64,000 bases of DNA, from assembly GCA_004556705.1 (NCBI GenBank), contig SFGA01000002.1, positions 12,938 to 76,937 of the forward strand. Direction: 5' to 3'. This DNA comes from Ruminococcus sp. (GTDB taxonomy: Bacteria > Bacillota > Clostridia > Oscillospirales > Acutalibacteraceae). The notes beneath the pieces are model-generated. The model saw only the letters and a list, made by a program, of their open reading frames with translations, had not been told where the DNA came from and searched no databases. The position numbers and the translations under genes were made by a program. This document shows, one piece after another, positions 1 through 64,000 of this stretch; within the stretch, counting starts at the first letter, position 1; every line of letters begins with the position of its first letter.

Positions 1-788
1 TTTCGGAGTGTCCGAGCCTAAAAAGGATAAACATTGAAAATCTTGCCGTCTGGTGTGAAATCAACTTCGGCGACCAAGAGTCAAGCCCGTTTTGCTTCGC
101 AAGCGAATTTTATTTGAACGGTAAGCCTCTTAAAAACGTTGAAATTCCGAGCAGCGTGAAGAAAATCTCCAACTATGCATTTTACTCGGCTCCGATTAAG
201 ACGTTGAAAATTCCGCTGGGCGTTACCGAAATCGGAATCGGCGCTTTTGTAGGCTGTAAAAACCTTACAAGCATTTCACTTCCGAGCAGCATTAAAAGCA
301 TTGACAGAGCTGCGTTTATGGAATGTACCGCTTTGACCGAGGTTACAATACCCAAGGGCGTTGAAATTATTGACGAATTTGCGTTTTACAAATGTACCGG
401 ACTTAAAAAAGTTACCGTTCCGTCCTCTGTGACCTCGGTAACAATAAGCTCCTTTAACAGCTGCACCTCGCTTGAAGAGCTTGTAGTATTGAGCGAAGCC
501 AATTTAGAATTCGGAGATTTAGGCAGCACAACGCTCACGATTTATGCGAAATCGGGCACTCCGACGGAGAGCTACGCCAAAGCCAACAACATCCCCTTTA
601 CCTCGATTCTTATCGGCGACACGGACGGCGACGGAAGCGTCGGCATATCCGACCTCACGCTTGTTTCGATTTATCTTTCAGGCAAGGGAGAGCTGACCTC
701 GGCTCAGGCGGCTTGTGCGGATATAAACGAGGACTCTACCGTAGATGCGTTCGATATGTTCTATATAGACAAGGCAATTTACGCTTAA
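1..788 (+). CDS. BspA-type leucine-rich-repeat protein with C-terminal type I dockerin (5' end lies outside the window)
   Basis: Frame 3 is open from base 3 (SECPSLKRINIENLAVW...) into the listed ORF 114..788. Repeated ~23-aa units (IPSSVKKI.NYAF, IPLGVTEIGIGAF, LPSSIKSIDRAAF, IPKGVEIIDEFAF, VPSSVTSV) are typical of LRR_5/BspA repeats. The C-terminus has two dockerin Ca-binding loops, DTDGDGSVGISD and DINEDSTVDAFD. Confidence 0.85.
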   Translation, partial: SECPSLKRINIENLAVWCEINFGDQESSPFCFASEFYLNGKPLKNVEIPSSVKKISNYAFYSAPIKTLKIPLGVTEIGIGAFVGCKNLTSISLPSSIKSIDRAAFMECTALTEVTIPKGVEIIDEFAFYKCTGLKKVTVPSSVTSVTISSFNSCTSLEELVVLSEANLEFGDLGSTTLTIYAKSGTPTESYAKANNIPFTSILIGDTDGDGSVGISDLTLVSIYLSGKGELTSAQAACADINEDSTVDAFDMFYIDKAIYA

Positions 789-811
789 ACAATTAAATTT
801 ACACAGCAAGA

Positions 812-839
812 AGCGGTGGCAGATTTCTCTGCCACCGCT
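812..839. terminator. Bidirectional stem-loop between the convergent LRR gene and hpf
   Basis: Perfect 12-bp stem AGCGGTGGCAGA / TCTGCCACCGCT with a TTTC loop. It lies between two convergent stop codons (788 and 877). Confidence 0.7.
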
Positions 840-876
840 GTTATTATGCCTTTATTGTTTTATTAAAGCCTTATGC

Positions 877-1401
877 TCATTCCTCTGTCGGCTCGATAAG
901 TCCGTAGCCGCCGTCCTTTCTCTTGTAAACAACGTTTATATCGTCGCTTTCGGAGTTGCGGAACATATAGAACTGATGTCCGAGCATATTCATCTGCAAG
1001 ACAGCTTCATCAACCGTTTCGGGCTTGAGGATAACAGTCTTTGTTCTTACAATGTCAAATTCCGTTTCCTCGTCATCTGCGTTATTGAAAACCTCATCAA
1101 ATGATGTCTCGTGAATCTTCTTTTCGAGCTTCGTCTTATTTTTTCTGATCTGTCTGATAAGCGACTCTACGCAAGTGTCAAGCGCATCCTCAAGATCCTG
1201 TGAACGTTCCTGTGCTCTGAATATATATCCGCCTTTAGTCAGCGTAATCTCAACAATTTTGATGTTTTTTTCAACCGTTGCCGTTACCTTAGCGTTTGCG
1301 TCAGGTCCGAAAAATTTCTCAACCTTGCTAAGCTTTAACTCAGCCCTTTCTTTGAAGGATTCTCTCGGTGTGCATTTTCTGCCGATGATGGTAATGTTCA
1401 T
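877..1401 (-). CDS. hpf: Ribosome hibernation promoting factor, long form
   Basis: 174 aa. The N-terminal S30AE/RaiA-like part reads MNITIIGRK...ELKLSKVEKFF...VEITL. The C-terminal dimerisation domain reads VRTKTVILKP..VDEAVLQMNMLGHQFYMFRN...INVVYKRKDGGYGLIEP. Confidence 0.93.
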   Translation of the reverse strand: MNITIIGRKCTPRESFKERAELKLSKVEKFFGPDANAKVTATVEKNIKIVEITLTKGGYIFRAQERSQDLEDALDTCVESLIRQIRKNKTKLEKKIHETSFDEVFNNADDEETEFDIVRTKTVILKPETVDEAVLQMNMLGHQFYMFRNSESDDINVVYKRKDGGYGLIEPTEE

Positions 1402-1518
1402 TATGACATCCCCTTACTTATATATTCAAAAGCCGTGGCTTTTGTTTACATCTACAGTATAGCACAAATTTATAATAAAATAAAGATATTTTATGAATTT
1501 TTATTTAATTTTCACAAA

Positions 1519-2763
1519 TTAAACATTCCAGCTGTTTATATATCTTTCCTGTTCGGGCGAAAGGCTGTCAATCGAAATGCCCCAAGCCGCAAGCTTTCTC
1601 ATTGCAACGTTGCGGTCAATCTCCTGCGGAACGAAGTTTACGCCGACCTTGACCTTGTCACGGTTTTTCGCCATATACTCGGCGGAAAGAGCCTGAATGG
1701 CAAAGCTCATATCCATAATCTCGGCAGGGTGTCCGTCGCCGGCCGCAAGGTTAACAAGTCTGCCCTCGGCGATAAGATTTATCCAATGACCGTTTGCGAA
1801 CTTATATCCCATAATATTATTTCTCTTTTCGGCAATTTCAACCGCATTTTTTTCAAGGTCGCCGACATTTATCTCGACGTTGAAATGACCTGCGTTGCAC
1901 ACGATTGCGCCGTCCTTCATATTGAGCATTGCTTCTTCGGTGATAACATCTTTACATCCTGTAACGGTGATAAAAAAGTCACCGATTTTAGCCGCTTCGA
2001 CCATCGGAAGAACAGTGAAGCCCTCCATCTTAGCTTCCATAGCCTTTATCGGGTCAATCTCGGTAACGATAACATCTGCCCCCAAGCCCTTTGCTCTCAT
2101 TGCGACGCCCTTACCGCACCAGCCGTAGCCTGCAACAACAACCTTTTTACCGGCAACGACAAGATTTGTCGTTCTGTTAATTCCGTCCCAAACACTCTGT
2201 CCCGTGCCGTAGCGGTTGTCGAAAAGATATTTGCATTGTGCGTTGTTTACAGCCATCATCGGGAAAAGAAGCTTGCCGTCCTTTTCCATAGCCTTAAGCC
2301 TGATAATACCCGTGGTCGTTTCCTCGCATCCGCCGATAACGTTTTCAATCAGCTGCGGATATTCATTGTGAATAAGATTTACAAGGTCTCCGCCGTCGTC
2401 AATTATAATATTCGGGGCGATTTCAATTACCCTGCGTAAATGCTCATTGTATTCCTCTTCGGTTGCGCCGTGATAGGCAAAAACGTTCATTCCGCCCTTA
2501 ACGAGTGCCGCCGCAACATCATCCTGTGTCGAAAGCGGATTACTGCCTGTAACATACATTTCGGCACCGCCTGCCGCAAGAACTCTGCAAAGATATGCTG
2601 TTTTTGCTTCAAGATGAACCGAAAGCGCAACCCTCAAGCCTTCAAACGGCTTTTCCTGTGCAAACTCTTTTTCAAGCGAGGACAAAATCGGCATATTCGC
2701 CTTAACCCACTGTATTTTTCTCTCTCCCGATTCATAGAGAGCCAAATTTCTTATATCGCTCAT
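1519..2763 (-). CDS. ahcY: Adenosylhomocysteinase
   Basis: Strong family resemblance (GERKIQWVKANMPIL, LEAKTAYLCRVLAAGGAEMYVTGSNPLSTQDDVAAAL, GYGWCGKGVAMRAKGLGA). I place the start at ATG 2763 (MSDIRNL), which follows GGAAGGAAG. The ORF-track extension to 2847 has no RBS. Confidence 0.95.
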   Translation of the reverse strand: MSDIRNLALYESGERKIQWVKANMPILSSLEKEFAQEKPFEGLRVALSVHLEAKTAYLCRVLAAGGAEMYVTGSNPLSTQDDVAAALVKGGMNVFAYHGATEEEYNEHLRRVIEIAPNIIIDDGGDLVNLIHNEYPQLIENVIGGCEETTTGIIRLKAMEKDGKLLFPMMAVNNAQCKYLFDNRYGTGQSVWDGINRTTNLVVAGKKVVVAGYGWCGKGVAMRAKGLGADVIVTEIDPIKAMEAKMEGFTVLPMVEAAKIGDFFITVTGCKDVITEEAMLNMKDGAIVCNAGHFNVEINVGDLEKNAVEIAEKRNNIMGYKFANGHWINLIAEGRLVNLAAGDGHPAEIMDMSFAIQALSAEYMAKNRDKVKVGVNFVPQEIDRNVAMRKLAAWGISIDSLSPEQERYINSWNV

Positions 2764-2833
2764 TTTGTACTTCCTTCCGATATTTTTTACTACATAATAA
2801 AATAACATATTACCTGCGAAAAAGCAATAAATA

Positions 2834-2862
2834 TTGACATAAGTCAATAATTATGCGATAAT
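2834..2862 (+). promoter_or_regulatory. Sigma-A-type promoter for the lipoprotein gene
   Basis: TTGACA (2834-2839), a 17-nt spacer, then GATAAT (2857-2862), about 40 nt upstream of the AGGAGG RBS and ATG 2903. Confidence 0.6.
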
Positions 2863-2902
2863 TAAATTTACTAAAGGCAGTCTTAGGAGGCACACATTTC
2901 TT

Positions 2903-3856
2903 ATGGAAAAGAGTAATAACATCATTAGAAGAATAATCTGTGTTGTTCTCGCTTTAACACTCACATCTTGTATTTTTACCTCTTGTAAAAAGAATAACGA
3001 AGAAGAGGAAATTACACGTGGCAACGCTCAAATCGAAAGACCCACCTATGCGGAGGAATCTCAACCCGAGGGCGAGGCTACAACAGATCCTGCCGCTACA
3101 ATGGAGGATGCAAGGAACACTACGGCAAAGGCGTCTGACAACGCAACGACGGAAGGTACTACATACGCTAGTGCTGACGACGCTATCAAGGACGCAGCAA
3201 ATCAAAGCGGTATGAGCCCCGAGCAAATCGCCGAGTTTATACAGATAATGGGCTATGATTACGATCCCGTTCAGGGTATTTTCTACACAAGCCTTGACAA
3301 CTGGCAGAGGCAGGCAAACTTCGTTGCTCACTATGACACGGCGGCTCACTATTTCAATATGAACTACCGCACGGTGAGAATTGACTTCGGTCCTATCGAC
3401 GGTCTTGACTGGAGAATTCAGCTTTGGAAGGGTCAGTACGGTGCCTTCGGCGGAAGTGAAATCGGTGTATATACGAAAGACCCGAAGCAGAATGCTATGC
3501 TTTACAACTGTGCCGACAATGATCATCTTCTCTTTATGGAGTCCGCACTTTATCTCAATAAAGAGGATTATCAAAACAACAAGATTTACTTCACAAGAGA
3601 ATGGCAGGCTCATTGGTGGCTTACAGGCTTTAAGCCGGGCGTTGTAAACCCCGCTTCCCTGATTATGTCAATGCGTATTCGCTGTAAGTCAGATAAAATG
3701 GCAAAACAGTTTGCTGCGGCTCTTGAGCAGGCTGGCTTTACACCGGTAAATAGTTCAAAAGAAATGGGGTACAACACCTACCGCAGAAGCCTCAATGACA
3801 TTTTTATACTTTGGGATGACATTGGCGAGCTGAACTACGTACAAAAAAAGAACTAA
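2903..3856 (+). CDS. Lipoprotein, probable DUF4474-type C-terminal domain
   Basis: Signal peptide with lipobox LTLTSC. An acidic/Thr-rich linker follows. The conserved C-terminal block reads GYDYDPVQGIFYTSLDNWQRQANF...WRIQLWKGQYGAFGGSEIGVY. The DUF4474 assignment is from memory and is not a search result. Confidence 0.7.
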   Translation: MEKSNNIIRRIICVVLALTLTSCIFTSCKKNNEEEEITRGNAQIERPTYAEESQPEGEATTDPAATMEDARNTTAKASDNATTEGTTYASADDAIKDAANQSGMSPEQIAEFIQIMGYDYDPVQGIFYTSLDNWQRQANFVAHYDTAAHYFNMNYRTVRIDFGPIDGLDWRIQLWKGQYGAFGGSEIGVYTKDPKQNAMLYNCADNDHLLFMESALYLNKEDYQNNKIYFTREWQAHWWLTGFKPGVVNPASLIMSMRIRCKSDKMAKQFAAALEQAGFTPVNSSKEMGYNTYRRSLNDIFILWDDIGELNYVQKKN

Positions 3857-3858
3857 AC

Positions 3859-3884
3859 AAAAGCCCACTATACGGTGGGCTTTT
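3859..3884 (+). terminator. Rho-independent terminator
   Basis: Stem GCCCAC / GTGGGC flanked by an A-run and followed by TTTT, directly after stop 3856. Confidence 0.75.
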
Positions 3885-3908
3885 ATAGTAGGAGATTTTG
3901 AGACTATT

Positions 3909-4490
3909 ATGAAAAACGGATTTTTCGCATTTACAGGCAGAATAAAATACATCAACCGTTGGGCACTTATGCGCAACACAACCTATGAAACCTTGAGTCA
4001 GCACTCACACGAGGTAGCTGTTTTGGCTCACGCTCTCGCCGTAATCGGTAATAAAAAGCTTGGCAAGAGCTATAACACCGAAAGAGCCGCCCTGTTAGGT
4101 CTTTACCACGACGTGCCGGAGATTATCACAGGCGATATGCCGACGCCCGTAAAATATTACAGCAGGGATATGCGTAACACCTTTGAGAAAATCGAAAACA
4201 ACGCTTGCTCCTCTCTGCTCGATATGCTCGGAGACGACATAAAAGATGAGTACACCTCATTATTTTTCAAGGAAGAAAAAGACACAGAGCTTTGGCGGCT
4301 TGTAAAGGCGGCGGACAAATTAAGTGCATATATCAAATGTATCGAAGAGCGAAAAGCAGGAAACTCCGAGTTTTCCGACGCCGAAAAATCAACAAAGGCA
4401 TTGATTGACTCCCTTGACTGTGAGGAGGCAGATATTTTTGTAAAGGAATATCTACCTGCTTATGAATTACCGCTTGATAAGCTGAAATAG
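3909..4490 (+). CDS. yfbR: HD-domain 5'-deoxynucleotidase (YfbR family)
   Basis: INRWALMRN...ETLSQHSHEVAVLAHALA...LLGLYHDVPEIITGDMPTPVKYY...KAADKLSAYIKCIEE runs parallel to E. coli YfbR along its whole length. Confidence 0.88.
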   Translation: MKNGFFAFTGRIKYINRWALMRNTTYETLSQHSHEVAVLAHALAVIGNKKLGKSYNTERAALLGLYHDVPEIITGDMPTPVKYYSRDMRNTFEKIENNACSSLLDMLGDDIKDEYTSLFFKEEKDTELWRLVKAADKLSAYIKCIEERKAGNSEFSDAEKSTKALIDSLDCEEADIFVKEYLPAYELPLDKLK

Positions 4491-4525
4491 AAAACAAATA
4501 TTTGCACCTTGTCAATCGTAAAAGT

Positions 4526-4559
4526 GCAAAAACAAACCTCGTTCTATGAACGGGGGTTT
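4526..4559 (-). terminator. Terminator of the hisS-aspS unit
   Basis: On the minus strand, AAACCCCCGTTC-ATA-GAACGAGGTTT is followed by GTTTTT, immediately after the aspS stop. Confidence 0.6.
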
Positions 4560-4569
4560 ATTATATCTG

Positions 4570-6360
4570 TCATTCTTTTTCTTCTGTTCTTGTAACCGCA
4601 ATGCCGAGGTCGTTGAGCTGAAGCTCGTCAACGGGTGCAGGACATTCGGTCATAGGCTCGGAAGCGTTCTGAACCTTAGGATATGCCACAACATCTCTCA
4701 AGCTCTCACAGCCGAGCATCTGCATACAAAGTCTGTCAAGACCGATACCCATACCACCGTGAGGCGGAGCACCGAAACGGAATGCGTCAAGCAGGTAGCC
4801 GAATTTCTCGTAAGCCTCTTCCTTTGTGAGACCGAGAAGGTCAAAAATCCTCGACTGAAGCTGCGGGTCGGTAATTCTTATCGAACCTGAGGACAATTCA
4901 ATTCCGTTAAGTACAAGGTCGTAGCACTTTGCCCTAACCTTGCCCTTATCGGTTTCAAGATAATCAAGGCAATCGTCCATAGGTGCGGTAAAGGGGTGGT
5001 GCATTGCAAGCCACTCGCCGCTTTCCTCGTCGTACTCGAAGAACGGGAATTCCGTAATCCAAAGAAGATTGAACACACCCTCGGGGATTATATCAAGCTT
5101 CTTTGCAACCGTCTGTCTGAGTGCGCCGAGTATCGAAAGAACGTGGTTATTATTAGCGTCTGCGATAACAAGAAGCACATCACCCTGCTTCAAATCCGCT
5201 TTAGATGAAATTTGACTAAGTTCTTCTTCTGTCATAAATTTAGCAAACGAAGAAGCCATACCGTCGGGTGTCATTCTTATCCAAGCCATACCCTTTGCGC
5301 CGCTTCCCTTTGCCTGCTCGGTAAGCTTGTCTATCTCTTTTCTTGTAAGCACGGAAGCTGCATTTTCAGCCTTTATCGCTCTGACGCTGCCGCCTGCCTC
5401 GATAGCACTCTTGAACACAACGAATTCAGAGCCCTTAACAATATCGGTAAGGTCGATAAGCTCCATTCCGTATCTTGTATCGGGCTTGTCCGAGCCGTAT
5501 CTTTCCATAGCCTCCTTAAAGGTAATGCGTGGCAACGGAGTGGGAATATCAACACCGAGTGCATCCTTGAACACACGCTTGATATATCCCTCGCCCATTT
5601 CGAGAACATCCTCCATCTCAACGAAGGACATTTCAAGGTCAATCTGCGTAAATTCGGGCTGACGGTCTGCTCTCAAGTCCTCATCTCTGAAGCAACGGGC
5701 AATCTGCATATATCTGTCAAAGCCTGCAACCATTGAAAGCTGCTTATAAAGCTGCGGAGACTGCGGAAGCGCATAGAAGCTGCCGTTGTGAATTCTCGAC
5801 GGAACAAGGAAATCTCTTGCGCCCTCGGGAGTGGAACGGATAAGCATAGGCGTTTCAATCTCGATAAAGCCGTTCTCGTCAAAATAATCTCTTGTAATTT
5901 TTGCTACCTTGTGTCTGAAAATGATATTCTTCTGCAAATCGGGACGGCGAAGGTCAAGATAACGGTATTTAAGTCTTGTCAGCTCGCCTGTCTGCGAATT
6001 TTCCTGAATTTCAAACGGAGTTGTCTCACTCTTTGCGAGAACTCTCAATTCCTTAACCTCAATTTCAATCTCGCCGGTGGGAATATCGGGGTTTTTGGCA
6101 CTTCTCTCCCTGACCGTTCCTATTGCGGCAAGAACATACTCACTTCTAACGGAAAAAGCCTTGTCAAAAACCTCTTTATCGGTGCTTTCGGTAAAAGCCA
6201 ACTGAACAACGCCTGTTCTGTCTCTCAAATCGACGAAAATCAATGCGCCGAGGTCTCGCTGACGCTGAACCCAACCGCAAAGAGTAACCTCTCTGCCAAT
6301 ATCCTTTGCGGTAAGCGTGCCGCAATAGTCCGTTCTCTTAATTCCCTGCATTGTTTCCAT
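4570..6360 (-). CDS. aspS: Aspartate--tRNA ligase
   Basis: N-terminal OB fold (RTDYCGTLTAKDIGREVTLCGWVQRQRDLGALIFVDLRDRTG) and class II motifs (FRDEDLRADRQPEFTQID; GGMGIGLDRL). ATG 6360 overlaps the hisS stop by 1 nt (TGATG). The track start at 6363 is TTG. Confidence 0.96.
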   Translation of the reverse strand: METMQGIKRTDYCGTLTAKDIGREVTLCGWVQRQRDLGALIFVDLRDRTGVVQLAFTESTDKEVFDKAFSVRSEYVLAAIGTVRERSAKNPDIPTGEIEIEVKELRVLAKSETTPFEIQENSQTGELTRLKYRYLDLRRPDLQKNIIFRHKVAKITRDYFDENGFIEIETPMLIRSTPEGARDFLVPSRIHNGSFYALPQSPQLYKQLSMVAGFDRYMQIARCFRDEDLRADRQPEFTQIDLEMSFVEMEDVLEMGEGYIKRVFKDALGVDIPTPLPRITFKEAMERYGSDKPDTRYGMELIDLTDIVKGSEFVVFKSAIEAGGSVRAIKAENAASVLTRKEIDKLTEQAKGSGAKGMAWIRMTPDGMASSFAKFMTEEELSQISSKADLKQGDVLLVIADANNNHVLSILGALRQTVAKKLDIIPEGVFNLLWITEFPFFEYDEESGEWLAMHHPFTAPMDDCLDYLETDKGKVRAKCYDLVLNGIELSSGSIRITDPQLQSRIFDLLGLTKEEAYEKFGYLLDAFRFGAPPHGGMGIGLDRLCMQMLGCESLRDVVAYPKVQNASEPMTECPAPVDELQLNDLGIAVTRTEEKE

Positions 6361-7703
6361 CAATTTTGTCCTCCAAGTATATCTGTAATTTCAAGTCCCT
6401 CAATGCCGTAGCCGTCAAGCGAATCCATCGCCTGCTTTATTACGATCGACTGAAAATTATCCGTGAAATCCGCAAGCTCTATCTCCGCCTGAGTGCCGTC
6501 CGACATATTTTTAAGCACAGCCCTGCCGCTTTCAAGCTCGCTGTCGCCGAGTACAACGGTATAAAGAGCGCCGATTTTGTCTGCATATTTCATCTGAGCC
6601 TTAACGGACCTTCCGACCGTATCAAACTGCGCCGAAAGTCCCTCGTTTCTCAAATCCGCAGCAAGAGCCGAAGCTTTTATATTAGCCTGCTCGCCCATAG
6701 AAGCGATATAAAGGTCGCATTTTTTTCTTTCGGGGAACTCGGTTTTCTGCGTGTCCATCAAAAGCATAAGCCTTTCAAGTCCGATAGCGAAGCCGCAAGC
6801 CGGTGTAGGCTTACCGCCCAATTCCTCAACAAGTCCGTCATAGCGACCGCCGCCGCAAACCGTACCCTGCGCTCCGATTTCGTTTGACACGAATTCAAAT
6901 ACTGTTCTTGTATAGTAATCAAGACCTCTTACGATTGTCGGATTAACCTTGAAATCAATATTATTAGCTGTTAGATATTTTTTAACTAACTCAAAATGTT
7001 CATTACAATCCTCACATAAATAGTCGAGAATTTTCGGTGCTTTTTCTGCGATTTTTGAGCATACGGGACTCTTACAGTCAAGTATTCTCATCGGGTTTTT
7101 CTCAAGTCTGCCCTTGCAGGTATCGCACAAATCATCATAATTGGCTTTGAAATATTCCTTGAGTGCCTCCTGATATTTTTTACGGCATTCGGGGCAGCCG
7201 ATTGAGTTTATTTCAAGTGATATATTGTTTACGCCAAGATAATTAAACACTTCATTAGCAAGAATAATAATCTCCGCATCCTGCGCCGCACTTCCTGCGC
7301 CGAAACACTCAACTCCGAACTGGTGGAATTCACGAAGTCTGCCTGCCTGAGGCTTTTCATAGCGATAGCAAGGCGTAACATAGTAAATTTTCTGCGGCAT
7401 AGCCTCATTGAAAAGTCCATGCTCAAGGAAAGCTCGCACCGCACCTGCCGTGCCCTCGGGCTTCAAGGTTATTGACCTGTCGCCCTTATCCTTAAAGGTG
7501 TACATTTCCTTCTGAACAACATCCGTTGTTTCGCCGACAGAACGCTGAAAAAGCTCGGTGTGTTCAAAAACGGGGGTACGCATTTCGTAAAAGCCGTAAT
7601 TTTCGGCAATTTCACGCATAGCCGCTTCGATATATTGGATTTTATAACTGCTCGACGGCAATGTGTCAAGCGTTCCTTTGATTGCGTTGGTAATAAGCGC
7701 CAT
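6360..7703 (-). CDS. hisS: Histidine--tRNA ligase
   Basis: KGTLDTLP, RYEKPQAGRLREFHQFGVE and GGGRYDGL are class IIa HisRS motifs. There are two candidate ATGs (7712 and 7703). GAGGGA is better spaced for 7703. Confidence 0.93.
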   Translation of the reverse strand: MALITNAIKGTLDTLPSSSYKIQYIEAAMREIAENYGFYEMRTPVFEHTELFQRSVGETTDVVQKEMYTFKDKGDRSITLKPEGTAGAVRAFLEHGLFNEAMPQKIYYVTPCYRYEKPQAGRLREFHQFGVECFGAGSAAQDAEIIILANEVFNYLGVNNISLEINSIGCPECRKKYQEALKEYFKANYDDLCDTCKGRLEKNPMRILDCKSPVCSKIAEKAPKILDYLCEDCNEHFELVKKYLTANNIDFKVNPTIVRGLDYYTRTVFEFVSNEIGAQGTVCGGGRYDGLVEELGGKPTPACGFAIGLERLMLLMDTQKTEFPERKKCDLYIASMGEQANIKASALAADLRNEGLSAQFDTVGRSVKAQMKYADKIGALYTVVLGDSELESGRAVLKNMSDGTQAEIELADFTDNFQSIVIKQAMDSLDGYGIEGLEITDILGGQN

Positions 7704-7733
7704 AGATTTCATTCCCTCATTTATACAGAATTA

Positions 7734-7754
7734 CCCCCTCCGAATCGGAAGGGG
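7734..7754 (-). terminator. Stem-loop between mgsA and hisS (weak terminator or processing site)
   Basis: CCCCTTCCG-ATT-CGGAGGGGG on the minus strand, with one internal mismatch and only a modest U-tract. It is the only structure in the ~55-nt spacer. Confidence 0.35.
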
Positions 7755-7763
7755 CGATTTTAT

Positions 7764-8180
7764 TTAGTGATGTTCGCCATTCTTCGGGTTAACAATATCT
7801 CTCCAGTCAAGGTCGCCCCTTGCAAGGCTGTGTATAAGTGCCTCCGCAGTAGCGATATTAGTAGCGACGGGTATATTGTGAACGTCGCAGAGCCTTAAAA
7901 GATTAGCTTCATTCGGCTCATGTGGCTTAGGATTAAGGGGATCTCTGAATATAAGCAAAAGGTCGATTTCGTTGCAAGCAATCCTCGAACCGATTTGCTG
8001 ATCGCCGCCTTGAGAGCCGCTTAAAAACTGTGTAATTTTAAGACCCGTTGCCTCAGAGACAAGCTTACCCGTAGTTCCCGTAGCGCAAAGATTGTGCTTT
8101 GAGAGTATTCCGCAATATGCAATGCAAAACTGCGTCATAAGTTCTTTTTTCTCATCGTGTGCTATAAGAGCTATGTTCAT
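7764..8180 (-). CDS. mgsA: Methylglyoxal synthase
   Basis: [12 protein letters not shown]...ATGTTG...GGDQQIG...IDLLIFFRDPL-like block...[29 protein letters not shown]-17-TATTAT promoter and AGGGAGGAAG RBS lie upstream at 8181-8256. Confidence 0.95.
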
Positions 8181-8256
8181 ATATCTTCAGCTTCCTCCCT
8201 ATTAAACTCTCTCGTATAGTATAATATCAAATTTTCTTTCATTTTTCAACTGTTTA

Positions 8257-8988
8257 TCAATAAAAATCCTTTTGTTTGAACAAAACGTTTTCGCCCAAAA
8301 TGCGTTTTGCCGTTCTTAAAAATGCATTAAAAGCATATTTTGAGATTTTGCTCCCGTTTGAAAGCAGCCTCACGCTGTCATCCTCGGGAATAACTCCGAT
8401 AAGCTGTACCCTTGCCGAGTCAATGACGTCATCAAGCTTCATCTGCTTTCCCGACTCAACCTCGTATCTGTTAAATCGGTTGATAATCATTCTGATATCA
8501 ATATCTTTATCTGCTTTCAGCACCCTGCCGACAGCCGCATCCGCACTCCTTACGCAAACGGGGTCGCCCGTTACAACTACAATAGCTCTGTCGCAGACCT
8601 TTGCCAAAATTCCGTGAAAAGAGTCCGAGCCTGCCGCAGAGTCAACAAAAACATAGTCATAATCCGTGTCCGTATGCGAAAGCAGGTTTGAAAATGCCGC
8701 CTCTGTTATGCTGTCCGAAAAATCCGACGGTGCGGAAAGCAAATCGGGTGCGCCGTCTCCGCTGACAACCGCCTGCGAAAAGGAGCAACGTCCCTCGATA
8801 ACATCAAGCCAATTATACACGACCTTATCTCCAATATTCATTATAAGGTCAAGGCTGCGAAAACCGACATCGGCATCAATAAGAAGCACGCTTTTCCCCA
8901 TTGAGCACAGGGCGTTTGCAAGTCCTACCGAAACAGACGACTTTCCGACGCCGCCCTTTCCCGATAAAACAAGAATTTTCTGAGCCAT
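8257..8988 (-). CDS. MinD/ParA-family ATPase (MinD-like)
   Basis: Deviant Walker A LSGKGGVGKSS, then LLIDADVGFRSLDLIMNIG..VVYNWLDVIEGRC as in MinD. ATG 8988 is preferred. The TTG at 9006 would overlap the mrdA stop. Confidence 0.8.
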   Translation of the reverse strand: MAQKILVLSGKGGVGKSSVSVGLANALCSMGKSVLLIDADVGFRSLDLIMNIGDKVVYNWLDVIEGRCSFSQAVVSGDGAPDLLSAPSDFSDSITEAAFSNLLSHTDTDYDYVFVDSAAGSDSFHGILAKVCDRAIVVVTGDPVCVRSADAAVGRVLKADKDIDIRMIINRFNRYEVESGKQMKLDDVIDSARVQLIGVIPEDDSVRLLSNGSKISKYAFNAFLRTAKRILGENVLFKQKDFY

Positions 8989-9002
8989 TTCCCTCACTCC
9001 AA

Positions 9003-11108
9003 TCAATTAAGCGCCGTATTCTGACTGTCTATCGCATCAATCTCGCTTGCAGTTCCGAAATACGCCTTATAAATATCAGCAACAAGCATCGCTGTTGCAG
9101 AACCGCTGTTCAAATTCTCAATAGCCACGCTTACGGCTATTTGCGGATTATCGGCAGGTGCAAAGGAAATCATAAAGCCGTTAAGTCCCGACTCGATTTT
9201 ACCGCTGACCTTCGCCTTTGACTCCGCAGTACCTGTTTTCGCCGCAACCGAAACAGGCAAGCCCTTAAACGCCGAAAGTCTGCCGCCAAGACGCATCATA
9301 CCGTCCTTTACAATGTTTATACTGCTCTGCGAAATCCCCGTTTCATTGAGAACAACGGGTGTACTGTCTATAATCGTCTGCGAGTAATCCGCAGTTTTCA
9401 CGCTTTTTACAAAATGTGCCTTGTATCTTGTTCCGCCGTTTGCAATCGTCGCAACATAATTACAAAGCTGAATGGGTGTAAACAGGTTATCCGACTGACC
9501 GATAGCCGCCTGAACGGTATCGCCGGGATACCACGTTCCGCCGTGAGCTTCACGGTACTCTATGCTCGCAAGCACACCCTTTGATTCGTTTATTTCGACG
9601 CCCGTTTTCTGTCCGAGTCCGAGCCTTGTGCAATAGTCGTTCATTTTTTCAATTCCGAGCTGTCTGCCCGTCTCATAGAAGAAAATGTTGCACGACTGAT
9701 TTAACGCTTCGGCGACCGTAATCGCCCCGTGTGCGTGAAGGCATTTGAACTGCGTGTCCTGGAAGTAGGTGTAAATTCTGTTACAGGTTATTCTTGTGTC
9801 CTTTGTGATAACTCCCTCTTCAAGTCCTGCAAGCGCAATCGCCGCCTTAAAGGTAGAACCCGGCTCATACGTACTTTGAAGAGCTCTGTTCCAAAGCGGA
9901 GATGACTTGTCCGCAGAAAGTGCGGAATAGTTATCGTAATACGTCGTAAGGTCATAGCTCGGATAAGTAGCGCAAGCAAGCACCGCACCGGTGTTAACGT
10001 CCATCACGACCGCCGAGCCGACCGCAGGCAAACTCGCTTTATCCTTATACTGTGCAATGAAATTCGCAAGAGCCTCCTGCACCGCAAGCTGCAAGTCGGA
10101 GTCGATTGTCAAAATCACGGTATCGCCCTGAACAGGCTCGGTTGTAATCTCGGTTGTCTTGCTTCCGCTTGAATCGGTAATCGTGCTCTCAACACCGTTC
10201 GTGCCTCGTAAATACTGCTCCATTGCGCTTTCGAGTCCGAACTTACCGATGGTGTCGTCCATTGCATAAGCACGAAGCTTCAGATTTTTCTTTTCCTCGG
10301 TGGTAAGATTTTCATTCTTGACCGCCGTATTATATTCTTCCGTCCTCTTGTTGTATTCCTCTGCATTAAGCGGTCCTATTGTGCCGATTATATGCGGAGC
10401 AAGTGTGCCGTTTAGATATTCTCTTTCGGTAGTTACCTGAATTTCAACCCCTGCATAGAAGCCGCTGTTTTCTTTAATCTTCGAAGCGAGCTCAACCGAA
10501 ACATTGTCTGCAAAGGTGTACGGATTGGAGGTGGCAAACGCATTCTTTTTAAGCGAATAGCAAACAGATGCGACTTTCAATGCGTCGGAGTCCGAATACT
10601 GTTCAAGCTTGAACTTGGTTTTCAACTCGTCGAAGCAGTTTTGCGCCGTCGCATACTCGTTAAGATAAAGCACGTTTTTGGACTTTAGATATTTTATATC
10701 TGCATCCCTGTCAGCCATAAATTGCACGTTTCCGTTTTGGTCGAAATAAAGCGGAATGTCATTATTCCACTCCGTGCCGTAGCTTTCAAGCAAGTGTATG
10801 AGCGAAATTATAATCTCGTTCCTCTGCTCCTGCTCGTCCGTTCTCGGAAAGTAAGAACCGTTGAAGATAACGGAGTTTATTTGCTTGTTTGTAACAAGCG
10901 GCTTTCCGTTGCAGTCGAGAATTTCTCCCCTTGCCGCCTTTATGGTTGTATCAGTCTGCTTGAGCGCAACCCTCTCAACCGTCGTCGCTTCGTCGGCGTT
11001 CGCAATCTGTATTCTGAAAAGGTCGGCAATAAATAATGAGAAAACAAAAAGCACCGCTACGGTAAACGCAACAGTCCGAAATTTAGTGCTTTTGGTTTTA
11101 TCGTTCAT
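9003..11108 (-). CDS. mrdA: Penicillin-binding protein 2 (elongasome transpeptidase)
   Basis: N-terminal TM segment and PBP dimerisation domain. Transpeptidase motifs STFK (EPGSTFKAAIA), SCN (NQSCNIFF) and KTGT (AAKTGTAE). Position is directly after mreBCD. RBS is AAAGGAGAG. Confidence 0.9.
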   Translation of the reverse strand: MNDKTKSTKFRTVAFTVAVLFVFSLFIADLFRIQIANADEATTVERVALKQTDTTIKAARGEILDCNGKPLVTNKQINSVIFNGSYFPRTDEQEQRNEIIISLIHLLESYGTEWNNDIPLYFDQNGNVQFMADRDADIKYLKSKNVLYLNEYATAQNCFDELKTKFKLEQYSDSDALKVASVCYSLKKNAFATSNPYTFADNVSVELASKIKENSGFYAGVEIQVTTEREYLNGTLAPHIIGTIGPLNAEEYNKRTEEYNTAVKNENLTTEEKKNLKLRAYAMDDTIGKFGLESAMEQYLRGTNGVESTITDSSGSKTTEITTEPVQGDTVILTIDSDLQLAVQEALANFIAQYKDKASLPAVGSAVVMDVNTGAVLACATYPSYDLTTYYDNYSALSADKSSPLWNRALQSTYEPGSTFKAAIALAGLEEGVITKDTRITCNRIYTYFQDTQFKCLHAHGAITVAEALNQSCNIFFYETGRQLGIEKMNDYCTRLGLGQKTGVEINESKGVLASIEYREAHGGTWYPGDTVQAAIGQSDNLFTPIQLCNYVATIANGGTRYKAHFVKSVKTADYSQTIIDSTPVVLNETGISQSSINIVKDGMMRLGGRLSAFKGLPVSVAAKTGTAESKAKVSGKIESGLNGFMISFAPADNPQIAVSVAIENLNSGSATAMLVADIYKAYFGTASEIDAIDSQNTALN

Positions 11109-11129
11109 TTACAGCTCTCCTTTCACATA

Positions 11130-11654
11130 TCAAAATTCGTGCACAGTCTTTGTGAGCCTCATAAGATACCTGACCATCACATAATATATCGGCGTAAACA
11201 AAACGGTGTAAATCGCCGACGGCAAATAAAATCTCAAAAACAGCCAGACGGAGGAGTCCATACCCTGCGCCGTAACAAAAAACAGCACATAAAACACCGT
11301 ATAAAGCAAGGTCGCCGAGCCCGAGAGAATCAGCGCCGTCAAAAGATGGTTTCTCATAAGAATATTTATGAGCAAGCCGCATCCGCCGCCGATTATCATA
11401 AGAAACAATGCGTTATATCCGTCTGCAAGACCGAATACGCTATCCCACAACGCTCCTGCAAGAGCTCCGAGCAGCGCACCGACCACCTCACGCTCAAACA
11501 TTCCGAGACACACAATAAGCGGTATGAGCAAAAATGCCCTTGCGGAGAAGATTTCCGGAAACCATCCCCTTGTGTTCTGCAAAATGTTAGTAATCAATAT
11601 TAAAATAACAAAAACAGTTCTTCTGAATATTATCAGCTTTGTATTATTACGCAT
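11130..11654 (-). CDS. mreD: Rod shape-determining protein MreD
   Basis: Polytopic hydrophobic ~170-aa protein directly after mreC. ATG 11654 follows GAGGGTAAGGG and overlaps the mreC end by 8 nt. Confidence 0.8.
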   Translation of the reverse strand: MRNNTKLIIFRRTVFVILILITNILQNTRGWFPEIFSARAFLLIPLIVCLGMFEREVVGALLGALAGALWDSVFGLADGYNALFLMIIGGGCGLLINILMRNHLLTALILSGSATLLYTVFYVLFFVTAQGMDSSVWLFLRFYLPSAIYTVLFTPIYYVMVRYLMRLTKTVHEF

Positions 11655-12501
11655 TGCCCTTACCCTCAAAGTCAGTAATTACAAATGCGTCCTGAACCTC
11701 GCCCAAATCAATCTGCGGAGTGACCTCTGCATAGTAGGAGACGTCGCCCTCCTCCTGTTTCACAGACTTGACCGTGCCGATAATAAGCCCTCTCGGGAAT
11801 ATTCCGCCGACACCCGAGGTGCAGACAATTCCGCCCTCGGCTATTGCGGTATCCTTTGTAAGTCCTGCAAATTTAACGGTTGCGGTAAGGCTCATTTTAA
11901 CCGTCGTGTCGGTATAGCCTATTTCGCCCGTTCTTATCTCATACGCTGCGGCATTGACTTTCGGATCGTAAACAGAAAGCACTATACAGGTTGTCGGAGT
12001 AACCTCGCTGACAATTCCGATAAGATATTCTCCGCTTATAACGGGATCATTTACGCTTACGCCGTCGTTGCTTCCGCAGTTGAGCTCAAATGAATCGAAG
12101 GCATCAGCCGAATTTCTGCCGATAACCGTTCCTGCGGTAAATTTGAAATCGGGATTTTTTTCCTTAACGCCGAGGAAATTTTCATAAGCCTCGATTTGCT
12201 TTTTCATTTTTTCGTAATCAACAAGCTTTTTCTGATAATCCGCAACCTGCTCTTCGAGCTCCGCAACCCTGTCCATATACGAAGCCGACGAAACAAATCC
12301 GCCTTTTACAAAATCAAGTTTTTCCGAAATGGCCGTCGAAAGGCGATACAGCGGAGAAAATACGGTGCTGATAACGGAAGTCAACGGAGAAGCCGCATTG
12401 CCGGAGGATACACCTGCGATAATTCCCGCAAGAAGTATAACCACAAGCAAAAGCAACACTCTGAACGTATTGCTTCTGACAAAATTCTTCAACTGTATCA
12501 C
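11647..12501 (-). CDS. mreC: Rod shape-determining protein MreC
   Basis: N-terminal TM, coiled coil (ELEEQVADYQKKLVDYEKMKKQIE), and a C-terminal beta domain ending GGIFPRGLIIGTV. GTG start. Confidence 0.88.
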   Translation of the reverse strand: MIQLKNFVRSNTFRVLLLLVVILLAGIIAGVSSGNAASPLTSVISTVFSPLYRLSTAISEKLDFVKGGFVSSASYMDRVAELEEQVADYQKKLVDYEKMKKQIEAYENFLGVKEKNPDFKFTAGTVIGRNSADAFDSFELNCGSNDGVSVNDPVISGEYLIGIVSEVTPTTCIVLSVYDPKVNAAAYEIRTGEIGYTDTTVKMSLTATVKFAGLTKDTAIAEGGIVCTSGVGGIFPRGLIIGTVKSVKQEEGDVSYYAEVTPQIDLGEVQDAFVITDFEGKGNA

Positions 12502-12559
12502 CTACCGTTCGTACAAAAGTGCAACAAGGCGGGCATAACACCCGCCGTGAAAATAATTA

Positions 12560-13570
12560 TCAATCGTAATATCCCTTTTCCATAAACTTGGGATTTTCCA
12601 AGCACATACCCGTTCCGTCAACAACGCAGTCAAGCGGATTTTCGGCAATGTGAACAGGGATTTTCGTTTCAATCGAAATAAGCTTATCAAGACCTCTGAG
12701 CAATGCGCCGCCGCCTGTGAGCATTATACCTCTGTCGATAATATCCGCCGAAAGCTCGGGAGGAGTTTTCTCAAGAGTCGAGTGAATTGTATCAAGTATC
12801 TGATTTACCGGATCGGAAAGAGCCTCTCTGACCTCTTCGGATGTGATTTCAATGTTCTTGGGAAGTCCGTCAAGCAGGTTTCTGCCCTTAACGTCCATTG
12901 CGCCCTCGCCGTCATAGGGATAAGCCGAGCCGATTTTAATCTTAATGTCCTCTGCCGTTCTTTCGCCGATAAGAAGATTGTGCTTCTTTCTGATGTAAGC
13001 GATAATAGCCTCGTCGAAATTGTCGCCCGCAACTCTTGCCGACTGCGCCGTAACAATATCGCCGTAAGAAATAACGGCAACCTCAGACGTACCGCCGCCG
13101 ATGTCAACAACCATGCTTCCGACCGCATCCGAAACAGGGAGACCTGCGCCGATTGCCGCCGCCATAGGCTCGTCGATAAGGTTTACAAGCTTTGCGCCTG
13201 CCGAACGAGCTGCGTCATGAACAGCTTTTCTCTCAACCTCTGTAACGCCCGACGGGATACAAATGAGCACTCTCGCCCTTGAAAACGGAGATGAGCTTAT
13301 CGCCATCTTTATAAATTCCTTAAGCATATCCGAGGTTATATCAAAGTCTGCGATAACGCCGTCCTTAAGAGGTCTTACCGCTGTGATTGAACCAGGAGTT
13401 CTGCCTATCATCTGCTTTGCCTTGTCGCCGACAGCCTCAACCTTCTGCGGATAAGCGCTGACGTTTACGGCAACAACCGAAGGCTCTCTTATTACAATTC
13501 CTTTGCCCTTAACGTATACCAATGTGTTGGCTGTGCCGAGATCGATTCCGATATCCTGTGAAAACAACAT
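12560..13570 (-). CDS. mreB: Rod shape-determining actin homolog MreB
   Basis: [42 protein letters not shown] and [16 protein letters not shown]. Confidence 0.97.
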
Positions 13571-13694
13571 ATCTTTCTACTTCCTTTCATTTTCTTCAAT
13601 CTGTATTACACCCATTTTATCAATTAACATTATAACCGCAAAATGTAAAATTCTCAACCTTTATAACGCAAAAACTTATTAAAATTTTGTGAAT

Positions 13695-14516
13695 TTATAT
13701 GTTTTTGAACCTTTCGGAGCTCCTGCGCCAATGAAAAAGGTACTGTTGAGCAATTCCCTCGTAATTTTTCATACATTCGGGAAGTCCGTCAGGATACATT
13801 TCCTCGGTAATTCTCTTGACCCAAACGTCAACAGGGAACGCATCTAACTTTCCGAAGCCGTACAAAAGCGTGCACTCCGCAACCTTTTTGCCGACGCCTT
13901 TGATTTTAATAAGCTCATCTCGTCCGAATTGTATGGGCTGACTGTCTATCTTTGCAAAATCCACTTCCCCCTTGCTGACCTTTTGAGCAGCGTCAAGAAT
14001 GTATTTTGCACGAAAACCGGCACGAAGCGGAGACAAATCCTCGACTGTGAGCGTGCTTAATCGCTCCGCACTCGGAAAAGAATAAGCGTTTTCTTCTATC
14101 CTTTCGCCGAAGCTCTCGCAAAGTCGGGAAATTATGCCCTTAATTCTCGGAATGTTGTTATTTTGCGAAATTATAAAAGAGCAAAGCGTCTCCCACGGCT
14201 CCTGTCTTAAAATTCTGATGCCTGCGTATTCCTCACAAGCCATTTTTAAGTTCCCATCCGTTTTGAAATTATCCGTTATCGTCTTATAGTCCCTGTCAAA
14301 GTCAAGGTATCTGCGGAGCGTTTTGTTGAAATCCGCTTCGGTGCAGCTGCAATACAGAATATCGCCGTCCTGCTTTAATGTGTATTGCTTTCCCGACACC
14401 ACGCCACGCATATTTCCGTTTTCGTCCTTTTCCCATCGGAACGCCTGACCGCAGTCGAGCATCAAATCCAAATTAAACATTTCCGGCGTCTTAATCTCAA
14501 ACTGAAAGCCGTCCAT
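13695..14516 (-). CDS. ogg: 8-oxoguanine DNA glycosylase / HhH-GPD family (Ogg type)
   Basis: N-terminal LDCGQAFRW and an HhH-GPD core IKGVGKKVAECTLLYGFGKLDAFPVDVWVKR. The start is set at ATG 14516 after GGGAG. The track extension to 14549 was rejected. Confidence 0.8.
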   Translation of the reverse strand: MDGFQFEIKTPEMFNLDLMLDCGQAFRWEKDENGNMRGVVSGKQYTLKQDGDILYCSCTEADFNKTLRRYLDFDRDYKTITDNFKTDGNLKMACEEYAGIRILRQEPWETLCSFIISQNNNIPRIKGIISRLCESFGERIEENAYSFPSAERLSTLTVEDLSPLRAGFRAKYILDAAQKVSKGEVDFAKIDSQPIQFGRDELIKIKGVGKKVAECTLLYGFGKLDAFPVDVWVKRITEEMYPDGLPECMKNYEGIAQQYLFHWRRSSERFKNI

Positions 14517-14753
14517 ATCATCACTCCCAAAAAAATACACAAAAATCACAGAAAATTATATTAAAAACCCACAATGTGAATTTGCACAAAAAGTTTTGCG
14601 GGGCTTACTCAAAAAATAACTACCAAACGTAATATTTCGTAAAGCTATAATAACTTACAGTATTTACATGTGAATATCGAAAAGTTATAAACATTTGGCG
14701 AAAAGTGCGGCAAAAACTGAGTTTTACACCGTTTTCACGTCTACTTATCAACA

Positions 14754-14783
14754 TTTTGAACGGTGTTTTGAACATTTTTGAAC
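14754..14783 (+). repeat. Three phased direct TTTTGAAC repeats in a 414-bp AT-rich spacer
   Basis: TTTTGAAC at 14754, 14766 and 14776 (spacing 12 and 10 nt). The same 8-mer occurs twice in the dnaA-dnaN spacer (33456, 33471). Confidence 0.5.
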
Positions 14784-14930
14784 AAAACAAAAATATACAA
14801 TATGTAATATTTTCCGTGAAAATAATTTTGTATAAAATCCCATATTGACATAAATTCGGCTGCAAACTCACGTATATTTCAGCCAAAATATACCATACTA
14901 AAATCAACAAATCGAAAAGGACACGGCAAC

Positions 14931-15191
14931 ATGATTAAAGGTGTAAACAGACAGGTTCTTGAAGTCCACGAAACAGGTACAAAATACTTTGAAAAAGCAT
15001 TGTTTTTTGTAAAGCCGGAGTATTCCACGCTCGGCGAAAGACGACTTAACGAAAAAGCCTTGCAAGCTCTTTCGGGCAATGATAAAGTTCCCGTTACTCG
15101 CCATGCAAAGATAAAAAACCTTGTGTTGAAGATTGTTTGTCTGCTTCTGTCCGCAATGACCGGCGCAGGAGTAACCTTGCTTTTAAGATAA
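14931..15191 (+). CDS. Small C-terminally membrane-anchored protein, function unknown
   Basis: 86 aa. AAAAGGA RBS sits 8 nt before the ATG. The soluble N-terminal part reads MIKGVNRQVLEVHETGTKYFEKALFFVKPEY, and a single C-terminal TM reads LVLKIVCLLLSAMTGAGVTLLL. I have seen similar small proteins in Clostridia but cannot name the family. Confidence 0.6.
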   Translation: MIKGVNRQVLEVHETGTKYFEKALFFVKPEYSTLGERRLNEKALQALSGNDKVPVTRHAKIKNLVLKIVCLLLSAMTGAGVTLLLR

Positions 15192-17063
15192 TTCAGTCCT
15201 TTTTAGAACAACCGCAGACGTGCCGTCAATGAACACGGACTCTCCGCAATTATACCCGCTGAAAAGCCGTTCGCTGTTGTGCCAGCTCTGCGGTAAATTA
15301 TAGGTAATGCCGTTTTCATTCCTGTTTGCTATAATGAGCAAACTTTCTTTTTTGCCTCTTCGCTCAAAAGCAACGCAGCCGAGAGCCGCCGACACGGGGT
15401 TAAACTCTCCGTCCTTTAAGCACTCGTTTTCTTTTCTCAATTTTCCGAGACGTACATAATGAGCGTGCAGCTCACACTTCGTATTATCCCACTCAAAGTA
15501 AGCTCTGTTGAACGGGTCCTTATAGCCTTGCATTGAAATCTCGTCGCCGTAGTAAATGCTCGGTACGCCCGGAAGCATAAACTGAAGCACAGAAGCCATT
15601 TTCATAAGGCGTATGCCCTTTTCCTTCTGCTCGGGCGACAAAAAATGCTCGCTCTGCCATTGTCTGTCCCTGTACTCGCAGCTTTCCCCGACAATACGGG
15701 TTATAGCTCGCTCGGTGTCATGAGTGCCTATGTGGTTCATCATAACATCAAGCGCCTGCTTAGGATAATTGCCGATTATCGACATCACACTTTTCATAAA
15801 ATCCTCGGCAACGCCGTATCTTGCAAAATCAAGCACAGCGTTGGCAAAGGGATAGTTCATAACGCTGTCAAACTGCTCTCCGAGCAAAAACTTTCGTCTT
15901 TGACCGTAGGAAAATTTATTTGTGGCATCCTCCCAAACCTCGCCGAGCAAAAGAGCCTCGGGCTTCGCTTTTTTAACCGCAAGCCTTACCTTGTCAAGAA
16001 AGACATCAGGCAATTCGTCGGCAACGTCAAGCCGCCAACCGTCTGCACCTAATTTGAGCCATTTTGCGATAATTCCGTTTTCGCCTGTGATGAATTCAAG
16101 GTAATCCTCGCACTCCTCCGTAACCTCGGGAAGCGTGTCAAAGCCCCACCAAGAAGCGTACTTATCGGGATAGTGTTCGAATTTATACCACTTGAAATAC
16201 GGCGAGTGTTTTGAGTTATATGCCCCGCCGTCTCCGTAACGATGCTGTTTGTTAAAATAAACGCTGTCGTCGCCCGTATGTGAAAAAACGCCGTCAAGTA
16301 TAATTTTTATATCCTTTTTATGCGCCGCCTCGCAGAGCGAAGCAAAATCCTTTTCCGTGCCGAGCAACGGGTCGATTTTTGTATAATCGGCTGTGTTGTA
16401 GCGATGATTCGAATGTGCCTCAAATATGGGGTTGAGATAAATACAGGTAACGCCGAGCTCCGAAAGATACGGTAGTTTTTCTTCAATTCCCTTGAGGTCG
16501 CCGCCGAAATAATCGTTATTTAGCACCTTGCCGTTTTTGTTCGGTCGCCAATATGGTTGATTTTCAGTATCAGCTCTCAAAATTCTGTCGGACGGTATAT
16601 TTTTCTTTTTTTCGCCCGAGTTATAGAAGCGGTCGGGAAAAATTTGATAAATAATTCCGCCCTTTAGCCAATCGGGAGTTTTGAAGTCCGAGCTGCAAAC
16701 GGTCAGCTGCCAATCGGAGGTCTCTGCCGTAAGCGACGAAAACACGCCTGTGAAATCCGACGATTTGCAAAGCTTGGTTTCTCCCCACGGAGAGGAAATG
16801 TCAAAATGATACCAATAAAGTCCTGCGGTGTAAATTTGAGCTTCTATGTCCCAAACCTCGTGCGAGTCGCCGTACACTCCTGCCCAATACATACCCTTTG
16901 ACTCGTAATTCTCCTGTGAGTCGCCTCTTAAAGAAAAGCGTGCGGAATTTGCGCCGAACGAGCGTGGAACGATAATCCTGAATTTCACGGTTTCGCCCGT
17001 CTCGACTGCGCCTTTTTTACTTTTATAATATTTATCTTCCGAATTAAAAACTGTTATTCCCAT
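15183..17063 (-). CDS. GH13 alpha-glycosidase (neopullulanase/cyclomaltodextrinase-like), cytoplasmic
   Basis: GH13 conserved regions are DGVFSHTG, GADGWRLDVADELP, LLGEVWED and NHIGTHDTERA. Also IYQIFPDRF and an N-terminal beta domain. No signal peptide. ATG 17063 follows AGGTG, and the GTG at 17069 is less likely. Confidence 0.88.
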   Translation of the reverse strand: MGITVFNSEDKYYKSKKGAVETGETVKFRIIVPRSFGANSARFSLRGDSQENYESKGMYWAGVYGDSHEVWDIEAQIYTAGLYWYHFDISSPWGETKLCKSSDFTGVFSSLTAETSDWQLTVCSSDFKTPDWLKGGIIYQIFPDRFYNSGEKKKNIPSDRILRADTENQPYWRPNKNGKVLNNDYFGGDLKGIEEKLPYLSELGVTCIYLNPIFEAHSNHRYNTADYTKIDPLLGTEKDFASLCEAAHKKDIKIILDGVFSHTGDDSVYFNKQHRYGDGGAYNSKHSPYFKWYKFEHYPDKYASWWGFDTLPEVTEECEDYLEFITGENGIIAKWLKLGADGWRLDVADELPDVFLDKVRLAVKKAKPEALLLGEVWEDATNKFSYGQRRKFLLGEQFDSVMNYPFANAVLDFARYGVAEDFMKSVMSIIGNYPKQALDVMMNHIGTHDTERAITRIVGESCEYRDRQWQSEHFLSPEQKEKGIRLMKMASVLQFMLPGVPSIYYGDEISMQGYKDPFNRAYFEWDNTKCELHAHYVRLGKLRKENECLKDGEFNPVSAALGCVAFERRGKKESLLIIANRNENGITYNLPQSWHNSERLFSGYNCGESVFIDGTSAVVLKRTELS

Positions 17064-17248
17064 CTGCACTGCACCTATCCGACGTGTCCTATTTTTAATA
17101 ACATTCCTATAAATTATATCACATACGTTTAGATAAATAAACCGAATTAAAATATTTTCAGCAGAAGAAAGCTTCCAAAAAAGCCTTATTTTGCATAAAA
17201 ACCGCTTGAAATTGCAATCAATCAGGCAAAATTGTCTTAAAACAGCAC

Positions 17249-17277
17249 TTGATGTTCATACGAACCTGTGTTATTAT
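17249..17277 (+). promoter_or_regulatory. Sigma-A-type promoter with extended -10
   Basis: TTGATG (17249-17254), a 17-nt spacer ending in TGT, then TATTAT (17272-17277). It lies upstream of the DUF1836-like/ybjQ pair. Confidence 0.55.
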
Positions 17278-17301
17278 CATATTACAACAGCAAAAGGATT
17301 G

Positions 17302-17871
17302 ATGAATATGTTAAAGAACATCCCCGGAACAGTCCTTGAATGGAACGACGCTTTAAGTCAAAACGCCTTTGCGGTTTTATCGCCTGTTCTTTCGGTTACT
17401 AAAGGACTGACGCTATCGCAATTAAAGGAATTGACGGGACTTGAGGGCTCTACAATTCAAAATTGGGTAAAGCGTGGCTGGGTTGAACGTCCGAGCGGAA
17501 AGCGTTACGGCGAACAGCAAATAGTCAGAATTATACTTATAAATATGCTCAGAAGCTCTATGCAGCTTGAAAAAATAATCGCTCTTATGCGCTACATAAA
17601 CGGCGAGGTTGATGACAGAAGCGACGATATCATCCCCGATCGCAGACTTTTCAGCGTGATATGCTCGGTAATTTCGCAGGTTGACAAAAAGCAGACCGTC
17701 GACAAAGCAATCATAAAGGAAATTATCGAAAATGAATTGACGGACTATGTCGGTCCGAATGAGGACTCAAAGCAAAAGCTTGAGAGTGCGGTATTTTGTA
17801 TGGTGCTCGGCTTTTTCTCGGCGGAAATCAAAAAAGAGGCAGAAGCAGAATTTTCAAAGCTTTTTGAATAA
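17302..17871 (+). CDS. DUF1836-like protein with MerR-type HTH
   Basis: [57 protein letters not shown] resembles the HTH core of DUF1836 proteins. The start is set at ATG 17302 (or 17308) after AAAGGA. The track start at 17191 lies inside the promoter. Confidence 0.6.
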
Positions 17872-17882
17872 GGAGGATTTTT

Positions 17883-18209
17883 ATGATCATCACAACCACG
17901 CCGTCTGTTGACGGAAGAAAAATCGAAAAATATCTCGGCGTTGTATGCGGAGAGGTAATCTCGGGCGTAAACTTCGTAAAGGATTTTGCGGCAGGGCTTA
18001 CTAACTTCTTCGGCGGTCGTTCGGGCTCATACGAGAACGAGCTTATCGACGCAAGAGAGCAGGCACTTCATGAGCTTGAGCAGCGTGCTTTAATGATGGG
18101 CGCAAATGCGGTTGTCGGCGTTGATATTGACTATGAAGTGCTCGGACAGGGCGGAAATATGCTTATGGCATCCGTCAGCGGAACAGCCGTAATACTCGAA
18201 AAGCAATAA
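17883..18209 (+). CDS. ybjQ: YbjQ/UPF0145 family protein
   Basis: 108 aa: IITTT...G.KI.KYLGVV.GE.....NFVKDF.AGL.N.FGGRS..YE.EL..AR..AL.EL...A...[13 protein letters not shown]. Confidence 0.88.
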
Positions 18210-18225
18210 GCTTTGTATTAAGACT

Positions 18226-18259
18226 AAGGCACTGTAGAAATACGGTGCTTTTTCTTTTT
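18226..18259 (+). terminator. Rho-independent terminator
   Basis: Stem AAGGCACTGTA / TACGGTGCTTT (one G-U pair), loop GAAA, followed by a T-run. Confidence 0.75.
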
Positions 18260-18343
18260 GCTTTGACCGCCATATTGAAATATTTCTCCTAATGCTCTAT
18301 AATTATCAGCAAGATAAACTTTTCGCAGAAAGAGATTGATAAA

Positions 18344-19384
18344 ATGCTTACATATACCTATGTATCAAAGGGTAATTTTGAATTAAGGGAAAAACCGAAG
18401 CCCGTGCTTCTCAATGAGCGTGACGCAATTGTCAGGGTTACGCTTGCAAGTATTTGTTCAAGCGATTTACACATTAAGCACGGAAGCGTTCCCCGTGCCG
18501 TTCCGGGTATTACCGTAGGCCACGAAATGGTCGGAATTGTCGAAGAAATCGGAAGCGCCGTAACTAATGTAAAGGTCGGCGACAGAGTAACTGTAAACGT
18601 TAAAACCTTTTGCGGAGAGTGCTTTTTCTGCAAGCACGGCTACGTCAACAACTGCACGGACAAAAACGGCGGCTGGGCTCTCGGTTGCCGAATTGACGGA
18701 GGTCAGGCGGAATATGTGCGTGTCCCCTTTGCCGACCATGGATTAAATAAAATTCCCGATACCGTCAGCGACAGACAAGCTTTATTTGTCGGAGACGTGC
18801 TTGCGACAGGCTTTTGGGCTGCTCGCATTTCCGAAATAACCGAGGATGACACCGTGCTTATTATCGGCGCAGGTCCAACGGGATTTTGCACCCTGCTTTG
18901 CGTTATGCTTAAAAATCCAAAGCGTATAATCGTGTGTGAAAAGGACGAAAGCCGTATCAAGTTTATAAATGAGCATTACCCTGAGGTGCTTACGGTTTCA
19001 CCCGAAGGCTGTGCTGACTTTGTTCTTAAAAACAGCGATCACGGCGGCGCAGACAGAGTACTTGAGGTTGCAGGTGCAAGCTCAACCTTCCGTTTGGCTT
19101 GGGAATGTGCAAGACCGAATGCGATTGTAACGGTTGTGGCTCTTTATGACGAAGCGCAAACCTTACCGCTTCCCGATATGTACGGCAAAAACCTAATTTT
19201 CAAAACAGGCGGCGTTGACGGCTGCGACTGCGACGAAACCTTAGAGCTTATCGCACAGGGGAAAATCAACACAGAGCCGTTAATTACACACACCTATCCG
19301 CTTTCAAAAATCGAAGAAGCCTATGACATTTTCGAAAACAAAAAGGAAAATGTAATCAAGGTTGCGGTTGATTGCCGAAAATAA
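18344..19384 (+). CDS. Zinc-dependent alcohol dehydrogenase (MDR superfamily)
   Basis: Catalytic Zn ligands in ICSSDLH...GHEMVGIVEEIG. Structural Zn cluster FCGECFFCKHGYVNNC. Rossmann motif IIGAGPTG. Confidence 0.88.
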   Translation: MLTYTYVSKGNFELREKPKPVLLNERDAIVRVTLASICSSDLHIKHGSVPRAVPGITVGHEMVGIVEEIGSAVTNVKVGDRVTVNVKTFCGECFFCKHGYVNNCTDKNGGWALGCRIDGGQAEYVRVPFADHGLNKIPDTVSDRQALFVGDVLATGFWAARISEITEDDTVLIIGAGPTGFCTLLCVMLKNPKRIIVCEKDESRIKFINEHYPEVLTVSPEGCADFVLKNSDHGGADRVLEVAGASSTFRLAWECARPNAIVTVVALYDEAQTLPLPDMYGKNLIFKTGGVDGCDCDETLELIAQGKINTEPLITHTYPLSKIEEAYDIFENKKENVIKVAVDCRK

Positions 19385-19412
19385 TTTATTATAAAGCAAA
19401 AGAAGTGTAGCA

Positions 19413-20059
19413 ATGAAAAAAATCTTATTCGTCTGCTTGGCTGAGTGTTCATAAGGAAGTATTGGTTTCTCGCATAAAAATCCATTATGCTTTTGCCAAA
19501 AAGCCTCGCAAGGCGACAGCCTTGCATCATTTCTCTAATGCTAACGCATATCTGCGGGGTTTAACGAATTATTGCGCAAAAAGATGTTGTTTTGAAGCAA
19601 AACTTCCTTATGAACACTCAGCCTTATATTTGTCGTTCGCCGATGGCGGAATTTATACTTAAAGATATGGTTAAACGCAAGGGGCTTGAAAGCGAGTTCT
19701 TTATTTCATCAAGTGCAACAAGCGCCGAAGAAATTTGGAACGGCGTGGGAAATCCTGTTTATCCGCCTGCGAGAGCCGTGCTTGAAGCTCACTCGATAAG
19801 CCCCGACGGAAAGCATGCCGTTCAACTGACTGCGAGCGATTATAACAAATATGATTTGCTTATCGGTATGGACAGCGCAAATATAAGAAATATGAAGCGT
19901 ATTCTCCGTGGCGACAGCGACAATAAAATTCGCAAGCTTATGGAATATACGGGAAGCGGCGCAGATGTGTCCGACCCGTGGTACACAAGGGATTTTGAGC
20001 GTTGCTACAAGGATATTTACAAAGGCTGTGAAGCCTTGCTAAAAGCATTAACAGAATAA
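19413..20059 (+). pseudogene. Low-molecular-weight protein-tyrosine phosphatase, interrupted in the P-loop by a 185-bp insertion
   Basis: The 5' piece MKKILFVCL(AECS-stop) runs 19413-19454. The 3' piece YICRSPMAEFILKDM...SDPWY... runs from 19625 to stop 20059 in a different frame (listed ORF 19592..20059). Together they recreate an LMW-PTP except for the Gly-Asn of the C-X-G-N-X-C-R-S loop. Confidence 0.7.
19439..19623. mobile_element. 185-bp non-coding element with perfect 21-bp terminal inverted repeats (MITE-like)
   Basis: GGCTGAGTGTTCATAAGGAAG (19439-19459) is the exact reverse complement of CTTCCTTATGAACACTCAGCC (19603-19623). Internal hairpins occur at 19472-19490 and 19508-19525. No credible ORF and no recombinase nearby. 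No second copy was seen in this window. Confidence 0.5.
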
Positions 20060-20072
20060 AATACTCAACAAA

Positions 20073-20097
20073 AAACGCTGTGCAAAGCACAGCGTTT
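20073..20097. terminator. Bidirectional terminator between the PTP gene and serS
   Basis: Perfect 11-bp stem AAACGCTGTGC / GCACAGCGTTT with loop AAA. T-rich on both outgoing sides. Confidence 0.8.
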
Positions 20098-20112
20098 AAT
20101 TTTTATTTGCTC

Positions 20113-21402
20113 TTATTTGCTTTTCTTTTCGATAAGGCTCTTACCGCCCATATACATTCTAAGCGGCTCGGGAATTCTGACTGTTCCGTCCTCGTTAAGA
20201 TTGTTTTCAAGGTAAGCAATCAACATTCTCGGAGGCGCAACAACCGTGTTGTTAAGCGTGTGTGCAAAATAGTTGCCGTCCTTACCCTTAATTCTGATTC
20301 CGAGACGTCTTGCCTGTGCATCTCCGAGGTTTGAGCATGAGCCAACCTCAAAATACTTCTTCTGTCTGGGGCTCCAAGCCTCAACGTCAAGACTCTTAAC
20401 TTTGAGGTCTGCAAGGTCGCCCGAGCAGCATTCAAGAGTTCTTACCGGAATATCAAGGCTGCGGAAGAAATCAACCGTATTGTTCCAAAGCTTATCGTAC
20501 CACTCGTCGCTCTCCTCAGGCTTACATACAACAACCATTTCCTGCTTTTCGAATTGATGTATTCTGTAAACGCCTCTCTCCTCGATACCGTGTGCGCCGA
20601 CCTCCTTACGGAAGCACGGAGAATAAGAAGTAAGTGCTTTCGGAAGCTCTGCTTCGGGAATGATGCTATCAATAAATTTGCCTATCATTGAATGTTCGCT
20701 CGTGCCGATAAGATAGAGATCCTCGCCCTCAATCTTATACATCATATTTTCCATCTCTGCGAAGCTCATAACGCCCGTTACAACGTCGCTTCTTATCATA
20801 AACGGCGGAACATAATATGTAAAGCCTCTGTCAATCATAAAGTCTCTCGCATACGAGAGAATAGCCGAATGAAGTCTTGCAATATCGCCCGAAAGATAAT
20901 AGAAACCGTTACCGCTTGTCTTTCTTGCGGAATCAAGGTCGATACCGTCAAAAGACTCCATAATGTCAACATGATACGGAATTTCATAATCAGGCACAAC
21001 AGGCTCGCCGAATTTTTCAAGCTCAACATTTTCGCTGTCGTCCTTGCCTATCGGCACATCCTTACCGATAATATTCGGAATGACCATCATTCTCTTTTTG
21101 ATTTCAGCAGCAAGCTCCTGCTCCTTAACCTCAAGAGCTTCAAGTTCCTCGTTGATTTCTTTAACTTTTGCCTTTGCACTTTCAGCTTCATCTTTGAGGC
21201 CTTTGCCCATAAACATACCGATTTCCTTGCTGATACGGTTACGGTCGCCTCTCAATGCGTCGCCCTTTGTTTTTGACTCTCTGTATTCAAGGTCAAGCTT
21301 AATTACCTCGTCAACCAAAGGAAGCTTTTCGTCCTGAAACTTCTTTTTAATATTTTCCTTTACTGCGTCGGGATTTTCCCTTAAAAATTTAATATCAAGC
21401 AT
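20113..21402 (-). CDS. serS: Serine--tRNA ligase
   Basis: MLDIKFLRENPD, an N-terminal coiled-coil arm, and a class II core (TSEHSMIG, FRKEVGAHG, RIHQFEKQEMV, GSCSNLGDAQARRL). Confidence 0.96.
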   Translation of the reverse strand: MLDIKFLRENPDAVKENIKKKFQDEKLPLVDEVIKLDLEYRESKTKGDALRGDRNRISKEIGMFMGKGLKDEAESAKAKVKEINEELEALEVKEQELAAEIKKRMMVIPNIIGKDVPIGKDDSENVELEKFGEPVVPDYEIPYHVDIMESFDGIDLDSARKTSGNGFYYLSGDIARLHSAILSYARDFMIDRGFTYYVPPFMIRSDVVTGVMSFAEMENMMYKIEGEDLYLIGTSEHSMIGKFIDSIIPEAELPKALTSYSPCFRKEVGAHGIEERGVYRIHQFEKQEMVVVCKPEESDEWYDKLWNNTVDFFRSLDIPVRTLECCSGDLADLKVKSLDVEAWSPRQKKYFEVGSCSNLGDAQARRLGIRIKGKDGNYFAHTLNNTVVAPPRMLIAYLENNLNEDGTVRIPEPLRMYMGGKSLIEKKSK

Positions 21403-21433
21403 TTTTATATCCTCCGATATTCTTAATCATTTA

Positions 21434-22297
21434 TTATTCAAGATTTTCAAACTGTTTTGAAAGCTTTTCAAGGTCTGATTTCGAAAAAAACTCAACCTCG
21501 AGAGTTCCGCTTCCGCCCTTTGAAACGAAAACCTTTACTTTTCTGCCAAGCATTTTTGAAAGTGCAATTTCGACCTCATCATAAAAGATGTCACGCTTCT
21601 TTTCACGTTTTTCGGGCGATTTTTTTGTTTTCTGTGCGCTCTTTGCAAGTCGCTCTACGTCACGAACGGAAATTCCGTCCTTAACAACAAGCTGTGCGAC
21701 TCTCGAAGCCTCTGCCGCATCCTCAAACGAAAGCAACGCCCTTGCGTGTCCCATTGAAATTTTGCCGTCTCTTACAAGATTTGAAATATCCTCGGGAAGA
21801 TTGAGCAATCTCAAGCTGTTTGTAACCGCCGTTCTCGATTTGCCGACTTTTTGAGCCGCTTCCTCCTGTGTAAATCCAAATGTGTCAATAAGAGTTTTTA
21901 TTCCCTGCGCTTCCTCGATTGCATTGAGATCCTCTCTGTGCAAATTTTCGATAAGAGCAAAAATGCTCTCCTCTTCATCCGTCATCTCACGGATTGTAAC
22001 GGGAACTTCGGTAACCCCCGCCATCCTTGCCGCACGGTATCTTCTCTCGCCTGCAACAAGACGATAACTGCCGTCCGCCATGGGTCTTACAAGCAACGGC
22101 TGTAAAACTCCGTGTTCTTTTATCGAAGCTGAAAGCTCTGCCAATGCCTGTTCTTCAAATATTTTTCTCGGCTGGTCACGGTTAGGCTCTATTTCGTTAA
22201 TTGAAAGTCTGACACTTTCGCCCGAAGTCGGTTCCATAGCGTTATCATAAATAAGAGCGCTCATACCCTTACCCAAGCCGCCTTTTTTAGCTGCCAT
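21434..22297 (-). CDS. spo0J: Chromosome partitioning protein ParB/Spo0J
   Basis: MAAKKGGLGKGMSALI, the CTP-binding box LVAGERRYRAARMAG, and the HTH QEEAAQKVGKSRTAVTNSLRLL. The start is set at ATG 22297 after AAGGAGG. The track start at 22372 was rejected. Confidence 0.93.
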   Translation of the reverse strand: MAAKKGGLGKGMSALIYDNAMEPTSGESVRLSINEIEPNRDQPRKIFEEQALAELSASIKEHGVLQPLLVRPMADGSYRLVAGERRYRAARMAGVTEVPVTIREMTDEEESIFALIENLHREDLNAIEEAQGIKTLIDTFGFTQEEAAQKVGKSRTAVTNSLRLLNLPEDISNLVRDGKISMGHARALLSFEDAAEASRVAQLVVKDGISVRDVERLAKSAQKTKKSPEKREKKRDIFYDEVEIALSKMLGRKVKVFVSKGGSGTLEVEFFSKSDLEKLSKQFENLE

Positions 22298-22310
22298 ATA
22301 TTTATCCTCC

Positions 22311-22901
22311 TTATGCCTGAGCGTATGCTTTAACTTCTTCCGGATTTGACTTTGCAAAATAATCCTCGTCAAAGAATGATAGTGCGTTTTTACCGTTATT
22401 TGTAGTGGTCACAATAATATATACTCCGCCTTGATACCAAACGTAATTTGTCTTGTTCGTTTCATAGGTCACTACTGCGTGCTTTCCGAATTTTTTATCA
22501 TAAGACGAAATTGCGTCATTGAGAACAAAGCCTGTTTTTTCAGTTGCTGCGTACTGTATCTCACAAAGGCGCATATTGTAGTCATATATAAAATACACTA
22601 CGCTCTCGACGTCTTCGGAAACAAACGGCAATCCGCTCTTTTTTATTGCAAAAAACGGAACTGCACTGTCATTGACTTGAATTTCAGTCTTAACGCCTAA
22701 AGCATTTTGCGTTTCTTCAATGCTCATACCCATTTTTGCACCTAAAACATCTAAATTGCTGTATTTGTATGTAACGGCCTCCGTAGTCTTCCTTTCGGTG
22801 GTAATTATCGGCGCAGGCTCAAACTCCTCGGCTTTTCCGCATGAGGTAAGTAATACGGAAGCTAAAACCAATAAAATTGCTATCGGCGTTATATTTTTCA
22901 T
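22311..22901 (-). CDS. Lipoprotein of unknown function inserted between soj and spo0J
   Basis: ATG 22901 follows GGAGG. The signal peptide with lipobox reads MKNITPIAILLVLASVLLTSC. I recognise no family. There are 14-nt gaps to the soj stop and the spo0J start, and each gap is filled by an RBS. Confidence 0.7.
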   Translation of the reverse strand: MKNITPIAILLVLASVLLTSCGKAEEFEPAPIITTERKTTEAVTYKYSNLDVLGAKMGMSIEETQNALGVKTEIQVNDSAVPFFAIKKSGLPFVSEDVESVVYFIYDYNMRLCEIQYAATEKTGFVLNDAISSYDKKFGKHAVVTYETNKTNYVWYQGGVYIIVTTTNNGKNALSFFDEDYFAKSNPEEVKAYAQA

Positions 22902-22915
22902 ATAACATACCTCCA

Positions 22916-23677
22916 TTACTGCTTTTTCAAAAACTCATCGGCAAGAGCCGCATAGGCAAGCGATCCTTTAGAATTTCTGTCATAATACATAATCGGCTCG
23001 CCAAAGCTCGGTGCTTCCGAAAGTCTGACATTTCTCGGAATGGTTGAGGAATACACCTTTTGCGGAAAGAACTTCTTAACCTCATCAACAACTTGATTTG
23101 TAAGATTCAGTCTGCCGTCATACATTGTAAGAAGCACGCCCTCAATTTCAATATGCGGATTATAAAGCCTTTTAATCTGCCTGACCGTAGCCATAAGCTG
23201 AGCAAGACCTTCGAGAGCATAATATTCGCATTGTATCGGCACAAGAAAGGTATCGCTTGCGCAAAGTGCGTTAATTGTTATAAGACCGAGTGAGGGTGGG
23301 CAATCAAGGAAAATGTAATCGTAATTGTCCCATATTTCCGCAAGAGCCATCTTGACAAGGCTTTCACGCTTTTCAAGCCCAATCATCTCAACCTCTGCTC
23401 CCGCAAGATTCATATCCGACGGAAGTAAATCAACATTTTTGAATTTTGTGTTGATTGCCACATCAGAAGCCTTGACAGAGTTTATAAGCATATCATAAGT
23501 TGAATTTTTGATTTCTCTTTTATTTATACCGTATCCGCTTGTGGAATTTCCCTGTGGGTCAATATCAACAAGCAAAACTTTCTTTCCTAAAGCGCCTATT
23601 GCGGCGGAAAGATTGACAGCAGTTGTGGTTTTACCCACTCCGCCCTTTTGGTTAATAATCGAAATGATTTTAGACAT
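22916..23677 (-). CDS. soj: Chromosome partitioning ATPase ParA/Soj
   Basis: [26 protein letters not shown] (deviant Walker A), [14 protein letters not shown] and [10 protein letters not shown]. Confidence 0.96.
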
Positions 23678-23823
23678 TCGCTTTTCACTCCATATATCTT
23701 AAACCCCGAAACGAGTAGTTTTTCTCCATTTCGCAACTAAATTTATTGTGCCGTAATATTATAACATAACAATACGCAAAATTAAACACTTTTTGTCAAA
23801 AACAAGAGATTTTTATAAATATT

Positions 23824-23839
23824 TGTTTCACGTGAAACA
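23824..23839. promoter_or_regulatory. parS site (perfect palindrome)
   Basis: TGTTTCACGTGAAACA matches the Firmicutes parS consensus TGTTNCACGTGAAACA. It lies between noc and soj. Confidence 0.85.
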
Positions 23840-23969
23840 CAGCAAACGGCGAACTCCAAAAGGAATCCGCCGTTTGCTTGTGGATGTGGGGTGTGAAAGA
23901 GAAGGATATGGGTATATATAAAACGGCGAGTGCAACAGGGGTATTTATCACAAACGCCCGTTTTATCGG

Positions 23970-24806
23970 TTATATAGCTTCGTCGGTCTCTCCCGGCAAA
24001 GCTATGCGGAGCTGTTCCGATTTCGGAATACGGACAACATATTCTATGTATTCCTCAGTTTCGCTCCTTGCGGCATCCGCTTCAACACCTGCTCGGCGTA
24101 TCGTGTCAACCGCATGATTTAATGTATTTATAAACAGTCTGACGTCTCTTATGCCTCTCAAAGGATTACGAGAACGGTTGTTTCTGTTTATCATCTGATT
24201 TATCATTCGTTCGCTTTCGGCGACGTTTAAGTGCCTGTCAACTATAATCGAAAGCGCTCTTGCCCGCTGATTATCGTCCTCTAACATCAGCAACGCTCTT
24301 GCGTGGCTCTCTGTCAGTCCCGCCCTTGCAAGCTCAAATCGCATTTCCTCGGGCAAGCGTAAAATTCTCAATTTGTTCGATACCGTTGACGGTGCAAGTC
24401 CGAGCTTTTGAGCCACTTCCTCACGGCTCATTGCATATTCTCCGACAAGCTTTTCAATTGCCTCAGCTTCTTCAAAGAAATTCAAACTCTGTCTTTGCAA
24501 ATTCTCGATTATCGAAAACATTGCGGAGTTTTTATCGTCTATGTTTATGACGATTGACGGTATTTTGACCATTCCGACAAGTCTTGCAGCACGAAGCCGC
24601 CTTTCTCCCGAAACAAGCTCGTATTTCTTGTCCTCCCGTTTTCTTACGGTTATCGGCTGGAGGATTCCGTTTTCCCTTATACTCTGTGCAAGATTTTCCA
24701 ACTCGTCATAATCAAACCTCTTTCTCGGCTGATTTGGATTTGGAACTATCATAGCCTGTGGAATGTTGTATATTTCCGCCGTGCTTTTCACTCTCTGCTG
24801 TTTCAT
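23970..24806 (-). CDS. noc: Noc-like ParB paralog (nucleoid-occlusion-type)
   Basis: ParB N-terminal domain with ELVSGERRLRAARLVG, HTH REEVAQKLGLAPSTVSNKLRIL, and a Noc-like tail DVRLFINTLNHAVDTIRRAGV...EEYIEYVVRIPK. It holds the canonical position between rsmG and soj. Confidence 0.8.
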   Translation of the reverse strand: MKQQRVKSTAEIYNIPQAMIVPNPNQPRKRFDYDELENLAQSIRENGILQPITVRKREDKKYELVSGERRLRAARLVGMVKIPSIVINIDDKNSAMFSIIENLQRQSLNFFEEAEAIEKLVGEYAMSREEVAQKLGLAPSTVSNKLRILRLPEEMRFELARAGLTESHARALLMLEDDNQRARALSIIVDRHLNVAESERMINQMINRNNRSRNPLRGIRDVRLFINTLNHAVDTIRRAGVEADAARSETEEYIEYVVRIPKSEQLRIALPGETDEAI

Positions 24807-24915
24807 AAAAAAGACCTCCGCAACGCTTGTCCTTGTCTAAAGGATAGCACCGCAGAGGTTGTTTGTAAAGAAAAAGCGTTCGTCAAAAATCAACGCTGTT
24901 TCAAGGCTTTCGCCA

Positions 24916-25629
24916 TTATTTTATTGGATTTTTTGCGATTTTTGCCGAAGGTCTCGGATACTTTGTCGGAGTTTGCGAAATCTTTTTAATTTCTATAATT
25001 CGTCTCGGCATTTCTTCGGTCAAATCAAATACTGTATCGTTTTTAATTTTTCCTCCGAGTAGTCCTATAGCATTTTCGGCTGACTTTATTTCATCATCGG
25101 ACGCCGCAGCCTTCATTGAGATAAATTCTCCGCCCACCTTTACAAAGGGCAAGCAATATTCTGAAAGATTTGTGAGATTTGCCACGGCTCTTGCGGTTGC
25201 AAAATCGTATTTTTCACGGTACTGCGGATTTTGCCCTGCCTCCTCCGCCCTTGCGTGAACAACTTCCGCTTTAACGCCTGTTTCATCAAGCACGTTTTGA
25301 ATAAAGCCCAACTTTTTCTTTGTAGAGTCAAGAAAAGTCATTTTTATATCCGGTCTAGTAAGCAAAAACACCAAGCCGGGAAAACCTGCTCCCGTTCCTA
25401 CATCAATAATTTTCGCATTTTCGGGAATATCCACCATCCCAAAAAGAGCAAGGCAATCTGCAAAGTGCTTGACCGTTACATCATCAGGCTCGGTTATTGC
25501 CGTAAGGTTAAAGCTTTTGTTGGTTTCAACAAGCATTTCGGCGTACTTATCAAGCCTTTTAAAAGCGTTATCGTCTATTTCAACTCCGAATTTTTGAATT
25601 GTAGCGTATAGCAATTCCTTGTTTAACAT
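24916..25629 (-). CDS. rsmG: 16S rRNA (guanine527-N7)-methyltransferase
   Basis: FNLTAI....V..KHF.D, the SAM motif IIDVGTGAGFPGL, and position after mnmG. Confidence 0.94.
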   Translation of the reverse strand: MLNKELLYATIQKFGVEIDDNAFKRLDKYAEMLVETNKSFNLTAITEPDDVTVKHFADCLALFGMVDIPENAKIIDVGTGAGFPGLVFLLTRPDIKMTFLDSTKKKLGFIQNVLDETGVKAEVVHARAEEAGQNPQYREKYDFATARAVANLTNLSEYCLPFVKVGGEFISMKAAASDDEIKSAENAIGLLGGKIKNDTVFDLTEEMPRRIIEIKKISQTPTKYPRPSAKIAKNPIK

Positions 25630-25631
25630 AA

Positions 25632-27503
25632 TTAAATCCCCATTTTAGCTAAATAGATAAGTAAAACCGATATATCCGACGGCGAAACTCCCGATATTCT
25701 CGACGCCTGTCCGACGGAATGAGGTCTGATTTTTGACAGCTTTTCCCTTGCCTCAAGTCGCAAGCCGTCGATTGCGTTATAATCTATATCCTTCGGTAAA
25801 AGCTTTACCTCAAGACGTCTCATTTCATTGATTTGTGCCTGCTGCCGCTTTATGTAGCCCTCGTATTTAAGCTCGATTTCCACCTGCTCGAATATTTCAG
25901 GCGGCAAATCGGGACGCTCGGTATCAAACGGTGCAAGGTCGTCATAGCTTATCTGCGGACGTTTTATAAGCTCAATAAGCTTCATTCCTTTGTTCATAGG
26001 TGCTGTTTCACGTGAAACAAGCAGCTTTTGCAAATCCTCCGACACATGTATCGTGGTTTGAGCGGCTCTTTTCATTTCATCCTTGATAAGCTGCATTTTA
26101 TTAAGAAATTTTTGGTAACGCTCGTCGCTTATCAGTCCGATTTCGTGTCCGTACGGTGTGAGCCTTATATCTGCGTTGTCCTGACGGAGCAAAAGTCTAT
26201 ATTCGCTTCTTGAGGTCATCATTCTGTAAGGGTCCATACAGCCTTTCGTAACAAGGTCATCAATAAGAGTGCCTATGTATGAAGATGCACGGTCAAGGAT
26301 AAACGCATCTTTGCCCTGTGCCCTGCGTGCTGCGTTAATACCTGCTATCAAGCCCTGCGCCGCCGCTTCCTCATAGCCTGACGAGCCGTTGAACTGTCCT
26401 GCCCCGTAAAGTCCCGATAAATCAAGAAATTCAAGGCTTGGTTTTAATGCCAACGGGTCAACGCAATCATATTCAATCGCATAAGCTGTTCTCATAACCT
26501 CGACATTTTCAAGACCTTTTATTGTTCTCAAAAACTTCAGCTGAACATCCTCGGGTAAGGATGAGGACATTCCCTGCAAATAAAGCTCTTCCGTGTCAAG
26601 TCCGCACGGCTCAATAAAGAATTGATGGCGTAGCTTATCGGGAAAGCGTACAATTTTATCCTCAAAACTCGGGCAATATCTCGGTCCTACACCTTCGATT
26701 TTACCGCTATATAACGGCGAACGGTGCAGATTATCAAGAATTACCTGTTTTGTATCATCATTTGTGTATGCAATATAGCAAAAAGACTTGTTTCCGTCAG
26801 CCTTTTCGGTTTCAAAAGAAAACGGAGTTTCGGTTTCGTCCCCCTCTTGCTTTTCAAGCACTGAAAAGTCAATGCTTCGTCTGTTTACTCTTGACGGAGT
26901 TCCTGTTTTGAATCTGCGCAACGGTATTCCGAGCTTTTTAAGTGAATTTGATAATTCGGTTGCGGGGAACATTCCGTCAGGTCCGCTTTCATACGAAACT
27001 TCACCGATATAAATTTTACCGCCTAAAAATGTTCCTGTCGCAAGGACAACGCTTTTTGCCGTGTAAATTGCTTCAAGCTTGGTTTTTAATTGCCACAAGC
27101 CGTCGTCAGTCTGTTTCAAGTCAATAATTTCTGCCTGCTTCAGATCAAGGTTTTCCTGAAGCTCAACAACGTGCTTCATATATTTTGAGTATTCACGCCT
27201 GTCTATTTGAGCACGCAGAGAATGAACCGCCGGACCTTTTCCTCGGTTTAACATTCTTGTTTGAATTTGTGTTTTGTCGGCAGCCTTGCCCATTTCTCCG
27301 CCGAGAGCGTCGATTTCACGCACAAGGTGTCCCTTAGAGGTGCCTCCGATAGAGGGATTACACGGCATATTTCCGACCGAATCGAGATTTATGGCAAAAA
27401 TTATCGTTTTTGCGCCGAGCCTTGCCGAAGCAAGAGCAGCCTCAATTCCTGCGTGACCTGCGCCGATTACCGCAACATCATATTCTTTTGCAAAATATTC
27501 CAT
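25632..27503 (-). CDS. mnmG: tRNA uridine-5-carboxymethylaminomethyl synthesis enzyme MnmG (GidA)
   Basis: YDVAVIGAGHAGIEAALASARLG, CNPSIGG..KGHLVREIDALGG and GPRYCPSFEDKIVRF. Confidence 0.97.
   Translation of the reverse strand: MEYFAKEYDVAVIGAGHAGIEAALASARLGAKTIIFAINLDSVGNMPCNPSIGGTSKGHLVREIDALGGEMGKAADKTQIQTRMLNRGKGPAVHSLRAQIDRREYSKYMKHVVELQENLDLKQAEIIDLKQTDDGLWQLKTKLEAIYTAKSVVLATGTFLGGKIYIGEVSYESGPDGMFPATELSNSLKKLGIPLRRFKTGTPSRVNRRSIDFSVLEKQEGDETETPFSFETEKADGNKSFCYIAYTNDDTKQVILDNLHRSPLYSGKIEGVGPRYCPSFEDKIVRFPDKLRHQFFIEPCGLDTEELYLQGMSSSLPEDVQLKFLRTIKGLENVEVMRTAYAIEYDCVDPLALKPSLEFLDLSGLYGAGQFNGSSGYEEAAAQGLIAGINAARRAQGKDAFILDRASSYIGTLIDDLVTKGCMDPYRMMTSRSEYRLLLRQDNADIRLTPYGHEIGLISDERYQKFLNKMQLIKDEMKRAAQTTIHVSEDLQKLLVSRETAPMNKGMKLIELIKRPQISYDDLAPFDTERPDLPPEIFEQVEIELKYEGYIKRQQAQINEMRRLEVKLLPKDIDYNAIDGLRLEAREKLSKIRPHSVGQASRISGVSPSDISVLLIYLAKMGI
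26004..26019. promoter_or_regulatory. parS site (perfect palindrome) inside the mnmG coding sequence
   Basis: TGTTTCACGTGAAACA, identical to the sites at 23824 and 27530. Confidence 0.8.
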
Positions 27504-27529
27504 ATAAAAAACTCCGTTTGAGTCAGTTT

Positions 27530-27545
27530 TGTTTCACGTGAAACA
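27530..27545. promoter_or_regulatory. parS site (perfect palindrome) between mnmE and mnmG
   Basis: TGTTTCACGTGAAACA abutting the mnmE stop codon (27546-27548). Confidence 0.85.
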
Positions 27546-28907
27546 TTATTTTCCTACACAAAATTGCGAGAAAATTTCGTTTACAACGCTTTCAGTTGCC
27601 TTTTCTCCCGTCAAAGTGTCAAGGCTTTCGACCGCAACATCAATATTCACGTTCAAAGCGTCTCTTGTCATTCCGATTTCAAGTGCGGAAATTGCTTCGT
27701 CAATGCTTTGCAATGCAGCCGTGCAGCAAGCAAGCTGTCTTTCATTCATCAACGTTGCCGCCGATGTGTCAAAATCGGCAGTTCCGAGAACTTTTTCGAT
27801 TGCATTTTCAAGCTCTTGAATTCCGTTTCTGTCTTTTGCAGATAGATAAACAACGTTTTCAAAGTTTTTGTTGATTTTTTCAGCGTTGAATTTCGTATTA
27901 AGATCGGTTTTATTGATAATCGCAACAGCATTTTTACCGTTGCACATTTTAATAATTTCCATATCCTCGTCGTCAACTTCGGTTGAGGAGTCAAAAACAG
28001 CAAGCACAAGCGACGCTCTGTCGAGCTTCTGCCTTGTTCGGTCAACGCCGATTTTTTCAACCGTGTCTTCTGTATCGTGAAGTCCTGCCGTATCGGCAAG
28101 CCTCAGTACGTTGTTACCTAAAGTAACAGTTTCCTCGACAATATCCCTTGTTGTTCCTGCGACAGATGTTACAATCGATTTTTCGCAGCCCGACAGAAGA
28201 TTCATAAGGGTTGATTTTCCGACGTTCGGCTTTCCTACTATTGCCGTTTCAACCCCCTCAATTATAATTTTTCCGACGTCAAAGCTTTTAATAAGCTTTT
28301 CAAGCTCCGCCTTTGCCGTCAAAAGAGTTTCTTTTAATTTATCATCCGACAGATCGTCTATTTCTTCGTCAGGATAATCTACCCATGCTGCCATCTGCGC
28401 CGCAATTTTCTTTAGCGAAAGCGAAATCTCCGATATTTTTTTATAAAGAGCACCGTCAAGTGTATTCAGCGCAGCGGATTTTGCCTGCTCCGATTTTGCG
28501 GAGATGATGTTCATAACAGACTCTGCCCTTGTCAAATCCATCTTGCCGTTTAAGAAAGCTCTTTTTGTAAACTCTCCTGCTTCTGCCGGAACTGCTCCGT
28601 TCGCAAGTGCAGCTCTTAAAACCTGCTTCGTTACAAGCAAGCCGCCGTGACAGGAAATTTCCACAACATCCTCGCCCGTATAGCTTTTAGGTGCTTTGAA
28701 TACGAGTGCTACCGCCTCATCAACACATTTTTCTTCAAAAAAAACCTTGCCAAACGCCGCTTTGTAGCCGCTCAGTTTTTCCAATTTGATACCTGATACG
28801 GTTTTGAAAATTCTATCGGCTACAGACAGGGCGTTTTCACCGGAAATTCTTACCACTCCGATACCGCCTGCAGCTTGTCCTGTTGATATAGCGGCAATAG
28901 TGCTCAT
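27546..28907 (-). CDS. mnmE: tRNA modification GTPase MnmE (TrmE)
   Basis: TIAAISTG...GGIGVVRISG, G-domain motifs GKPNVGKSTLMN / DTAG / NKTD, and the C-terminal FCVGK. Confidence 0.97.
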   Translation of the reverse strand: MSTIAAISTGQAAGGIGVVRISGENALSVADRIFKTVSGIKLEKLSGYKAAFGKVFFEEKCVDEAVALVFKAPKSYTGEDVVEISCHGGLLVTKQVLRAALANGAVPAEAGEFTKRAFLNGKMDLTRAESVMNIISAKSEQAKSAALNTLDGALYKKISEISLSLKKIAAQMAAWVDYPDEEIDDLSDDKLKETLLTAKAELEKLIKSFDVGKIIIEGVETAIVGKPNVGKSTLMNLLSGCEKSIVTSVAGTTRDIVEETVTLGNNVLRLADTAGLHDTEDTVEKIGVDRTRQKLDRASLVLAVFDSSTEVDDEDMEIIKMCNGKNAVAIINKTDLNTKFNAEKINKNFENVVYLSAKDRNGIQELENAIEKVLGTADFDTSAATLMNERQLACCTAALQSIDEAISALEIGMTRDALNVNIDVAVESLDTLTGEKATESVVNEIFSQFCVGK

Positions 28908-28985
28908 ATTTTCACCCTTTTCTTCTAAAATAATAAAATCGGGAGAGGAAGTCCTCGCCCGATTTTCACACGAGGGAAAACCCTC

Positions 28986-29951
28986 TTATTCTTCGTCATT
29001 TTTCTTAACTTCGATTTTTCCGTAAACAGATGCACCCGAACAATCGTTTTTCTTTTCACGGTTTTCGGAAATCTCGGGAATATATGGTTCCTTCTTAGGA
29101 CGTCTTGAACGTCCTCTGTCGTTTCTGTCTCTGTAACCGTAATTTCCTCTGCCGCCGTTTTCGGGAGCAATTACAACTCTTCTGTCAAGATCTGTTCCTG
29201 TTGAGAACGAAGTCGCACCCTTTACCTCTTGAACAGCGGTATGAATAATTCTTCTCTCATAAGGATTCATCGGCTCAAGAGTTATATTTCTGCCACTCTT
29301 TACTGCACGGGCAGCCGTTCTCTTTGCAAGTGAAACAAGAACATCAGCTCTCTTTTCACGGTAATTTCCGACGTTTACAGATACTCTCTTATAACCTGAA
29401 ATGCCCTTGTTGGCAACCATTCTTACAAGGTACTGAATTGCGTCAAGAGTTTCGCCTCTTCTGCCGATAACTATACCGTAATCGTCGCCGCAATCAAGCT
29501 CGAAGGAAATTTCCTCGTCATCTGCATAAACCTCAATCTCGCATTTTTCCATACCAAGACCGAGAATAATCGATTTAAGATATTCTGCTGTTGAATCATA
29601 CTCATGCGTAGGCTTAAGAGTTGCTTTCTTCTCTGCAAGAATTTCAGCGACAGACTCTCTCTTTTCAACCTTTGCAACAGTCTTTTTTTCGGGGGCAGGC
29701 TTTGCGCTTGCATCCTTTTTAGCTGTTTCTTTTTTACTAACAGTCTTTTCTTTTTTAATTTCATCCGGTACTTCAACGGTAATTTTAACCTCTGCGGGCG
29801 CACCCCCGAGAAGTCCGAATAATTTCTTTTTTTCGGGCATTTTAAGAACTTCGATTTTATACTCGTCGAATTCAGAAAGTCCCAATTCAAGCAAAGCTGA
29901 ATTCTTTGCTTCTTCAACGGTGGGAGCTTTTTTAATACATTCTTTAATCAT
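28986..29951 (-). CDS. jag: Jag/KhpB RNA-binding protein (Jag_N, KH, R3H) with extended linker and tail
   Basis: Jag_N reads APTVEEAKNSALLELGL. A Lys/Glu-rich linker follows. KH reads DYGIVIGRRGETLDAIQYL and R3H reads LEPMNPYERRIIHTAV. It is 321 aa, longer than usual, with an RG-rich C-terminal tail. Confidence 0.88.
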   Translation of the reverse strand: MIKECIKKAPTVEEAKNSALLELGLSEFDEYKIEVLKMPEKKKLFGLLGGAPAEVKITVEVPDEIKKEKTVSKKETAKKDASAKPAPEKKTVAKVEKRESVAEILAEKKATLKPTHEYDSTAEYLKSIILGLGMEKCEIEVYADDEEISFELDCGDDYGIVIGRRGETLDAIQYLVRMVANKGISGYKRVSVNVGNYREKRADVLVSLAKRTAARAVKSGRNITLEPMNPYERRIIHTAVQEVKGATSFSTGTDLDRRVVIAPENGGRGNYGYRDRNDRGRSRRPKKEPYIPEISENREKKNDCSGASVYGKIEVKKNDEE

Positions 29952-29973
29952 AACTGAACACCTTGTATTTTAA

Positions 29974-30933
29974 TTATTTATCTTCTGCTTCTTTGATTTT
30001 TTTAGTATTGTTTTCCTTGGAGCGACGGTAAATTGTCTCATCAACCATAGTCCTTGCAAGAACCTTTTTCGGTTCGTACAAATGGTTGAGAACAATCATC
30101 TGTAAGAACGAAATTGCCGAAGACATAATGATATAGATACCTACACTTGTCGGGAAAAGGAAGGCAAAATAAATCTGCATTATAGGTGTGAAAAGCATCA
30201 TACAACCCATTTGAGGATTTTTTGCCATTTCAGGATTTGTCTTTCTCTGACGGATAAGCGAATAAACGCTCATAGCAAGAGCAATGATACCTGTGATTAT
30301 CGGGATTGCCCAATATGCGTCAAAGTTTTTGATATTCGGAGTGTGTGCAAGGTCAAGGCCCATAAAGCTGAATTTTGATATAAACAATTGGATTTTATCT
30401 ATAAGCTCGGGTGTAAGACCGTTTATTGCACTCTTGTCAATTTTATCCCAATGCTGTAAAGCATAGAGCTCAATTCTGAAAGCAGATTTTGCTTCTGTTT
30501 CCGTAAGGAACGGCATAACCGCTTCTTTAAGTGAAGCAACAACTGCCGAGGGTATTCTCAAAACCATTGAGAAAGGATGATAGTTAACCTGATAAAGACC
30601 GATCATAACGGGGAACTGAATAAGCATGGGGAGACATCCGCCGCCCATAGCATTAAAGCCCTCACGCTGATAAAGCTCTTGTGTTTCCTTTTGGAGACGC
30701 TGTTGGTCGTTGCCGTATTTTTCTCTCAATCTTCTGAGCTTCGGCTGAAGACGCTGCTGCATTGCAATACTCTTCTGCTGTTTAATTGAAGAGGGAAGCA
30801 GGCAAAGCTTAACAATAACCATCAACCAAAATATAGAAACGAGATAGTTTCCGCTTAATGCATAAAATATTGAAATAACAAATCCGAAGGGGACTCCCAA
30901 TATTTCATATAATCCGTTCATAAAGTTACTCAT
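29974..30933 (-). CDS. yidC: Membrane protein insertase YidC/SpoIIIJ
   Basis: Polytopic 60-kDa-IMP family core (KQQKSIAMQQRLQPKLRRLREKYGNDQQRLQKETQELYQREGFNAMGGCLPMLIQFPV). Position after yidD. Confidence 0.93.
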   Translation of the reverse strand: MSNFMNGLYEILGVPFGFVISIFYALSGNYLVSIFWLMVIVKLCLLPSSIKQQKSIAMQQRLQPKLRRLREKYGNDQQRLQKETQELYQREGFNAMGGGCLPMLIQFPVMIGLYQVNYHPFSMVLRIPSAVVASLKEAVMPFLTETEAKSAFRIELYALQHWDKIDKSAINGLTPELIDKIQLFISKFSFMGLDLAHTPNIKNFDAYWAIPIITGIIALAMSVYSLIRQRKTNPEMAKNPQMGCMMLFTPIMQIYFAFLFPTSVGIYIIMSSAISFLQMIVLNHLYEPKKVLARTMVDETIYRRSKENNTKKIKEAEDK

Positions 30934-30964
30934 TTATGTTCCTCCGAACAAAATGCCGGGCATT

Positions 30965-31201
30965 TTATTTTCTTACTTTTTTATTTTTCTTTTCCGGAAC
31001 AGGATCAATTCCGCCCGGGAAAAGAGGATTACACCTCATAAGACGACCTACTGTCAACAAACCGCCCTTGATAATACCAAATCTTTCGATTGCCGTGACC
31101 GCATATTGTGAGCAAGTAGGATAATACCTGCATCTCGGCGGAAAAAGCGGAGAAATTTTTTTCTGATAAAACCTTATTATTTTAATAATGGCCTTTTTCA
31201 T
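30965..31201 (-). CDS. yidD: Membrane protein insertion efficiency factor YidD
   Basis: [37 protein letters not shown]...RL.RCNP. ATG overlaps the rnpA stop (ATGA). Confidence 0.93.
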
Positions 31202-31530
31202 TTAAGTATACCCGCTTGGTTAAACATATCAAGCATAATTTCTTGAATATCCGTACTTTTGAGATATTTGGTTTTAGTTCTTGCAACAAAAACAATATCA
31301 TACGAGCCTTTAATTTTTGGCTCAACACTGCGCCAAGCAGCTCTGATAATTCTTTTGCAGCGGTTTCTTTCAACCGCACATCCGATTTTTTTACTTACAG
31401 TTATTCCTATACGACAAATTCCCGCACCGCTTTTTTTAAAATAAACAACCAGTGCAGGATTTGTATAGGATCTGCCCCTATAATAGAGGCGTCTGAAATC
31501 ACAATTACGATTTAAGGTTACCGTACTCAA
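31198..31530 (-). CDS. rnpA: Ribonuclease P protein component
   Basis: 110 aa, basic: [10 protein letters not shown]...[29 protein letters not shown] start 13 nt after the rpmH stop. Confidence 0.9.
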
Positions 31531-31542
31531 ATTATTTACCTA

Positions 31543-31677
31543 TTAGTAGGACAACTGCTTTCTGCCCTTTGCTCTGCGGCGAGCAAGTACTTTTCTGCCG
31601 TTTCTTGTTGACATTCTCTTACGGAAACCGTGTTCCATCTGACGATGACGCTTTTTCGGCTGATATGTTCTTTTCAT
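31543..31677 (-). CDS. rpmH: 50S ribosomal protein L34
   Basis: Not in the ORF track because it is under 60 aa. Hand translation of the minus strand gives [44 protein letters not shown]-stop, with ATG at 31677 and TAA at 31543-31545. Confidence 0.95.
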
Positions 31678-32113
31678 CGTTATACCTCCGTTTCATTACA
31701 AAAATAATCTGCGGAAAGATATTATAACTAAATGACATAAAAAAGTCAAGATTTAAGCCGATATTAAAGTATTTTTCTTATTTTTAACTATTTGTTGTGT
31801 CAAAAATAAATTTAATGACAAAATATTGTGTTAAAAAAATCATAAATTCATAAAAAACACGAAAATCCGCTAAAAAATTAAAAAAATTTTATTTTTGCCT
31901 TATATTATATATCTATAAATAACATATATAAATAAAACTATTATACAAGCTATTGAAAAATTTTAATAGGTGTGTTAAAATGGTATTTGCTATATTATGG
32001 TCATTTTAGGCTTATATTTACGTTTTATATATTTTTAGGACTTTTTTATTAAAAACATATAAAACATAAAATAACGTGTTTTAATTGAATTATTATTACA
32101 GGAGACAATATTT
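31678..32113. other. oriC, upstream part (rpmH-dnaA spacer) with AT-rich tract and dnaA promoter
   Basis: 436-bp non-coding, extremely AT-rich spacer at the point where gene orientation flips. It contains long A/T runs (31866-31950) and three co-oriented TGTGTYAAA motifs (31796, 31827, 31971). Confidence 0.75.
31953..31981 (+). promoter_or_regulatory. Candidate dnaA promoter
   Basis: TTGAAA (31953-31958), a 17-nt spacer ending in TGT, then TAAAAT (31976-31981). The spacer and -10 overlap the third TGTGTTAAA motif. Confidence 0.45.
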
Positions 32114-33433
32114 ATGGATTCGTTAAACGATATGTGGAGCGCCGTCTGTGAATGTGCGAAAGAAAACTATAATGTCAATTCGGAAGCATTCAAACTTTGG
32201 TTTACTCCGATAACTCTTAAATCATTCGACGGGCAAAAAGCTGTATTGAGTATAAATAATAAGTTTTTATTTCCGATAATTGAAAAAAAATATTCGGAGC
32301 TTATAAACAATGCTTTTAATGAGGTAATCGGATTTAATGTTGAAATTGAATTTACGCTTGAACAGCTCACGGACGAAAAGGTCGAGCAAAAAGCAAACGA
32401 CAGCGGAGCTTCTTTGAGAACTCTCGGAGATAACTTTGATAACTTCGTTGTAGGTAAATCAAACAACTATGCTTATGCGGCGGCGAAAAAGGTTGCGGAG
32501 GATCCGGGTAAATCTTATAACCCTCTTTATATTTACGGAAAATCGGGACTCGGAAAAACACATCTTCTCAAAGCTATTGAGAATGAAATGAAAACAAGAA
32601 ATCCCGACGCAACGATAATTTATATCACAAGTGAAAATTTTACAAACGACCTTGTTTATCATTTGAGAAACAAGACAATGTATGAATTTCGTGAAAAATA
32701 CCGTAACTGTGACGCTCTTTTGATGGATGATATTCAGTTTATCGCTCAAAAGGAACAGACGGAAGAGGAATTTTTCCACACGTTTAACGCATTGACCGAA
32801 TATGGAAAGCAAATTGTTTTAACTTCGGACAGACCTCCGAATGAAATTCAAATTTTGCAGGAAAGACTTAAAACAAGATTTGAGTGGGGACTTATGGCTG
32901 ATATTCAACCCCCCGATTTTGAAACAAGAATGGCCATCATAAAAAATAAAGCTGAACAGTACGATTTTTCCATTCCCGATGAAATAGTCGAATTTTTCGC
33001 TCAAGAGGTAAAAAACAACGTTCGTCAGCTTGAAAGTGCGGTTAAGAAAATTAAATCTCTTTGTCTTTTGTCAAACGCAAAGCCGACACTTGATATTGCA
33101 AAGGAAGCTATAAAAGAGCTTACTACCTACAATCAGCCTATTTCGGTAATAAATTCAAAAATAACCGAAACGGTCGGCAATACATACGGAATATCCGTTG
33201 AAAACATTATGTCGGACAAGCGTGATAAAAACATTAAAGATGCGAGACAGATTTCAATGTATATTATCAGAGAAATTACGGGAATGTCTCTTGAGGATAT
33301 AGGAAAATACTTCGGCGGAAAAACTCATTCTACAGTTAAGCATTCTATCGATAAAGTCAGAAATATGATGGATGAAGATTTTCAGTACAAAAAAACCGTC
33401 GAAGATATAATTAAAAACGTTAAAGATTATTAA
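32114..33433 (+). CDS. dnaA: Chromosomal replication initiator protein DnaA
   Basis: AAA+ core (YNPLYIYGKSGLGKTHLL, LLMDDIQF, LTSDRPP) and C-terminal DNA-binding domain (RDKNIKDARQISMYIIRE.TG.SLEDIGKYFGGKTHSTVKHSIDKV). RBS is GGAG. Confidence 0.98.
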   Translation: MDSLNDMWSAVCECAKENYNVNSEAFKLWFTPITLKSFDGQKAVLSINNKFLFPIIEKKYSELINNAFNEVIGFNVEIEFTLEQLTDEKVEQKANDSGASLRTLGDNFDNFVVGKSNNYAYAAAKKVAEDPGKSYNPLYIYGKSGLGKTHLLKAIENEMKTRNPDATIIYITSENFTNDLVYHLRNKTMYEFREKYRNCDALLMDDIQFIAQKEQTEEEFFHTFNALTEYGKQIVLTSDRPPNEIQILQERLKTRFEWGLMADIQPPDFETRMAIIKNKAEQYDFSIPDEIVEFFAQEVKNNVRQLESAVKKIKSLCLLSNAKPTLDIAKEAIKELTTYNQPISVINSKITETVGNTYGISVENIMSDKRDKNIKDARQISMYIIREITGMSLEDIGKYFGGKTHSTVKHSIDKVRNMMDEDFQYKKTVEDIIKNVKDY

Positions 33434-33661
33434 TAAAGTTTTCGACAAGTTTTAGTTTTGAACGCTACGTTTTTGAACAGTTAAAAATCATCTTAAATTA
33501 TATGTTCAATTCTTTTTTCTTTTAGAAAATTTTTCAACATTGAAAAACAGAGAAAAATTATTGAAAAATCAATAAATTTTTCGGTTTTGTTAAATTTCGA
33601 CACCCCCTACTGATAATACTCTTTTATTAAAATATATCTTATGTTTGGAAAGGAAAAAAAT
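33434..33661. other. oriC, downstream part (dnaA-dnaN spacer)
   Basis: 228-bp AT-rich spacer. It has TTCGACA at 33441 and 33596, TTTTGAAC at 33456 and 33471, and a 7-bp-arm palindrome TTTTCAA-CA-TTGAAAA (33531-33546). A CCCCC cluster (33603-33607) is followed by TAC TGA TAA TAC and an AT-rich run. Confidence 0.65.
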
Positions 33662-34762
33662 ATGAAATTCGTTTGCGACACTCAAAAATTCTCGGAAATA
33701 TGTTCAAATATTCAGCGCTCTGTTTCAAGCAAATCAACGATACCCGCAATTGAGGGTATTTTGCTTACAACGGCAGAAAATTCGGTTACCGTTACCGGCT
33801 ATGATTTGGAGGTTGGCGTTATAACCTCTGTTGAGGCAAAGGTCGAAGAACAGGGAAGCATTATTCTAAATGCTAAAATTCTCTGCGACATTTTAAGAAA
33901 TCTTCCATCACAGACGGTTAGAATTGAATCTGATGAAAGAATGACTACAAAGATTAAAAGCGGTGAGTCTGAGTTTTCTCTTATAGGAATTAACGCACAG
34001 GAATATCCGGAGCTTCCGTCTGTAAACAGCAGCTTCCCGATTGTTGTAAAGGGAGGTATTCTCAAGGATATGATAAGAAAAACAATTTTTGCGACTGCGG
34101 AAAATGACGCAAAGGTTGTTCATACGGGCGTAAGATTTGAAATCGGAAATTCTCTTATCCGTCTTGTTGCAGTTGACGGTTTTAGACTGGCTATCAGAAA
34201 CGAAGCTATCGATTATCAGGGCGACGAGCAGATTTTTGTTGTTCCGAAAAAAACTCTTAATGAAATAATGAAACTCATAGTAAATGATGATGTTGCAATT
34301 TCATTGAATATCGGAAAAAGGCATATAGTCTTTGAAATCGGAAGATATCTTATCGTTTCAAGACTTCTTGACGGCGAATTTTTGAATTATAAATCCGCAA
34401 TTGCCATAAATGAAAATACAAAAGTAGAAGTTAATACAAGAATGCTTATAAGCTGTATTGAAAGAACTTCTCTTATGATTACAGACAGAGCAAAGAGTCC
34501 TATCAGATGTATTTTTGATGAGGATATGATAAAGACTTCGTCAATTACTTCCTTGGGTACTGCAAATGATAAAATTCCCGCAAAAATTGAGGGAGAAAAA
34601 ATAGAAATCGGATTTAATAACAGATTTTTGCTTGACGCATTAAAGGTTTGCGATACGGACGAGGTCGTTATTAAGCTCAGCAGTCCCATTCAGCCCATAA
34701 TCATTGTTCCGAAAGAGGGAGACAGCTTCTTATTCCTTGTTCTTCCCGTAAAATTAAAATAA
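33662..34762 (+). CDS. dnaN: DNA polymerase III beta sliding clamp
   Basis: MKFVCDTQKFSE...IPAIEGILL...three-domain clamp length. ATG 33662 follows GGAAAGGA. The track start at 33641 was rejected. Confidence 0.96.
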   Translation: MKFVCDTQKFSEICSNIQRSVSSKSTIPAIEGILLTTAENSVTVTGYDLEVGVITSVEAKVEEQGSIILNAKILCDILRNLPSQTVRIESDERMTTKIKSGESEFSLIGINAQEYPELPSVNSSFPIVVKGGILKDMIRKTIFATAENDAKVVHTGVRFEIGNSLIRLVAVDGFRLAIRNEAIDYQGDEQIFVVPKKTLNEIMKLIVNDDVAISLNIGKRHIVFEIGRYLIVSRLLDGEFLNYKSAIAINENTKVEVNTRMLISCIERTSLMITDRAKSPIRCIFDEDMIKTSSITSLGTANDKIPAKIEGEKIEIGFNNRFLLDALKVCDTDEVVIKLSSPIQPIIIVPKEGDSFLFLVLPVKLK

Positions 34763-34766
34763 TAAT

Positions 34767-35015
34767 ATGAAAAAAATAAAAGTTAAGGCAAAGGTTGCCG
34801 AAAAAGAAAAGGTACAATTAAAAATAGATACCGATTTTATAAGACTTGATGCGGCTTTGAAGCTTGCAAATATTGCAGTTACGGGCGGTCAGGCAAAAAT
34901 GATAATCGGAGACGGTCAAATTAAAACAGACGGCGAGGTCTGCACAATGAGAGGTAAAAAACTCAGAAGCGGAGACAGCTTTGAATTTGACAGAAAAATT
35001 TACGAAATTATATAG
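34767..35015 (+). CDS. yaaA: S4-domain RNA-binding protein YaaA
   Basis: 82 aa: IRLDAALKLANIAVTGGQAKMIIGDGQIKTDGEVCTMRGKKLRSGD. Canonical position between dnaN and recF. Confidence 0.9.
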   Translation: MKKIKVKAKVAEKEKVQLKIDTDFIRLDAALKLANIAVTGGQAKMIIGDGQIKTDGEVCTMRGKKLRSGDSFEFDRKIYEII

Positions 35016-35023
35016 GTAAAATT

Positions 35024-36115
35024 ATGAAAGTAGACAGACTCTCGGTAATTGATTACAGAAATATTGATTATATAGAAATCGCTCCGTCCGAGAATGTAAA
35101 TGTTATTTTCGGTGAGAACGCACAGGGAAAAACCAATTTACTTGAGAGTATCTGGCTTTTTACGGGTTGTAAAAGCTTTCGTTCAAAAAAAGATAGCGAG
35201 CTTTTAGGCTTTGGCAAGAATTTTGCAAAGAACGAAATTGATTTTTTTGCAAAGGGAAGAGAGCAAACCGCAACAATGATAATTGAAAAAAAGCGTTCAA
35301 TTACCAAAAACGGTGTTGATTTGAAAAGTCCTGCCGAAATGATAGGAGAATTTAACGCAGTTATTTTTTCTCCGTCTCATTTATCTCTTATTCAAGAGGG
35401 ACCCGTAAACAGAAGAAAATTTTTAGACACGGCTCTTTGTCAGCTAAAGCCGAGTTATGCGAGAGTGCTTGCAAAATATAACAGGACACTCGAACAGAGA
35501 AATGCTTTGTTAAAAGATATTCAATTTCATTCGGAGCTTTATGATACGCTCGACGTATGGGATGACAGGCTTTCGTCCTATGCCTCGGCGATAGTTTCGG
35601 AGAGAATTAAATATACAAGGCTTTTGAGCGAAAGCTGCGAAGAAATATACACGGGACTTTCCGACGGAAAAGAAAAACTTGAAATTCAGTATGTAAATAA
35701 CACAGGTCTTTATAATGACGATATTTACGAAATAAAAGATTTTCTTTTTGAAAGACTCAGACAAAACAGGCGTGAGGATATTTTTAATAAAATAACAAGC
35801 ATTGGACCGCAAAGAGATGATATTGATATTAAAATAAATTCTCTTTTGGCAAGAAAATTCGGCTCACAAGGACAGCAGCGTTCCTGTGCGCTTGCAATGA
35901 AATTAAGTGAGGCTAATATAATCAAGGATGTTACGGGCGAAGAGCCTGTTATACTTCTTGATGATGTAATGAGTGAGCTTGATGTTAACAGGCAGGATTA
36001 TATACTAAACCATCTTAATTCAAGACAGGTATTTATAACCTGCTGTGACCCTGCCACCGTTTTGAGAATGTGCGAGGGTAAAACGTTTCATATTGAAAAA
36101 GGCAGGTTGATTTAA
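35024..36115 (+). CDS. recF: DNA replication and repair protein RecF
   Basis: Walker A GENAQGKTNLLE, signature SQGQQRS, Walker B ILLDDVMSELD. Confidence 0.96.
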   Translation: MKVDRLSVIDYRNIDYIEIAPSENVNVIFGENAQGKTNLLESIWLFTGCKSFRSKKDSELLGFGKNFAKNEIDFFAKGREQTATMIIEKKRSITKNGVDLKSPAEMIGEFNAVIFSPSHLSLIQEGPVNRRKFLDTALCQLKPSYARVLAKYNRTLEQRNALLKDIQFHSELYDTLDVWDDRLSSYASAIVSERIKYTRLLSESCEEIYTGLSDGKEKLEIQYVNNTGLYNDDIYEIKDFLFERLRQNRREDIFNKITSIGPQRDDIDIKINSLLARKFGSQGQQRSCALAMKLSEANIIKDVTGEEPVILLDDVMSELDVNRQDYILNHLNSRQVFITCCDPATVLRMCEGKTFHIEKGRLI

Positions 36116-36360
36116 TGTATCTGCAAATAGGCACGGAGGATTTTATAAAAACCGAGGATATAATCGGCATATTTGACCTTGATAACACTACGGTTTCAAA
36201 GGCGTCAAGGGATTATCTCAATTTTGCGGAAAAGCAAGGGCTGTCAAAAACAGTTTCCTTTGACTTGCCGAAATCCTTTATCGTAACCGAAGAAAAAGGA
36301 AAAAGAACGGTGTATATATCACCTTATTCAACTAACACGTTATTTAAGAGAATAGATTAA
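36115..36360 (+). CDS. remB: DUF370 protein (RemB/YaaB-like)
   Basis: 81 aa: IGIFDLDNTTVSKASRDYL......VTEEKGKRTVYISPYSTNTL. Canonical position between recF and gyrB. The start overlaps the recF stop. Confidence 0.85.
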   Translation: MYLQIGTEDFIKTEDIIGIFDLDNTTVSKASRDYLNFAEKQGLSKTVSFDLPKSFIVTEEKGKRTVYISPYSTNTLFKRID

Positions 36361-38358
<1,998 letters not shown>

Positions 38359-38375
38359 GATAAAGAGGTAAGACG

Positions 38376-40949
38376 ATGGCTAAAAATAAAACTTCAAGCG
38401 CAAGTCATAATCATAATTTAGGAGATTATGTTCCGCTTGAGCAACAGAACATTATAAACAAGGAAATAAATCAGGAAATGAGAAATTCATTCCTTGATTA
38501 CTCTATGTCGGTTATCACCTCCCGTGCGCTTCCCGACGTCAGAGACGGCTTAAAGCCCGTTCACAGAAGAATTCTCTACACAATGTACGAAAAGCATTTG
38601 TATCCGAATGTGGCATACCGTAAGTGTGCCGATACAGTCGGTGCCGTATTGGGTTCTTACCATCCTCACGGTGATGCTTCGGTTTACGATGCAATGGTTA
38701 GACTTGCGCAGGATTTCTCAATGAGATACACTCTTGTTGACGGTCACGGTAACTTCGGTTCAATCGACGGCGACCCCCCTGCTGCATACCGTTATACAGA
38801 GTCGAGAATGAGCAAAATCGCTCTCGAGCTTTTGACTGATATTGATAAAAAGACCGTAGACTATGTTTCAAACTACGACGACAGACTTAAAGAGCCCACA
38901 GTTCTTCCGTCAAGATACCCGAACCTGCTTGTAAACGGATCAACGGGTATTGCCGTAGGTATGGCAACAAATATTCCCCCTCATAATCTCGGTGAGGTTA
39001 TCGACGGCGTATGCTGTGTAATTGACAATCCCGACGCTTCGTTGGAAGAAATTATGGAGCATATCAAGGGACCGGATTTCCCGACAGAGGGAATTATTAT
39101 GGGCAGAGCCGGTATTCGTGCGGCTTATGCTACGGGCAGAGGTAAAATTACTCTTCGTGGCCGTGCCGAAATTATTGAAAACGAAAAGAACGGCAAATTT
39201 CAAATCGTAATTACCGAGCTTCCCTATCAGGTTAATAAGGCAAGACTTATCGAGTCAATCGCAGAGCTTCATAAGGATAAAAAAATCGAGGGAATGTCGG
39301 GCATTAACGACTATTCTTCAAAGCGTGGCGGCGGTATCAGAATTGTTATCGACCTCAAGAGAGATGCAAACCCGCAGGTTATCTTAAATCAGCTGTATCA
39401 GATGACGCAGCTTCAGATTTCCTACGGTATCATTCAGCTCGCCCTTGTTGACGGCGTTCCGAAGATTCTTACACTTAAAGAAATTATTGAGCAGTATATC
39501 AAATTCCAATGTGAAATAATCACAAGAAGAACGGAGTTTGACCTTAAAAAAGCGCAGGACAGAGAGCACATTCTTGCAGGTCTTGAAAGAGCCGTTGATA
39601 TTGTTGACGATATTATTGCTACAATTCGTGCTTGTAAGGGCGGTCAGGCGGAGGCAAAGCAGGCTATTATGGATAAGTTTGACTTTGACGAGCCGCAGGC
39701 AGATGCGATAGTTGCGTTCAGACTCGGTCAGCTGGCAGGTCTTGAAATTCAGAAAATTATTTCCGAGAGAAAAGAGCTTCAGGAAAAAATTAAGTCCTTG
39801 CTTGAGCTTTTGTCTTCTGAAACAAATATCAAAAATACCGTTAAAACAGAACTTCAGGTTATTGCCGAAAAATTCAGCGATGAGAGAAGAACAGAGATTT
39901 CCAACGTTGCGGGCGAAGTTGATATTGAGGACCTTATTCCCGAAGAGGACTGCGTTTATACGCTTACAAATATGGGATATATTAAACGTCAGCCTGTTGA
40001 CACTTATCAGAGTCAGCGCAGAGGCGGCAAGGGCATTAAGGGTATGACAAGACGTGAAGAGGATTACGCAAAGACAATGTTTACCTGCTCTTCACACGAC
40101 TATATTATGTTCTTTACCTCGCTCGGTAAGGCTTACAGGCTCAAGGGCTATGAAATTCCCGAGGGCAGCCGTTCAAGTAAGGGTATGAATGTTGTTAATA
40201 TTCTTCCCATTACTTCGGACGAGAAAATTACATCAATGATAAGAGTACCGAACTTCAGCGACGAGGATAATTTCTATCTCTGTATGCTTACAAAACAGGG
40301 CATTATTAAGCGTACTCCGCTTAACGCATATAAGAATATTCGTAAGTCGGGTATTCTTGCAATAAATCTTGACGAGGGCGACGAGCTTGATTGGGTTGCG
40401 CTCACAGATGGTACGAAGAAGATAATGGTAGCAACAAAGAAGGGCTTTGCTATTACATTTGAGGAAAATGATGCAAGGGTAATCGGCAGAACTGCCCGTG
40501 GTGTTAAGGCTATCTCACTTCGTGACGGCGACGAGGTTACGGGTATGTGTATCCTCGAAGAGGGCAAAAAGGTTCTTACAATTTCAGAAACAGGCTTCGG
40601 CAGACGTTCCGAAATTGACAATTACCGTATTCAGTCGAGAGGCGGTAAGGGACTTACCAACTATAAGACCGAGCTTTACGGAGATGTTGCGGCAGTTTCA
40701 ATGATTGATGACGACGAGGATATTATCATAATTTCTTCGGACGGAATTATCATAAGAATAAAGGCATCCGATATAAGTACCTTCTCAAGAACATCAAAGG
40801 GTGTTCGTGTTATGAAGGTATCCGAGGGCGAAAAGGTTTCGGCTTTCTCGATTACCGCACATGATGCAGAAGAAAAGACCGATGAGCTTGAAATAAGCGA
40901 AGAAGATGCCGAGGGTAATGAAACAGAAGTGTCCGAAACGGAGGAATAA
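38376..40949 (+). CDS. gyrA: DNA gyrase subunit A
   Basis: [27 protein letters not shown], the [21 protein letters not shown], active-site AAYRYTE, a C-terminal beta-pinwheel with GyrA box QSQRRGGKG, and an acidic tail. Confidence 0.98.
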
Positions 40950-41032
40950 TTTATAAATACGCATATTTTGCGTAACAATCTGTTAATTTTTAGATGCTAC
41001 AATTAAAGAAAATACAGTAATGGTGGTAGTAT

Positions 41033-42088
41033 ATGAATTATCAACAGCCTTTCTCTCCTTACGGACAGAACAATCGATACAATTTTAATAACAACTATAA
41101 CGGAGAATATTATCTTCTTAAAAACAAGCATAAGGCGAACATTTCAACCGTCAGCAAGGTATGCGGTGCTGCGGTTACGGCATTTATCGTGCTCGGAACA
41201 ATTTTAGGACTTGTTCTTTCTCAGGTTGACGGCTTTGAGGAGCTTTATAGGAACAACGAGTATTTTGTTTCTGCGCTGACGGCGTTGATGTCGCTTTTCA
41301 CGTTGGGACTTCCGTTTTTAATTGCGTATAAATCGTTAAAAAAAAGAAATTATGTCAAAGATTTGCCGCTTGGAAGACCTTATGACAATAAGGAATTTGC
41401 ACTTTTAATTCCGATTACCGTAATGATTTGTATTCTCGGAAGCATTGCAACGGGTATGTTTTCGACTTTTTGTGAGGCTGTGTTCGGAATTGAGTTTTCG
41501 CAGCCTGATGACGGCTCGACCTACAGTACCTTTCAAACGGTTGCGATATCGTTTTTTGTAACTGCCGTTATCCCTGCGTTTGTTGAGGAATTTGCAATCA
41601 GGGGCGTTGTTATGCAGTCTCTTCGCAAATACGGAGACGGCTTTGCTATAATTATGTCCTCGTTTGTGTTTGCTCTTATGCACGGAAATATGATACAGAT
41701 ACCCTTTGCGTTTATTGCCGGTATCGGTATCGGATATGCGGTTATTAAAACAGGCACTATGTGGACGGGTATTATAATTCACTTTATAAACAACGCAATT
41801 GCGGTAATTTCAATGACTGTTTCGCAGAATTGCTCGGACGAAATTACGAATATGTTTTCAATGATTCTTTACACGGTCGTTTTTGCTGTGGGAATTATTT
41901 GTTTTGCACTTTATGCAAACGACAGAAAGCAAAAGGCTCTCGGCGGAGCTTTTTCAAAAAACACTCTTTCAAGAGGCTGCACGTCTGCTCTTACAAGCGG
42001 AGAAAAAGCAATCAGCTTTATCTTTAGTGCACCGATGGTAATTGCAGAGGTTTTGCTTATTGTCGAAACAAGCCTTTATATTAACTGA
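41033..42088 (+). CDS. CPBP-family intramembrane glutamic endopeptidase (CAAX protease/Abi)
   Basis: Polytopic protein. Motif 1 is FVEEFAIRG, motif 2 is FALMHG, motif 3 is HFINNAIA. The N-terminus is Asn/Tyr-rich and low-complexity. Confidence 0.85.
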   Translation: MNYQQPFSPYGQNNRYNFNNNYNGEYYLLKNKHKANISTVSKVCGAAVTAFIVLGTILGLVLSQVDGFEELYRNNEYFVSALTALMSLFTLGLPFLIAYKSLKKRNYVKDLPLGRPYDNKEFALLIPITVMICILGSIATGMFSTFCEAVFGIEFSQPDDGSTYSTFQTVAISFFVTAVIPAFVEEFAIRGVVMQSLRKYGDGFAIIMSSFVFALMHGNMIQIPFAFIAGIGIGYAVIKTGTMWTGIIIHFINNAIAVISMTVSQNCSDEITNMFSMILYTVVFAVGIICFALYANDRKQKALGGAFSKNTLSRGCTSALTSGEKAISFIFSAPMVIAEVLLIVETSLYIN

Positions 42089-42089
42089 T

Positions 42090-42554
42090 ATGGATAAATA
42101 TGATTTTATGCGTCTTGCACTCGAACAGGCAAGGCTTTCGGCGGATGAGGGTGAAGTTCCGGTCGGTGCGGTGGTTGTGAGAAACGGCGAGGTTGTTTCC
42201 TACGGCAGAAATCGCAGAGAAAAGGAGAAAAACGCTCTTTGCCACGCTGAAATAGAGGCGATTGACAAAGCTTGCAAGGCTCTCGGCGGTTGGCGGCTTT
42301 GGGAGTGCGAAATGTATGTAACCCTTGAGCCGTGTCCGATGTGTGCGGGTGCGATTATAAATTCAAGACTAAAAAAAGTCACATACGGTGCAAAGGATTA
42401 TAAAAACGGTGCTGTAGAATCGGTGACGGAAATGTTTTCTCTCCCCTTTACGCATAAGCCGGAAACGGAAAGCGGAGTTTTGGGCGAGGAATGTTCAAAT
42501 ATGCTCTCGGAATTTTTTAAGAATTTACGTGAGCAGAGAACAAATAATAAATAA
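42090..42554 (+). CDS. tadA: tRNA-specific adenosine deaminase
   Basis: MRLALEQARLSADEGEVPVGAVVV, HAEIEAI and TLEPCPMCAGAI. ATG 42090 lies 1 nt after the CPBP stop. The track start at 42042 was rejected. Confidence 0.94.
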   Translation: MDKYDFMRLALEQARLSADEGEVPVGAVVVRNGEVVSYGRNRREKEKNALCHAEIEAIDKACKALGGWRLWECEMYVTLEPCPMCAGAIINSRLKKVTYGAKDYKNGAVESVTEMFSLPFTHKPETESGVLGEECSNMLSEFFKNLREQRTNNK

Positions 42555-42581
42555 GTAATAAAATTTATTTTAGGTGATATT

Positions 42582-43400
42582 ATGAGTAAAAATTGCAATC
42601 ATGATTGCTCAAACTGTGCGTCGAAGTGCGAAAACGAAAAGAAGGATTTTCGTTTACCGCAGAACGCAAACAGCAATGTAAAAAAAGTTATCGGAGTTGT
42701 CAGCGGTAAGGGCGGCGTAGGCAAAAGCTTTGTAACATCTACACTTGCGCTTGCTTCACAGCTTCACGGCTATAAAACGGCTATACTTGACGCCGATATT
42801 ACAGGCCCGTCAATCCCCAAAGGCTTTGGTATTCACGGCAGAGCGCTTGGAAACGACGAGGGAATTTTGCCTGCCGAAACAAAGCTCGGCATTAAGATTA
42901 TGAGCATTAACCTTTTGCTTGAAAAAGAGGATGCTCCCGTTATTTGGAGAGGTCCCGTAATTTCGGGCGTTATAAATCAGTTCTGGCAAGAGGTTCAATG
43001 GGGCGACGTTGACTATATGTTTGTCGATATGCCTCCCGGAACGGGCGACGTTCCGCTTACCGTGTTCCAAAGTATGCCCGTTGACGGAATTATTATCGTT
43101 ACGACGCCGCAGGACCTTGTAACTATGATAGTTAAAAAGGCTTACAATATGGCAAAGATGATGAATATACCGATTCTCGGTATAGTTGAAAATATGAGCT
43201 ATTTTGAATGTCCCGATTGTCACAAAAAGCACTACATTTTCGGCGAAAGCAAAATAGACGAGGTTGCAAAGGAGCTTGAGATACCCGTTCTCGCCAAGCT
43301 TCCGATAAATCCTGCCACTGCGGCATACGTAGATAACGGCACAATAGAGCTTGCAGACGCTTCGGCTATGACCGAGGTTATAGAGCGTATTACCGAATAA
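42582..43400 (+). CDS. Mrp/NBP35 (ApbC-type) Fe-S cluster carrier ATPase
   Basis: N-terminal Cys-rich CNHDCSNCASKC, deviant Walker A VSGKGGVGKS, FVDMPPGTGD, and the CPxC motif FECPDCHKKH. Confidence 0.88.
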   Translation: MSKNCNHDCSNCASKCENEKKDFRLPQNANSNVKKVIGVVSGKGGVGKSFVTSTLALASQLHGYKTAILDADITGPSIPKGFGIHGRALGNDEGILPAETKLGIKIMSINLLLEKEDAPVIWRGPVISGVINQFWQEVQWGDVDYMFVDMPPGTGDVPLTVFQSMPVDGIIIVTTPQDLVTMIVKKAYNMAKMMNIPILGIVENMSYFECPDCHKKHYIFGESKIDEVAKELEIPVLAKLPINPATAAYVDNGTIELADASAMTEVIERITE

Positions 43401-43413
43401 GTCAAAAGGCACA

Positions 43414-43444
43414 AAAACACCTGTAAAACCACGGGTGTTTTTTC
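43414..43444 (+). terminator. Rho-independent terminator
   Basis: AAACACCTGT / ACGGGTGTTT stem around loop AAAACC, followed by a T-run. Confidence 0.7.
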
Positions 43445-43475
43445 TTATTTATCTATTGAATTAAATCGTCAGTAA

Positions 43476-44981
<1,506 letters not shown>

Positions 44982-45006
44982 TTCGATTTGAAATTGAGGT
45001 AAGGAT

Positions 45007-46260
45007 ATGTATAACGATCTTTTGGATTCAATCGGTCTTGTTTCAAAGTATGACGAGCAGGTTGGCTCGGCAATGAAAAAAGAACTTGAGCGCCAGCAGA
45101 GAAACATTGAGCTTATCGCAAGTGAGAACATTGTTTCTCCTGCGGTTATGGCTGCTATGGGAAGCATTTTGACAAACAAATATGCAGAGGGCTATCCGGG
45201 TAAGAGATATTACGGCGGCTGCGAGTGCGTTGATATTGTCGAGGATATTGCAAGAGACAGAGTTAAGGAGCTTTTCGGCGCAAGCTACGCAAACGTTCAG
45301 CCTCATTCGGGCGCACAGGCTAATATGGCTGTTTACTTTGCACTTCTCAATCCCGGCGATACCGTTATGGGAATGAACCTTGCAGAGGGCGGACACCTCA
45401 CACACGGCTCACCTGTTAATATGTCGGGTAAATACTTCAACTTCGTACCTTACGGCGTAAACGCTGACGGCTTTATCGATTACGACGAGTTTGAAGAAAA
45501 GGCTAAGGAGTGCAAACCGAAGCTTATCGTTGCAGGCGCTTCGGCATATCCGAGAATTATTGACTTTGAGAGAATTTCTCAAATCGCAAAAGAAGTCGGC
45601 GCATACTTTATGGTCGATATGGCTCATATTGCGGGACTTGTTGCGGCAGGACTTCACCCCTCGCCCGTTCCGTATGCGGATGTTGTAACATCAACAACTC
45701 ATAAGACTTTGAGAGGACCGAGAGGCGGTCTTATACTTTGCAACGACGAGGAGCTCGGCAAGGCATTTAACAAGGCTATCTTCCCCGGAACACAGGGCGG
45801 TCCGCTTATGCACGTTATCGCAGGTAAGGCAGTTTGCTTCGGCGAAGCTCTCAAACCCGAGTTCAAGGAATATCAGAAGAATGTTATCGACAACTGTCAG
45901 GCACTTGTAAAGGGCTTGCTTGCAAGAGATATCAAGCTTGTATCAGGCGGAAGCGACAACCATCTTTGCCTTGTTGACCTTCGTGGCAGCGAGGTTACAG
46001 GTAAGGAGCTTGAACACAGACTTGATGAGGTTTATATCACGGCTAACAAGAACACCGTTCCCAACGAGCCTCGCAGTCCGTTTATCACAAGCGGCTTGCG
46101 TCTCGGTACTCCTGCCGTTACAACAAGAGGCTTTGACACTGAGGATATGGACAAGATTGCAGAGTACATTGCTCTTGCGGTAAATGACTTTGAAAACAGC
46201 AAGGATTACATCCGCAACGGTGTTAATGAAATTTGCAACAGACATCCGCTTTATAAGTAA
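45007..46260 (+). CDS. glyA: Serine hydroxymethyltransferase
   Basis: [38 protein letters not shown] and the PLP-lysine region [15 protein letters not shown]. Confidence 0.98.
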
Positions 46261-46278
46261 TTGAAAAAGGCGTAATTT

Positions 46279-46800
46279 ATGAGAGACGTTATTATCGCAA
46301 GTGCTAATAATCACTCCGCTGAGCGTATTAAAACGATTTTGCAAAGCGGTGGGATATTCGTTCGCTCTCTTTTATGCTCGGGAAACGAGGTGCTCGCTTT
46401 CACGGGCGTTTATCCACGGGCATTGGTAGTGTGCGGAAGGCTTGGCGATATGACGGCTCTTACTCTTGCTAATATGCTTCCGCAGGGCTGTGATGTTATA
46501 CATCTTTTGCCCTCGGGAGAGTCGCAGGCTGTGTTTGTGAGCAATATGGTAGAAATAAATATGCCGCTTGACAGAGTTGAGTTTTTGAGAACCGTTAAGG
46601 TAATGGCGGCAACGGAAAACGAGGTTCTTTCAAGACACAAGAAAAGCGACGAGACAGAGGAAATACTCGACAGAGCTAAGCGTATAATAATGAACAGGCA
46701 CCACGTTTCCGAACGTGAGGCGCACAAGATATTACAGCGCAGAAGCATGGAAAGCGGAATGAAGCTTTTGGAGCTTGCACGAATGATTGGAGATGGATAG
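46279..46800 (+). CDS. ANTAR-domain RNA-binding antiterminator with degenerate receiver-like N-terminal domain
   Basis: The C-terminal ANTAR helices read ILDRAKRIIMNRHHVSEREAHKILQRRSMESGMKLLELARMI. The N-terminal ~110 aa has a receiver-like beta-alpha pattern, but I see no acidic pocket (VIIASANNHS; ALVVCGRLGDM). Confidence 0.75.
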   Translation: MRDVIIASANNHSAERIKTILQSGGIFVRSLLCSGNEVLAFTGVYPRALVVCGRLGDMTALTLANMLPQGCDVIHLLPSGESQAVFVSNMVEINMPLDRVEFLRTVKVMAATENEVLSRHKKSDETEEILDRAKRIIMNRHHVSEREAHKILQRRSMESGMKLLELARMIGDG

Positions 46801-47638
46801 ATTGAAATTTACTAAAATGCACGGGGCAGGAAATGACTACATATATATCAACTGCTTTGAGGAGACAGTCAAAAATCCGGAAAAGCTTGCGATAAAGGTC
46901 AGCGACAGACATTTCGGCATCGGCTCGGACGGACTTATTCTCATTTCCCCGAGCGACAAGGCGGATTTCAATATGAACATTTATAACGCCGACGGCTCCG
47001 AGGGTATGATGTGCGGAAACGGCATAAGGTGCGTTTCAAAATATGTTTATGATAACGGTATGACCGATAAGGATGAAATATCGGTTGAAACAAGAAGCGG
47101 AATCAAGCTTATAAAAATGAACGTTGAGAACGGAAAAGTTGTCAGCGCAAGAGTTAATATGGGCGAGCCGATATTAGAAGCCGAAAAAATACCGACAAAG
47201 TTTGACGGCGAAAATGTGATTAGACAAAAATTAACTATCGACGAAAAAGAGTACGAGGTTACCTGTGTTTCTATGGGAAATCCCCATTGTATTGTCTATG
47301 TTGACGACGTAAAAGACATTGACCTTGAAAAGATAGGCCCTAAATTTGAAAACAACGAAATGTTCCCCGAAAGAATAAACACGGAATTTGTGCACGTTGT
47401 GAGCGATACCGAACTTGATATGAGGGTTTGGGAAAGAGGCTCGGGCGAAACTCTCGCCTGCGGCACAGGCTCTTGTGCGGTAACCGTGGCTTCTGTGCTT
47501 TGCGGCTACTGTAAGAGGAACACGGAGATAAAAATAAATCTTTTAGGCGGTACGCTTACCGACATTTGGACTGACGGCGGAGACGTTTATATGACAGGTC
47601 CTGCCGCAACGGTATGCACCGGTGAAATTGAAGAATAA
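46793..47638 (+). CDS. dapF: Diaminopimelate epimerase
   Basis: KFTKMHGAGNDYIYI. Catalytic Cys motifs are MCGNGIRC and ACGTGSCA. The start is uncertain (TTG 46787 or ATG 46793) and overlaps the last codons of the ANTAR gene. Confidence 0.93.
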   Translation: MDRLKFTKMHGAGNDYIYINCFEETVKNPEKLAIKVSDRHFGIGSDGLILISPSDKADFNMNIYNADGSEGMMCGNGIRCVSKYVYDNGMTDKDEISVETRSGIKLIKMNVENGKVVSARVNMGEPILEAEKIPTKFDGENVIRQKLTIDEKEYEVTCVSMGNPHCIVYVDDVKDIDLEKIGPKFENNEMFPERINTEFVHVVSDTELDMRVWERGSGETLACGTGSCAVTVASVLCGYCKRNTEIKINLLGGTLTDIWTDGGDVYMTGPAATVCTGEIEE

Positions 47639-47656
47639 ACGAAAGGAAATATAAAA

Positions 47657-48874
47657 ATGAAATTCAACGAAAACTTTTTGAAAATCGAAAGCAGCTATCT
47701 TTTTTTGAACATTGCGAAAAAGGTTGAGGCTTATTCAAAGGCAAATCCCGACAAAGAGATTATAAGACTCGGTATCGGCGACGTTACACGTCCGTTGGCG
47801 CCTGCTTGCATTGACGCTATGCACAAGGCTGTTGATGAAATGTCGAAAGCTGAAACTTTCAGAGGATATCCGCCTGCATTCGGCTATGATTTCCTTTTAG
47901 ACGCAATCAATGAAAATGACTATAAGGCTCACGGCGTAGAGCTTGACAATTCGGAAATTTTTGTATCTGACGGCGCAAAGAGCGATACGGGCAACATCGG
48001 CGATATTTTCTCGCTTGACAATAAGGTTGCTATTTGCGACCCTGTTTATCCCGTATATGTTGACACAAATGTTATGTCAGGCCGTTCGGGCGAAAAGGAC
48101 GCAGACGGAAAATGGTCAAACATTTATTATATGACCTGTCTTGCCGAAAATAATTTCCTGCCCGAGCTTCCTAAGGAAAAGGTTGACTTGATTTACCTTT
48201 GCTTCCCGAACAATCCCACGGGTATGGCAATTACAAAAGACGAGCTTAAAAAATGGGTTGATTATGCAAATGAGAACGGCTCTGTAATCCTTTACGACGC
48301 AGCTTATGAAGCGTTTATCACAGAGGACAATGTACCGCACACCATTTATGAAATCGAGGGTGCAAAGACCTGTGCAATCGAGTTCAAATCCTTCTCAAAG
48401 ACAGCAGGCTTCACGGGTGTCCGTTGCGGTTATACGGTTGTTCCTCACGAACTCAAAGTTGACGGCGTAGAACTCAACTCAATGTGGGCACGCAGACAGG
48501 CGACAAAGTTCAACGGCGTTTCATATGTGACACAGAGAGCAGCGGAGGCTGTTTATTCGGAACAGGGAAAGAAAGAAATCAGGGAAATCATTGCTTATTA
48601 TCAGAAAAATGCTAAAATAATATATGACGGCTTAAAGGCTTGCGGTCTTGAGGTTTACGGTGCGGTAAATTCGCCGTACGTTTGGCTTAAAACTCCCGAC
48701 AATATGGGCAGCTGGGACTTCTTTGATCTTCTTCTTAACGAGCTTCAGGTTGTTGGCACACCCGGCGAGGGCTTCGGTCCGGCAGGCGAGGGATATTTCC
48801 GCCTTACCGCTTTCGGAACAACCGAAAACACAGAAAAGGCTGTTGAAAGAATAAGAAAATATTTTGCGAAATAA
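47657..48874 (+). CDS. dapL: LL-diaminopimelate aminotransferase
   Basis: [10 protein letters not shown]......[15 protein letters not shown]-lysine region [17 protein letters not shown]. Length ~405 aa, adjacent to dapF. Confidence 0.9.
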
Positions 48875-48888
48875 TGAGGGGTACTATA

Positions 48889-50319
48889 ATGAAAGATATC
48901 TACGAGAGTCCGCTTAATTCAAGATATTCAAGCAAGGAAATGAAATATATTTTCTCACCTGATTTTAAGTTTAAGACTTGGAGAAAGCTTTGGATTGCTC
49001 TTGCGGAGAGTGAAAAAGAGCTTGGCTTGGATATTACCGACGAGCAGATAGCAGAGCTTAAAGCTCATGCAGAGGATATAAACTACGAGGTTGCCGAGGC
49101 TGAGGAAAAGAGGGTTCGTCACGACGTAATGAGCCATGTTCACGCTTACGGCGTACAGTGCCCGAAGGCAAAGGGAATTATCCATTGGGGCGCTACCTCC
49201 TGCTATGTCGGAGATAACACGGACGTTATCATAATGACAGAGGCGTTAAAGCTTGTCAGGAAAAAGCTTGTCAACCTTATAAACGAGCTTTCGAAGTTTG
49301 CTATGAAATATAAGGATATGCCCTGCCTTGCATTTACTCATTTTCAGGCGGCTCAGCCGACAACCGTAGGAAAAAGAGCTTCGCTTTGGCTCAACGATTT
49401 GGTGCTTGACTTTGCACAGCTTGAGTTCCAGCTTTCACAGATGAAGCTTTTAGGCTCAAAAGGCACAACGGGCACACAGGCTTCGTTCGTTGAAATTTTT
49501 GACGGCGACTCCGAGAAAATCAAGGCGCTCGACAGGAAAATTGCAGAAAAAATGGGCTTTGAAAGCTGCTATATGGTATCGGGACAGACCTATTCGAGAA
49601 AGCTCGATTACAATGTTTTGAGCGTGCTTTCGGAAATTGCCCAGTCGGCTTACAAGTTCTCGGGCGATATGAGATTGTTACAGCACAAAAAAGAGCTTGA
49701 AGAACCGTTTGAGAAAACTCAGATTGGCTCTTCAGCAATGGCATACAAGAGAAATCCGATGAGAAGCGAAAGAATTTCATCGCTTTCAAGATATGTGATT
49801 TGCGACACGCTCAACCCTGCAATCACAGCCGCTACACAGTGGTTTGAGAGAACGCTTGATGACTCTGCGAACAAGAGAATAAGCGTACCCGAGGCTTTCC
49901 TTGCAGTTGATGCGGTGCTTGAGCTTTATATAAACGTCGTTGACGGAATTGTTGTATATCCGAAGATGATTGAAAGACATCTCAACGAGGAGCTTCCGTT
50001 TATGGCGACTGAAAATATTATGATGGCTGCCGTTAAAAAAGGCGGAGACCGTCAGGAGCTTCACGAGAGAATCCGTGTTCTTTCAATGGAGGCGGGCAAG
50101 GTCGTCAAAGTTGACGGCGGAGAAAACGATTTGGTTGACCGTATTGCGGCTGACAGTATGTTCTCACTTACAAAGGAGGAAATCCTTGCCGAAATGAAGC
50201 CTGAAAAGTTTGTCGGCAGAGCACCCGAGCAGGTTGTTGAGTTTATCGACGCCGAGGTTAAGCCGATACTTGAAAAATACAAGGATGAATTGGGAATAAG
50301 CGTAGAGATAAATGTTTAA
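48889..50319 (+). CDS. purB: Adenylosuccinate lyase
   Basis: YESPLNSRYSSKEM..IFS and the fumarate-lyase signature GSSAMAYKRNPMRSE. ATG 48889 follows GAGGGG. The track start at 48874 was rejected. Confidence 0.96.
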   Translation: MKDIYESPLNSRYSSKEMKYIFSPDFKFKTWRKLWIALAESEKELGLDITDEQIAELKAHAEDINYEVAEAEEKRVRHDVMSHVHAYGVQCPKAKGIIHWGATSCYVGDNTDVIIMTEALKLVRKKLVNLINELSKFAMKYKDMPCLAFTHFQAAQPTTVGKRASLWLNDLVLDFAQLEFQLSQMKLLGSKGTTGTQASFVEIFDGDSEKIKALDRKIAEKMGFESCYMVSGQTYSRKLDYNVLSVLSEIAQSAYKFSGDMRLLQHKKELEEPFEKTQIGSSAMAYKRNPMRSERISSLSRYVICDTLNPAITAATQWFERTLDDSANKRISVPEAFLAVDAVLELYINVVDGIVVYPKMIERHLNEELPFMATENIMMAAVKKGGDRQELHERIRVLSMEAGKVVKVDGGENDLVDRIAADSMFSLTKEEILAEMKPEKFVGRAPEQVVEFIDAEVKPILEKYKDELGISVEINV

Positions 50320-50353
50320 TAAGTGACAAATATCTTAAAAAGAGGCTGATTTA

Positions 50354-51316
50354 TTGATTTACACCGGTGAAAAATGTCCTGTATGCGGTAAAAAATTCGT
50401 TGAGGGCGACGATATAGTCGTTTGTCCCGTTTGCGGAACTCCGCATCACAGAGATTGCTACAATCTTCATAATGCTTGCGCTAACGAAGGCTTGCACGCT
50501 GAAAATTTTGAATGGAAGCCCGAAGCGAAGGCAGAAGAGCCGAAAGCGTTTGAGGAGCACGGAAAAAACGGAGGAAAAACCGTTGTTTGTCCGAACTGCG
50601 GAAGAGAAAATCCGGCAGAGGAGCCGAACTGTCTTTATTGCTCGGCAAGACTTTATAATGTCGGAACTGCAATTCCGCCGTTCCCGAATATGCCGTATGG
50701 AGCAAGAGTTATTGAAATTTCGCCCGACGACACAATAGGGTCGCATAAAATTTCAGACGTTGCTTCGTATATCAGAAACGGCGCAAGCAGATATATACCT
50801 AAATTTTATGCCGCTGAAAAGACGGGTAAAAAGTTCACTTTCAACTGGGCAGCGTTTTTCTTCTCACCCTATTGGTTCTTTTTCAGAAAAATGAACATTA
50901 TAGGCTTCGTGCTGCTGCTTGTTTCGCTGTTTACAACGGGAGTCTGCACGACTCCGAGGTTTGTTGAAAAAACAGAGGCGTATTATGCTTCTGTCGAGCA
51001 GTACCAAAGCGGAGAGCTTTCCGTTGAGGAAATGAGCGAGGTCAGCAAGGAGTTTATTAAAACGCCCGAGGTCATAGCTCTTGCGAGCGTTGAGCTTGCA
51101 ATCAGGCTGTTTGGCGGAATTTTCGGCAACACGTTCTATAAAAAGAAAATCGAAAAGGATTTGACCGATTTTAAGGCGGAGTCAAAAACCGATGAGGAAT
51201 ACCAGCTGCGGATTTTGAAACGAGGCGGTACTTCAATGGTAATGACGACGCTTGGAGTTTTAGGATATTACTGTGCGGAACAGTTGTTGATTTCGTTTAT
51301 CACAAGGGGGAACTGA
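50354..51316 (+). CDS. Zinc-ribbon / DUF2628-like membrane protein
   Basis: There are two Cys4 zinc ribbons. The first is CPVCGKKF...CPVCGTPHHRDC and the second is CPNCGREN...CLYCSARL. A DUF2628-like block FNWAAFFFSPYWFFFRKM with TM segments follows. Apparent TTG start 8 nt after AGAGG. Confidence 0.65.
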   Translation: MIYTGEKCPVCGKKFVEGDDIVVCPVCGTPHHRDCYNLHNACANEGLHAENFEWKPEAKAEEPKAFEEHGKNGGKTVVCPNCGRENPAEEPNCLYCSARLYNVGTAIPPFPNMPYGARVIEISPDDTIGSHKISDVASYIRNGASRYIPKFYAAEKTGKKFTFNWAAFFFSPYWFFFRKMNIIGFVLLLVSLFTTGVCTTPRFVEKTEAYYASVEQYQSGELSVEEMSEVSKEFIKTPEVIALASVELAIRLFGGIFGNTFYKKKIEKDLTDFKAESKTDEEYQLRILKRGGTSMVMTTLGVLGYYCAEQLLISFITRGN

Positions 51317-51318
51317 TT

Positions 51319-52200
51319 ATGAAAATCACAAAGGCGATTATACCTGCGGCAGGACTTGGAACAAGGGTATTGCCCGCTTCAAAGTCCGTGCCGAAAGAAA
51401 TGTTGAATATTGTTGATAAGCCTGCAATTCAGTACATTGTAGAAGAGGCTGTTGCGGCAGGAATAACCGATATTCTTGTTATCACAAACAGAGGTAAGGG
51501 TGTAATTGAGGATCACTTTGACCACTCGTTTGAACTTGAGGCTTCGCTAAAGGATAATCCGTCTAAAAAGAAGATTTATGACGATGTACTCAAAGCGTCA
51601 AATCTTGCCAACATGTACTATATCAGGCAAAAAGAGACAAAAGGTCTTGCTCACGCAATTTCGTGTGCGAGAAGCTTTATCGGCAACGAACCTTTTGCTA
51701 TTCTTTACGGCGATGATGTTATCGTATCTCCCGAGGGCAAGCCTGTTATCGGTCAGCTTATCGACACATATTACAAGTACGGGGTAGGCTGCGTAGGCGT
51801 TAAGGAGGTTCCGAGAAAGGACGTACCGAAGTACTGCTCTCTTGATGTAACTCCGATTGACAATAACGTTATGGCTGTTCACAACATTATCGAAAAGCCC
51901 ACTCCCGAGGAGATTGTTTCCTGCTATTCTATTTTGGGCAGAGTTGTTATGCCGCCCGAAATTTTCGATTTGATTGAGCAGACTCCACCCGACAAGAAAA
52001 GCGGCGAGGTTTACTTTACGGACTCAATGCTTATGCTTGCTCGCCAGGGAAAACTCAATGCTGTTGACTTTGACGGCATCCGCTATGATATGGGCAACAA
52101 GCTCGGCATTATGAAGGCTAACTGTGAGGTTGCGCTCAACCATGATGAAATCGGCGAGGATTTCAAAGCTTATCTCAAAGAGCTTGTCAAGACCTTCTAA
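51319..52200 (+). CDS. galU: UTP--glucose-1-phosphate uridylyltransferase
   Basis: KAIIPAAGLGTRVLPASKSVPKEMLNIVDKPAIQYIVEEA and VEKP-like IIEKPTPEE. Confidence 0.96.
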   Translation: MKITKAIIPAAGLGTRVLPASKSVPKEMLNIVDKPAIQYIVEEAVAAGITDILVITNRGKGVIEDHFDHSFELEASLKDNPSKKKIYDDVLKASNLANMYYIRQKETKGLAHAISCARSFIGNEPFAILYGDDVIVSPEGKPVIGQLIDTYYKYGVGCVGVKEVPRKDVPKYCSLDVTPIDNNVMAVHNIIEKPTPEEIVSCYSILGRVVMPPEIFDLIEQTPPDKKSGEVYFTDSMLMLARQGKLNAVDFDGIRYDMGNKLGIMKANCEVALNHDEIGEDFKAYLKELVKTF

Positions 52201-52218
52201 AAGAAAATAAACATATTT

Positions 52219-52247
52219 AAGGGCACGGTTTTTCCGTGTCCTTTTTT
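52219..52247 (+). terminator. Rho-independent terminator of galU
   Basis: GGGCACGG-TTTTT-CCGTGTCC (one G-U pair) followed by TTTTTT. Confidence 0.8.
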
Positions 52248-52313
52248 GTCGAAAAACGGCGTATTATAGCATTAAAAAAGTACAAATAATGGTACTATTC
52301 GTAACAATTTTCT

Positions 52314-52342
52314 TTGATTTTGCAGACGTATATCACTATAAT
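52314..52342 (+). promoter_or_regulatory. Sigma-A-type promoter
   Basis: TTGATT (52314-52319), a 17-nt spacer, then TATAAT (52337-52342), upstream of the 84-aa ORF. Confidence 0.55.
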
Positions 52343-52377
52343 CAGAGCTAGAAAATGTTACGAAAGGACACAATTAA

Positions 52378-52632
52378 ATGACACTGAATGAACTTGCAAA
52401 AGCTTACAGAGAAGACGAAAAGAGGCTTGAAAAGCAAATCGCAGCATTGCGAGAAAGCTCAAAAAATTACACGGGCGCACAGAAGCATAACGCAAACAGA
52501 CATCTGCTCTGTCTTTACGAAATGAAAAGAGAAGTGGCCAATACGGCAAAAACGCTCGAAAACTATTACACAGAAAAGTCGCAAACAAGGCTTTATCATA
52601 AAAAAAGCGACATTTTACACCCGCAATCTTAA
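52378..52632 (+). CDS. Small helical/coiled-coil protein, unknown function
   Basis: 84 aa. AAAGGA RBS and its own promoter. Charged heptad-like sequence LNELAKAYREDEKRLEKQIAALRESS...EMKREVANTAKTLENYY. No family recognised. Confidence 0.5.
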   Translation: MTLNELAKAYREDEKRLEKQIAALRESSKNYTGAQKHNANRHLLCLYEMKREVANTAKTLENYYTEKSQTRLYHKKSDILHPQS

Positions 52633-52640
52633 TTTTTCTA

Positions 52641-52669
52641 TTGATAATTTGATAACAAAAATGTATAAT
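52641..52669 (+). promoter_or_regulatory. Near-consensus sigma-A promoter with extended -10 for the NifU-like/GGGtGRT pair
   Basis: TTGATA (52641-52646), a 17-nt spacer ending in TGT, then TATAAT (52664-52669). It leaves a leader of about 115 nt before ATG 52790. Confidence 0.65.
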
Positions 52670-52789
52670 ACTATCGTACATTTCCATAAAGCAGAGGAAT
52701 ACGGTATGTATATGCAAAAATGCTTTACGGCAAGCTGCTTATTGTATTGCGGCTCTTTATGGTAAAACAGGAAAGGAGTTCATGTTACA

Positions 52790-53485
52790 ATGATTAACTA
52801 TTCACATGAAGTTGAAACAATGTGCTGTGTTGCTAAAGGACCGCACCATGATCCCGCTCCCATTCCCGAAGAAGGCAAATGGGTAGCTGCAAAGCAGATT
52901 ACAGACATTTCAGGTTACACACACGGTATTGGCTGGTGTGCACCTCAGCAGGGCTGCTGCAAGCTCTCGCTTAACGTTAAAAACGGAATTATCGAGGAGG
53001 CTCTTGTTGAGACTGTAGGTTGCTCGGGTATGACTCACTCGGCGGCAATGGCAGCGGAAATTCTTCCGGGCAAGACTGTTCTTGAGGCTCTTAATACAGA
53101 CCTTGTTTGTGATGCTATCAATACAGCAATGAGAGAGTTGTTCTTGCAGATTGTTTACGGTCGTACACAGTCTGCTTTCTCTGATGACGGACTTGTTATC
53201 GGCGCAGGTATGGAGGATCTCGGTAAGGGCTTCCGTTCAATGGTCGGCACAATGTACGGCACAAAGGCAAAGGGCGTTCGTTACCTTGAAATGACAGAGG
53301 GCTATTGTACAAGAATGGCTCTTGATGAGAATGACGAGGTTATCGGCTATGAGTTCGTTTCACTCGGCAAGATGACAGATTTCATCAAGCAGGGTATGGA
53401 GCCCAACGAAGCATATAAGAAATCAATCGGAACTTACGGCAGATTTGATGAGGCCGCTAAGTATATCGATCCGAGAAAAGAATAA
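52790..53485 (+). CDS. NifU/IscU-like Fe-S scaffold homolog (partner of the GGGtGRT protein)
   Basis: Three IscU-position cysteines in GIGWCAPQQGCCKLSL, VGCSGMTHSAAMAAEIL.GKT..EA and DLVCDAINTA. An extra ~100-aa C-terminal extension. Tightly linked to the next gene by an 18-nt gap containing GAGGGAGGA. Confidence 0.7.
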   Translation: MINYSHEVETMCCVAKGPHHDPAPIPEEGKWVAAKQITDISGYTHGIGWCAPQQGCCKLSLNVKNGIIEEALVETVGCSGMTHSAAMAAEILPGKTVLEALNTDLVCDAINTAMRELFLQIVYGRTQSAFSDDGLVIGAGMEDLGKGFRSMVGTMYGTKAKGVRYLEMTEGYCTRMALDENDEVIGYEFVSLGKMTDFIKQGMEPNEAYKKSIGTYGRFDEAAKYIDPRKE

Positions 53486-53503
53486 GAGAGGGAGGATTTA
53501 ACA

Positions 53504-54505
53504 ATGGCACAGTTTGAAGGTTACGAAAGACGTGAGGCTAAAATCCTCGCAACTCTTAAAGAATATGGCATTTCGTCAATCGACGAGTGTAAAGAAATTT
53601 GCGCAGAAAAAGGCATTGATCCCTATACAATCGTACAGGAAACACAGCCTATCTGCTTTGAGAACGCTAAATGGGCTTACACCGTAGGTGCTGCTATCGC
53701 TATTAAGTCAGGCTGCACAAAGGCTGCTGATGCGGCTGCTGCTATCGGTATCGGCCTCCAGAGCTTCTGCATCCCCGGTTCTGTTGCTGAAAACCGTAAG
53801 GTTGGTCTCGGTCACGGAAACCTCGGTAAGATGCTTCTTTCCGAAGAGACAGAGTGCTTCTGCTTCCTTGCAGGACACGAGAGCTTTGCAGCTGCTGAGG
53901 GCGCAATCAAAATCGCTCTTAACGCAAACAAAGTTCGTCAGAAGAACCTCAGAGTTATCTTGAACGGTCTCGGTAAGGACGCTGCTTACATTATTTCAAG
54001 AATCAACGGCTTCACATATTGTGAAACAGAGTTTGACCCCTACTCGGAAACCGTTAAGGTTACAGAGCAGAGAGCATTCTCAAACGGTCCGAGAGCCGAT
54101 GTTAAGTGCTACGGCGCTGACAACGTTCCCGAGGGCGTTGCTATCATGAAGCTTGAAAATGTCGGCGTTTCAATCACAGGTAACTCAACTAACCCGACAA
54201 GATTCCAGCATCCCGTTGCAGGCACATACAAAAAGTGGTGCGTTGAAAACGGCGTTAATTATTTCTCGGTTGCTTCGGGCGGCGGCACAGGCCGTACACT
54301 TCACCCCGACAACATGGCGGCAGGCCCCTCTTCTTACGGCATGACCGACACAATGGGAAGAATGCACTCGGACGCTCAGTTCGCAGGCTCATCTTCTGTT
54401 CCGGCTCACGTTGAAATGATGGGACTTATCGGTATGGGTAACAACCCGATGGTTGGTGCTACCGTTGCAGTTGCAGTTGCAGTCGAAGAAGCAATGAAAG
54501 CATAA
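53504..54505 (+). CDS. GGGtGRT family protein (function unknown)
   Basis: 333 aa. It contains the name-giving motif in FSVASGGGTGRTLHPDNMAAGPSSYGMTD, a Gly/Ala-rich C-terminus, and several conserved-looking Cys. The family name is recalled from NCBI annotation and not verified by search. Confidence 0.7.
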   Translation: MAQFEGYERREAKILATLKEYGISSIDECKEICAEKGIDPYTIVQETQPICFENAKWAYTVGAAIAIKSGCTKAADAAAAIGIGLQSFCIPGSVAENRKVGLGHGNLGKMLLSEETECFCFLAGHESFAAAEGAIKIALNANKVRQKNLRVILNGLGKDAAYIISRINGFTYCETEFDPYSETVKVTEQRAFSNGPRADVKCYGADNVPEGVAIMKLENVGVSITGNSTNPTRFQHPVAGTYKKWCVENGVNYFSVASGGGTGRTLHPDNMAAGPSSYGMTDTMGRMHSDAQFAGSSSVPAHVEMMGLIGMGNNPMVGATVAVAVAVEEAMKA

Positions 54506-54522
54506 TCTCATAGCAATAATTT

Positions 54523-54555
54523 AAGGCAGGTAAGAAATTACCTGCCTTGTTTTTA
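54523..54555. terminator. Terminator shared by convergent units
   Basis: Perfect 11-bp stem AAGGCAGGTAA / TTACCTGCCTT with a GAAA loop, then GTTTTTATTT on the plus strand. The minus-strand gene stops at 54553. Confidence 0.8.
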
Positions 54556-54771
54556 TTTGCTTTTTCTTTTTGTTGTGTCCTTACGCTGTCGGGCTTGCTC
54601 GACTTCAGACAGCCCTTGCGATATTGCAGGGAAAGTATTATCGGTGTCGGCGGTCGGCTGAATTTCATAAGTGCCGTACTTGTTCAACATTCCGTAAACC
54701 GATTTCGGATTGCCCTGTATATTTGCCGTGCTCTCGTCAAGCCTTTTATGCGAAGTGCTCTTCTTTTTCAT
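54553..54771 (-). CDS. Small hydrophilic protein with basic termini, unknown function
   Basis: 72 aa, GGGTGAT RBS. The sequence runs MKKKSTSHKR...NKYGTYEIQPTADTDNTFPAI...RQRKDTTKRKSK. No family recognised. Confidence 0.45.
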   Translation of the reverse strand: MKKKSTSHKRLDESTANIQGNPKSVYGMLNKYGTYEIQPTADTDNTFPAISQGLSEVEQARQRKDTTKRKSK

Positions 54772-54821
54772 TTAATCACCCGTAATATTTTTTCACATGA
54801 TGATTAAATTATGCGTTTTGC

Positions 54822-55409
54822 TTATTTCTTGCCTTTTAACAGCGGCTTGATTTTTGAAAAATATGCGTTGCCGTCCGTTTCGCCGAATTTTTTAACAAGG
54901 GCGTTATGTATACCCTCTTTTGTCTTACAGGTCATTGTAATTTTCGCTATCGTCTTTGAAATGGTGCGGTCGCCGATTATTTCAAGAACGCTGTTTTCGA
55001 TTTTTTCGATTTCCTCTAAATTGTTACCCTCGCAAATCGCACGAATTTGCTTTACAGAGTAACCACGGTTGCACCAATATTGGCAAACAAACGAAAAACC
55101 TTGGTCTTTGGACACAATATAATAAGTGGTTTCCTTATCGTTATACTTGCCCATCAAATAGCCTATATAGGTGTCAAGCTGAGCGTCGAGAGCGTCATGG
55201 AAAATCTTATCCGTGCCGGTGATTTTCACATTTGCTTCCTTGAAAACGGTTTTTGCTGCGGACTTTTGGATTTTCTCAACTGCTTTGATGTCGATTTTCG
55301 GTGCGTTTGTGCTGAAAAACACGACGACAACGTCGGTATCCAAAAGCTTTTCGATACCGTTTAAGCCTGCAACGGATGTGTTTTCATAGTCAATAACATA
55401 AATGCTCAT
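54822..55409 (-). CDS. NYN/PIN-like nuclease-fold protein with C-terminal helical (possibly OST-HTH/LOTUS-like) domain
   Basis: N-terminal IYVIDYEN...VVVVFFS...DALDAQL...YYIVSKDQGF fits the NYN/PIN acidic-residue pattern. The C-terminal ~60 aa (IHNALVKKFGETDGNAYFSKIKPLL) is helical. RBS is GAGGTGG. Confidence 0.5.
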   Translation of the reverse strand: MSIYVIDYENTSVAGLNGIEKLLDTDVVVVFFSTNAPKIDIKAVEKIQKSAAKTVFKEANVKITGTDKIFHDALDAQLDTYIGYLMGKYNDKETTYYIVSKDQGFSFVCQYWCNRGYSVKQIRAICEGNNLEEIEKIENSVLEIIGDRTISKTIAKITMTCKTKEGIHNALVKKFGETDGNAYFSKIKPLLKGKK

Positions 55410-55427
55410 TTTGCCACCTCAATAAAA

Positions 55428-55910
55428 TCACTTGTGATATTTGCCGCCCGAGGAAATTTGAAAAGCCCTGTATATCTGCTCTAAAAGCATTATTCGAGCC
55501 ATTTGGTGCGGAAATGTCATCTGCGACATCGAAAACTTGAAATCGGACATATTTTTAATCTCGTCACTCAATCCGAAGGAGCTTCCGATTATAAAAACGA
55601 TATTGCTTTTGCCGTTTACCGCTATTTCAGACAATTTTTGACTAAAAGACTCACTCGACGATTGCTTGCCCTCAATGCACATTGAAAATACATAAGAATT
55701 TGACGGGATTTTAGCCTTTATTTGCTGTGCCTCGGCGGTAAGAGCGTTTTTTATTTCGTTTTCAGACGGATTGTCCGACAGCATTTTCGGGGATAACTCA
55801 ACAATGTTCAATTTGCAATACGCAGAAAGTCGCTTTTGGTATTCTTCCGAAAACTCACGCATATATTTTTCTTTGAGCTTGCCCAAAGCTATGATTGTTA
55901 TGCCAATCAT
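55428..55910 (-). CDS. rlmH: 23S rRNA (pseudouridine1915-N3)-methyltransferase
   Basis: MIGITIIALGKLKEKYM...EY.KRL and the SPOUT C-terminal knot IVFIIGSSFGLSDEI......S.S.MTFPHQMARIMLLEQIYRAF. ATG 55910 overlaps the MBL stop (ATGA). Confidence 0.93.
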   Translation of the reverse strand: MIGITIIALGKLKEKYMREFSEEYQKRLSAYCKLNIVELSPKMLSDNPSENEIKNALTAEAQQIKAKIPSNSYVFSMCIEGKQSSSESFSQKLSEIAVNGKSNIVFIIGSSFGLSDEIKNMSDFKFSMSQMTFPHQMARIMLLEQIYRAFQISSGGKYHK

Positions 55911-56701
55911 AACATCACCGCCTTTGAGTCCCAAACAGGCTTTGCGATTTTGAGGATATAGTCGCTATCCTCCTTTGCGCCTGCGCAGGTGAGAGATGCA
56001 TAGGTGGTCTGATATGCAAGCTCGGGAAAATTGTTTTCCTTGCTCAAATGTCCCAAAACAAGCCTTGTTGTACCGCCTTCAAGGAGTTTAACCGCTTCGT
56101 CGGCGCAAGAGTCGTTAGACAGATGCCCTTTTTCGCCGAGTATTCTCCTTTTAAGCTGATACGGGTATTTCGTGCTGTTTTCAAGCATGTGTATATCGTG
56201 ATTTGACTCAAGAAAAACAAGGTCGGAGCCTGAAATTGCATTGTGCACGGTGCTCGTCATAATGCCGAGGTCGGTTGCGACGGAAATTTTTCGTCCGTCG
56301 GGCGTTTCGACGGTGTAGCCGCAGCTTTCAATTGCGTCGTGAGAGGTGCGGAACGGCTTTACAAATATACCGTTTGCATCATAGCCGTTTTCGTCAATCG
56401 GTAAGGTGTCGATATTTTTGCCCTGAAGCGTGTTGCTTTCAAGAAAGCTCAAGGTTTTTTCAAGGGAAAGAACTTTAATATTATGCTTTGCCGCAAAAAC
56501 CTTTAAGCCGCTAACGTGGTCGTAATGCTCGTGCGTTATAAATATAGCACTTATGCTGTCGGGGTCAACGCCGATATTGTGAAGTGCCTCGTCGGTTCGC
56601 TTTGCACTGACGCCAACGTCTATAAGCACGCCGTTTTCGCCACAGCCTATGTAAATTGAATTTCCGCTTGAGGACGAAAACAGCGGACAGAATTTTGCCA
56701 T
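55907..56701 (-). CDS. MBL-fold metallo-hydrolase (YycJ/WalJ-like)
   Basis: The metal motif ITHEHYDHVSG lies within FITHEHYDHVSGL. N-terminus FCPLFSSSSGNS.YIG....VLIDVG. Conserved synteny directly upstream of rlmH. Confidence 0.85.
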   Translation of the reverse strand: MAKFCPLFSSSSGNSIYIGCGENGVLIDVGVSAKRTDEALHNIGVDPDSISAIFITHEHYDHVSGLKVFAAKHNIKVLSLEKTLSFLESNTLQGKNIDTLPIDENGYDANGIFVKPFRTSHDAIESCGYTVETPDGRKISVATDLGIMTSTVHNAISGSDLVFLESNHDIHMLENSTKYPYQLKRRILGEKGHLSNDSCADEAVKLLEGGTTRLVLGHLSKENNFPELAYQTTYASLTCAGAKEDSDYILKIAKPVWDSKAVML

Positions 56702-56714
56702 AATTACTCCTTGA

Positions 56715-57569
56715 TTATTCGGGTAAGATTGAATTTGTTGTTATATAGGTTACGCCTGCGTTTACCATTGCGTCAAGATGATACTTGTCGTCAACAGTCC
56801 AGCAAGCCGCAACAAGTCCCTTGTCAAGAAGCTTCTTAATCATATCGGGACGGGGCGAGTTGAAATCGGAGGAGAAGTCCATACCCTTGCAGCCGCTGTC
56901 AACCGCCTGCTGAATGTTCTTGTCGGTAAGATAATCTACAAGGTACCACATTTCAAGCTCCTTGTCGATTTTGTTAAGAACCTGCAAGTCTTCTAAAATA
57001 AAGGAAATTACAACGCAGGTCTTTTCAATGCCGTTCTTTTTAAGCATATTATAGAAGCTCTGCATTTTGTCTGTGCGAGGGTCTTTGATTTCGATGATGG
57101 GACGGCAGTTGTATTTTTTACAAATGTCGATATATTCCTGAAGAGTGCACATTTTAACATCAAGGTGCTTGCCGATATTTGCGCCTCTGAGCATTTTGAG
57201 CTTCAAAAGCTCTTCGCTTGAATGCTCCTTTATATCGCCCTCGCCGCTGAAAAGCGTTTCAAGGTTTGGGTCATGCGCTACCATCCAAACGCCGTCCGTT
57301 GCCATGTGAGTATCGCACTCAATTCCGTAGAAATTGCCGTGCTTGCCCGCTGCTTCAAATGACGGTGCGGTGTTCTCGGGATTAACGCCCGAAAGACCTC
57401 TGTGAGCAACAAATTTGGTCGTTCCGAAGTCTATATCACGAAGCTCGCTAGCCTTTTTGAGCTCCATGGGAGAAATTGGCTTTTTTCTCATATTCTTATA
57501 CACGGCTTTTTTGAAAACCGGAGAAAATTTGTAACCCATAAACGCCGTAAACCTGTTAAGCTTTCTCAT
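56715..57569 (-). CDS. Glycerophosphodiester phosphodiesterase family protein
   Basis: VAHRGLSG..PENT..SFEAA.......IECDTHMATDG.WMVAHD. RBS is AGGAGG. Confidence 0.85.
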   Translation of the reverse strand: MRKLNRFTAFMGYKFSPVFKKAVYKNMRKKPISPMELKKASELRDIDFGTTKFVAHRGLSGVNPENTAPSFEAAGKHGNFYGIECDTHMATDGVWMVAHDPNLETLFSGEGDIKEHSSEELLKLKMLRGANIGKHLDVKMCTLQEYIDICKKYNCRPIIEIKDPRTDKMQSFYNMLKKNGIEKTCVVISFILEDLQVLNKIDKELEMWYLVDYLTDKNIQQAVDSGCKGMDFSSDFNSPRPDMIKKLLDKGLVAACWTVDDKYHLDAMVNAGVTYITTNSILPE

Positions 57570-57702
57570 TTTAACTACCTCCTGAGTAAAAGCGTTTTAT
57601 TAAAAATATTATAAAACAATTTTCTAAAAAAGTAAACAGTATATATTGATTAGTCGGGACAACAATAAAGCAAAGACAAAGCATTATTTAAGCGTTGATT
57701 GC

Positions 57703-57731
57703 TTGACACGGATATTGTAATATTCTATAAT
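57703..57731 (+). promoter_or_regulatory. Consensus sigma-A promoter of the ATP-grasp/racemase/asnB unit
   Basis: TTGACA (57703-57708), exactly 17 nt, then TATAAT (57726-57731). Confidence 0.7.
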
Positions 57732-57769
57732 TAAATGATACATATAATAGTGTAAAGAGGTAGTGTTTT

Positions 57770-58981
57770 ATGCATTTTGAAGAGAGAGAATTTCTCCCCG
57801 TAATACTCGGCGCCGATATAACGGCATATTCGCTCGCAAGAAGCTTTCACGAGGAATATCATATTAAATCGCTTGTTTTGAGTATGTCAGAGGGCGGGTA
57901 CATTGCCAATTCCGATATAATCGAAAACAGAATTTTCCCCGGTCTTGAAAAAAAGGAGGTTCTTGTTGAGAGGCTTCTTGAAATCGGCAAGGAATTTGAG
58001 GGCAAAAAGAAGCTTATTGTTCTCGGCTGCGGCGATTGGTATGTCAGAGCTCTTATAGAGTCTAAAAAGGTGCTTGAGCCTTATTATATCGTTCCGTATA
58101 TCGACGAGGATTTACTTAATAAAATTGTTCTTAAAGATAAATTCTATGAAATTTTTGAAGAGCTCGGTCTTGATTATCCCGAAACCTATGTTTATGAGTG
58201 CGGAAAAGAAAATGACCTTAAATTTAATTTCAAATATCCCGTAATTGCGAAGCCTGCAAACTCCGCAATGTATCACTATGCGAAATTTGAGGGAAAGAAA
58301 AAGGTTTTCTCCTTTGACAATGAGGAGGATTTGCGTAAAATGCTCGCAAACCTTGAAAAGTCAAGCTACAATTATAAATTCCTTATTCAGGATAAAATTC
58401 CGGGCGACGATACCTATATGCGAGTGCTCACCTGCTATTGCGACAAGAATTCAAAGGTTCGTTTTGCGGCTCTCGGCAGAACCTTGCTTGAGGATCACAC
58501 CCCGACGGCTATCGGAAATCCCGTAGCGATTATCAATGAGGTAAATCCCGATATTGTTGCGGCGGCTACAAAGTTCCTTGAGCATATCGGTTATGTCGGC
58601 TTTGCGAATTTTGATATAAAATATGACGAGAGAGACGGAAAATACAAATTCTTTGAGATAAACGTCCGTCTCGGCAGAAGCAATTTCTATGTTACGGGCA
58701 GCGGCTTTAACACTGTCAAATGGATAGTTGACGACTATATCTATGACAAGCTTGACGATTATACGGTTGCCGACAACATAAATCTTTATTCGGTTGTGCC
58801 GAAGGGCGTCATTATGAAATATGTTCCCGAAAGCGATTTCAAAGATCTTGCGAGAAAGCTTTTCAAAGAGGGAAAGGTTACCTATCCCCTGCTTTATAAG
58901 GCGGATAAAAATTTGAAGCATAATTTCTATGCGAGGGCGGCCTTGCTTAACCAGTATAGGAAGTTCAAAAAATATTTTTAA
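57770..58981 (+). CDS. ATP-grasp carboxylate-amine ligase, D-aspartate-ligase-like
   Basis: N-terminal VILGADITAYSLARSFHEEY. ATP-grasp core is YPVIAKPANSAMY...FLIQDKIPG...GFANFDIKYD..DGKYKFFEINVRLGRSN. Followed directly by aspartate racemase. The specific D-Asp ligase function is inferred from context. Confidence 0.6.
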   Translation: MHFEEREFLPVILGADITAYSLARSFHEEYHIKSLVLSMSEGGYIANSDIIENRIFPGLEKKEVLVERLLEIGKEFEGKKKLIVLGCGDWYVRALIESKKVLEPYYIVPYIDEDLLNKIVLKDKFYEIFEELGLDYPETYVYECGKENDLKFNFKYPVIAKPANSAMYHYAKFEGKKKVFSFDNEEDLRKMLANLEKSSYNYKFLIQDKIPGDDTYMRVLTCYCDKNSKVRFAALGRTLLEDHTPTAIGNPVAIINEVNPDIVAAATKFLEHIGYVGFANFDIKYDERDGKYKFFEINVRLGRSNFYVTGSGFNTVKWIVDDYIYDKLDDYTVADNINLYSVVPKGVIMKYVPESDFKDLARKLFKEGKVTYPLLYKADKNLKHNFYARAALLNQYRKFKKYF

Positions 58982-58996
58982 TAAGAATGTGAAAAT

Positions 58997-59707
58997 ATGA
59001 AGGAAAAAATTTTAGGAGTTCTCGGCGGCGTAGGTCCGCTTGCGACGATATATTTTGCAGACCTTGTCGTTAAAATGACGGATGCTAAAACCGACCAGGA
59101 GCATATTGCGATGGTTATCTTAAACCATTCGTCGATACCCGACAGAACGGATTATATCCTTGATAAGACAAAGCCTAATCCGTTGCCTGTTATGATTAAA
59201 GACGCAAAGCTGCTTGAGGACGATAACTGCGACTTTATTGTCATTCCGTGCAACACGGCGCATTATTTCTATGATGAAATTCAAAAAAGCATAAATATTC
59301 CGATAATCAATATTCTTGAGGAAACCGTTTGCTATTGCGAAAAGACCATACCGAATATTAAAAAAATCGGCGTTCTTGCAACTGTCGGTACTCTCAAATC
59401 AAAGGCCTATCAGAATATAATCGAAAAGCACGGGCTTGAATGTGTGGTGCCGTCGGCAGAGGATCAGGAGTCGCTGATGAATATCATTTACAATCAAGTA
59501 AAGGCGGGCGAGAAGGTCGATATATTCGAGTTCCACCGTATAATCGGAGAGATGAAAAAGCAGGGCTGCGATGCGGTTGTGCTCGGCTGTACGGAGCTTT
59601 CGGTTATTAAAAAGGATTTCAAAATTGACAGCCCCGACGTTGTCGATTCAATGGAGTGTCTTGCAAGAGCGAGTATTCTTGCTTGCGGCAAAAAGCTTAA
59701 AGCGTAA
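58997..59707 (+). CDS. racD: Aspartate racemase
   Basis: ILGVLGGVGPLATIYF. Catalytic Cys motifs are IPCNTAHYF and LGCTELSV. Asp/Glu racemase family of ~236 aa. Confidence 0.85.
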   Translation: MKEKILGVLGGVGPLATIYFADLVVKMTDAKTDQEHIAMVILNHSSIPDRTDYILDKTKPNPLPVMIKDAKLLEDDNCDFIVIPCNTAHYFYDEIQKSINIPIINILEETVCYCEKTIPNIKKIGVLATVGTLKSKAYQNIIEKHGLECVVPSAEDQESLMNIIYNQVKAGEKVDIFEFHRIIGEMKKQGCDAVVLGCTELSVIKKDFKIDSPDVVDSMECLARASILACGKKLKA

Positions 59708-59728
59708 AATTTTTTAAGAGGTAAATTT

Positions 59729-61573
59729 ATGTGCGGATTTGTAGGCTATGTAAATGCCGAAAATGACAAAGAAACAAATCAGAAGATTATCAAAGCGATG
59801 GCGGACAGAATAATCCACAGAGGTCCCGACCAGGACGATTATTATGTCGATTCCGAGGTTTCGCTCGGCTTCCGCAGACTTTCGATTATCGACCTTGACG
59901 GCGGCAGTCAGCCGATTACCAACGAGGACGGGTCAAGAGTTATCGTTTTTAACGGCGAAATTTATAACTATCAGGAAATCAGAGAAGAGCTTATCGAAAA
60001 AGGTCATATTTTTAAGACAAAGACCGATACGGAGGTAATTCTTCACGGCTTTGAGGAATACGGAAAAGATATTCTCACAAGGCTCAGAGGTATGTTTGCG
60101 TTTGTTATCTGGGACAAAAACACGAAAAAGCTTTTCGGTGCAAGGGATATTTTCGGAATTAAACCGTTTTTCTATTATCTCAACGAGGGTAATTTCCTTT
60201 TTGGCTCGGAGATAAAATCGTTTTTGTCAAATCCCCTTTTCAAAAAGGAATTTAACGAGGAAAGACTCCCCGATTATCTTTGCTTTGAGTATATTCCGAC
60301 TACCGAAACAATGTTCAAAAATGTCTATAAGCTTGAGCCCGGCAGTTATTTTGAATATGAAAACGGAGTGTTTAACACTAAAAGATATTTCACACCCGAA
60401 TACGATATTGACGATACAAAAAACATAGAGTATTGGGAAAATCTTATCGACGAAACGTTCAAGGGCTCGACTGTGGCTCACGGTATTGCGGATGTTGAGG
60501 TCGGCTGTTTCCTTTCAAGCGGCGTCGATTCAAGTTATGTTGTTCATGAGATGGCGAAGCGGAATAAGGTCAAGACCTTCTCTGTCGGCTATGCGGAGGA
60601 AAAATATTCGGAGCTTGACAGAGCCGTTAAATTTGCAGAGCACGAGGATGTTCCGAACTTTACAAAGAAAATCACGGCGGAGGAATATTTCTCTGTTGCA
60701 CCCATGGTTCAGTATTATATGGACGAGCCGCTTCCGAATCCGTCGGCACTTGCACTCTATTTCCTTGCAAAACTTGCTTCCGAGCAGGTCAAGGTCGTGC
60801 TTTCGGGCGAGGGCGCAGACGAACTTTTCGGCGGTTATCACTATTACAGAGAGCCGCTTGACTTTGAAAAGTATATGAAGGTTCCGCAGGGAATCAGAAA
60901 CGTACTCGGAAATGTTGCGGAGAAAATGCCTGCTTTCCACGGAAAGAGATTTTTGATAAGAGGCAGATACCCGATTGAACAGAGATTTATCAGATGCAAC
61001 TATGTTTACAATCACTCCGAGCTTGACAAGGTGCTTGCAAAGGATATTCCGTCAAAAGAGCCGTGGACATATACAAAGCAGTTCTTTGACGAGGTCGAGG
61101 GCGAGGATGATATTACAAAAATGCAGTACGCCGATATCAGGACTTGGCTTGTGCAGGATATTCTTGTCAAGGCAGACAGAATGAGTATGGCGAACTCGCT
61201 TGAATTGAGAGTTCCCTTCCTCGATAAAGAAATGCTCAAGGTAGCCTTGCAAATTCCGTCGAAGTACAGAGTAAATGACGAAACCACAAAGGTTGCATTG
61301 CGTGGTGCGGCAGCAAAGGAATTACCTGCCGAAACCTCATCAATGAGAAAAACAGGCTTTTTAACTCCGTTGAACGATTGGCTCAAAAGAGATGAATTTT
61401 ATAATTTGGTTAAGGAGAAATTCGAGTCTGACGAAGCGGGAATGTTCTTTAACCGTGATTATATAATTAAATTGCTTGACGATCACAAGTCGGGCACAGC
61501 ACACAATATGAAAAAAATATGGTCGGTTTATTCTTTCCTTCTTTGGTATGAGAAGTATTTTGTTGAAAACTGA
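59729..61573 (+). CDS. asnB: Asparagine synthase (glutamine-hydrolysing)
   Basis: N-terminal nucleophile MCGFVGY, GATase-II domain RGPD...RLSIIDL..G.QP, and synthetase PP-loop FLSSGVDSS. Confidence 0.92.
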   Translation: MCGFVGYVNAENDKETNQKIIKAMADRIIHRGPDQDDYYVDSEVSLGFRRLSIIDLDGGSQPITNEDGSRVIVFNGEIYNYQEIREELIEKGHIFKTKTDTEVILHGFEEYGKDILTRLRGMFAFVIWDKNTKKLFGARDIFGIKPFFYYLNEGNFLFGSEIKSFLSNPLFKKEFNEERLPDYLCFEYIPTTETMFKNVYKLEPGSYFEYENGVFNTKRYFTPEYDIDDTKNIEYWENLIDETFKGSTVAHGIADVEVGCFLSSGVDSSYVVHEMAKRNKVKTFSVGYAEEKYSELDRAVKFAEHEDVPNFTKKITAEEYFSVAPMVQYYMDEPLPNPSALALYFLAKLASEQVKVVLSGEGADELFGGYHYYREPLDFEKYMKVPQGIRNVLGNVAEKMPAFHGKRFLIRGRYPIEQRFIRCNYVYNHSELDKVLAKDIPSKEPWTYTKQFFDEVEGEDDITKMQYADIRTWLVQDILVKADRMSMANSLELRVPFLDKEMLKVALQIPSKYRVNDETTKVALRGAAAKELPAETSSMRKTGFLTPLNDWLKRDEFYNLVKEKFESDEAGMFFNRDYIIKLLDDHKSGTAHNMKKIWSVYSFLLWYEKYFVEN

Positions 61574-61588
61574 AAGTGAGGCGTTATT

Positions 61589-62941
61589 ATGTCCGAAAAA
61601 TGCGCAGCGGTAATTTTAGCAACAGAAGAAAACCCAAGTATTACAACCTATCGTTCTATTTATATGATGAACCTGTTATCAAAGCCGATAGTCGGTTGGG
61701 TAATAACGGCGCTCAGAAGATGCGGAATCGAAGATATTTCGGTTGTTGTGTCCGATAATGACGTTACAATCACACCGTATGTCGAGCTTTTGGGCTGTGC
61801 GTCGTATAAAAGAAAGCAGATTGAAAACGAATCAATCGATTTTATGAAAAAGCATTGCGAGGGCAACATTCTTGTCGTAAGAGGCGACGCTCCGTTTATT
61901 GATCCGATTGTGCTTAGAAACGCATTGCATGAGCACGAAAACAACGGCAATGAAGTTACGGTCGTCAGCACACAGGTTGATGTACCGTTCGGATATTCAA
62001 GAATAGTCAGAGGCGCTTTGGGAGAGCTTCTTTCGGTTGTCGAGGAGAAGCATGCGGCGGCTGACGAAAAGAAAATCAGAGAGGTAAGCTCGGGCTCATA
62101 TTGGTTTGATGCGATAATGCTTCTCCGAAGCCTTGAAAGCTGTGTTAAATTCCACAAGGACGCCGTTGACAATGCGGTCAACGAGATTATGGCGTTCAGC
62201 GGTAAGGTCGGTGCATATTATGCGGACTCCCCCGATATAGTTTTGCGTGCGAGCAACAGGAGACGTCTTTTGACGCTCAACGAAAAGGCGAGAAAAAATG
62301 AAATTTTGAGGCATATCGAGGCAGGCGTTGACATTCCGTGCATTGACGGCGTTATGATTGAGCCGGATGTTGAAATCGGTGTCGGAACAACGATTTTACC
62401 GGGTACGATTTTAAGAGGCAAGGTAAAAATCGGCAAGGGCTGTAAAATCGGCCCTAACACCTTGATTGAAAACAGCACGATCGGCGATAATGTTATTCTT
62501 AATGAAACACAATGCTATCAGTCTACCGTTAAAAACGGATGCAATATAGGTCCGTTTGCACATATAAGACCGAATTCCGTTGTCGGCGACAGCGTTCATT
62601 TGGGTAACTTTGTTGAGGTCAAAAATTCGTCGATTGACACGGGAACAAAGGTTTCTCACCTCACTTATGTCGGCGACAGCGACGTCGGAAAGCACGTTAA
62701 TTTCGGCTGCGGAACAGTTACCGTAAACTACACGGGCAGGGCAAAATTCAGAACAAAGATTATGGATGATGCGTTCATAGGCTGTAACACAAACCTTGTA
62801 GCACCCGTAACGGTCGGAGCAGGCGCATATACTGCGGCAGGCTCGACAATAACCGAGGATGTACCAGATTCCTCGCTCGGAATTGCAAGGGCAAGGCAGG
62901 TTAACAAGCTCGGCTGGAGAATAAATAAAGATAACGAATAA
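61589..62941 (+). CDS. glmU: GlmU homolog with canonical acetyltransferase (LbH) domain but divergent N-terminal nucleotidyltransferase domain
   Basis: The C-terminal half is near-identical in pattern to GlmU (NIGPFAHIRP.S..G..V.LGNFVE.K.S.....K..HL.YVGD...G..VN.GCG..TVNY.G..K..T.I.D.AFIGCN.NLVAPV.VG.GAY.AAGST.TEDVP...L.IARARQVNK). The N-terminus reads AVILATEENPSITTYRS where GlmU has LAAG.GTRM. Canonical glmU-pth-mfd synteny. Confidence 0.8.
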   Translation: MSEKCAAVILATEENPSITTYRSIYMMNLLSKPIVGWVITALRRCGIEDISVVVSDNDVTITPYVELLGCASYKRKQIENESIDFMKKHCEGNILVVRGDAPFIDPIVLRNALHEHENNGNEVTVVSTQVDVPFGYSRIVRGALGELLSVVEEKHAAADEKKIREVSSGSYWFDAIMLLRSLESCVKFHKDAVDNAVNEIMAFSGKVGAYYADSPDIVLRASNRRRLLTLNEKARKNEILRHIEAGVDIPCIDGVMIEPDVEIGVGTTILPGTILRGKVKIGKGCKIGPNTLIENSTIGDNVILNETQCYQSTVKNGCNIGPFAHIRPNSVVGDSVHLGNFVEVKNSSIDTGTKVSHLTYVGDSDVGKHVNFGCGTVTVNYTGRAKFRTKIMDDAFIGCNTNLVAPVTVGAGAYTAAGSTITEDVPDSSLGIARARQVNKLGWRINKDNE

Positions 62942-62956
62942 AACAAGAGGAAAATT

Positions 62957-63565
62957 ATGTTTGACAGACTTAACAAAAGTGGCAAGACTGTCGGCACGCC
63001 TGAATTTCTTGTGGTGGGGCTCGGAAATCCCGACAAAAAATACACCCTCACAAGACACAATTCGGGCTTTTTGTGTGTCGATGAGCTTGCCGAGAAGCAC
63101 GGCTTCAAAATAAACAAATTAAAATTTAAGGCTCTTATTGCCGACACGGTCATAAATTCTCACCGTGTAATCGTTATGAAGCCGCAGACCTATATGAATT
63201 TAAGCGGCGAAGCGGTAAGAGAGGCTGTGAATTTCTATAAAATACCGCCCGAAAACGTCATTGTGATTTTTGACGATATTTCGTTGGATGTCGGAAAGCT
63301 GAGAATTAAGAGAAAGGGCTCTGACGGCGGTCATAACGGTATAAAAAGCATTGTTTCGTGCATTTCAAGCAACAATTTCCCGAGAATAAAGCTCGGTGTG
63401 GGCAAAAAGCCGCATCCTGAATACGACCTTGCGGCATGGGTGCTCTCGGAGTTCAAAAAAGACGAGGCAAAGCCGTTGAAAGAAGCGATTGACAACGCTT
63501 GCGACGCACTTTTACTTATGCTCGACGGAAAAATCGACGAGGCAATGAACAAGTTTAATTCATAG
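62957..63565 (+). CDS. pth: Peptidyl-tRNA hydrolase
   Basis: LVVGLGNPDKKYTLTRHNSGF, QTYMNLSGEAV, and DDISLDVGKLRIKRKGSDGGHNGIKS. Confidence 0.96.
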   Translation: MFDRLNKSGKTVGTPEFLVVGLGNPDKKYTLTRHNSGFLCVDELAEKHGFKINKLKFKALIADTVINSHRVIVMKPQTYMNLSGEAVREAVNFYKIPPENVIVIFDDISLDVGKLRIKRKGSDGGHNGIKSIVSCISSNNFPRIKLGVGKKPHPEYDLAAWVLSEFKKDEAKPLKEAIDNACDALLLMLDGKIDEAMNKFNS

Positions 63566-63581
63566 GAGATAATTTTTAACT

Positions 63582-64000
63582 ATGTCTGCTTTTAGAGAGG
63601 CGTTAAGCAAATCGCCCGAATATAAAGAGCTTGAAAAGGCGGTCAAAAACGGCAAAACTCCGCTTGGTGTTTTGGGCCTTACCGCCATACACAAGGCTCA
63701 TTTGATAAGCTCGCTTTGTGCGGATAGCTCCCGCAAGGCTCTTGTTGTTATGCCCGACGAGTCGTCAGCCACAAAGTTTTGTGAGGATTTAAAGGTCTTT
63801 GGTTTGAATGCGTTGGTTTACCCCGAGCGTGATTTTTCGTTCAACGGTGCACAGTACCGTTCGCACGAATACGAGCAAAGACGCTTGAAAGTTCTTTCAA
63901 ATATGCTCGAGGGAAATCTTGACGTTGCGGTTTGTTCGGTTGAGGCGGCAATGCAGAGGACGATTCCCTGTGAGGACTTGAAAAAGCACTCTTTAACCTT
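63582..64000 (+). CDS. mfd: Transcription-repair coupling factor Mfd (N-terminal part, continues beyond the window)
   Basis: Not in the ORF track because there is no stop in the window. ATG 63582 follows TAGGAGA. Translation MSAFREALSKSPEYKELEKAVKNGKTPLGVLGLTAIHKAHLISSL... is a typical Mfd N-terminus. Canonical position after pth. Confidence 0.85.
   Translation, partial: MSAFREALSKSPEYKELEKAVKNGKTPLGVLGLTAIHKAHLISSLCADSSRKALVVMPDESSATKFCEDLKVFGLNALVYPERDFSFNGAQYRSHEYEQRRLKVLSNMLEGNLDVAVCSVEAAMQRTIPCEDLKKHSLT

Follow-up and report, generated by a model that had tools for sequence, protein, structure and literature searches.

Small non-coding repeats of the MITE type are known from several bacteria and include the Correia elements of Neisseria, the pneumococcal RUP, BOX and SPRITE repeats, and MITEAba12 of Acinetobacter (PMC10969869). 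The 277-bp repeat family considered here, a shortened copy of which splits a gene for an LMW protein-tyrosine phosphatase (LMW-PTP), resembles these MITEs in being small, non-coding, and multi-copy and in having terminal inverted repeats and a very short flanking repeat. Like them, it is mostly intergenic with an occasional strain-specific gene disruption, its transcripts would fold into stable hairpins, and it has internal-deletion variants. Unlike them, it comes with no parent insertion sequence bearing the same ends in the collections searched, its 2-nt flank is polar (TT, almost never AA), and its length is unusually constant, with internal helices that carry compensatory changes.

The palindromic elements of Rickettsia that lie inside open reading frames preserve the frame, and the proteins tolerate them as additional peptide segments (PMC10969869). 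The phosphatase insertion also places a palindromic repeat within an open reading frame, but it breaks the frame and removes codons of the catalytic loop. Genes halved by inserted DNA are further represented by the skin element of sigK and the nifD and fdxN elements of Anabaena, which are kilobase-scale, carry their own recombinase, and restore the gene by precise excision. The phosphatase gene is likewise halved, but its restoration is impossible, and the inserted element contains no gene.

With respect to where the family is found, IS1397, ISKpn1, and the REPIN/RAYT systems are tied to extragenic palindromes. The IS110-family element ISPpu9 inserts in REP sequences (PMC12288879). The 277-bp family has the same niche, a palindromic intergenic hairpin, and shares with IS110-type elements a short core common to element and target and a fixed orientation. 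It differs from these palindrome-homing elements in that its targets share only TT, its terminal repeats are long and perfect, and no recombinase or RAYT gene was found linked to it. IS607 serine transposons exchange strands at a shared non-palindromic dinucleotide, GG, and have no terminal inverted repeats (PMC6188088). Here too insertion is at a dinucleotide that the element end also carries, there appears to be no true duplication, and further target specificity is minimal; an IS607-like exchange would account for the polarity of the TT flanks as well as for the 2 bp gained. The 277-bp family has terminal inverted repeats and uses TT, not GG; this likeness is a mechanistic lead only.

The interrupted phosphatase gene and the 185-bp unit

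In the window, by which we mean the whole 64,000-nucleotide stretch that was analyzed, the frame that opens at ATG 19413 reads MKKILFVCLAECS and stops at TAA 19452. Its beginning (19413..19436, plus strand) is an N-terminal LMW-PTP remnant, MKKILFVC, which ends at the nucleophilic Cys codon TGC and corresponds to residues 1–8 of P0001, the intact ortholog encoded at the syntenic locus L040, with one synonymous DNA difference (GTC vs GTT). The C-terminal 143 codons, running from ICRSPMAEF through SDPWY to the stop, occupy 19626..20059 of the plus strand in a frame that is still open; read from 19625, this frame begins YICRSPMAEF and ends with the stop at 20057–20059. The downstream half is 96% identical to P0001 and matches Pfam LMWPc (E 4e-26) over profile positions 9–144, with the first 8 positions absent. 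By this profile nothing has been lost beyond the first strand and the beginning of the P-loop, and the rest of the fold is present, including the Asp-Pro general-acid loop with its SDPWY motif. What the C-terminal half does not have is the nucleophilic Cys and the Gly-Asn of the P-loop. Intact orthologs have the P-loop VCHGNICRS, whereas no contiguous C-X5-R-(S/T) exists in the window: the Cys codon (19434–19436) and the Arg codon (19634–19636) are 197 nt apart and in different frames. The window contains no paralog of the gene.

A zinc-dependent alcohol dehydrogenase gene (18344..19384, plus strand) ends 28 nt before the phosphatase start, an order also seen in L040–L044 and L018, and a convergent seryl-tRNA synthetase gene (20113..21402, minus strand) follows the phosphatase. 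The phosphatase has no gene after it on its own strand, so the insertion has no downstream gene on which to exert a polar effect. A bidirectional terminator hairpin, AAAAAACGCTGTGCAAAGCACAGCGTTTAATTTTT, separates the phosphatase from serS at 20065–20100, which is the repeat's usual kind of site and is empty here. The genes parB, gyrB, and gyrA are found near serS (21434–22372 and 36394–40949), and given this proximity of parB, gyrB, gyrA, and serS the window may be close to the origin of chromosome replication. An inverted repeat of 28 nt (37468/39197) was considered as an insertion sequence and rejected as a chance match, its ends being inside gyrB and gyrA.

The DNA between the two gene halves is a MITE-like, non-coding unit of 185 bp (19439..19623, plus strand), and comparison with full copies identifies it as an internal-deletion derivative of the 277-bp family. 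It is 100% identical to nt 1–97 plus 190–277 of a 277-bp copy, with nt 98–189 gone. When it is aligned with the full copies that L217 and L018 carry at this site, the junction of the 92-bp deletion falls at 19535..19536 (plus strand); in the Y-shaped fold described below, arm 1 loses its 3' half and arm 2 its 5' half. The unit is flanked by TT on the left (19437..19438, plus strand), a dinucleotide absent from the empty site, and by TT on the right (19624..19625, plus strand). Its left terminal inverted repeat (19439..19467, plus strand) is perfect over 21 nt and 93% matched over 29 nt, and its right terminal inverted repeat (19595..19623, plus strand) holds an outward-facing ATG at 19610, in frame with the downstream half. 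The sequence GGCTGAGTGTTCATAAGGAAG (19439–19459) has its exact reverse complement at 19603–19623, giving 2 matches against 0.00 expected from 100 shuffles. Internal hairpins are present at 19472–19490 and 19508–19525, and the 203-nt stretch is predicted to fold far better than shuffles (z about −7.8 to −7.9, similar on either strand).

Open reading frames in the element, in both its 185- and 277-bp forms, are short and non-conserved, with no transposase among them. Promoter and terminator scans of the element gave weak consensus matches only, and Rfam covariance models applied to both forms at E up to 10 gave chance matches only, with no intron or ribozyme family. The window contains no second copy of the unit. 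The earlier note, written from the window alone, had reported the split LMW-PTP, the 185-bp unit with 21/21 inverted repeats, the internal hairpins, and the frame positions, and every one of these sequence statements is borne out. What is new is that the 185-bp unit is a deleted 277-bp copy and that the insertion removed target bases.

The 92-bp deletion is seen in no other assembly, and we regard it as improbable, though deserving of some weight, that the 185-bp form (not the insertion) is an assembly artefact and that the strain really has a 277-bp copy, that is, GGCTTCGGCATAAAAG beside the phosphatase flanks. Three loci with a C-terminal half identical to that of the window (L001, L002, and L217) carry 277 bp, and assemblies are often chimeric at the repeat, as seen from left flanks that belong to spoIIID, rnfB, and OTCase loci and from a 206-bp variant. 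However, there is no direct repeat at the deletion junction for an assembler to collapse, and shortened copies at other sites (62, 108, and ~232–255 bp) indicate that internal deletions are a real property of the family. On the account that we favor, the inserted copy in the window's strain lost its 92 internal bp at some later time, which left the 185-bp unit.

Intact and interrupted alleles

The C-terminal half has its closest homologs among full-length proteins of 154 aa that begin MKKILFVCHGNICRSPMAEF, and near-identical strains carry the intact gene, MKKILFVCHGNICRSP. One such locus, L040, is 97–98% identical to the window at the nucleotide level and has the same gene order: amylase (an alpha-amylase), DUF1836, YbjQ, alcohol dehydrogenase, phosphatase, serS, and parB, with serS and parB convergent. 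Five more loci (L041–L045) encode an intact MKKI(L/M)FVCHGNICRSP and are further examples of the empty site. The empty site that the earlier note had suggested seeking in close relatives is thus found in L040 and in L041–L045. In some intact alleles (L041–L044, ~2350–2500; proteins P0127/P0134), there is ~120 nt of extra sequence between the alcohol dehydrogenase gene and the phosphatase start, which leads gene callers to extend the phosphatase to 188 aa (MSVVSEKTV...).

Comparison of the two states of the site defines the junction. The empty site reads ...TTCGT(T/C)TG(C/T) CACGGCA ATATTTGTCGT..., and the occupied site reads ...TTCGTCTGC TT-element-TT ATATTTGTCGT...; viewed from the Cys codon, the empty sequence TGC-CACGGCA-ATATTTGT stands against the occupied sequence TGC-TT-element-TT-ATATTTGT. 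The 7 nt CACGGCA, which comprise parts of the His, Gly, and Asn codons, are therefore replaced by TT-element-TT. This loss explains an observation of the earlier note, that neither of two trial deletions of the unit restores Gly-Asn. The insertion at the phosphatase site was not clean, in that the empty site is without TT and 7 nt are lost, and an extra step must be assumed. This step could have been recombination of an aberrant kind, capture of the element at a break, or a microdeletion that came later. The junction is best seen as the product of an aberrant event at the small palindrome TGC-CACG-GCA, with TT brought by the element.

We have considerable confidence in an account in which a mobile repeat inserted into this gene and created a null allele. 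In this account a non-autonomous 277-bp repeat, with terminal inverted repeats of 21–29 nt and no gene, would have inserted once, in an ancestor of the present Ca. Fimenecus lineage, into codons 9–11 of the LMW-PTP gene. The insertion would part the nucleophilic Cys from the Arg of CX5R and shift the frame, and the resulting null allele would now exist beside the intact allele in the gut population, its flanks reshuffled by homologous recombination and its remaining open frame slowly gathering damaging replacements. Disruption of a gene by a MITE-like repeat is an ordinary knock-out, a known kind of event (PMC10969869). Pseudogenization by a MITE-like element was one of three readings offered in the earlier note, and it gains support from the multi-copy family and from the empty sites in syntenic close relatives.

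The interrupted alleles show signs of decay. The replacement R74H (GKHAVQL) is found in every interrupted allele of the protein collection and in none of 140 intact homologs (0/140), which mostly have Arg there. Each interrupted haplotype has 2–3 residues unseen in the 140 intact homologs, against an average of 0.39 for close intact sequences; these unprecedented residues are R74H plus T44A, N53K, L88S, or R113C, and several fall at columns that are 97–99% conserved. The window allele itself carries R74H and T44A, neither of which occurs in the 140 intact homologs. Two interrupted forms have also lost the last codon. Gene callers report the interrupted alleles as proteins of 138, 143, 148, or 149 aa, and truncated forms of the protein are found in at least 111 contig records in total. 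These observations point to a decaying null allele that is widespread.

The flanks of the interrupted alleles tell of exchange with intact ones. Between the window and L018, the element is identical (185/185), whereas the flanks differ by 4–6%, and the left-flank haplotypes of the two, ATCTTA and ATAATG, respectively, are each also found in intact alleles. We read this divergence as probable recombination importing DNA from diverged strains up to the heterology, with mosaicism judged from SNP patterns. The pN/pS between the interrupted haplotypes of the window and L018 is 0.17, no higher than between intact alleles, and we attribute this low value to the import of flanks from intact alleles. 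The mosaic flanks make pN/pS uninformative as a pseudogene test, and it was set aside; relaxed constraint is better indicated by the number of unprecedented residues.

The open downstream frame could be taken to mean that the C-terminal half is made from ATG 19610 (MNTQPYICRSP...) as a Cys-less pseudo-phosphatase with a new role, a domesticated protein of the kind the earlier note had also envisaged. In favor of such a product, its ATG lies in frame, all interrupted haplotypes keep the 143 codons open, and pN/pS between interrupted haplotypes is 0.17. However, an in-frame ATG has a 1-in-3 chance of arising, a low pN/pS is expected if the flanks come from intact alleles, and there is no Shine-Dalgarno sequence upstream of ATG 19610, TTG 19592, or ATG 19643. 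Together with the 2–3 unseen residues per interrupted allele, some at near-invariant positions, and the last codon lost in two forms, these points make a domesticated protein very unlikely. The product from ATG 19610 is found on two metagenome contigs, both with the 277-bp element.

Several features tie the interrupted alleles to one another. L018, the species-representative genome of a Ca. Fimenecus sp., has a full 277-bp copy at the identical junction. A private G in CCGCGGAT is present in 8/8 full copies that adjoin the phosphatase C-terminal half and in 0/83 other copies. These alleles share an abnormal junction, the private SNP, and the linked R74H, a combination that indicates one insertion event. 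The copy in L018 also bears on the length of the unit: 185 is 2 mod 3, which the earlier note took to be exactly the offset between the gene halves, but the 277-bp copy (1 mod 3) sits at the same junction, and its exact removal gives the same fusion, so the length is uninformative. Were the phosphatase site a hot spot hit independently in different lineages, an identical element between flanks 4–6% apart, with ATCTTA or ATAATG on the left as in intact alleles, would fit. But independent events would not yield all three of the features that the window and L018 share, the junction with its 7-nt loss, the private G, and the linked R74H, and we consider such repeated targeting highly improbable.

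Least credible, to the point that we give it almost no weight, is removal of the element as an intervening sequence, by a DNA recombinase or by RNA splicing, to yield a working phosphatase: its long terminal stem would bring the gene halves together and exact removal of the repeat keeps the frame (VCFYICRS), but CACGGCA is absent from the genome, so that no excision or splicing of any length rebuilds a C-X5-R loop with Gly-Asn (every deletion gives CX4R or a loop without Gly-Asn), neither the 185- nor the 277-bp form matches an Rfam intron or ribozyme at E up to 10, the element has no recombinase gene, the repeat is also present at ~40 intergenic sites that need no restoration, and the interrupted alleles gain replacements at near-invariant residues. 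This second reading of the earlier note is therefore excluded on sequence grounds, and insertion of a mobile repeat with formation of a null allele is the account we carry forward.

Copies, fold, and movement of the 277-bp family

A copy count, which the earlier note had proposed, was made by scanning for the 21-mer and for a 33-nt end. It gives 79 full copies, nearly all of 275–277 bp and 77–100% identical; they occupy 41 distinct sites in Ca. Fimenecus and in related Clostridia of the human gut. The exact 21-nt end is found at 37 loci in 9 assemblies from a set of 185,579 genomes with one genome per GTDB species; the hosts are Ca. Fimenecus sp., uncultured Eubacteriales, Clostridiales, and Ruminococcaceae, and a few bins otherwise named. 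The 33-nt left end adds 71 further metagenome loci, from the human gut wherever record names state the source. The element ends are GGCTGAGTGTTCATAAGG-like, and the left 33 nt are invariant in 24/24 aligned copies, with variation in the right repeat in 14/24. Shortened copies of 62, 108, 206, and ~232–255 bp are found elsewhere. Small size, terminal inverted repeats, many non-orthologous sites, occupied and empty alleles, and no transposase ORF are all features of the family that are typical of MITEs. Many contigs break off inside the repeat, as expected of a multi-copy element.

An autonomous insertion sequence with the same ends was not found in the 185,579 species genomes, the metagenome scan, ~1 Mb of loci (≤4 mismatches), or plasmid and phage collections, and the ~1 Mb of loci held no transposase ORF or long partner element. 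Within this ~1 Mb, inverted end pairs 300–6000 bp apart with ≤4 mismatches number five, and ~9 single matches are expected by chance. The two kinds of pair inspected, in L004 and L052, enclose ordinary genes and were rejected as autonomous partners. Truncated copies in L003 and L082 were rejected as transposase-bearing elements, as they run into unrelated DNA. A scan of viral contigs (IMG/VR) with a 14-nt end gave 97 chance matches and no family member, and the plasmid collection held no copy. Three INPHARED records (MT836023.1, MT835515.1, and MT836997.1), unannotated "Bacteriophage sp." contigs from human feces, have copies that are 80–93% identical; the three contigs may be pieces of bacterial DNA. 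Neither Rfam, nor the plasmid and phage collections, nor the literature searched yielded a description of the family, and by these sources it looks undescribed. We infer mobility in trans from the distribution of the copies only.

Four loci (L002, L214, L215, and L216) have the phosphatase C-terminal half joined through the repeat to unrelated left flanks from the spoIIID, rnfB, and ornithine carbamoyltransferase loci, and the copy in L215 is a 206-bp hybrid. The true spoIIID site, with its own copy, is seen in L055. These joins reflect either chimeric assembly brought about by the repeat or genuine recombination from one copy to another.

The full copy has a predicted folding energy of −124 kcal/mol compared with −59 for shuffles (z −13.8), and the predicted structure is Y-shaped, with a terminal stem of 22–26 bp and two long arms. 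In the covariation check that the earlier note had recommended, an alignment of 24 copies, 98.8% of cells pair, compared with ~45% in slid controls, and compensatory changes are seen at five pairs (58:100, 167:232, 182:216, 183:215, and 187:211). As the aligned copies share ancestry and are themselves the source of the structure, this covariation is supportive but not conclusive. In the predicted structure, the stem of the host terminator goes on pairing on both sides of the element and is coaxial with the stem of the terminal repeats, and this retention of the host stem may be the reason that terminator sites are tolerated.

The family occupies a distinct niche. At 23/41 sites the junction is in the loop of a clear hairpin, and 19/23 of these have an adjacent T-run, A-run, or both (T-run only, 4; A-run only, 3; both, 12; neither, 4). 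Such sites look like intrinsic, often bidirectional terminators, typically between convergent genes. The suggestion that the element is co-oriented with the terminators was withdrawn, as the split between T-runs and A-runs shows no direction bias, and a replication-strand bias judged by local GC skew is not significant (22:15).

The flanks are polar when read relative to the interior of the element, with TT just past the right end (+1,+2) in 39/41 sites, TT just ahead of the left end (−2,−1) in 32/41, and AA..AA at one site. This last site, a single orthologous site represented by L017, L051, L084, L100, and L106, may reflect inversion of the interior by recombination between the terminal repeats. 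A clean pair of occupied and empty sites, L006 and L037, shows that gtgaTTTTacg becomes gtgaTT-element-TTTTacg, a net gain of exactly TT. When one TT is taken out, the loops of occupied hairpins shrink to an ordinary 4 nt, for example TTTg, aTTa, and TTTa. One TT thus appears to derive from the target, and one effectively travels with the element. Symmetric DDE duplication of a TT/AA target would give TT and AA at equal frequency, which is not seen, and the polar flanks therefore argue against an ordinary DDE duplication. The polar TT and the 4-nt loops left after removal of one TT mean that the same dinucleotide is found at the element end and in the target, in fixed orientation. Targets share no sequence beyond TT, and target half-sites resemble the element ends no more closely than control offsets do. 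No recombinase gene was found linked to the copies.

Two further kinds of junction were observed. At L037:5440–5480, the ortholog of the occupied site L006:6609, the terminator loop contains GGCTGA-ACACTCAGC, in which a TGA microhomology links the outermost bases of the two terminal repeats and which looks like the remnant of a copy with a deleted interior. At L076:7226, L078:5773, and L091:5096, TT, the 9-nt palindrome GGCTGAGCC, and a further TT come directly after the right end of a full copy; this arrangement, CTCAGCC-TT-GGCTGAGCC, is a head-to-tail junction or remnant with a collapsed second copy.

How the family moves can be proposed tentatively from these flanks. It is possible, though we would put it below an even chance, that movement occurs by exchange at a TT core, in the manner of a serine recombinase or an IS110-type element, or by single-strand insertion 3' of TT, either of which would fit the junctions better than DDE duplication. 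The TT core would be carried by the element, and the enzyme would act in trans. A fuller version, to which we give slightly less credence still, is that the family is a non-autonomous element and not a decayed DDE transposon, with a serine- or IS110-type recombinase or an HUH enzyme acting in trans to exchange TT in the loops of terminator hairpins, which would be recognized as single-stranded or dyad-symmetric DNA; the Y-shaped fold would be required for this movement or would function as 3' UTR RNA. Should TT exchange prove correct, the phosphatase junction would be the scar of a mis-targeted exchange at TGC-CACG-GCA.

Consequences for the gut population and the repeat family

The locus provides a natural comparison between strains of one gut species with and without LMW-PTP, and it explains the "phosphatase" calls of 138, 143, 148, and 149 aa at this locus in public MAGs. 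Frequent mis-joining of contigs at the 277-bp repeat is also apparent here. The family itself is a compact test case: it is strongly structured, it is found mainly in terminator loops, and its strand-specific TT misfits the usual picture of cut-and-paste movement. Its polar TT, hairpin-loop niche, and conserved fold are worth following, and the enzyme, if found, could reveal a recombination system in gut Clostridia that targets hairpin loops.

What the first reader, a model, noticed from the sequence alone, without database searches (positions are those of the whole stretch)
52641..54555. Self-contained NifU-like plus GGGtGRT two-gene module of unknown function
A near-consensus promoter (TTGATA-17-TGT-TATAAT), a ~115-nt leader, two tightly coupled genes and a perfect 11-bp terminator form an isolated unit. 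The unit sits between galU and a minus-strand housekeeping block. Gene 1 keeps the three IscU-position cysteines but has an extra ~100-aa C-terminal extension. Gene 2 carries the GGGTGRT glycine-rich motif (SVASGGGTGRTLHPDNMAAGP) plus a Gly/Ala-rich tail. As far as I know this family is named only for its motif and has no assigned biochemistry. The obligate-looking pairing with a scaffold homolog suggests a dedicated metallocluster or cofactor-handling enzyme.
Basis: partly seen in the sequence, partly recalled or inferred. Interest (0 to 1): 0.6.

Follow-up and report, generated by a model that had tools for sequence, protein, structure and literature searches.

The report
Candidate iron-sulfur stand-in for enolase
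This two-gene operon (an IscU-like iron-sulfur protein plus a 'GGGtGRT' protein) is real, nearly unchanged across bacterial phyla and of unpublished function, and because this genome has no enolase gene the pair is the best candidate for the long-sought enzyme that replaces enolase in many gut and rumen bacteria.

Summary
A strong promoter, a leader of about 114 nt, two coupled genes and an 11-bp terminator form one unit. Gene 2 is a full-length PF14057 'GGGtGRT' protein. Gene 1 has an IscU fold, scores below every IscU/NifU cut-off, and carries extra N- and C-terminal parts.

Gene 1 lies directly upstream of gene 2 in all 101 informative loci, which span Bacillota, Bacteroidota, Verrucomicrobiota and Desulfobacterota. 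No paper in the searchable library assigns a function.

New here:
- This genome (98.65% complete) and all 24 sampled congeners show no enolase. The genome keeps pgk-tpi-gpmI, pyruvate kinase, PPDK and PEPCK.
- Among 401 genomes of the phylum, 9 of 16 enolase-less genomes carry the pair, including all 5 that are at least 98% complete. Only 18 of 385 genomes with enolase carry it.
- The same trend appears in a Prevotella-containing family.
- One family has the operon gap-pgk-tpi-gpmI-[gene 1]-[gene 2]-pyk, with the pair in enolase's usual slot.
- Codon bias ranks the pair 15th and 26th of 1585 genes.

Best reading (about 0.5): an oxygen-labile two-subunit Fe-S 2-phosphoglycerate dehydratase.

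The scan has noted this pair before on other DNA (411 notes), and the enolase idea came from those notes. I tested it independently. The reported fluoride-riboswitch link was not reproduced.

The parts
52641..52669 (+). sigma-70-type promoter: TTGATA, 17 nt, TATAAT
   Evidence: Matches 11 of 12 positions and is the best site in the region. Sequence read.
52676..52789 (+). 5' leader of about 114 nt with a possible closing helix (52684-52691 with 52755-52762) and a 3-codon mini-ORF overlapping the start codon
   Evidence: No Rfam match and folding z = -0.87. The leader is not conserved outside the same species. One compensatory double change in the helix is seen against L028.
52790..53485 (+). 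Gene 1: 231-aa protein with an IscU-fold core (about residues 42-122), a conserved N-terminal extension and a beta-rich C-terminal domain (about residues 150-231)
   Evidence: NifU_N match below cut-off. The PDB sequence hits are led by IscU/NifU scaffolds. AlphaFold model pLDDT 76.6. Foldseek top hits are IscU/SufU. Invariant residues are H20, H45, C57, C78, H83, C107 and D108; C50 is near-invariant.
53486..53503 (+). 18-nt intergenic spacer with a GGGAGG ribosome-binding site, indicating translational coupling
   Evidence: Sequence read.
53504..54505 (+). Gene 2: 333-aa GGGtGRT protein (PF14057). The GGGTGRT motif is at residues 259-265 and there is a Gly/Ala-rich C-terminal helix.
   Evidence: Pfam E 9e-193 over the full profile. 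No PDB relative by sequence or by fold (best E 0.05, TM <= 0.27). Model pLDDT 81.5, with the motif loop 260-298 below 50.
54522..54559 (+). intrinsic terminator: 11 perfect pairs plus one G-T pair, GAAA loop, T-run

Best explanation
The two genes encode the subunits of one abundant cytoplasmic enzyme of lower glycolysis. [quoted passage not shown] In this genome it would stand in for the missing enolase. In genomes that have both, it would act as an iron-dependent isozyme. Proposed mechanism, all inferred: the IscU-like subunit holds a stably bound Fe-S cluster through C78 and two or three of C50, C57 and C107, leaving one iron free to bind the C3 hydroxyl as in aconitase or Fe-S L-serine dehydratase. 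The GGGtGRT subunit would supply the glycine-rich loop and the many invariant Arg, Lys and His residues that bind the phosphate and carboxylate and abstract the C2 proton. What is shown: the pair is an obligate unit, it is extremely conserved, it has very high codon bias, enolase is absent here, and the pair is linked to enolase loss and to glycolytic operons. What is not shown: metal content, formation of a complex, and the reaction itself.
For: (1) This genome (98.65% complete) has no Enolase_C or Enolase_N match. The best tblastn E for a real enolase is 1.2. None of the 24 other sampled genomes of the genus has enolase, while the pair is in 22 of those 24 plus this genome; the two without it are 79% and 91% complete. 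(2) The enzymes on either side of the enolase step are kept: pgk-tpi-gpmI in one operon that ends without eno, plus pyk and PPDK. All 5 other high-quality enolase-less genomes tested keep iPGM. (3) In the sample of 401 genomes of the phylum, 16 lack enolase. Nine of those 16 carry the pair, in at least 8 families, including all 5 that are at least 98% complete. The 7 that lack both are 85-97% complete. Only 18 of 385 enolase-positive genomes carry the pair. (4) In 16 other families of the same order: 7 have no enolase and have the pair, 6 have both, 3 have enolase only, and none lacks both. (5) In a Prevotella-containing family of a second phylum (151 genomes): 57 have both, 48-50 have the pair only, 36-37 have enolase only, and 7 lack both. 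(6) Gene order in family f38: gap-pgk-tpi-gpmI-gene 1-gene 2-pyk, Pfam-verified, with no terminator-like site between pgk and pyk. The enolase-less G030 has gap-pgk-tpi-gpmI-gene 1-gene 2. (7) In a self-consistent codon-adaptation ranking, gene 2 is 15th and gene 1 is 26th of 1585 ORFs. They sit among EF-Tu (1), PPDK (2), GAPDH (3), PEPCK (5) and PGK (23). (8) Published data: in B. thetaiotaomicron, BT0173-74 falls 11- to 12.8-fold under iron depletion, while the eno cluster is listed as up 2.0- to 7.7-fold with P 0.144 (PMC10434189). Transposon hits in BT0173-4 came out of the same glucose-signalling screen as pfkA, with no growth defect (bioRxiv 10.64898/2026.04.10.717545). The protein is abundant in gut and rumen proteomes (PMC11204068, PMC7035244). 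(9) The missing enolase is an acknowledged open gap (PMC2914790, PMC11187502, PMC11026938).
Against: There is no biochemical evidence. The one published assay found only very low enolase activity in extracts of the enolase-less Butyrivibrio proteoclasticus B316 (PMC2914790). The methods passage I read describes only the coupled PK/LDH spectrophotometric assay and does not mention anaerobic conditions, and I did not check whether B316 itself carries the pair. Most carriers also have enolase. Seven genomes of the Prevotella-containing family show neither gene although PGK is present; their completeness is unknown. Neither protein resembles any known hydro-lyase in sequence or predicted fold. G000 has methylglyoxal synthase and an L-serine dehydratase, so bypasses via pyruvate and PPDK are not excluded. 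A glycolytic gene lies nearby in only 8 of about 105 loci, and 7 of those 8 are in one family. The statistics are not corrected for phylogeny.
Confidence: 0.5

Rival explanations
1. The pair is a central-metabolic Fe-S enzyme or flux sensor with a different reaction, for example another dehydratase or isomerase acting on a phosphorylated three-carbon acid, or a redox or iron-linked regulator of glycolysis. In this view enolase-less bacteria get round the enolase step by other routes: methylglyoxal or serine to pyruvate, then PPDK to PEP.
For: G000 has mgsA and an SDH_alpha serine dehydratase. PPDK and PEPCK have the second and fifth highest codon bias, which fits PEP being made from pyruvate. 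B316 extracts had almost no enolase activity. Seven genomes of the Prevotella-containing family show neither gene. The B. thetaiotaomicron transposon phenotype is a modest 2-fold signalling effect.
Against: This does not explain why iPGM, whose product 2-PG has no other known bacterial fate (my knowledge), is kept in every enolase-less genome tested. It does not explain why the pair sits exactly between gpmI and pyk. The methylglyoxal route yields no ATP and is reported incomplete in B316 (PMC11026938).
Confidence: 0.25
2. One reading: a dedicated Fe-S or metal-cluster assembly, storage, carrier or repair system. The IscU-like protein would be a scaffold and the GGGtGRT protein its partner, with no catalytic role in carbon metabolism.
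For: Gene 1 has the IscU fold and conserved cysteines and histidines. Expression rises with iron supply. The proteins are highly abundant, as expected for a storage or carrier protein.
Against: All IscU/NifU models score below their cut-offs. No cysteine desulfurase stands out among the ORFs flanking the unit, though only two of them were run through Pfam. The IscU segment that would carry the chaperone-binding LPPVK motif is shortened, and the stretch where IscU has its conserved Asp is not alignable (motif roles are from my knowledge of IscU). Identity of 75-80% between phyla, with dozens of invariant polar residues in gene 2, looks like an enzyme active site. This view explains neither the enolase association nor the gpmI-pair-pyk operon.
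Confidence: 0.15
3. The link with enolase loss is ecological coincidence. Both would be traits of host-associated strict anaerobes, and the pair would have an unrelated role such as oxidative or nitrosative stress defence.
For: The pair is confined to anaerobes and is often reported alongside rubrerythrin in proteomes. The association tests are not corrected for phylogeny.
Against: Within one order, every genome without the pair has enolase and every genome without enolase has the pair. The glycolytic operon context is not ecological. The codon bias equals that of glycolytic enzymes.
Confidence: 0.1

Closest known systems
Orthologous pairs noted in the literature: B. thetaiotaomicron BT0173 (GGGtGRT) and BT0174 ('NifU'), and C. 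pasteurianum F502_05012; Pfam PF14057
   Same: Same two families, with 75-80% identity between phyla. BT0173 and BT0174 are likewise adjacent locus tags, though I did not check their gene order. They are iron-responsive and abundant. No function is assigned.
   Different: This genome, unlike B. thetaiotaomicron, has no enolase. Here the pair would be essential rather than redundant.
IscU / NifU N-terminal domain Fe-S scaffolds (PF01592; TIGR01999, TIGR03419; e.g. PDB 1wfz, 3lvl, 4eb5)
   Same: The fold of residues about 42-122 matches (Foldseek probability about 1, TM 0.5-0.59 on the target). The central GC(S/G) cysteine is conserved.
   Different: Scores are below all family cut-offs. The first and third cysteines are displaced, and the LPPVK-HCS segment is shortened. 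There are extra conserved N-terminal (about 40 aa) and C-terminal (about 100 aa) parts. No desulfurase is seen among the flanking ORFs, and the gene is always coupled to a GGGtGRT gene.
Enolase (phosphopyruvate hydratase; PF03952 and PF00113)
   Same: Proposed to catalyse the same reaction. The pair occupies enolase's slot in gap-pgk-tpi-gpmI-X-pyk, and its phyletic pattern is largely complementary to enolase loss.
   Different: There is no sequence or fold similarity. It has two subunits and is presumably Fe-S-dependent rather than Mg-dependent. It is not a member of the enolase family.
Isozyme pairs in which one form is Fe-S-dependent and the other iron-free (E. coli fumarase A/B versus fumarase C), and Fe-S hydro-lyases such as aconitase and L-serine dehydratase (from my knowledge)
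   Same: The logic is the same: an O2-labile Fe-S dehydratase used when iron is plentiful, and an iron-free analogue induced under iron limitation. The regulation in B. thetaiotaomicron goes in that direction. Cysteine ligands (C78 plus two or three of C50, C57 and C107) could leave one iron open for the substrate hydroxyl.
   Different: No homology to any of these was detected. The cluster would sit on a separate IscU-like subunit, and I know of no hydro-lyase built that way.

Membership tests
GGGtGRT protein family (Pfam PF14057) | Full-length match to the family HMM above the gathering score | tested here: met
   639.9 bits against a cut-off of 27, over profile positions 1-327 of 327.
GGGtGRT protein family (Pfam PF14057) | GGGtGRT motif present and conserved | tested here: met
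   GGGTGRT lies at residues 259-265. G259-G261, G263, R264 and T265 are invariant in the alignments.
GGGtGRT / NifU-like gene pair | IscU-like gene immediately upstream on the same strand | tested here: met
   Seen in 25/25 and 76/76 informative loci, including Prevotella, Alistipes, Akkermansia, Kiritimatiellae and Syntrophorhabdus.
IscU / NifU_N Fe-S scaffold (PF01592, TIGR01999, TIGR03419, TIGR01994) | HMM score above the curated cut-off | tested here: not met
   PF01592 scores 20.8 bits against 22. TIGR03419 scores 25.2 against 187.9, TIGR01999 21.4 against 192.4, and TIGR01994 19.6 against 92.5.
IscU / NifU_N Fe-S scaffold | IscU fold | tested here: met
   The Foldseek top hits are IscU/SufU chains (probability 0.93-1.0, TM 0.48-0.59 on the target) for the N-terminal half. 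E-values are only 1e-3 to 1e-1.
IscU / NifU_N Fe-S scaffold | Three cluster-ligand cysteines at the canonical positions, plus the conserved Asp and the LPPVK chaperone motif | tested here: inconclusive
   C78 aligns with the central cysteine. C50, C57 and C107 are conserved but offset. The stretch between 'EAL' and the last cysteine is about 6 residues, against about 20 in IscU, so LPPVK is absent. No structural superposition of ligands was possible.
IscU / NifU_N Fe-S scaffold | Genomic association with a cysteine desulfurase or other assembly genes | tested here: not met
   The neighbours are galU, an 84-aa ORF, a PIN7-domain gene and an rlmH-like block. None of these was recognised as an assembly gene, though only two flanking ORFs were run through Pfam. 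I did not screen the related loci for desulfurases or other assembly genes.
Enolase (PF00113 / PF03952) | Sequence homology to enolase | tested here: not met
   Neither gene has an enolase hit in Pfam or NCBIfam. Whatever it does, it is not a member of this family.
Enolase (function only) | Catalyses 2-phosphoglycerate to phosphoenolpyruvate | not testable with these tools
   Only indirect evidence is available: the phyletic pattern, the operon position and the codon bias.
Fe-S hydro-lyases (aconitase, fumarase class I, L-serine dehydratase, IlvD/Edd) | Homology or shared fold with a known member, and a [4Fe-4S] cluster with one open iron | tested here: not met
   No Pfam hit and no Foldseek match was found. 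The cluster itself cannot be tested here.

The most novel reading that the evidence does not exclude
The NifU-like/GGGtGRT pair is a previously unrecognised, non-homologous, oxygen-sensitive iron-sulfur 'enolase'. It would be an analogue of one of the most universal glycolytic enzymes. It would explain how Butyrivibrio, many Prevotella/Segatella, this Fimenecus-like genus and other gut and rumen anaerobes run glycolysis without an enolase gene.
Probability: 0.45. Interest if true: 0.92.

Novelty: new member of a known kind. Interest (0 to 1): 0.75.

Why it matters
Enolase is treated as a universal core enzyme. Its absence from rumen and gut bacteria has been an open problem since 2010 and is restated in 2023-2024 reviews. 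The pair is a concrete two-gene candidate that is abundant and conserved at 75-80% identity between phyla, which makes the problem directly testable at the bench. If the proposal is right, it adds a new enzyme class with no fold relative in the PDB. It would also change metabolic reconstructions and flux models for a large share of gut and rumen microbiota. It would explain the iron dependence of glycolysis in these organisms, and it would show that aerobic enzyme assays have been missing a core activity. If it is wrong, the pair remains one of the most conserved and most highly expressed bacterial proteins without a function.

Tried and rejected
- **Riboswitch in the leader:** no Rfam match at E <= 1 and no excess folding energy. 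The leader is not conserved beyond the same species.
- **Fluoride-riboswitch control, a lead from earlier notes:** not reproduced. Only 4 of 50 pair-carrying genomes have an RF01734 match, and none of the 4 loci holds the pair. In 150 genomes of the class, none of the 30 riboswitch loci fetched lies next to the pair.
- **Solved relatives of gene 2:** none by sequence or by fold.
- **Distant family members:** the exhaustive representative search shows essentially one cluster at 50% identity, plus fragments and one genuine 49%-identity outlier, so no remote relatives give functional hints. P0362 turned out to be a frameshifted sequence and was dropped.
- **Glycolytic neighbours in the 80 named loci:** only L070 has one, gpmI 2 kb downstream. 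The decisive context came instead from the unnamed family f38.
- **Hidden or divergent enolase in G000:** rejected by HMM searches and tblastn.
- **Ligand geometry:** model coordinates are not exposed, so I could not check whether the conserved Cys and His residues cluster in space.
Full report
**1. The observation**

The window holds two + strand ORFs, 52790-53485 (231 aa) and 53504-54505 (333 aa). They are 18 nt apart, with GGGAGG before the second start codon.

Upstream lies TTGATA, 17 nt, TATAAT at 52641-52669. It matches 11 of 12 positions and is the best site in the region. Downstream lies a hairpin at 54522-54549 with 11 perfect pairs plus one G-T pair, a GAAA loop and a T-run.

The leader of about 114 nt matches no Rfam family and folds no better than shuffled sequence.

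Gene 2 matches Pfam PF14057 'GGGtGRT' end to end (E 9e-193). Gene 1 matches NifU_N and the NCBIfam IscU/NifU/SufU models only below their cut-offs.

Small corrections:
- An 84-aa ORF with its own promoter lies between galU and the unit.
- TG abuts the -10 box, so this is not a TGn extended -10.
- Only the central IscU cysteine (C78) is at its canonical position. C50, C57 and C107 are conserved but offset, and the IscU segment that carries LPPVK is shortened.

**2. What the proteins look like**

An AlphaFold model of gene 1 (pLDDT 76.6) has an IscU-type core. All top Foldseek hits are IscU/SufU chains, with probability about 1 and TM 0.5-0.59 on the target. The core is followed by a low-confidence linker (131-150) and a beta-rich C-terminal domain that has no match.

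Residues H20, H45, C57, C78, H83, C107 and D108 are invariant in 41 sequences from four phyla, and C50 is nearly so.

The gene 2 model (pLDDT 81.5, pTM 0.84) is a helical N-domain plus an alpha/beta domain. The region around the GGGTGRT motif (260-298) has pLDDT below 50, as expected for a loop that orders only against a partner or ligand.

Gene 2 has no relative in the PDB by sequence or by fold (best E 0.05, TM <= 0.27). It has no cysteine that is invariant across the family. It does have many invariant Arg, Lys, His, Asp and Glu residues, which suits an anionic and possibly phosphorylated substrate. That last point is inference.

**3. Conservation and pairing**

The family is almost a single cluster at 50% identity in a library of 1.8 billion representatives.

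Gene 2 is 75-80% identical between Bacillota, Bacteroidota (Prevotella, Alistipes), Verrucomicrobiota (Akkermansia, Kiritimatiellae) and Syntrophorhabdus. At least 589 species in the genome collection carry it.

Gene 1, at full length, lies immediately upstream on the same strand in 25 of 25 and 76 of 76 informative loci.

The window is 99% identical in gene 2 to a 'Candidatus Fimenecus sp.' MAG.

**4. Literature**

No paper in the searchable library gives a function.
- In B. thetaiotaomicron, BT0173-74 falls 11- to 12.8-fold on iron depletion. The BT4570-72 cluster, which includes eno, is listed as 2.0- to 7.7-fold up, with a weak P of 0.144 (PMC10434189).
- A forward screen for loss of glucose-dependent Cur inhibition hit three loci: pfkA, an M16 peptidase locus and BT0173-4. 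None showed a growth defect on glucose (bioRxiv 10.64898/2026.04.10.717545).
- The protein changes with iron supply in C. pasteurianum.
- It is abundant in gut and rumen proteomes.

**5. The enolase question**

Earlier notes of this scan (411 notes in at least 356 genomes) suggested that the pair might replace enolase. I treated that as a lead and tested it on this genome and on fresh samples.

(a) G000 is 98.65% complete and has no Enolase_C or Enolase_N match, while all 14 control genomes do. A real enolase finds nothing better than E 1.2 by tblastn.

(b) None of the 24 other sampled genomes of the genus has enolase. The pair is in 22 of those 24 plus this genome, and the two without it are 79% and 91% complete.

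(c) G000 keeps pgk-tpi-gpmI as an operon that ends without eno. It also has pyruvate kinase and PPDK. All five other high-quality enolase-less genomes from five families keep iPGM.

(d) In 401 genomes sampled across the phylum, 27 have the pair and 16 lack enolase.
- Nine genomes are in both sets. They come from at least 8 families and include all 5 enolase-less genomes that are at least 98% complete.
- The 7 genomes that lack both are 85-97% complete, and three of them have congeners with enolase.
- The uncorrected odds ratio is 0.038, p = 6e-8.

(e) In 16 other families of the same order: 7 have the pair only, 6 have both, 3 have enolase only, and none lacks both.

(f) In a second phylum, I sampled 151 genomes of the family around a Prevotella MAG.
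- 57 have both, 48 have the pair only, 36 have enolase only and 10 lack both.
- Of those 10, one has an enolase fragment, one has gene 1 cut off by a contig end, and one has a 62-aa remnant of gene 1.
- That leaves 7 genomes with neither. All 7 have PGK, and their completeness is unknown.

(g) Gene order in family f38, seven genomes: gpmI, gene 1 and gene 2 are colinear.
- In G224 the Pfam-verified order is gap-pgk-tpi-gpmI-gene 1-gene 2-pyk. No terminator-like site lies between pgk and pyk, and a 13-bp terminator follows pyk.
- In the enolase-less G030 the order is gap-pgk-tpi-gpmI-gene 1-gene 2.
- This is the slot that enolase occupies in the canonical Firmicute operon (my knowledge).

(h) In a self-consistent codon-adaptation ranking of 1585 ORFs of G000, gene 2 is 15th and gene 1 is 26th. 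EF-Tu is 1st, PPDK 2nd, GAPDH 3rd, PEPCK 5th and PGK 23rd. gpmI is 78th and pyk is 586th. PEP is therefore a heavily used hub in an organism with no recognisable way to make it from 2-PG.

**6. Mechanism proposed (inferred)**

I propose a heteromeric Fe-S hydro-lyase. Fe-S dehydratases such as aconitase, class I fumarase and L-serine dehydratase bind the leaving hydroxyl on the one iron of a [4Fe-4S] cluster that has no cysteine ligand, the other three irons being held by cysteines (established knowledge).

2-Phosphoglycerate resembles serine, with a phosphate ester at C2 in place of the amino group. The same chemistry would therefore give PEP.

The IscU-like subunit offers cysteines that could act as cluster ligands (C78 plus two or three of C50, C57 and C107). 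The segment where IscU carries the chaperone motif is shortened. That fits a permanently bound cluster.

The GGGtGRT subunit would bind the phosphate and carboxylate groups. An oxygen-labile cluster would also explain why coupled assays of B. proteoclasticus extracts found almost no activity; the methods passage I read describes the PK/LDH couple and does not mention anaerobic handling.

Where enolase is also present, the pair would be the iron-replete isozyme. That matches the opposite directions of regulation in B. thetaiotaomicron and the lack of a growth defect in its transposon mutants.

**7. Against, and rivals**

Nothing here is biochemical. Points against:
- Seven genomes apparently lack both genes.
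- A glycolytic neighbourhood is seen in only 8 of about 105 loci, and 7 of those 8 are in one family.
- G000 has mgsA (window 7818-8180, minus strand) and a serine dehydratase. A bypass to pyruvate followed by PPDK cannot be excluded.
- The reported link to fluoride riboswitches was not reproduced in two samples.

Rivals:
- A different central-carbon Fe-S enzyme or flux sensor (0.25).
- Ecological coincidence with an unrelated role (0.1).

**8. Verdict**

The element is a further member of a catalogued but uncharacterised gene pair, so in itself it is not new. Its value is that this genome and its whole genus are enolase-less carriers in which the pair has the codon bias of a core glycolytic enzyme.

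Together with the gpmI-pair-pyk operon and the association in two phyla, this makes the 15-year-old 'missing enolase' problem directly testable.

Noticed in passing
window 52684-52691 and 52755-52762: The proposed closing helix of the leader (CCATAAAG with CTTTATGG) shows a compensatory double change in the conspecific MAG L028 (CCGTAAAG with CTTTACGG). The roughly 65-nt segment it encloses is absent from the leaders of more distant relatives. The start codon is overlapped by a 3-codon mini-ORF (ATG 52782 to TGA 52793).
   Followed up: partly
window 52314-52632: An 84-aa charged ORF with no significant family match lies between the galU terminator (52219-52243) and the unit. It has its own 10/12 promoter.
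   Followed up: no
window 54822-55409 (minus strand): A 195-aa protein with a PIN7 domain (PF18475, E 4e-18) converges on the terminator of the unit.
   Followed up: no
window 7818-8180 (minus strand; G000:C81:20755-21117): Methylglyoxal synthase (TIGR00160, 162 bits) lies in the same window. It is the first enzyme of the bypass proposed in the literature for enolase-less bacteria.
   Followed up: no
G000 genome-wide (C54, C75, C78): Codon bias ranks PPDK 2nd and a PEPCK-like gene 5th, but pyruvate kinase only 586th of 1585. This suggests PPDK/PEPCK-centred PEP metabolism.
   Followed up: no
relatives G426, G428, G432, G433, G434, G438 versus G425, G430, G190: In the same order, enolases of genomes that also carry the pair score clearly lower against Enolase_C (E 1e-101 to 1e-122) than those of genomes without the pair (about 1e-133). 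This may reflect relaxed constraint or a different enolase lineage.
   Followed up: no
G447:C1:3299538-3299708, G491:C4:41630-41797, G543:C1:743447-743611, G548:C14:33887-34036: Several genomes of the Prevotella-containing family hold a second short open frame (56-69 aa) that matches only GGGtGRT profile positions of about 270-326. It lies 10-30 kb from the full gene, and one copy has an in-frame TAG. These may be remnants or stand-alone mini-genes.
   Followed up: no
L133 9628-10875 (G030): In the enolase-less G030, a 415-aa ORF with no Pfam match directly follows gap-pgk-tpi-gpmI-gene 1-gene 2 on the same strand.
   Followed up: no
G000:C50:11008-14611: The glycolytic operon of this genome is pgk-tpi-gpmI only. 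The gap gene lies elsewhere (C64), and a 147-aa ORF, not eno, follows gpmI after a 380-nt gap.
   Followed up: partly
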